Shown here piece by piece: positions 1 through 14,483 of a stretch of DNA of 14,483 nucleotides. The stretch comes from an uncultured archaeon (lineage in GTDB: Archaea > Asgardarchaeota > Thorarchaeia > Thorarchaeales > CAZPUN01): positions 1-14,483 of the forward strand of contig CAZPUN010000015.1 in the NCBI GenBank assembly GCA_964589775.1, given 5' to 3'. The notes under the pieces were generated by a model that saw only the letters and a list, made by a program, of their open reading frames with translations, was not told the DNA's origin and searched no databases. The translations under genes were made by a program, and so were the position numbers. Positions within the stretch are counted from its first letter, which is position 1. Each line of letters opens with the position of its first letter.

Positions 1-1177
1 AAGAATTCCAGAGTGAATCGATTGGAAGTTCCAAAATGCTTCCAAGACTTGTAAAGTATCTCTGACATGGAATGACCTCGCCATTGGGTTCAACTGCAAG
101 TGCAGAAAACCCAGCGTGACAGATTCTTGGTTTTAATCCCCAGTCTACAAGATCAAAGATTTCGAATGGAATCGGAGTGTACCACTTCAGCTTGATTTTG
201 TTTCTTCTTACTTTAATAATGATATCAAGCATAATGTCGTCTATATCGGATTCCGGAATTGCATACTCGGGTGGATTCGGAAGGCTATCTTTATAGAATA
301 TTCCGTTTAGCATCATGTATTTTTGACCCAATTCTACGAGATAATCAATAGTTTCATTAATATCAGGCAGGTTAATCTTTGTTAGTGTTGTATTAGTAAT
401 TGTGTAAATATCCGTATCGATAAATTCTTTCAAGCCGCGAATAGTTTCCTTCCACGCTCCTGAAACGCCTGCCATTTTGTCATGGGTCTCTTCCTTATGA
501 GAATATAGTTCTACCTGAACATAATCAATACCTGCCTTTACTAACTCATCCACTTTATCTTTTGTAAGCAATCGAGCATTCGTAATTATTCCCGTAATTA
601 TGCCAAGATCCTCAGCATGACTGATGAGTTTAGGTAGGTCTTCGCGTAGTGTTGGTTCGCCGCCTGTAAATGTAATATTTGGAATTCCCGCAGAGGATAT
701 TTTGTCTATTATTTCTATCCATTGTTCAGTAGAGAGCTCAACATCCTTATTCCATTTTAATCGTGCATCATCAAGATGGGAAAAAATGGGCGAATTATTA
801 TTCCGATAAGTAATTGCAAGGTCCATTCGTAATGGAGCACTGGGTGGTGTTGAAAATGGTTCTGTGCTCTCTATTTCATGTGCTTCGATTGGATATACAT
901 CTGGTTCTTTGACAAATTTTTTGATTTTTTCAACTAATTCTGCATAATCCTTCTTAATTGTTTCCGTATCGATTTTATATAATTTAGAAATTTCTTCAAT
1001 TGCTTTGTCTTCTGAAGCTCCTGTTAGCATTAACTTGGTGTAATGATATGCAGTATCATTTAGATAGAGAATTCGCATTGAGTCTATGACTAGCATTCCG
1101 CCTGATTTTTCCTTACGTAGAATAAAGCGATGCCCTTCTAGTTCATCGGTTCCAATGGCTCGAAAAACTTCAGACAT
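1..1177 (-). CDS. Pseudo-radical SAM/SPASM protein with N-terminal RRE (PqqD-like) region; CxxxCxxC replaced by NxxxPxxS; 3' end runs off the window
   Basis: Hand translation from ATG 1175-1177 (overlaps upstream stop as TAATG) is open to the window edge: MSEVFRAIGTDELEGHRFILRKEKSGGMLVIDSMRILYLNDTAY...APLRMDLAITYRNNNSPIFSHLD...ELSTEQW...ITFTGGEPTLREDL...IITNARLLT...KWYTP...ICHAGFSALAVEPNGEVIPCQRYFTSLGSIL. Collinear with the 4786-6111 protein throughout. Absent from the ORF track because there is no stop in the window. Confidence 0.93.
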   Translation of the reverse strand, partial: MSEVFRAIGTDELEGHRFILRKEKSGGMLVIDSMRILYLNDTAYHYTKLMLTGASEDKAIEEISKLYKIDTETIKKDYAELVEKIKKFVKEPDVYPIEAHEIESTEPFSTPPSAPLRMDLAITYRNNNSPIFSHLDDARLKWNKDVELSTEQWIEIIDKISSAGIPNITFTGGEPTLREDLPKLISHAEDLGIITGIITNARLLTKDKVDELVKAGIDYVQVELYSHKEETHDKMAGVSGAWKETIRGLKEFIDTDIYTITNTTLTKINLPDINETIDYLVELGQKYMMLNGIFYKDSLPNPPEYAIPESDIDDIMLDIIIKVRRNKIKLKWYTPIPFEIFDLVDWGLKPRICHAGFSALAVEPNGEVIPCQRYFTSLGSILELPIDSLWNS

Positions 1178-2835
1178 TAACGACCACCTCCAGCACAGGC
1201 ACATGCACAACTTGCACAGGCACACGCGCATGAGCCGCCATGACCACCACTACTTGGCGCTGGATTGAATAGATTTACAATGGCATCGGCAATTCCTGCA
1301 AATCCTGCTACAGCTGTATTTGCAAACCCTTCAACCCCTGATACAAATGAGTCTGCAAAGTTTGATATGGATGGGATTTCTGTTTTTCCACTTGGAGAGG
1401 GTAATTGGGAAAAACTGCTTTTGCTCCTGTGAATACCCCTAGATCTATAACTTGTCCTATGGATAGACATATACCATGGAGGTACATAAACAACGTCCAA
1501 ACCGCTTGCATATTTCTTGGGCTTATCTGCAGCTAATAGCCATTCAGCATATTCATTGAATGCTTTCTGTTGGACTACCGGTTCCTCTGCAGATGCAATT
1601 TCTCTGAATGCGCGCTCAATTATTTTCTTATAATATTCCTTTGTCTTATCTCTGGAATAGCCTTCCATCTTCTCTGCAACTGTCTCAATTAGAAGAATAA
1701 GAGCATCTTCGACTCGCTTTTTATTAATGGTGCCGTTATCATTAATTGCCTTTAATAATGCACGTTCATAGTATCTTGCTCTTGCCTGCTTGAGATCTAC
1801 ATTTTTCTTAATAAACCTTGGTGGATCGCCGGGAACAACATCAATAATTCCTTTCTTAAGCATACCAAATATAATCATCGTGAAAACACGTTGTAATGGA
1901 ATTTCCATCAAAACTGCTGCCTCAACCGCTGTTAACCCTCTATGAATGCCAAGAGTTTCAGCTTTCACAGCTGGTGGCAAATATTTATTCCTACCCCTAT
2001 GATTACTAAGTGATGCCCCTAGGAGACAGAGGAAGAAAAATACCGGAAATATGAAAATCATTAAATCGTCAAAATCAATGTTTATCGGTGGGTTATATGC
2101 AGTATAATATGTAGAAACATATCTCTTAGGAAATGATATACCATAAGTAAACTGTTTGGGAGCTACATTTTCCTCACGATATATGAAAACTAACGATTGT
2201 GAATCATTCTTAATAATATCTGGAGCCTCACGATGGTAATATGATTCACTACGATTATAGAACCCTACTGGAAAATGTAAATAGGTATACATATAGTCTA
2301 CCATAAAACAAAATCCACCCGAGAACCATGTTGGTGAAAATTCATAGCCGACATAATCTTCCTTCTCGGTATCTTGGTATATCATATGCGGGTTATTACC
2401 CCAGATTACTAAGGTGCCCACTTCACCATCATGTATCTGAATACTTGCGGGAATGTGCACTTCGACCCCTATATCGATATACGTTGAAACACGAATATCT
2501 GTTAGCGTATACCAGGTTCCATCTTTGTACCATTTTGCATGAATAGAACTTAAATTGTAGTATTCATTCGGAAATCCAATGTCTATAACATCAATTGGGT
2601 CTCCATGATTCTCAAAAACAATCGTGTAATTAATATCAATAGACCCATCAGCTTTTGGATATACGTGTACTGACTCATTTCTAAGCTTGAAATAATAATC
2701 TTGTGCTAGTCTCATAGAAGTATCGGGTTTTATTATATTCTCATTATTTATTTCAGTCTGTGGCATCATTAGTATTGCCGCGGAACTTAGAAAAATGAGC
2801 GAGATTATAATAAATCCCATCCCCTTTCTTAACAT
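1177..2835 (-). CDS. Membrane protein, DUF2207/YciQ-like architecture, with C-terminal Cys-rich tail SCACACASCACACAGGGR
   Basis: N-terminal hydrophobic signal/anchor (FIIISLIFLSSAAILM), beta-rich ectodomain (VYPKADGSIDINYTIVF), TM helix (LMIFIFPVFFFLCLLGASL), cytoplasmic region (LTAVEAAVLM...MLKKGII), Ser/Gly linker and six-Cys tail. ATG at 2835 preferred over the track's GTG at 2844 because it lies 2 nt after the upstream stop. Family assignment is by resemblance only. Confidence 0.85.
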   Translation of the reverse strand: MLRKGMGFIIISLIFLSSAAILMMPQTEINNENIIKPDTSMRLAQDYYFKLRNESVHVYPKADGSIDINYTIVFENHGDPIDVIDIGFPNEYYNLSSIHAKWYKDGTWYTLTDIRVSTYIDIGVEVHIPASIQIHDGEVGTLVIWGNNPHMIYQDTEKEDYVGYEFSPTWFSGGFCFMVDYMYTYLHFPVGFYNRSESYYHREAPDIIKNDSQSLVFIYREENVAPKQFTYGISFPKRYVSTYYTAYNPPINIDFDDLMIFIFPVFFFLCLLGASLSNHRGRNKYLPPAVKAETLGIHRGLTAVEAAVLMEIPLQRVFTMIIFGMLKKGIIDVVPGDPPRFIKKNVDLKQARARYYERALLKAINDNGTINKKRVEDALILLIETVAEKMEGYSRDKTKEYYKKIIERAFREIASAEEPVVQQKAFNEYAEWLLAADKPKKYASGLDVVYVPPWYMSIHRTSYRSRGIHRSKSSFSQLPSPSGKTEIPSISNFADSFVSGVEGFANTAVAGFAGIADAIVNLFNPAPSSGGHGGSCACACASCACACAGGGR

Positions 2836-2837
2836 CT

Positions 2838-3200
2838 TTACCACTTCACATCTTCAACCATTTGATATACTGCGCCACAATATGGACATGTAACAGTAAT
2901 TGTACCCGTATTAGGATCAAAATGTAATGACTTCTTTGTTAGTTTCCCTCCACATTCCTTGCATTTTAGCTGTTCTAGGTCAATGCTCGGAGGTAACTCA
3001 ACTGTTGCCTTGACCTCATAGACAGCTTTCGTCTTCATGCGTGTTATGACAATCATCACTATAGATACAACTACTAGGATACTGCCTGTAATTAATCTTG
3101 GAACTGTATTCTGCACTGGAGCCGCCAGAAGGTACATTGCTCCAAAAAACATCAAGATTGATGCTATACAATAAAGCAAATAGCCTATCTTCTCGTTCAT
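2838..3200 (-). CDS. Small membrane protein with two TM helices and a C-terminal zinc ribbon
   Basis: Two hydrophobic helices then CKECGG...CPYCG. ATG at 3200 (MNEKIG) preferred over TTG at 3218. Stop abuts the start of the next gene, consistent with an operon. Confidence 0.85.
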   Translation of the reverse strand: MNEKIGYLLYCIASILMFFGAMYLLAAPVQNTVPRLITGSILVVVSIVMIVITRMKTKAVYEVKATVELPPSIDLEQLKCKECGGKLTKKSLHFDPNTGTITVTCPYCGAVYQMVEDVKW

Positions 3201-3534
3201 AGGATAACTATAGCACAAATAAGAATATGAATTTTTGCATCTTTTATTTGAGCATTTTTATATTATACACTAACAAAATAAGAAATCTATAGATATAAGT
3301 GTTTAAATTCAACATGAGAGAGTATCAACTTAACTTACATTCTTGCTCTGATAGTTTTTATGCAAAGCAAAATTCAATTAATTATCAAATATCTACTTTC
3401 ATTTTAAATTCATATCATATTTTTTTATTTGAAACATTCTTAATTATATTAATTAAATTGTTTTAAAACTCAAGAATCATATTATTTAAAAGAAAAAAAT
3501 CTAATATTCTATAATGTAAGTAGGAGGAGAATAT

Positions 3535-4770
3535 ATGGCTATTAATATGAAGAACACTAATGTTCGTGTAGCTTTAACACTTGTTTTTTTAATATCACTC
3601 TCTCAACTTTCGCTAATGGCGAATGCTAACATTTTTGGAATTCCAACAGATCTAGAAACCGCTCATGGAATTGTTTATTATAATGAGTATCCTTTCCAAT
3701 ATAGATGGGTAAATACACATAAGCTGAATTTATTAGGTCTAAATAATTATGCAATCGGTTGGGAATCAATTTACAATATGGTTCAACTCTTCGGTATTAA
3801 TTCGACGGATCAAATAGTTGTTGCAAACACATTAATTGGATTGGAAATATATAAAGACGCAAACAATAATAGTATTATTGATGCGGACTATGAAGACGCA
3901 AGTACTGAGTGTATGTATTTCTTAACTATAATTGATTATAGTGATTTTATAAATGAAGGCCCACATAAAGAGTCTAATAACGTTTATACATGGAAAACAA
4001 GAATTGTGAATCCAGAATTCATGGGAAATTACGACTATATATATGGGCCAACAAATCCTGGGAGTATTAATATCACATTTGATTATATAGAATTCAATTA
4101 TAGATACTTTGAAGTGACAACGGAATTACAGACATATCAAGTAGTAAGATTAAATATAAAAATTGGAGCGGTAAATCAATCAACTATTAAAACTTCAAGT
4201 GGTGTCTCCAATTTTGAGATTCCTGATTCTTGGAGTTTATCCTTGCTATATTCATTATCATTATCACTAGTACAATGCTCTAAAGTTTCCGAATCTGTGA
4301 AGTATCGACTACAATATGTCAAGTTCGGATATATCAACAATTACTTCTTTAAGATTGAATTTTCTAATAATTATACGTATATTGAAAATAAAACAGCAGT
4401 AAGTTACCCCACTCATTGTATATATACAAAACCAAATGCAATAAATGAAGATCTAAAACAGATGAGTTCATATTCTAATGCATTACAAGGATTAATCAAC
4501 GCATTTATGACTCAATTATATCACAAATCATTACAAGTAAATATAGACGCAGATTCTTCTACATATTGCTATAGGTCTGAATATCCAATTTGGAAAGCCT
4601 CGGAGATTAATCATAATATAACATTTGTAATCTTTGATATAAACTCTACTACAAGTATATATGCAAATGTATTTTACGAGCGCGCAATATTAATCACAAT
4701 CCCGTGTATTAGTATAAGCGTGGCAATAATAATTTATAGTATGAAGAAGAGGAAAATCAAAGCATCTTAA
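3535..4770 (+). CDS. Secreted, C-terminally anchored hypothetical surface protein
   Basis: RBS GGAGGAGA 4 nt before ATG; N-terminal signal peptide (VALTLVFLISLSQLSLMANA); several N-x-S/T sequons; C-terminal TM helix (AILITIPCISISVAIIIY) followed by basic tail KKRKIKAS. Confidence 0.85.
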   Translation: MAINMKNTNVRVALTLVFLISLSQLSLMANANIFGIPTDLETAHGIVYYNEYPFQYRWVNTHKLNLLGLNNYAIGWESIYNMVQLFGINSTDQIVVANTLIGLEIYKDANNNSIIDADYEDASTECMYFLTIIDYSDFINEGPHKESNNVYTWKTRIVNPEFMGNYDYIYGPTNPGSINITFDYIEFNYRYFEVTTELQTYQVVRLNIKIGAVNQSTIKTSSGVSNFEIPDSWSLSLLYSLSLSLVQCSKVSESVKYRLQYVKFGYINNYFFKIEFSNNYTYIENKTAVSYPTHCIYTKPNAINEDLKQMSSYSNALQGLINAFMTQLYHKSLQVNIDADSSTYCYRSEYPIWKASEINHNITFVIFDINSTTSIYANVFYERAILITIPCISISVAIIIYSMKKRKIKAS

Positions 4771-4785
4771 GTTGGCCCTCTTCTT

Positions 4786-6111
4786 TTATTTTGTTTTGTC
4801 AAGAACAATTTTAATTGGTTTTGGCTTTACTTGTGTGGAATATAATGGACAGCCAGCACCACAAAAGTTGAAAAGTTCACATTCTCTACATTCTTTTGGT
4901 GCCCATTCATGACCTCTGATACTTTTTGCCAGTGGATGATCCCATATTGAATCCCATGAGTCTTTGAGGATGTTTCCAAGTGGTGAAAAGTAGCTCTGGC
5001 AGGGTATAACGTCTCCATTCGGTTCAATTCCCATACTAGAATAGGCGGCACTGCATCGCTTAGTTCCAAGCCCATACTCAAGGGGATTAAAATGGCAATA
5101 CCAAGTCGGAGTATACCATATCATTTTCATTTTGAGAGGTCTAGAGGTCATTAGTATATCTAGTATAAGGTCGTCCAGTTCGTCTTCAGGAATTCCAATT
5201 TCATTCGCAACTGCTATGCCAGATCCAGAATAAATTAAGCCATTCATCGCAAAATCTTTTTGTCCTATAGAATGCAGGAATTTAACAAGATCTGTCGCAG
5301 TATGTTTATTTATTTGAGTTAGCGTCGTATTTGTAAGAATGTACATTCCTTTTCCTTGAGAATTCTTTATGCCATTAACTGTTTCTTGCCATGCCCCTTT
5401 TACACCAACCATACGGTCATGAATTTCAGGATCTGAGGACTCTAAAGTAATCTGTATATAGTCTAAACCTGCCTTAGACAGAGCATCAGCAAATTCCGAA
5501 GTTAGTAATCGGCCATTAGTAATGAGACCCGAATACATTCCAAGATCTTCGGCATATTTTATCAATTCAATAAGGTCCTTGCGGAGAGGGGCTTCACCGC
5601 CAGTAAATGTAACGTGTGGAACGCCAACTTCAATTAGTCTATCTAGAACCTTTTTCCACTGCTCAGTACTCAATTCCTTGGATTTAGGCCATGCTCTTCG
5701 TTCGGAATCTACATAACAATGTGAGCAAAAATTATTACATCGATAAGTTAATGCAAGATCAACTCTATAAGGTGCAGAAGGCTCATGAGTGAATGGAAGA
5801 ACTTCCTCAAAGCCAAGGTCTGTTGGATAGATCTCAGGATGCCGAATATAATCAAGAATCTTATTCTTAAAATCCGTAAAATCCTGCCGAATACGATTTT
5901 CGTCTTGTTTGAATCGCTTTGCAACACCTTCTATTATACGTTCGTCAGATTCGCCTTCTATAATTCCTTTGGCAAAATAATATGCGGAGTCGTTCAAAAA
6001 TAGCAAACGTATTGCATCAATTACCAGGACCCCACCATGTTTATCCCTGCGAAGAATAAAACGATGATTTTTCAAGTCATCTTTTCCAATTTTAAGCTCA
6101 ATTTTAGTCAA
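4786..6111 (-). CDS. Radical SAM/SPASM-domain maturase (PqqE/AlbA-like) with N-terminal RRE (PqqD-like) region
   Basis: CNNFCSHC (C125/C129/C132, nt 5716-5739), FTGGE, LITNG, SPASM cysteines CSAA...GDVIPC...CRECELFNFCGAGC; N-terminal beta-strands then LNDSA plus helices, as in RRE folds. TTG start preceded by GGAGGCGA. Confidence 0.95.
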   Translation of the reverse strand: MTKIELKIGKDDLKNHRFILRRDKHGGVLVIDAIRLLFLNDSAYYFAKGIIEGESDERIIEGVAKRFKQDENRIRQDFTDFKNKILDYIRHPEIYPTDLGFEEVLPFTHEPSAPYRVDLALTYRCNNFCSHCYVDSERRAWPKSKELSTEQWKKVLDRLIEVGVPHVTFTGGEAPLRKDLIELIKYAEDLGMYSGLITNGRLLTSEFADALSKAGLDYIQITLESSDPEIHDRMVGVKGAWQETVNGIKNSQGKGMYILTNTTLTQINKHTATDLVKFLHSIGQKDFAMNGLIYSGSGIAVANEIGIPEDELDDLILDILMTSRPLKMKMIWYTPTWYCHFNPLEYGLGTKRCSAAYSSMGIEPNGDVIPCQSYFSPLGNILKDSWDSIWDHPLAKSIRGHEWAPKECRECELFNFCGAGCPLYSTQVKPKPIKIVLDKTK

Positions 6112-6291
6112 AGTTTCGCCTCCACATGAACCATAATAATGTCTTAACGAATATAGAATTTTTGGAAAAAGCGATTATGGATTTCAGTAGAATCTGATTG
6201 AGACCTATCAAAATTGCTTTATAAACACTCTGAAAAAGCATCGCTTTTAAAAGCGTGATAAATCGCATAAAAGTTCATAACAGTGTTTGTA

Positions 6292-6485
6292 CATAATGGA
6301 ATTGAGCAATTTGAGAGCCTAGAATGGATTGCGACTTGAATGTACACGGCGCATCCAAAATCATCACCGGAAAAAATTGGGCAATAATAAGATCCTCGCC
6401 GAGCACCACGAGTATGTGCATAAAGGCTACCACAAGGTAGAGTTACGCAGAACCCACGCAATTCAATATAGGGCATATGTCAGAA
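6292..6485 (+). mobile_element. Decayed IS200/IS605-family (tnpB 3' end plus right end) remnant, copy A
   Basis: Frameshifted relic of the TnpB C-terminal motif (atg gat tgc gac ttg aat = MDCDLN, cf. MDRDLNAA); aligns with the reverse complement of 10708-10900; ends in gcagaacccacg...gggcatatgtcagaa. Confidence 0.65.
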
Positions 6486-6537
6486 AATTAAGAAATAATT
6501 TAAATATAATAATATAAAACAAAGAATGGTGATATTA

Positions 6538-7014
6538 ATGGCATTATATGCTATAATTAAAACTGAAAAGGGAGACATAGAAATCGAACTTCAACCTCAA
6601 GAGGCTCCAAAGGCTGTCGCAAGTTTTGTTTTTCTGGCAAAGAAGGGCTTTTTCGACGGGCTAACATTTCATAGAGTTGTACCGAATTTTGTAATTCAAG
6701 GTGGAGACCCCTTGGGAAATGGACGCGGTGGTCCTAGAGATGTCGGAATAAAATCATTCCCATTTGAAGGTAAGGAAATTCCGTATCCTTTTGAAGATGA
6801 ATGGCATAGCTTATCATATGACCGTCCGGGAATCGTCGGAATGGCAAATGCAGGACCTAATACCAATGGGAGTCAATTCTTCATAACGCATAGAGCAACC
6901 CCACACTTAACAAAGAAACACTCGATTTTTGGAATCGTAACAAAAGGTATGGATGTCGTAAATGCGATAAAGCAGGGCGATAAAATGCTTAAAGTTATTA
7001 TAGAAGAGAGATAG
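6538..7014 (+). CDS. ppi: Cyclophilin-type peptidyl-prolyl cis-trans isomerase
   Basis: FDGLTFHRVVPNFVIQGGDP, GMANAGPNTNGSQFFIT and PHL..KHSIFG motifs. ATG 6538 has GGTGAT 4 nt upstream; the track start at 6526 is an alternative. TTTAAA box at 6498-6503. Confidence 0.96.
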   Translation: MALYAIIKTEKGDIEIELQPQEAPKAVASFVFLAKKGFFDGLTFHRVVPNFVIQGGDPLGNGRGGPRDVGIKSFPFEGKEIPYPFEDEWHSLSYDRPGIVGMANAGPNTNGSQFFITHRATPHLTKKHSIFGIVTKGMDVVNAIKQGDKMLKVIIEER

Positions 7015-7036
7015 TATATATAAATCTCTCTTATTT

Positions 7037-8530
7037 TTACGCCAATATTTGTCTCAGGAATTCTGGACACTTTTCTACTTTACTTCCAAAAGAGTAGAAC
7101 AAATCATTTACAATTGGATTTTCCAAATTTAGCATATATGCAAAAAATCTTTGTTTGGTAAATACCCGTTGAAGGAATTTGTTTTTACAAAGAAAATCAA
7201 AGACATGCGAATTTCTAATTTCGTCTTTCTTATAGTATTTATTCAATATTTCATAGTTTTTAATAGAGTTACATTTTATCTTCGATTTTCGTATCGTATT
7301 GTATATCAACCACGCTTTACTCTTGGAAAGAGCACCAAATGTTCTAACTAATTTTTGATAATCATGAGCTTTTAATGCATGAAAATATATAATCAATAGT
7401 TGAATTATTGCAAAATGTATTGATTTCAAGTTAATGATCTCTTGTTGCGGTTCATCGATCATATTATTCATTATCTCACTTACTATTTCATCACGGGACT
7501 CAAAAATTAATGATTTCTCAAATGCATTTAATTGTGAGATGTATTTTGTGAATTTTTCAGTGAGTTGTACATATCGGGGTTTATATTTTAGATATTTTGT
7601 AATTTCTTCATAACAAATTGCGGTATCATGCGGGAGAATCCCACCAATCTCATAATAAAGTGGATTCAATGAACCATATATTAAGTAAATTATATTTCTT
7701 AAGAATTTAATTGATTTTTCTACGGATTGGTCTATATTTATACTAGAATCGTTGGACTTTTTTACGAAATGTTTTGTATTCCTACCTTTAATAAAATACG
7801 AATTTGCATGAGTCAATATATAATACATAATATAAAAGTGACTCACTGCAAGTTGTGCCCCAAAAACGATTTTATACTTATTTTGATAATGTTTGTTAGA
7901 TATATTTATTCTATAATATGATTGATTAATATAATTGATTTCAAAATTTTTGTCCATATTAACTTTGTTTATCTCAAAAGTATATGGGTCACTTTTTACA
8001 AATTTTATCGATTTGTCTATTCCATTCAATCCTACGTAAATATTTTGAAATTTCGCAAATTTACGATTAACAAAATCATGAATATGCAATATTTTTTTGT
8101 ATATTGGATCTTCTTCAAGATAATGAATATTAATATCGACCGGGTCTTCGAAATTTATAGAAGATGTTATTAATGCGAAACCTTGAAGGAAAACCTCAAC
8201 AGTTCCACCGATACTTCTTATGTTCTTATCGAACCACAAATTCGGATACTTGGCTTTTTTCAAATCGATATATCCTACAAATGAATATGGTGGAAAGAAC
8301 TTTGCATATATATACTGATTGAACTTGTGAACCATCTCTTTTGTCAAATATCTCTTGCGCCATTTGAACTGTGAAACATTGTTTATATAAAAGTCCTTAA
8401 TCGTATGCGTGAGTGGATCAATCTTATTATAAGTATCAATATTGCATATATATGAAATTGTTTCCTTTAGTTTTCGCCTATCGAGGATATGATCTATCAG
8501 ATTATATATTGTAATTGTCTTAAATAACAT
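7037..8530 (-). CDS. Hypothetical protein, very AT-rich, possible C-terminal winged-helix region
   Basis: 497-codon ORF, too long to be chance in AT-rich DNA; rich in I/K/N/Y/F; no catalytic motif recognised. The C-terminal helix-helix-strand-turn-strand pattern (VFDFLCKNKFLQRVFTKQRFFAYMLN) is only suggestive. Confidence 0.7.
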   Translation of the reverse strand: MLFKTITIYNLIDHILDRRKLKETISYICNIDTYNKIDPLTHTIKDFYINNVSQFKWRKRYLTKEMVHKFNQYIYAKFFPPYSFVGYIDLKKAKYPNLWFDKNIRSIGGTVEVFLQGFALITSSINFEDPVDINIHYLEEDPIYKKILHIHDFVNRKFAKFQNIYVGLNGIDKSIKFVKSDPYTFEINKVNMDKNFEINYINQSYYRINISNKHYQNKYKIVFGAQLAVSHFYIMYYILTHANSYFIKGRNTKHFVKKSNDSSINIDQSVEKSIKFLRNIIYLIYGSLNPLYYEIGGILPHDTAICYEEITKYLKYKPRYVQLTEKFTKYISQLNAFEKSLIFESRDEIVSEIMNNMIDEPQQEIINLKSIHFAIIQLLIIYFHALKAHDYQKLVRTFGALSKSKAWLIYNTIRKSKIKCNSIKNYEILNKYYKKDEIRNSHVFDFLCKNKFLQRVFTKQRFFAYMLNLENPIVNDLFYSFGSKVEKCPEFLRQILA

Positions 8531-8694
8531 TTAGCTCATCTCGAGCAATTGATTATTAAAAAGTAGTTTAGAGTAAAATAAAAATATTTTGACATTTTTG
8601 TAAAAATTACAATAAAAAAGATATTTTATAGAATTTTTGTTTTTTAATCTTTCAAGATTGAATGATACATAAATAAAAATCCATGATAAAAGGC

Positions 8695-8851
8695 TGGAAT
8701 AGGGGCCGAGACTACGAGACGCCCTCACGGGTGTCCCTTCGTGGACCTTGCTTACGCATAGTATTGTTAAGGGCTCAAATCCTTAACCTGTCCCCGCGTG
8801 GGAATTAACTTCCCGCCGGATTATTTACTACTTAGGTTCGCCCCTATTCCA
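8695..8851. ncRNA. Unidentified structured RNA candidate, 157 nt, closed by a 12-bp terminal stem
   Basis: GC-rich island in AT-rich intergenic DNA; tggaataggggc (8695-8706) is the exact reverse complement of gcccctattcca (8840-8851); several internal stems. Strand unresolved; promoter and U-tract placement favour minus. Confidence 0.65.
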
Positions 8852-8872
8852 ATATAATTAATTAAAAACAAC

Positions 8873-8880
8873 TATAAAAA
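8873..8880 (-). promoter_or_regulatory. Putative TATA box for the 157-nt structured element
   Basis: Minus-strand TTTTTATA; TTTATA lies at -28..-23 relative to the first G of the terminal stem (8850), the usual archaeal spacing. The AT-rich background lowers specificity. Confidence 0.45.
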
Positions 8881-9030
8881 TATATTGATAAATCTATAAA
8901 ATTGTAATTTCAAATTATAATAAAAGTCGGTTTTAGCATCTACAAAATAGATTTGACAACAATTTTTTTAGATATTTTAGAAAAATCAAAAACATAACCA
9001 TAAAATTTTATTGAATAACAACGACGTCAC

Positions 9031-9043
9031 ACAAAGTTTATAT
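9031..9043 (+). promoter_or_regulatory. Putative BRE-TATA (acaaagTTTATAT)
   Basis: Purine-rich run followed by TTTATAT at 9037-9043; would start a transcript near 9066 covering the 9082-9161 hairpins and ending at the T-tract near 9164-9169. Confidence 0.4.
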
Positions 9044-9081
9044 TTGGGTTTCACGCAAAAAAATAGTGAAAAAAATAAAAA

Positions 9082-9161
9082 ATGGGTGTTGGTAGTAGGT
9101 ATTACCAGCCACCATCGCCAGCGGGTGGAAAGATAGGATCCATCCTTCAATTTCACCTCCG
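9082..9161 (+). ncRNA. Two-hairpin GC-rich element, candidate small/antisense RNA
   Basis: gttggtagt (9088-9096) pairs with attaccagc (9101-9109) using two G-U pairs, extended by atgg/ccat; ggtggaa (9124-9130) pairs with tttcacc (9151-9157) using one G-U. The wobbles work only on the plus strand. Confidence 0.4.
9102..9143 (-). CDS. Candidate 13-aa peptide MDPIFPPAGDGGW
   Basis: Perfect GGAGGTGA (plus-strand tcacctcc, 9153-9160) 9 nt before ATG; TAA at 9102-9104; followed by three T6-T7 tracts on the minus strand. Confidence 0.35.
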   Translation of the reverse strand: MDPIFPPAGDGGW

Positions 9162-9433
9162 TATTTTTTATTCATGTAAATATATGCAGGGCATGAGAAA
9201 TTTGTTTAACGTAATTTTTGATTTTTTGAATGTTTTTTCAATCTCAAAGATGAAAATAAAGAAAAATATAGTACTTTCAAAATAAATGATAAAAATTATA
9301 GAAATCATGAATTATCGATACAAAAAATTTCGGGCAACAGGTATGGAAAAAAATTTAATTCTTGATGAAGAAAATTAATTTTATTAAATCATAAGGAAAT
9401 AAAACAATAATGTGCGATATGTAGGAGAATTCT

Positions 9434-10519
9434 ATGATCGGGTGTTTGGAAATCCTCGTGATGATTATTGGGTTAAGGTTCAGAGAATGGATAATTGAGA
9501 ATAGTAATGGAGTTCCACGAACTATGGTGCTAATGGCACACAAACTTGCTAATATGGGTTTCGACTATGTAAGGCAAGTGGGTCTTCATGCTGCGATTCG
9601 TGAGTTAGATGCTCAAATGGTACAAAGTATCGATATATCTATTATTAATGACTTGCTTAGTTTGAAGAATGGCAGGGAGATGCTCGAATGGATAGTATGG
9701 CGTTCATTAATTGAGAAGGAAATCCCGATTCTAGGCATACGTAGGATACAATTAGATGAAGCGGAACGGGAAAATATTTGCACGATTGATGATCTAATAG
9801 ATAAGGGTGTAGTACATCTATTGAATGGAAGCGTTGAAATTCGGACTAATTATTACTTGTTATCTTTAAAGAATGCATTAGGTTTAGACCATATTATGCT
9901 GAAAGACTTGCTGGATATATCCGGTCTAACACGAGATGAGGCATTAGCCTTGAGTAGTTGGCAGGTGAATGTGATCGGTGCTTACTTTGAGATGGCGGTT
10001 GCTCTCGCACTATTTCGCTTATCTCAACAAGGTATCTTTAACCTTGATAGACTGTTTAGCAATTCAAATGAGACAAAAGTAGTTGTTCCGAAATTCGAAA
10101 GGATTGAGAAACTGCCCTTTTATAGTAGTGAGTTAATCAAACCTAATGTGATATATGCAATGCCGAGAGTTAAAGGCGTGGATATCACGTTTAAGGATGT
10201 AGAAGGAAACATGGTTCTCATAGAATGCAAGAACTGGGAGCGAGCCATCTCAAGTCTAGAACTTTCAATAATCCACAGGAATATATTGCAATTCGAGAAA
10301 GAAATTGGCAGATCCGGAATTCACATTCTGGTGACTACATCGCAATTATCCGAAGAGTTGCTAAATCAGGCAAATGAACAAAAGCTATTTGTAATAAACG
10401 AAATGGACCGATTAGTCGGACGAGATATCATGGACTTCTTCGAGCAAGCTCTCCAACGTGCACGAAAAGTTGAACCCCTTATGGTCCGCACTGCCGTGGG
10501 TGGATTCCAAAGTATATAG
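9434..10519 (+). CDS. Protein with C-terminal PD-(D/E)XK (restriction endonuclease/Mrr-like) domain; N-terminus resembles the post-P-loop part of a STAND/AAA+ ATPase
   Basis: GAYFEMAV...GVDITFKD...VLIECKNW gives the E...D...ExK pattern; SNGVPR resembles the GxP(R) motif; AGGAG 7 nt before ATG; no Walker A in the ORF. Confidence 0.75.
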   Translation: MIGCLEILVMIIGLRFREWIIENSNGVPRTMVLMAHKLANMGFDYVRQVGLHAAIRELDAQMVQSIDISIINDLLSLKNGREMLEWIVWRSLIEKEIPILGIRRIQLDEAERENICTIDDLIDKGVVHLLNGSVEIRTNYYLLSLKNALGLDHIMLKDLLDISGLTRDEALALSSWQVNVIGAYFEMAVALALFRLSQQGIFNLDRLFSNSNETKVVVPKFERIEKLPFYSSELIKPNVIYAMPRVKGVDITFKDVEGNMVLIECKNWERAISSLELSIIHRNILQFEKEIGRSGIHILVTTSQLSEELLNQANEQKLFVINEMDRLVGRDIMDFFEQALQRARKVEPLMVRTAVGGFQSI

Positions 10520-10611
10520 ACCTACATGAGTTATTCAATGTGTTTGTTATCGGATTAACATAATCAAGCTCGGCAAATTCCAAAGTATATCAACCAATAT
10601 GAGTTATTCAA
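10504..10611. repeat. Two 35-bp direct repeats separated by 38 bp
   Basis: attccaaagtatatagacctacatgagttattcaa (10504-10538) and attccaaagtatatcaaccaatatgagttattcaa (10577-10611), 31/35 identical; the first copy overlaps the stop codon of the nuclease gene. Confidence 0.85.
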
Positions 10612-10707
10612 CATAATTCCGAAATTAAAATACGAGGTTTTTGCAAATTTGCTGTTTAAAACAATTCTTTGTATATAATATTGATTATATCATACACAGT
10701 GATCTTT

Positions 10708-10900
10708 TTCTGACATACTCCCCATATTAAGATGTGAGGATTCTGCGTATAGTCTATCTTGTCATAACAATTTCGAGCATACACTCACCGTGTTCATGTG
10801 AGGAAACGTTTGTTACCGCCGCGATTTTCTTTGAGGAACTTAGAAATCAATGAATTTCAAGTCTGGATCCATTCTAAATCATCAAATTACTTGATTTATG
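10708..10900 (-). mobile_element. Decayed IS200/IS605-family (tnpB 3' end plus right end) remnant, copy B
   Basis: Minus strand reads ...tagaatggatccagacttgaa...cctcacatgaacacggtgagtgtatgc...acaagatagactatacgcagaatcctcacatcttaatatggggagtatgtcagaa: GAAT, then hairpin, then AGTATGTCA, the usual right-end layout. Homologous to copy A. Confidence 0.7.
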
Positions 10901-11068
10901 CCGTATGCCTATACATTTTAAAAATATTTGACGATTCATTATTGTTTTAAAAAGGATGTGTATAATTAGGGGTGAAAAATGAGAATAGAGAATAAAAATC
11001 AATGAAGTTGTTAAAAATCGTCTTTAGATTAAACAATCGTTTGTACTCTCGTTTTATGAAAGACATGG

Positions 11069-11109
11069 GCAGAAAGCCCACGAACTTCAGTCGTGGAAGT
11101 ATGTCAGAA
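11069..11109 (+). mobile_element. IS200/IS605-type terminal hairpin, copy C
   Basis: gcagaaagcccacgaacttcagtcgtggaagtatgtcagaa: ccacga/tcgtgg stem, and the last 12 nt are the exact reverse complement of 10708-10719. Confidence 0.7.
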
Positions 11110-11267
11110 TGGAAGATATTACATTTTTTCATAAAATAGTGTGACTATTTTTTAAACTGTTGGAAAAAATTAGGAGATAATTAAAAAACCTTAAATTGAT
11201 GTAATATGAAATTATTTAATTGATTGCGAAATTTTAGAATTGTATGTTTGTAACAAGGTGTAATTAA

Positions 11268-12476
11268 ATGTTATATGCAGTTTGGGTAATAGACAAAGGC
11301 GGACTGCCAATTATTTCGCGTGAATATGCTAATTTTGGAATAGACTCAAGCTTGGTTTCAGGTTTTGTTGAAGCCCTCTATACGTTTGCCCTCGAACTTG
11401 GTGCAAAAGGGGTACGCGAGATAGATGCGTTATCTTTTAAATTGATTATTGAACGAAATATTGATGGTTCTTTGATCGTAATTGCTGCTGATAAGGATGA
11501 CAAAGCATCATATTATGAGGATTTTATGACAGCCATTCGAAATGAAATTCTAGATGTTTATGAAGATCTCGGAGAGAATCCTGCAGCTAAAAAGATAGTT
11601 GATTCTGTTTTTGATAGATTAATTCAGCGATATATTGTTAAGAAAAGTCCGTGGCAAGCGAAACAAGCTAAAATTATATCGAATCCGAATGTTGTTAAGC
11701 TAATCAAAATGATGATAAATGGTGAAATAAAAAAAATTACGCCTACAACATCGAAAAACACTCCCGGGTTCAATTATTCAGTTGCAGAACTCGTACTTCA
11801 TCAAGATGTGGAAGAAACTGTAAAGACCTTGGAAAAATTAGTAGATTATAGCATTTTACGAAAGAAACCCGTCATGAGCATTTTAACATGCCAGAATCGT
11901 AATGAGCCGGTCATCGTTAAACTTGTATGTCCAAAGTGCAATAAGAGTTCGCTTAGGCAAATTACAATCCTTGAACATTTTGATTGTGGTTTCATAGGAG
12001 AACTTCTGGATCCGCCTTTTGCCCGTGTAAAGCATTGCCCTAATTGTGGAGTGATTTTAAATAGAGAAGGCATAGATTATATACAACGTCGTGGATATAT
12101 TTGCGAAAATTGCGGAAGCACAATTGAAACACCAATCATAAGCTATTACTGTAGGAATCGGAATAAAACAATTAAGCCTGATGAGGCAACTGTCACTCAG
12201 ATATACGAGTATGAATTGAATGAACAATCTGTAAAAGAAACTAAATCGCTTCTGGCTTCAATTGAACTTGAAGAAGAAATTGCAAAGGCGAAGAAATATA
12301 AGAAAAAGACAAGCAAGAAATCTAGCATCCAAAAGGAAATCTTGGATCTTGAAAATCAAATTAAAATGATTGATGAGGATTTCAGGCTTGGTAAGATTTC
12401 CGCATCAGAAAGAGATAGACGATATATTGCAATTAGACGAAAAATTCGTATGCTTAGAAATGTATCTTCTGAATAA
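11268..12476 (+). CDS. Longin/roadblock-like N-terminal domain fused to a Cys-rich TackOD1-like domain and a C-terminal charged helical tail
   Basis: N-terminus MLYAVWVIDKGGLPIISREY...DSSLVSGFVEALYTFALE...VREID resembles Asgard longin-like domains; then a wHTH-like segment (LEKLVDYSILRKK) and CPKC, EHFDCG, CPNC, CENC motifs as in Thaumarchaeal output domain 1. GGTG RBS upstream, T-rich tract downstream. Confidence 0.75.
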   Translation: MLYAVWVIDKGGLPIISREYANFGIDSSLVSGFVEALYTFALELGAKGVREIDALSFKLIIERNIDGSLIVIAADKDDKASYYEDFMTAIRNEILDVYEDLGENPAAKKIVDSVFDRLIQRYIVKKSPWQAKQAKIISNPNVVKLIKMMINGEIKKITPTTSKNTPGFNYSVAELVLHQDVEETVKTLEKLVDYSILRKKPVMSILTCQNRNEPVIVKLVCPKCNKSSLRQITILEHFDCGFIGELLDPPFARVKHCPNCGVILNREGIDYIQRRGYICENCGSTIETPIISYYCRNRNKTIKPDEATVTQIYEYELNEQSVKETKSLLASIELEEEIAKAKKYKKKTSKKSSIQKEILDLENQIKMIDEDFRLGKISASERDRRYIAIRRKIRMLRNVSSE

Positions 12477-12555
12477 TTTTCTTTTATTTATTTTTTTGCT
12501 TATTGAAAAACATTTAATTTATAAGATTATATGCTTTTTCTGTTAATTCATAAGT

Positions 12556-12568
12556 AAAAACTTTATAT
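12556..12568 (+). promoter_or_regulatory. Putative BRE-TATA upstream of the surface protein gene
   Basis: aaaaacTTTATAT about 75 nt before the ATG; RBS GAGGTGA 8 nt before ATG 12643. Confidence 0.4.
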
Positions 12569-12642
12569 TTATGATAAAATATTATTAAATATTAGAAAAA
12601 ATAAAATTTTTAAATTAAGATATTCATGAGGTGAATTTAAAA

Positions 12643-14483
12643 ATGAAAAAAGCAATATTGCTGTTTCTCGTGCTCATAATGTTCATGAGTTCAATGGGAC
12701 AACCTCTGAATATCCATGAAGCACAAAAAAACTCGAACCCAATAACACATGTAGGAATTCCAAATCTCGTGTCCGATACAAATAGCTTTGGCGATCGAGA
12801 TGACGAATGGTGGAATGGAACCTACATGTGGCGAATACCGATTTATTTTAATGCAAGTGGATATTTTCGTGTGGATTATACCGCTAATATGGTGATTAAT
12901 TTTACAGAGAAAATGCAAGAGGTTGAACCTGGAAATTCTTGGACATTTGAAGATGGTTCTATCCGGCTGATTGAATATGATTCATCAGGAAACATAATCG
13001 GAGAAATCCCATACCAATTTGAAAAGGCAAATGATTGGGACCCAACTCACAATGCCGTCGGAACTCTTTATTGGACAGTTGATGGATATCTTGCACCTAA
13101 TGATGCTCGATACTACTACGTTTATTTCTCAGTGAATGATATATATAATCACACTGCTCCTTCATATGCAGATGATTTCATTCCTCTGACAAACTATGGT
13201 ATCGGTGCAGCGACTACATTCTATGGATATATATTTCCAACAGGTACGCCTAGAAATGTGTATGTTGTTGGTATAAATGATACAACAAATGTAAAATTCT
13301 ATGTGTGGAATTCTACAACGGAAAAATATGATTTAAGAAATGATACAAATATTAATCGAATGGATGTCGTAATATTTAGTAATTTAGATCAAAGTATCTA
13401 TTACAAAGTAGTAGCAGACAAACAAGTAGTTGTGGCACAATATAATGGTCCATATAGTACAGCATATGGTACGTTCTTCTATCCAGCTGTAAATGGTAAA
13501 ATGTCTGGAAAGGAATTTATATTTTACACATTTGATGATTATTCGCCCTACACTGTTTATTTCAGTAAAAATGCTGCCCATGTAACCGTATATGATTCAA
13601 ATAATGCCATTCTGGATAGTTTTGATATTTCAGCGGGACATTATGTAGCAAAAAACTATCCATTAGGTTATGTTTATCGCGTAGTATCTAATACAAGTAT
13701 TGTTATTCATAAGTCTGGAGGAAATGCATATACACAAGTCCCTGCTATTGATGGTGCAGCTGCTGGAAAAGAATTTTGCTTAACTCTGTCAAACTGGGCC
13801 CATTACGCTATGTATGTAATCGTTGCATTAGAAAATGCAAATGTAACTGTATATGACCTCCAAAATAATGATGCTGTTTTTGCAACACATCAGATCTCTG
13901 CCGGCAGTTACGTAATTAAAGCACCAGATGCAAATGAAATATTAAGAATTGTCTCAAATGCGACAATAATGGTATACGGAACATGTGGTGAAGGCGGAAC
14001 AACTATTAACAGACTGGGAGATGATTTTACAAATCTACTTGGTATACGTGCAAAAGAATTTTGGGCAACCCTTACAACGGACACATATAGTGATGTTGTT
14101 GTCTTTGCATATTACAATGATACAGTTGTTTCTTACAATGGAAATAATAAAAAATTAGATGCAGGTCAATTCTGGAATATCAAATTAGTTGATGATATTG
14201 GAAAAATTACTGCGGATAAACCAATTAGCATCCTTGAAAAAGGCAAAGATGGTGCATACAACGATATGGTTGCTTATATTGCAGGTATGACTCCTGAACC
14301 AAACATCACAGCTGCTACAGCACAAGAATATTACAGAATTCAAGTCCATGTGACAGACGCTGATGGAAATGCATTCCAGGGTGCAAATGTTACTCTATAT
14401 AAATCCGGTCAAAAGATTCGGTCGTTAATTACTGATGAGAACGGAAATTGTACTTTCTACAATATTAATCAGGATACGTATAC
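12643..14483 (+). CDS. Large secreted/cell-surface glycoprotein, 3' end outside the window
   Basis: Hand translation: signal peptide MKKAILLFLVLIMFMSSMG; EWWNGTYMWRIPI...YYYVYFS (DUF2341-like); repeated beta-rich units with (G/A)KEF and ADK(Q/P)/VSN motifs (IgGFc-binding N-terminal-like); VHVTDADGNAFQGANVTL...TDENG (carboxypeptidase-regulatory/Cna-B-like); many N-x-S/T sequons. Open to the window end, so missing from the ORF track. Confidence 0.9.
   Translation, partial: MKKAILLFLVLIMFMSSMGQPLNIHEAQKNSNPITHVGIPNLVSDTNSFGDRDDEWWNGTYMWRIPIYFNASGYFRVDYTANMVINFTEKMQEVEPGNSWTFEDGSIRLIEYDSSGNIIGEIPYQFEKANDWDPTHNAVGTLYWTVDGYLAPNDARYYYVYFSVNDIYNHTAPSYADDFIPLTNYGIGAATTFYGYIFPTGTPRNVYVVGINDTTNVKFYVWNSTTEKYDLRNDTNINRMDVVIFSNLDQSIYYKVVADKQVVVAQYNGPYSTAYGTFFYPAVNGKMSGKEFIFYTFDDYSPYTVYFSKNAAHVTVYDSNNAILDSFDISAGHYVAKNYPLGYVYRVVSNTSIVIHKSGGNAYTQVPAIDGAAAGKEFCLTLSNWAHYAMYVIVALENANVTVYDLQNNDAVFATHQISAGSYVIKAPDANEILRIVSNATIMVYGTCGEGGTTINRLGDDFTNLLGIRAKEFWATLTTDTYSDVVVFAYYNDTVVSYNGNNKKLDAGQFWNIKLVDDIGKITADKPISILEKGKDGAYNDMVAYIAGMTPEPNITAATAQEYYRIQVHVTDADGNAFQGANVTLYKSGQKIRSLITDENGNCTFYNINQDTY

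Follow-up and report, generated by a model that had tools for sequence, protein, structure and literature searches.

A widespread, uncharacterised gene cassette linking a Cys-Ala-tailed membrane protein to radical-SAM enzymes and their dead paralogs in archaea and bacteria

Background

What does a radical-SAM (rSAM) enzyme modify when it is encoded near two membrane proteins and a catalytically dead copy of itself, with no separate precursor peptide in sight? The question is raised by a 14,483-nt stretch of DNA from an Asgard archaeon (the window), in which four minus-strand ORFs, designated Z, T, D and A, are present (Table 1). Most work on RiPP-type radical-SAM chemistry has dealt with short peptides that are exported, and the first clear whole-protein cases are recent, namely QhpC and, in 2026, CrpA. 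An earlier note on this DNA had read the locus as an active/inactive enzyme pair that installs thioether or C-C links in the cytoplasmic tail of T. Our analysis supports that reading, with the tail chemistry remaining an inference. The gene set is widespread yet uncharacterised.

Results

Z, T and D are tightly coupled. The TAA stop codon of Z is followed, after a 2-nt gap, by the ATG of T, and at the T-D junction (TAATG) one base is common to the stop of T and the start of D. The intact paralog, A, ends 1,567 nt upstream of the Z start. This anatomy is directly observed and matches what the earlier note had described: four minus-strand genes, tight Z/T/D coupling and an intact paralog about 1.6 kb upstream. 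A plus-strand gene lies in between, and this separation of A from Z-T-D by an opposite-strand gene in the window counts against the reading that we prefer below. The intervening gene has no Pfam or NCBIfam match, and its look-alikes in the Atlas fall only in unnamed archaeal clusters. It has a counterpart at the equivalent position in the relative L104, is missing from bacterial cassettes and is probably not a core cassette component. Scans of the window for tRNA and Rfam families gave no matches, and RNA folding in the 414-nt A-PPIase spacer was not significant (z = -1.6). A sequencing-run search had no RNA run among the matches listed, leaving expression unaddressed; there was one DNA match, a hydrothermal vent metagenome, which may be the sample of origin.

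Table 1 Coordinates of the cassette genes and their main features in the window
Feature	Position (nt)	Strand	Remarks
A, active RRE-rSAM-SPASM enzyme	4786..6111	(-)	441 aa; Pfam Radical_SAM + SPASM, conserved cysteines
A, CxxxCxxC motif	5716..5739		CNNFCSHC, residues 125-132
A, seven SPASM cysteines	within 4849..5097		
Intervening gene	3535..4770	(+)	411-aa secreted, C-terminally anchored protein; no known family
Z, small Zn-ribbon membrane protein	2838..3218	(-)	weak Zn-ribbon matches; likely ATG start at 3200
Z, CxxC...CxxC	2952..2963 and 2877..2888		
T, Cys-Ala-tail membrane protein	1177..2835	(-)	552 aa; AF2 model, 85 homologues
T, ectodomain	2095..2697 (approx.)		
T, TM helix	1990..2073 (approx.)		
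T, helical cytoplasmic domain	1510..1947 (approx.)		
Tail of T, proposed modification site	1180..1233	(-)	last 18 residues; best-conserved segment of T family
D, catalytically dead A paralog	2..1177	(-)	392 aa in window; 45% identity to A
D, RNNNSPIFSH	776..805		in place of CNNFCSHC of A
D, GGE SAM-binding motif	656..664		

T ends in SCACACASCACACAGGGR, that is, two Ser-(Cys-Ala)3 units followed by GGGR. Its tail Cys and Ala codons are mixed, so the tail is not a plain DNA repeat. A Cys-Ala repeat tail was observed at the end of about 80 of the 85 database homologues, down to 26% identity and mostly as ...CACACAGGGR, and its columns are invariant in a 38-sequence alignment with a mean column identity of 26%. 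Judged from these alignments, the conservation of the tail is far above chance, and no other part of T is conserved as well in bacteria and archaea. A conserved segment also lies directly upstream of it. T offers 6-10 tail cysteines.

The remainder of T comprises an N-terminal signal anchor, a beta-sandwich ectodomain, a TM helix, a helical cytoplasmic domain and a flexible linker leading to the tail, so that the membrane protein of about 550 residues with an ectodomain and Cys tail, as first proposed, is confirmed in length and tail. In the AF2 model of T (pLDDT 79) the tail is disordered, and positive-inside topology leads us to infer that it lies on the cytoplasmic side of the membrane. The modelled ectodomain matches the fold of Ost1 (6c26_1; Z-score 15.0, rmsd 2.8, 173 aligned) and of ribophorin I (6s7o_E; Z-score 14.4), and the cytoplasmic domain is similar to DUF2207_C clusters, with no Pfam match of T to PF09972 or PF20990 at E <= 0.01. 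The Ost1/ribophorin I match is a fold resemblance only, from which we claim neither membership nor function. A receptor-like role for T is an inference only, drawn from an ectodomain that is Ost1-, ribophorin-I- and DUF2207-like. Z is predicted to have two TM helices and a cytoplasmic zinc ribbon.

The CxxxCxxC motif of A is invariant in 40 orthologues, and all 10 of its cysteines (3 + 7, with those of SPASM) are invariant or nearly so. Pfam matches are strong for Radical_SAM (1.5e-29) and SPASM (6e-11) and weak for PqqD (A, E = 0.0086; D, 9.6e-5, at 23.1 bits against a cut-off of 23.4 bits). The nearest solved relatives of A are SkfB (7.6e-35), PqqE, SuiB and CteB, and the profile alignment to SkfB begins at SkfB residue 20, inside the SkfB N-terminal domain. 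No curated NCBIfam cut-off is reached by A, so family membership does not tell which type of reaction it catalyses. Against TIGR04347 (pseudo-SAM/SPASM), A scores 136.8 bits and D 102.6 bits, and the cut-off of 525 is not reached; TIGR04463 (the CrpC family) is not among the best 25 NCBIfam matches for A or D.

D has lost the radical-SAM motif and keeps GGE, the putative N-terminal PqqD-like domain and about five of the seven SPASM cysteines. It is cut only by the assembly, at the contig end: the last 53 residues lie on the adjoining contig (G000:C10:1-162), giving about 440 aa in all. Decay into a pseudogene was considered and is ruled out by this intact ORF, by orthologues with intact ORFs and 74% identity in two other genomes, and by invariant motifs, GGE showing no variation across 36 dead paralogs. 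The closest relative of D is its own A. Sequence comparison indicates that it arose within the Asgard lineage through duplication of that gene, independently of the Chloroflexota dead paralogs; a single origin for all dead paralogs was rejected by an AU test (p = 0.018) and by pairwise similarity. The grouping that was tested had been chosen once the tree had been inspected, and AT-rich composition might draw the Asgard A and D sequences towards each other. Dead paralogs originated at least three times in Cys-Ala-tail loci and at least six times in a wider representative set. Together, an intact and conserved D, an invariant GGE and repeated origins argue for a selected non-catalytic role, which is inferred. 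Complex prediction for the natural A + D pair of relative L104 (score 0.04 against a mark of 0.32) is evidence neither way.

Gene linkage was counted in 45 judgeable species-level loci, i.e. those with enough flanking sequence; these are mostly from Anaerolineae and are not independent. The cassette, written Z-T-A(-D)(-M), includes A in 41/45, D in 27/45 and a methyltransferase (M) in 36/45. Z is the most constant neighbour, with a homologue directly upstream of T in 44 of the 45. T is followed directly by A in 59 of 80 loci and by D in 5, no further family occurs in more than 17 of 84 loci, and no protease or exporter recurs in cassette loci. Tail-bearing homologues are tightly linked to the rSAM clade and the Zn-ribbon gene in bacteria as well as archaea, and the proposed active/inactive pair recurs in the 27 loci with D, having evolved more than once; on both counts the earlier reading holds. 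Z and T were also found without an rSAM gene within 8 kb in three or four of the 45 loci (L011, L027 and L046, with a fragmented gene in L013), which means that the tail can exist without a linked enzyme. In one scan, relatives were encoded by more than 300 genomes at species level, cultured Anaerolineae and Asgard archaea among them; Bellilinea caldifistulae and Leptolinea sp. HRD-7 are examples of cultured carriers. Neither the window nor adjoining contig C10 has a methyltransferase beside the cassette. An unlinked class-I methyltransferase on contig C56 has 35% identity to a cassette methyltransferase and was set aside as a candidate M, orthology not being demonstrable.

Same-order relatives carry a sister family, built like T but ending in a Cys-His-Ser-Ala tail, whose partner at 4/4 loci is an intact A-like enzyme from a separate clade, so tail type and enzyme clade change together.

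A free-standing precursor peptide, which the earlier note had not seen, was sought within and beyond the window. The window spacers contain no Cys-rich small ORF. Besides the end of D, contig C10 carries two small ORFs that lack cysteine and a gene for a V4R protein, with no precursor among them, and a scan of 80 related loci for small Cys-rich ORFs gave scattered matches, none of them recurrent.

Discussion

We propose that A modifies the cytoplasmic tail of T, most likely by introducing thioether crosslinks, with D as a non-catalytic partner. We regard this as probable and well short of settled, there being no chemistry, expression or binding data for any member. The cassette would then serve protein maturation. 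Z and T, made from coupled cistrons, would sit together in the membrane, with the ectodomain of T outside and the helical domain, linker and Cys-Ala tail in the cytoplasm. A would dock on the C-terminal region of T via its putative N-terminal PqqD-like recognition domain and cleave SAM at the CxxxCxxC cluster, and the resulting 5'-deoxyadenosyl radical would abstract hydrogen from an Ala or Gly nearby. The open site of the first SPASM cluster would hold a tail cysteine for joining to that Ala/Gly carbon. With repeated turnovers the tail, flexible at the outset, would become a compact thioether-crosslinked ladder. Since Ala and Gly are the only acceptors on offer, links of the S-to-alpha-carbon (sactionine) type are the likelier chemistry. 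D would be unable to start radical chemistry and, with recognition domain and GGE kept, would most likely hold or present the substrate, or regulate A. A bolder version, in which the tail of this full-size, widely distributed protein becomes a thioether ladder or protein-derived cofactor, which on a membrane protein would be a new kind of post-translational modification, and dead rSAM paralogs have been repeatedly and independently recruited as obligate partners, is offered tentatively and may well prove wrong.

The main rival explanation is that the tail binds a metal or Fe-S cluster, for example as a sensor or carrier at the cytoplasmic face, the rSAM enzyme being linked functionally without covalently modifying the tail or acting only after metal loading. 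Cys-x-Cys repeats are classic metal ligands, and in an extended strand alternating cysteines would all point to the same side, as they do in metallothionein-like CxC motifs. The sister tail mixes Cys with His, both of them metal ligands, Z and T occur at some loci with no rSAM gene close by, and the CrpA locus has been tied to growth on pyrite (PMC13692751). However, in about 90% of judgeable loci T has as its neighbour an enzyme with an intact SPASM domain and a putative peptide-recognition domain, no other peptide substrate being evident, and near-invariance extends to the Ala and Gly positions, where metal binding would tolerate more drift. We judge this explanation unlikely but in need of being kept in view.

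Alternatively, A or the A-D pair might act on the C-terminus of Z (EEPKW), for instance through a SuiB-like Lys-Trp crosslink, instead of or besides the tail of T. The constancy of Z as a neighbour would fit, as would the more than 90% conservation of its last residues, including the final Lys-Trp, and the place of SuiB among the solved relatives of A. Yet the residues before KW differ in the Asgard member L039 and in other Z homologues, the T tail is more strongly conserved than the Z end, and SPASM thioether synthases bind substrate cysteines, of which T has its 6-10; we find this substrate improbable. That T is a giant precursor whose tail, once modified, is cleaved to yield a small RiPP natural product for release or export deserves very little credence, since the leader-core logic mimicked by a C-terminal core and the conserved segment just upstream is set against the lack of a recurrent protease or exporter, the conservation, as a folded membrane protein with two domains, of the 530 residues that precede the tail, and a tail inferred to be cytoplasmic.

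If modification of the T tail by A is borne out, the reach of RiPP-type radical-SAM chemistry would extend to a conserved membrane protein, at its tail. The system has experimental appeal in its almost invariant 19-residue motif, its Cys-His sister tail and its repeatedly invented dead enzyme paralogs, in which the need of radical-SAM maturases for non-catalytic partners could be studied in a natural setting.

Comparison with known systems

T shares with DUF2207 proteins (PF09972 / PF20990) a signal anchor, beta-sandwich ectodomain, TM helix and helical cytoplasmic domain. This DUF2207-like build is a structural and feature-level resemblance only, whereas the Cys-Ala tail and rSAM linkage are specific to the T family. 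To our knowledge, the function of DUF2207 itself is unknown. The TIGR04347 pseudo-SAM/SPASM proteins of Halobacteria are, like D, rSAM/SPASM homologues without the radical-SAM cysteines, and A and D both match the model; since D is closest to its own A, its loss is separate from, and younger than, that of the TIGR04347 proteins.

SkfB is the best solved-structure match of A across the recognition domain, radical-SAM barrel and auxiliary-cluster domain. StsA offers a likeness to the T tail, in that StsB forms three Cys-to-Gly sactionines on a CxCxC donor core with Gly acceptors (PMC10288494). However, A lies far below the curated cut-offs of the sactisynthase families SkfB, AlbA and StsB, and their substrates are short free exported peptides, whereas the putative core of T is fused to a 530-residue membrane scaffold.

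QhpD, an rSAM/SPASM enzyme in the maturation of quinohemoprotein amine dehydrogenase, crosslinks QhpC, which is a whole protein subunit and no natural-product peptide, through several intra-protein thioethers (PMC7876137). Unlike T, QhpC is a small soluble subunit that is crosslinked at Asp and Glu and belongs to a quinone cofactor enzyme, and the system has no membrane anchor, repeat tail or dead paralog. In Methanococcus voltae, CrpC is likewise an archaeal RRE-rSAM-SPASM enzyme, here with three [4Fe-4S] clusters, encoded adjoining the large Cys-rich protein CrpA; it puts thioethers into the C-terminal Cys-rich repeats of CrpA, with ACAGM and CAVD among the modified motifs, some of which contain Cys-Ala (PMC13692751). 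CrpA, however, is soluble, built of repeats and leader-like at its N-terminus, whereas T is a membrane protein whose short tail is invariant; CrpC falls in NCBIfam TIGR04463, and there is neither a Zn-ribbon partner nor a dead paralog. Literature searches found no paper on the T/A cassette family, which is uncharacterised in every source searched, in line with the earlier note; the general kind of system has more precedent than that note assumed, CrpC/CrpA (2026) and QhpD/QhpC being the nearest cases.

Gene content of the window

The window covers the opening 14.5 kb of contig C15, part of a 2.16-Mb genome with 97% completeness. Close homologues carry the label Candidatus Ranarchaeia, which is a class within the Asgard kingdom Promethearchaeati. 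Four minus-strand genes described in the earlier note are all present: the intact radical SAM/SPASM enzyme (A), a Zn-ribbon membrane protein (Z), a membrane protein with a Cys-Ala tail (T) and a catalytically dead paralog of A (D). The junctions likewise read as described there, with two bases separating the Z stop from the T ATG and with the T TAA and D ATG overlapping as TAATG. The CxxxCxxC motif of A occupies residues 125-132, and seven SPASM cysteines are present. D is 45% identical to A and retains the GGE motif and the PqqD-like N-terminus, with no cysteine at the CxxxCxxC site. Codons of the T tail are mixed.

Features of the window and of related loci
Feature	Position	Strand	Description
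D (window part)	2-1177	minus	radical-SAM paralog, no cysteine in motif
T	1177-2835	minus	C-terminal end of two Ser-(Cys-Ala)3 units plus GGGR
Z	2838-3218 (likely ATG start at 3200)	minus	small Zn-ribbon gene
Gene between A and Z	3535-4770	plus	411 aa, secreted, C-terminally anchored, beta-rich; no known family
A	4786-6111	minus	Radical_SAM and SPASM domains, weak PqqD-like N-terminus
Spacer, A to divergent cyclophilin gene	6112-6525		414 nt
ORF in spacer	6219-6476	minus	85 aa, six cysteines
ORF	7037-8530	minus	497 aa, no family match, in ~27% G+C stretch
ORF	9434-10519	plus	361 aa, no family match
TackOD1 protein	11268-12476	plus	402 aa, TackOD1 output domain (Pfam 5.5e-23), zinc-ribbon-like CxxC pairs
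End of D	G000:C10:1-162		final 53 residues
Unlinked class-I methyltransferase	G000:C56:12216-12737 (L110:8166-8864)		35% identity to Promethearchaeota cassette methyltransferase
T paralogs, L104	6789-8498, 8926-10647
T paralogs, L103	2033-3766, 4239-5912
Tail-less protein in T's place	L123:1672-4754		572 aa, ends GGGV
Dead homologue P0198	L121:7001-8302

The gene between A and Z keeps its position between A and T in the close relative L104 and is missing from bacterial cassettes. The spacer upstream of A is unusually long compared with that of L104 (~115 nt); it gave no tRNA or Rfam match and a fold z-score of -1.6, and its six-cysteine ORF is therefore probably spurious.

A conserved tail linked to the enzyme

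A database search recovered 85 T homologues, both archaeal and bacterial, at identities as low as 26%. A Cys-Ala repeat tail ends about 80 of the 85, mostly as ...CACACAGGGR, and its commonest form is CACACACAGCACACAGGGR. In a 38-sequence alignment with a mean column identity of 26%, the final Cys-Ala unit and the glycines show no variation, and the conservation of the tail block (0.85-0.97) is nearly matched only by a juxtamembrane cytoplasmic helix (0.88). Judged from sequence, the Cys-Ala tail is the signature of the T family. Scanning one genome per GTDB species for the tail pattern gave at least 600 matches, and at least 317 of those listed encode T relatives. Among the matches listed, the cassette was also found in Acidobacteriota, Zixibacteria, Cloacimonadota, Methanomassiliicoccales and Promethearchaeota.

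The close relatives L103 and L104 carry two T paralogs flanking Z; in the extra copy the tail is shorter and contains five cysteines, and the window has the second copy only. At another locus (L123), the protein in T's place lacks the Cys-Ala tail. Immediately downstream of it comes a radical-SAM homologue (P0177) in which two of the three radical-SAM cysteines are gone and all SPASM cysteines remain. The system may have degenerated or diverged at this locus.

Three distant T members each lie in a row with a small Zn-ribbon gene and a radical-SAM gene. The rSAM homologues in the best 80 GTDB loci were sorted as active or dead by aligned motif positions, and the 45 loci whose flanks reached 1 kb or more upstream and 6 kb or more downstream were judged. 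The suggestion that tail-bearing homologues are linked to this rSAM clade and to the Zn-ribbon gene was borne out, with Z in 44/45 loci and active A in 41/45; a class-I methyltransferase (M) occurred in 36 and dead D in 27. The commonest gene order is Z-T-A-D-M. Directly after T, A was found in 59 of the best 80 loci and D in five, making the T-D order of the window the rarer layout. When all neighbours were clustered, no other family occurred in more than 17/84 loci, and no recurrent small Cys-rich ORF was found in the related loci scanned. The loci, mostly from Anaerolineae, are not independent of one another; cultured carriers among them include Bellilinea caldifistulae GOMI-1 (L044) and Leptolinea sp. 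HRD-7 (L035).

Proposed modification of the tail and its alternatives

The AlphaFold2 model of T (pLDDT 79) comprises an N-terminal helix, a confident beta-sandwich (50-250), a TM helix (258-285) and a helical cytoplasmic domain (300-445), followed by a linker and tail of low confidence. The ectodomain resembles Ost1 (Z-score 15.0) and ribophorin I (14.4), ahead of M1-aminopeptidase N-domains (~12). For the cytoplasmic domain, the resemblance is to DUF2207_C clusters (TM 0.62-0.65), with a weak one to GOLPH3/Vps74; T has no DUF2207 match in Pfam. Because basic residues stand after the second TM helix, the tail is inferred to lie in the cytoplasm, within reach of an oxygen-sensitive enzyme.

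Our best reading is that the tail cysteines would be crosslinked by A to adjacent Ala or Gly carbons, with D serving as a non-catalytic partner. The main rival is that the tail is a metal- or cluster-binding site, as supported by the few loci without an enzyme and by the Cys/His tail of a sister family. No true T orthologue was found in 40 same-order genomes; 29 of the 40 encode a 710-760-aa protein matching only the cytoplasmic domain of T. These membrane proteins (e.g. L092-L102, L111-L114) are built like T, and their C-termini consist of a long Cys-His-Ser-Ala repeat that closes in GG-x-R. At each of the four loci fetched, an intact gene for an A-like radical SAM/SPASM enzyme divergently adjoins the sister gene; this enzyme matches the window's A at E ~1e-80 and the L104 A at 33-34% identity. 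The genome of the window has the Cys-Ala type only, which here replaces the order's usual Cys-His-tail system. The sister tail is paired with separate A-like enzymes, and thus tail type and enzyme clade change together; this is a prediction of an enzyme-substrate pair, although co-inheritance alone could also yield it. A lesser rival takes the invariant Lys-Trp end of Z as the substrate.

Completion and origin of the dead paralog

When the genome of the window was searched with the C-terminal part of L104's orthologous D, the final 53 residues of D were located right at the beginning of contig C10. They share five residues with the end of D in the window, and full-length D is therefore ~440 aa, with about five of seven SPASM cysteine positions kept. 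The assembly is interrupted inside the SPASM region of D, and the start of C15 (reverse strand, window 1-20) can be joined to that of C10 through a ~15-nt overlap inside D. After D, C10 encodes an 81-aa ORF and a 112-aa membrane ORF, neither Cys-enriched, and then a V4R-domain protein, in an order matching L103 and L104. The earlier note saw no free-standing precursor, and none lies just outside the window either: neither a precursor peptide nor a methyltransferase was found in the C10 DNA downstream of D. The D gene is whole, with nothing concealed past the contig end.

A tree was built from 60 enzymes, active and dead. The D proteins of Chloroflexota (~385 aa, lacking all ten cysteines) group there as a single clade, and the D found in the window, L103 and L104 has the A of that lineage as its sister (SH-aLRT 94). 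This Asgard A/D pair nests in a starred clade with a Promethearchaeota A. Constraining all D to one group cost 47.5 log-likelihood units, and the AU test rejected a single origin (p = 0.018). Pairwise identities agree with the tree, since the window D is 44% identical to its own A, compared with medians of 37% to other A proteins and 30% to Chloroflexota D. A second tree, of 87 full-length matches from a search of the Asgard D against 1.8 billion representatives, again placed this D beside its own A (SH-aLRT 98) and required at least six motif-state changes, some single-residue cases of which may be errors. In a further independent dead lineage (P0098), the gene likewise directly follows a Cys-Ala-tailed T. 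These are quick-search trees with skewed composition, and the group for the AU test was chosen once the tree had been inspected. The proposed pairing of active and dead enzymes recurs, with an independent Asgard origin; that a cluster-less copy has repeatedly arisen and been kept argues for selection for a non-catalytic role. P0198 is a separate homologue that is radical-SAM-dead and has its SPASM domain intact; it occurs by itself on an archaeal contig, without T or Z in the vicinity.

Comparison with known systems

A literature search found no paper on the T/A family. New here are the completion of D across contigs, its independent Asgard origin with SPASM cysteines partly retained, the absence of a linked methyltransferase, and the Cys-Ala type in place of the usual Cys-His-tail system. 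A scores under all curated family cut-offs, and its closest relative of solved structure is the sactisynthase SkfB. Precedents come from three characterized enzymes: CrpC forms thioethers in the large protein CrpA (PMC13692751), QhpD crosslinks QhpC (PMC7876137), and StsB acts on a CxCxC core, where it installs three Cys-to-Gly sactionines (PMC10288494).

Follow-up and report, generated by a model that had tools for sequence, protein, structure and literature searches.

A selected pseudo-radical-SAM paralog encoded beside a Cys-Ala-tailed membrane protein in a Thorarchaeia archaeon

The window, a stretch of 14,483 nt from an uncultured archaeon of the Thorarchaeia that makes up the whole of contig C15, opens with a gene for a radical SAM paralog from which the cluster-binding CxxxCxxC motif has disappeared. 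An intact frame, purifying selection and the loss of catalytic residues support the conclusion that this dead copy is a real, selected pseudoenzyme. Dead copies of the same enzyme family have arisen repeatedly, which suggests a genuine helper role in a pathway around a Cys-Ala-tailed membrane protein.

Loss of the cluster loop and of the SAM-binding residues

The gene (positions 1–1177, minus strand) runs off the start of the window and, by way of 16 in-frame nucleotides shared with the beginning of contig C10, is completed there; it is not truncated. Its 392 codons in the window and the last 48 on contig C10 encode 440 amino acids arranged as an RRE, a radical SAM barrel and a SPASM region, in a frame that is open over its full length. 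Counted from the ATG at 1177, residues 126–133 (779–802, minus strand) read NNNSPIFS in translation. The aligned site in the intact RRE-radical SAM-SPASM paralog encoded 3.6 kb away (4786–6111, minus strand; motif at 5716–5739), hereafter the live twin, reads CNNFCSHC. The two proteins are 44% identical over 392 aa and the loop aligns without a gap, that is, without an indel. The substitutions C>N126, C>P130 and C>S133 named in the initial annotation are thus correct, with a two-base difference at each cysteine codon. Among the 120 best homologs of the dead copy, 119 have the motif and only its ortholog P0001 lacks it, and the three motif cysteines are 100% conserved across 72 intact family members; a chance loss of the motif is therefore unlikely.

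Much of the remaining protein is preserved, as had been noticed earlier. The N-terminal domain (residues 15–100; 878–1135) is PqqD/RRE-like, with a Pfam PF05402 match (E 1e-4) slightly below the family cut-off and 9 of 11 family-invariant residues kept. The GGEP motif is present at 653–664, as it is in every dead lineage, and the barrel scores 73.8 bits against PF04055 (cut-off 29.5). The first two SPASM cysteines, Cys353 (119–121) and Cys371 (65–67), are likewise in place within 65–121, and Cys411, Cys417, Cys422 and Cys433 follow on contig C10. The CxxCx5Cx3C arrangement expected from the completed gene did not hold: the sequence has C-x5-C-x4-C-x10-C instead. The seven-cysteine SPASM motif (C-x9-15-G-x4-C ... 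CxxCx5Cx3C ... C) is thus incomplete, with six cysteines, the CxxC lacking its first cysteine and one residue being inserted ahead of the third; PF13186 passes on the first part of the region.

The 72 intact enzymes share 103 near-invariant positions; both dead orthologs retain 74 of them, and the losses are clustered. They fall in the cluster loop, the ribose site after strand 4, the strand-6 motif, the linker cysteine (now Glu) and the first cysteine of CxxC; the RRE, the GGE motif, the greater part of the barrel and three cysteines of the first cluster are kept. At the position after strand 4 (503–511), which aligns with S-I-D of SkfB, the family T-L-E has become E-L-Y, the E and Y being the same in the ortholog; the S-I-D stretch is the ribose motif. 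The strand-6 motif I-Y-S-G (287–298) reads F-Y-K-D in both orthologs. Glu339 (161–163) stands in place of a cysteine conserved in 97% of intact enzymes, the probable fourth ligand of auxiliary cluster I. An AF2 model of the ortholog (pLDDT 86) shows the RRE-barrel-SPASM fold, with SkfB (E 9e-17) and SuiB as the nearest folds.

Measured against a catalytic radical SAM enzyme, the dead copy has the partial TIM barrel, has no CxxxCxxC, and of the SAM-binding motifs retains GGE with the ribose and strand-6 motifs replaced. On sequence grounds, canonical radical chemistry is precluded. Some residual chemistry, SAM cleavage or another reaction, could be imagined at a non-canonical cluster such as the C-x5-C-x4-C set, given that GGE and most of the barrel are retained and that radical SAM enzymes with other cysteine spacings exist (ThiC, HmdB). 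We consider this very improbable. The completed protein has only six cysteines (353, 371, 411, 417, 422 and 433), all in the SPASM region, and since none lies before residue 353 there is no alternative cysteine set in the barrel; moreover, in both orthologs bulky residues occupy the sites of the ribose and strand-6 motifs.

Selection on the dead copy and its distribution

The ortholog of the dead copy, 73–75% identical, shows the same motif loss (loop NNNKPIVT) and the gene order of the window in four other assemblies, all of the sister species, and this shared loss rules out an assembly error. Two further sequence sources were compared: a Logan assembly of what is probably the source run, not independent of the window assembly, is base-identical over 1–4443, and a run from a second study gave identical pieces at 503–776, none spanning 779–802. 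No RNA data set was listed as containing the sequence.

Between the two species, the dead copy has a pS of 0.75 (saturated), a pN of 0.17 and a pN/pS of at most 0.22 (95% 0.18–0.27); with corrected dS saturated, the between-species dN/dS is an upper bound only. The corresponding pN/pS values are 0.23 for the membrane protein, 0.15 for the live twin, and 0.55 and 0.63 for two other neighbours. Within the sister species, pN/pS is 0.05–0.06 for four pairs and 0.18 for one. The constraint is unevenly spread: the core is more relaxed in the dead copy than in the live twin (ortholog identity 73% versus 85%, p=0.003), and the RRE is not relaxed (79% in the dead copy, 76% in the live twin).

The lineage is narrowly distributed. 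A profile search returned one cluster at 50% identity from two species, and pattern scans of genome and metagenome contigs found no further orthologs. This narrowness would suit a young pseudogene or an assembly error, an explanation to which we give almost no credence: the frame has stayed open despite saturated synonymous sites, the same substitutions occur in four other assemblies, and pN/pS is far below 1. Neither decay nor error accounts for an ortholog that shares both loss and synteny at saturated synonymous sites and low pN/pS. Among the non-biochemical signs that could have spoken against a functional gene, we found no cysteine-keeping orthologs, no frameshifts, no dN/dS near 1 and no assembly error at 779–802.

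The membrane-protein cassette and the repeated origin of dead copies

Upstream of the dead copy lies the gene for a DUF2207-like membrane protein of 555 aa (1177–2844, minus strand), whose topology, based on hydropathy and a structure model, comprises an anchor at the N-terminus, an external beta domain, a single TM helix (258–280) and a helical domain in the cytoplasm (about residues 285–555). Its stop codon overlaps the start of the dead copy (TAATG), and the two genes are translationally coupled. The protein ends in a Cys-Ala repeat tail of 17 residues closing with GGGR (1180–1230, minus strand), which is near-invariant, disordered and predicted to be cytoplasmic, and which is a candidate substrate or ligand. 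Long Cys-Ala repeat ORFs occur nowhere else in the genome, and no small precursor peptide, such as the leader-core peptides that receive Cys thioether links in sactipeptide/ranthipeptide systems, was identified in the cassette. Modification of this tail by the live enzyme is putative, and its alternating cysteines could equally be a metal site. The membrane protein is a distant DUF2207/TIGR04222 relative, with weak matches to TIGR04222 and DUF2207 in 7 and 3, respectively, of 44 family members. Further upstream, a small two-TM protein with a Zn ribbon is encoded (2838–3200, minus strand).

When the tailed membrane protein was modelled, its best structural match was ribophorin I/Ost1 of the eukaryotic oligosaccharyltransferase (E 2e-9, 11–13% identity, TM 0.25), followed by the N-terminal beta domains of M1 aminopeptidases. 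Like the window protein, Ost1 has a beta domain outside the membrane, a single TM helix and helices on the cytoplasmic side, a likeness that may reflect only a shared fold. The sister species encodes a further membrane paralog, whose Cys-Ala tail is shorter, between a 425-aa gene and the Zn gene (L032:6143-7852); it was not found in the genome of the window.

Elsewhere in the window, two unannotated genes (3535–4770 and 7037–8530) are syntenic in the sister species, with 37–38% identity versus 75–95% for their neighbours, among them a cyclophilin (6526–7014) at 95%. A 402-aa protein (11268–12476), whose N-terminus looks longin/roadblock-like on visual inspection and which carries a TackOD1 domain (PF18551, E 5e-23), is probably a signalling protein, and positions 12631–14483 encode the first part of a large secreted protein containing Ig-like domains. 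A bacterial promoter scan, a method ill suited to an archaeon, stayed at chance level.

The membrane protein is encoded in more than 500 stretches of species-level genomes. The best 80 of these loci, which are related and often on short contigs so that their counts are descriptive, contain the Zn gene in 74 cases, the intact enzyme in 66 and a dead copy in 36. All 36 dead copies belong to Chloroflexota, whose cultured carriers include Bellilinea caldifistulae and Leptolinea sp. HRD-7; 35 have a live twin in the locus and the remaining one sits at a contig end. A live enzyme without a dead copy is found in 31 of the 80 loci, within the DNA of each locus. A phylum survey of 400 genomes, covering the archaeon's own phylum, gave 86 matching at E<=1e-60, a threshold at which weaker copies could have been missed; 84 of the 86 show one copy and 2 show two, and all 44 single-copy loci read are intact.

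Several arrangements depart from that of the window. Relatives of the same order (L126-L136) have a single intact enzyme and a membrane protein of 720–750 aa with a CHSA-repeat tail instead of a CA repeat. A second Asgard lineage (L181:1-5200, G230:C572), the other two-copy case of the phylum survey, shows the order tailed protein, dead copy, live copy, with a separate origin. Two further loci are rearranged (L110:11470-17009 and L122:11551-17834), the dead copy lying directly behind the tailed protein, and the live enzyme and a short paralog without a tail being encoded on the other strand. In bacterial loci a methyltransferase accompanies 30 of 36 dead copies versus 12 of 44 other loci; its sole close homolog in the archaeon studied here (31% identity) is unlinked, at G000:C56:12183-12857.

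In a tree built with the motif columns masked, the dead copy of the window and its ortholog group within the intact enzymes of archaea (99/97), apart from the Chloroflexota dead clade. A single origin of the dead copies is rejected (AU p=2.5e-8); parsimony requires six changes and well-supported branches at least four, the tree's long branches leaving the exact number of origins soft. The sister relation of dead and live copies is left unsettled by the tree (93/76). All dead lineages keep 7–11 of the 11 RRE invariants and 0–1 of the 6 loop invariants, with no cysteine pattern in the loop. The part retained throughout the dead copies is the peptide-binding domain. The Chloroflexota dead paralog, from the same enzyme family and cassette, resembles the archaeal copy in keeping the RRE and GGE and lacking the loop; its origin is separate, and it has lost all SPASM cysteines and much of strands 4–6, whereas the archaeal copy is full length, has six cysteines and lies directly behind the membrane gene. 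The proposal in the initial annotation of a selected non-catalytic subunit rather than a decaying pseudogene is supported by these repeated origins together with the open frame, the ortholog with the same loss, purifying selection and the loss of the SAM pocket.

Two other dead lineages (L041:5822-8460, L183:7012-9764 and L185:1672-4754) are translationally coupled to tail-less membrane paralogs, and no live twin was found within their loci. This arrangement is one argument for a structural or regulatory subunit, which would bind the membrane protein at its cytoplasmic domain irrespective of the state of the tail (stabilising the protein, shielding thiols or competing with the live enzyme) and would have no part in catalysis. 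Such a subunit would also suit the slot directly behind the membrane gene, which the dead copy occupies here and which in Ranarchaeia is held by the intact enzyme, followed by a methyltransferase. We regard it as a possible, if rather unlikely, explanation: where the cassette includes a tailed protein, a live twin almost always adjoins the dead copy, and the archaeal lineage has kept six SPASM cysteines under selection.

Known systems and the proposed role

Pseudo-radical-SAM proteins are a known kind, and TrnD, in which the motif is still present, is the nearest worked case. In thuricin CD biosynthesis, complex formation between TrnC and TrnD depends on their RREs; TrnD remains functional when its CxxxCxxC is mutated, but not when two of its auxiliary cysteines are removed (PMC12093266). 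The pair of the window resembles TrnC/TrnD in having two paralogous radical SAM proteins per cluster, in one of which the SAM cluster is dispensable and the RRE and auxiliary cysteines matter. Unlike the dead copy, TrnD keeps CxxxCxxC and cleaves SAM, and the substrates of TrnC/TrnD are small free peptides; here the motif was lost naturally, a membrane protein of 555 aa provides the candidate substrate in its tail, and the complex is putative.

Radical SAM homologs without cluster cysteines that adjoin an intact one are also represented by two curated families: TIGR04347, a haloarchaeal pseudo-SAM/SPASM family that keeps its SPASM cysteines, and TIGR04150, the pseudo-rSAM of the GG-Bacteroidales system. 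Against TIGR04347, the dead copy scores 102.6 bits (cut-off 525) and the live twin higher, 136.8. TIGR04150, paired with TIGR04148 (PMC4573289), is not among the 25 best matches of the dead copy, and the neighbouring genes differ from those of the GG-Bacteroidales system, with its GG-leader precursor and TIGR04148 partner. By these comparisons the dead copy belongs to neither family and represents a different cassette of independent origin. SkfB, SuiB, PqqE and CteB share its domain order and fold and are its best sequence and structure matches, but it lacks their SAM cluster and falls below every family cut-off. As for the membrane protein, TIGR04222/DUF2207 proteins with Gly/Ser/Cys-rich tails have been proposed as MNIO-linked modification targets, with tails predicted to be periplasmic (PMC12452194). 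The window protein likewise has a low-complexity cysteine tail as the proposed target; its partner, however, is a radical SAM pair and its tail is predicted to be cytoplasmic.

Literature searches, conducted largely outside subscription papers, returned nothing relevant on the cassette, the tail motif, a SPASM pseudoenzyme or heterodimer, DUF2207 with radical SAM, or an Asgard RiPP; term searches of PMC10288494 and PMC7159879 yielded no passage on the cassette system. Pseudo-radical-SAM proteins are catalogued, and these searches brought up no experimental test of their function.

Which of the roles suggested earlier the dead copy plays (presenter, heterodimer partner, Fe-S scaffold or reader of the modified tail) we infer rather than observe. 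Our best reading, which we hold with slightly better than even confidence, is that the dead copy, itself non-catalytic, binds the tailed protein, the live twin or both, and would thereby aid tail modification as TrnD does. A maturase of the RRE-radical SAM-SPASM type would have been duplicated in the cassette, one copy giving up radical chemistry and being retained as a binding subunit. With its RRE and barrel this subunit would dock onto the membrane protein's cytoplasmic domain, the live twin or both, holding the tail while the live twin installs cysteine thioether links, as TrnD does for TrnC. More speculatively, the cysteine sets 353/371/422 and 411/417/433 may carry open-site clusters that grip tail thiolates.

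Selection, a relaxed core with a constrained RRE, at least four losses, the live twin beside 35 of 36 dead copies, the matching gene order in a second Asgard lineage and the TrnC/TrnD precedent all argue for the partner reading; the intact RRE and the co-occurrence with a live paralog are what a TrnD-like partner should show. Against it, the dead copy is dispensable in most lineages, as the single-copy genomes of the phylum survey (84 of 86) and the live-only loci (31 of 80) attest. A complex prediction for the live twin and dead copy of the sister species scored 0.04, where the mark is 0.32, and carries no weight either way. Since two dead lineages couple to tail-less membrane proteins without a live twin in their loci, tail presentation is not the sole role, and for the same adjacency the idea of a reader of the modified tail is weakened.

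An Fe-S protein proper has also to be weighed, that is, an electron-transfer, cluster-carrier or redox/metal-sensing subunit that uses its auxiliary clusters and perhaps completes auxiliary cluster II of the live twin through its terminal cysteine. Both species keep the six SPASM cysteines, and the losses complement each other: the terminal SPASM cysteine, present in the dead copy and in 113 of 118 homologs, is missing from the live twin, and the dead copy lacks two others. Five other intact homologs, however, are likewise without the terminal cysteine, and the altered C-terminus is modelled at low confidence in the ortholog (pLDDT <50 at 406–425). The Chloroflexota dead clade, having lost every SPASM cysteine, shows that a pure Fe-S scaffold is not the general role and offers no shared reason for the repeated origins. 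We judge an Fe-S role improbable.

The partner reading can be taken further, to a proposal that we consider doubtful. The system would hold a permanent non-catalytic role open to a duplicated maturase, which would have led to the at least four origins, and the archaeal copy would be a TrnD-like obligate partner at an intermediate stage, with two open-site auxiliary clusters holding the tail and cysteine losses complementing those of the live twin.

To the known pseudo-radical-SAM proteins this locus adds an independent origin within the archaea, a form with six auxiliary-cluster cysteines retained, and the convergence of dead copies; the dead copies beside tail-less membrane proteins are also new. 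Together they form a graded natural series, from a single live enzyme through a dead copy with auxiliary cysteines and one without (Chloroflexota) to a dead copy beside a tail-less protein, which makes the partner function and the domain responsible for it directly testable. The locus points to radical modification of the tail of a whole membrane protein in archaea and anaerobic bacteria.

Follow-up and report, generated by a model that had tools for sequence, protein, structure and literature searches.

On sequence evidence, positions 8695-8851 of the window, by which we mean the whole 14.5-kb contig analysed here (14,483 nt), hold a real, selected, structured RNA whose family is absent from Rfam and confined to a narrow Asgard clade. 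As to what kind of gene this is, we lean towards a stand-alone gene for a small non-coding RNA, read from the minus strand, the product of which would serve as a stable ribonucleoprotein scaffold, possibly together with the orphan protein encoded beside it. To the left of the RNA lie a 497-aa ORF (7037-8530, minus strand), a cyclophilin gene and a radical-SAM/SPASM cassette. The 880 nt that separate the 497-aa ORF from the ORF at 9434-10519 are non-coding, and the RNA island is found in the middle of this gap.

Composition and predicted fold of the island

The first-pass annotation of this DNA, which was made from the letters alone, described an abrupt GC-rich island, and the base composition bears this out. 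The stretch 8695-8851 is 52-53% GC and is embedded in flanking DNA of 17-25% GC; by segments, the GC fraction is 0.53 at 8700-8849 and 0.17 both at 8550-8699 and at 8850-8999, and the island is well above the genome mean of 35%. The perfect 12-bp closing helix that had been proposed is present, formed by 8695-8706 and 8840-8851, and the remaining stems listed at that time (acct/aggt, tagta/tacta, gttaagg/ccttaac, gggaa/ttccc, tgc/gca and gacgccc/gggtgtc) all lie exactly where they had been placed. The same applies to the GUAA and GUGA loops of the minus strand, the box TTTTTATA (8873-8880) and the UUUU run (8688-8691), each of which was found in the sequence.

The more general claim, that the island specifies a multibranched structured RNA, gains support from shuffle z-scores, from covariation of the acct/aggt stem and from the existence of a homologue in a second lineage. 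The minimum free energy (MFE) of 8695-8851 is -67.6 kcal/mol on the plus strand (z -6.5, with none of 200 shuffles as good) and -64.3 kcal/mol on the minus strand (z -5.0 against shuffles). Inclusion of the nested long-range helices acct/aggt and tagta/tacta carries a penalty of just 2 kcal/mol above the MFE.

Read on the minus strand, the 157-nt core (8695-8851) is predicted to consist of the closing helix and three successive three-way junctions bearing four hairpins. The 5' strand of the 12-bp closing helix, P1 (8840-8851), pairs with 8695-8706 and is perfectly Watson-Crick in the window. P2 (ACCU, 8834-8837, pairing with AGGU at 8745-8748) closes the second junction and reads ACCC/GGGU in the relative, while P3 (UAGUA, 8826-8830, pairing with UACUA at 8759-8763) closes the third, is invariant in both lineages, and is present in the MFE structure of the relative's protein-strand sequence as well as in the consensus fold. 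The P4 hairpin (8794-8819) has 3 + 7 bp, a GUUAA loop and pair probabilities of 0.97-0.98, and is followed by the conserved junction GGGGACAG. P5 (8766-8787) is a hairpin of 7-8 bp with a loop that is not conserved, being 8 nt long in the window and 6 nt in the relative. The P6 mini-hairpin (8749-8758) carries a GUAA loop, replaced by GUAAA in the relative, and P7 (8712-8744) carries a GUGA loop, replaced by GUAA, and includes three of the compensatory pairs described below. The predicted fold, ending in a 12-bp GC-rich helix and containing three junctions and two GNRA-capped hairpins, suggests a molecule that is compact and nuclease-resistant.

A second lineage and compensatory change

An exhaustive HMMER search with the 497-aa protein among 1.84 billion representatives returned one homologous cluster (492 aa, 38% identity), the members of which are found on five contigs: two from NCBI assemblies (GCA_053940065.1 and GCA_053994715.1) and three from Logan. 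Model R1, for which the window sequence was the only input, gave a full-length match on all five of these contigs at 125-126 bits. The relative's RNA is located 145 nt upstream of the orphan-gene homologue and in the same relative orientation as in the window. Synteny on the gene side is accompanied by protein identities of 94-95% for the cyclophilin, 82% for the active radical-SAM protein, 86% for a 126-aa protein and 72% for a 555-aa protein, and the nearest named homologues of the neighbouring genes are assigned to 'Promethearchaeota archaeon', in keeping with an Asgard origin of the DNA. At the nucleotide level the RNA, with 82% identity between the lineages, is better conserved than any other stretch of the locus; the corresponding values elsewhere are 78.5% for the cyclophilin gene (50% at third codon positions), 70% for the radical-SAM gene, 59% for the spacer between RNA and ORF, 56% for the 497-aa gene and 55% for the 150 nt upstream of the RNA.

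The covariation check that had been proposed for this RNA yielded five true compensatory pairs between the window and the one related lineage. One is in P1 and another in P2 (both U-A to C-G), one is in the outer part of P7 (G-C to A-U) and two are in its inner part (A-U to C-G and C-G to A-U). In addition, P1 contains a one-sided change in the relative, from G-C to G.U on the minus strand. When the sequences are aligned by the model, the proportion of paired cells is 96%; sliding the partners by 1-3 columns lowers it to 33-44%. Four apparent double changes in P5 were discounted because they represent an identical stem shifted by one base. Change is less frequent in unpaired columns (6 of 46) than in paired ones (23 of 110); between the lineages the junction GGGGACAG is invariant and the P4 arm almost so. 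Since there are only two lineages, the covariation rests on one comparison, to which no R-scape-type statistic can be applied.

Wider searches returned nothing, whether by BLAST with the RNA against 40 relatives, with models R1 and R2 against 86 other genomes of the same class or order, with model R2 under laxer filters (E<=5) against 39 relatives, or with model R2 against 150 genomes sampled from the phylum. Two conserved-block patterns had no match in metagenome and genome collections, nor did the first of them in viral collections. The loci of the next-closest cyclophilins (62-65% identity) carry neither the RNA nor the orphan gene. To date, both the RNA and the orphan gene have turned up only in these two lineages.

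The strand of the RNA

Comparison of the two sequences makes it quite likely that the RNA is made from the minus strand, which is the strand of the 497-aa gene. The relative's RNA folds to -63.5 kcal/mol on the protein strand and to -52.7 kcal/mol on the other, and the three one-sided changes in the relative all produce G.U on the minus strand and A.C on the plus strand. On the minus strand the P7 loop is of the GNRA type in both lineages (GUGA in the window, GUAA in the relative), and both have TCAATATRTTTTTATA 21-22 nt before P1 and CCAGCC and AUUUUU after it. Counter to this assignment, two conserved U.G pairs of the plus strand, in outer P7 and in P4, become C.A on the minus strand, which avoids them only by adopting alternative registers, namely a bulged A in P4 and a 9-bp P7.

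The opposite arrangement, in which the RNA would be transcribed from the plus strand and diverge from the 497-aa gene, seems improbable to us. The first-pass annotation had pointed to some G-U pairs that favour the plus strand, and it was right to do so: three such pairs occur in the window sequence and two of them are kept in the relative. The window MFE is also 3 kcal/mol better on this strand, and the UCAC and UUAC loops would suit the UNAC tetraloop class. However, the first 80 nt or so downstream on the plus strand lack a U-tract, and there is no upstream box at conserved spacing, the distance to ATACAT differing by 6 nt. Moreover, the relative's equivalent strand contains three A.C mismatches and its fold is 11 kcal/mol less stable, and the consensus fold is 9 kcal/mol worse on the plus strand (-53.5 against -62.6 kcal/mol).

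Promoter and terminator signals and predicted transcript ends

The minus strand carries a putative BRE/TATA block, TCAATATRTTTTTATA, at 8873-8888, of which the TATA box TTTTTATA occupies 8873-8880, 21 nt from the first base of the closing helix. All 16 positions of the block are kept in the relative (one as R) with a spacing to P1 of 21-22 nt, in a spacer that is only about 55% identical between the lineages. It is not a common motif of the genome, in which there are 4 loose matches, and tRNA genes of the same genome have TATA-like boxes at similar distances. At the other end, the 3' tail and putative terminator (8675-8694) comprise GCC (8692-8694), U4 (8688-8691) and U5 (8675-8679), and the CCAGCC and the AUUUUU run that follow the closing helix are preserved in the relative. 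U-tracts act as the terminator signal of archaea according to one published account (PMC8716108).

The promoter and terminator signals claimed at the outset therefore recur, as a minus-strand TATA box and a U-tract, at fixed spacing in the second lineage. Generic features of a stand-alone archaeal RNA gene, BRE/TATA before the 5' end (usually by about 25-30 nt) and oligo-U after the 3' end, are present at the level of sequence. From these signals we infer that 8851-8695 is transcribed. Its start would fall on the first bases of the closing helix, some 22 nt beyond the conserved BRE/TATA box, and its end at the U-tracts 4-20 nt past that helix, giving an RNA of some 160-180 nt.

Known RNA families and repeats

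The first-pass annotation could match the island to none of the RNA classes that it considered, and a search of the whole window against Rfam 15 agrees, with no match at the gathering score. At E<=10 over 8600-8950 (351 nt) there were chance-level matches only, of 12-17 bits against thresholds of 60-70, and the weak matches on the relative's copy were to other families than those on the window copy. ARAGORN predicted no tRNA gene in the window, RF00005 gave no local match at E<=10 with lax filters, and of the 40 places marked genome-wide by the tRNA model at E<=10 none is on this contig. The models for 5S rRNA, RNase P RNA and SRP RNA (RF00001, RF00373 and RF01857) each scored above their cut-off on other contigs and not here. 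Guide RNAs of the C/D and H/ACA types were rejected, as neither strand carries a RUGAUGA/CUGA or ACA box at a suitable position.

Dispersal of the element in many copies had been named as the observation that would speak for a MITE instead. In the 2.16-Mb genome, which is 96.8% complete, BLAST and the covariance models R1 and R2 found one copy of the RNA, and it is therefore not a MITE or other dispersed repeat. Nor does the closing helix make it one of a family, since the 11 long perfect closing helices in the genome are all unrelated.

Smaller motifs and one further class of RNA were also considered and rejected. Watson-Crick pairs, and not the tandem G.A pairs of a K-turn, border the 3-nt bulge in P7. 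The sequence CCUAAG resembles half of an 11-nt GNRA receptor, a reading that we set aside because its U pairs normally and covaries. For a type III antitoxin RNA, no direct-repeat family has both copies inside 8695-8851, and the neighbouring 497-aa protein has no ToxN-like match.

A known RNA in disguise, for example a tRNA that is permuted or has several introns, or a fragment of rRNA, is in our view hardly credible. The thought is prompted by the recovery of only about 35 tRNA genes in the genome by ARAGORN and the tRNA model, many of them intron-bearing, from which it follows that some tRNAs may be hidden. For the RNA described here, however, ARAGORN and the tRNA model at E<=10 find not even a partial match, there is no T-loop or D-loop consensus, and those loops that approach the size of an anticodon loop vary in length and sequence between the lineages; for rRNA, no model matched. 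As regards the tRNA genes themselves, ARAGORN alone listed only 34 in the genome and mislabelled several that contain introns, and nearly all of those checked (for example C12:13384 and C43:10220) have CCA directly 3', apparently encoded in the genome.

The adjacent orphan gene

Downstream of the RNA on the same strand is the orphan gene (7037-8530) for a protein of 497 aa, a possible protein partner of the RNA. The ORF has its own conserved TATA-like sequence, TTTTTATT, at 8577-8584, about 47-56 nt before the ATG. No profile of Pfam, NCBIfam, PHROG, PADLOC or PDB matched the protein. With a pI of 9.3-9.4 it is basic, ranking at the 90th percentile or higher among the long ORFs of the genome, and several patches of it are invariant, for example YPNLWFDKN and YLIYGSLNP. 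The GC content of the gene is 27.8%, against 35% for the genome. AlphaFold gave a pLDDT of 34 from the single sequence and 32 with a 4-sequence alignment, too low for a usable model. The protein is 36-38% identical to its sole known homologue; for the neighbouring proteins the values are 72-95%.

The gene is either very fast evolving or of foreign origin. Its sequence is compatible with a protein that binds nucleic acid and is possibly foreign or related to defence, although such compatibility proves nothing. Look-alikes of the protein in the atlas were rejected, with scores below 0.9 that were apparently driven by composition, as was kinship with the 467-472-aa neighbours of distant cyclophilins, to which the orphan protein is unrelated. 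Separately, we note a 13-mer, ATTTTTACAAAAA (8590-8602 on the minus strand; L006, about 492-505), which is common to both lineages in the otherwise unconserved spacer between RNA and orphan gene, and the distance of which to the ATG differs between them.

It could be supposed that the RNA is a cis-acting 5' leader of the 497-aa gene, a riboswitch or attenuator in which binding of a ligand or protein sets the degree of read-through past the U-tracts. In both lineages the RNA shares the strand of the gene and precedes it by 145-165 nt, an interval that contains U-tracts, and in complexity its architecture equals that of large riboswitches. Even so, we judge a leader to be an unlikely explanation. 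P1 is a perfect GC-rich helix of 12 bp, whereas typical switching P1 helices are much shorter. There is no conserved expression platform, the 59% identity of the spacer being that of the background; no riboswitch family matched at E<=10; the gene has a TATA-like box of its own; and antisense pairing between the RNA and the 5' region of the orphan gene was no better than in shuffles. Taken together, the unconserved spacer, the separate TTTTTATT, the 12-bp P1 and the lack of RNA-mRNA pairing favour an independent, stable, trans-acting RNA.

The upstream side of the locus and a possible module

Synteny with the relative stops exactly at the RNA promoter, where the relative has an N6 DNA methylase gene (L010, 3-1292) that runs off the contig end. 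On this side of the RNA in the window, the ORF at 9434-10519 is a truncated gene corresponding to the C-terminal 60% (residues ~240-605) of proteins of about 605 aa with ATPase_2 and Mrr_cat domains, at 47-49% identity. Homology stops at about 9409 and the frame changes near 9465-9476; the part that the gene lacks is the N-terminal ATPase. Within the non-coding gap there is also a second and smaller GC-rich island at 9082-9164 (more than 52% GC in 60-nt windows), which has no counterpart in the shorter spacer of the relative. Further out, 6300-6487 and 10706-10896 are two inverted copies of one element, 73-80% complementary. At the site of the left copy (6300-6487), the cyclophilin and radical-SAM genes of the relative stand only 40 nt apart, so that this copy is an insertion in the lineage of the window.

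The setting brings to mind a mobile or defence module in which the RNA would serve the 497-aa protein as guide or adaptor, the models for such a layout being the retron ncRNA, the IS110 bridge RNA, the IscB omega RNA and the type III antitoxin RNA, each of which is found just upstream of its protein. By analogy with these, a module of this kind has, we think, a small chance of being correct. The order of elements, from promoter to structured RNA to terminator to protein gene, is as it should be; the protein evolves very fast (36-38% identity as against 72-95% for neighbours) and its gene is low in GC (27.8% in a 35% genome); and synteny breaks right upstream of the RNA, with a truncated ATPase-Mrr gene in the window and an N6 DNA methylase in the relative. 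Yet the protein shows no sign of a reverse-transcriptase, recombinase, RuvC, HNH or nuclease domain and has no YxDD motif, and the RNA has no tandem repeats within it. It is single copy with stable synteny on the gene side, and apart from the non-conserved P5 loop no variable, guide-like segment was seen.

Possible function and significance

We return to the reading of a stable scaffold. The RNA would act in trans, as the RNA part of a ribonucleoprotein to which it contributes a stable, protein-binding framework, and the likeliest partner would be the co-inherited, very basic and fast-evolving 497-aa orphan protein encoded just downstream. That this particular protein is the partner is possible from its sequence but on the whole doubtful. 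The whole locus is syntenic, so the adjacency of RNA and orphan gene is not independent evidence of a functional link.

Multi-junction structured RNAs with conserved junctions and GNRA loops are rare in archaea, and once their function is solved such RNAs usually turn out to be ribozymes, riboswitches or the cores of ribonucleoproteins. There is a modest chance that the RNA belongs to a new RNA-protein system or to a new catalytic or ligand-binding class. It is about as speculative to suggest that the RNA and the basic, fast-evolving orphan protein together make up an undescribed module of this sort, confined to a small Asgard clade and lying at the edge of a variable, restriction-type region. 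If either is true, the forms that it might take include a defence or mobile-element function that is scaffolded or guided by RNA, or, for the RNA alone, a new class of ribozyme or ligand-binding RNA. No known group is more closely related to eukaryotes than the Asgard archaea, whose non-coding RNAs are, to our knowledge, almost unexplored. With a predicted gene (promoter, ends and fold), a second lineage and a candidate partner in hand, this RNA is ready for experiment. With so narrow a distribution, in two lineages, it is of limited general importance, unless it works by a new mechanism.

Comparison with known systems

Retron msr-msd RNAs share with the RNA described here a length of about 150-200 nt, closure by terminal inverted repeats, a position directly upstream of a protein and a location beside restriction-type genes. 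They differ in that the neighbour here has neither an RT domain nor YxDD, and is divided from the RNA by a putative terminator and an apparent promoter of its own. A retron ncRNA was rejected, there being no RVT family at E<=0.01, no PADLOC match and no YxDD in the 497-aa protein. The IS110 bridge RNA and the omega RNAs of IscB and TnpB are likewise structured RNAs of about 150-200 nt beside a protein gene, and putative TnpB remnants occur nearby in the window. Here, in contrast, there are no DEDD, RuvC or HNH domains, the RNA is single copy in conserved synteny, and it has no similarity to the TnpB remnants; with no DEDD recombinase, IscB or TnpB domain adjacent, these RNAs too were rejected.

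The large orphan structured RNAs raiA and ROOL came to light through comparative genomics. Unlike them, the RNA of this study is archaeal, much narrower in its distribution (two lineages) and absent from Rfam 15; it resembles them in having a complex multi-junction fold that is supported by covariation and a function that is not known.

Y RNA and YrlA, the scaffolds bound by Ro60, offer a further comparison. The RNA has no Rfam Y_RNA or YrlA match and no tRNA-like module, and a 14.6-bit YrlB match falls in the spacer downstream of the RNA and not on it. Identity with a Y RNA was rejected, as the genome has no TROVE/Ro60 (PF05731) match, while the search did recover positive controls, in 2 of 14 control genomes. 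In general design, the likeness to these scaffolds lies in a length of about 100-160 nt, ends that are paired in a long terminal helix followed by a U-run, and a branched interior.
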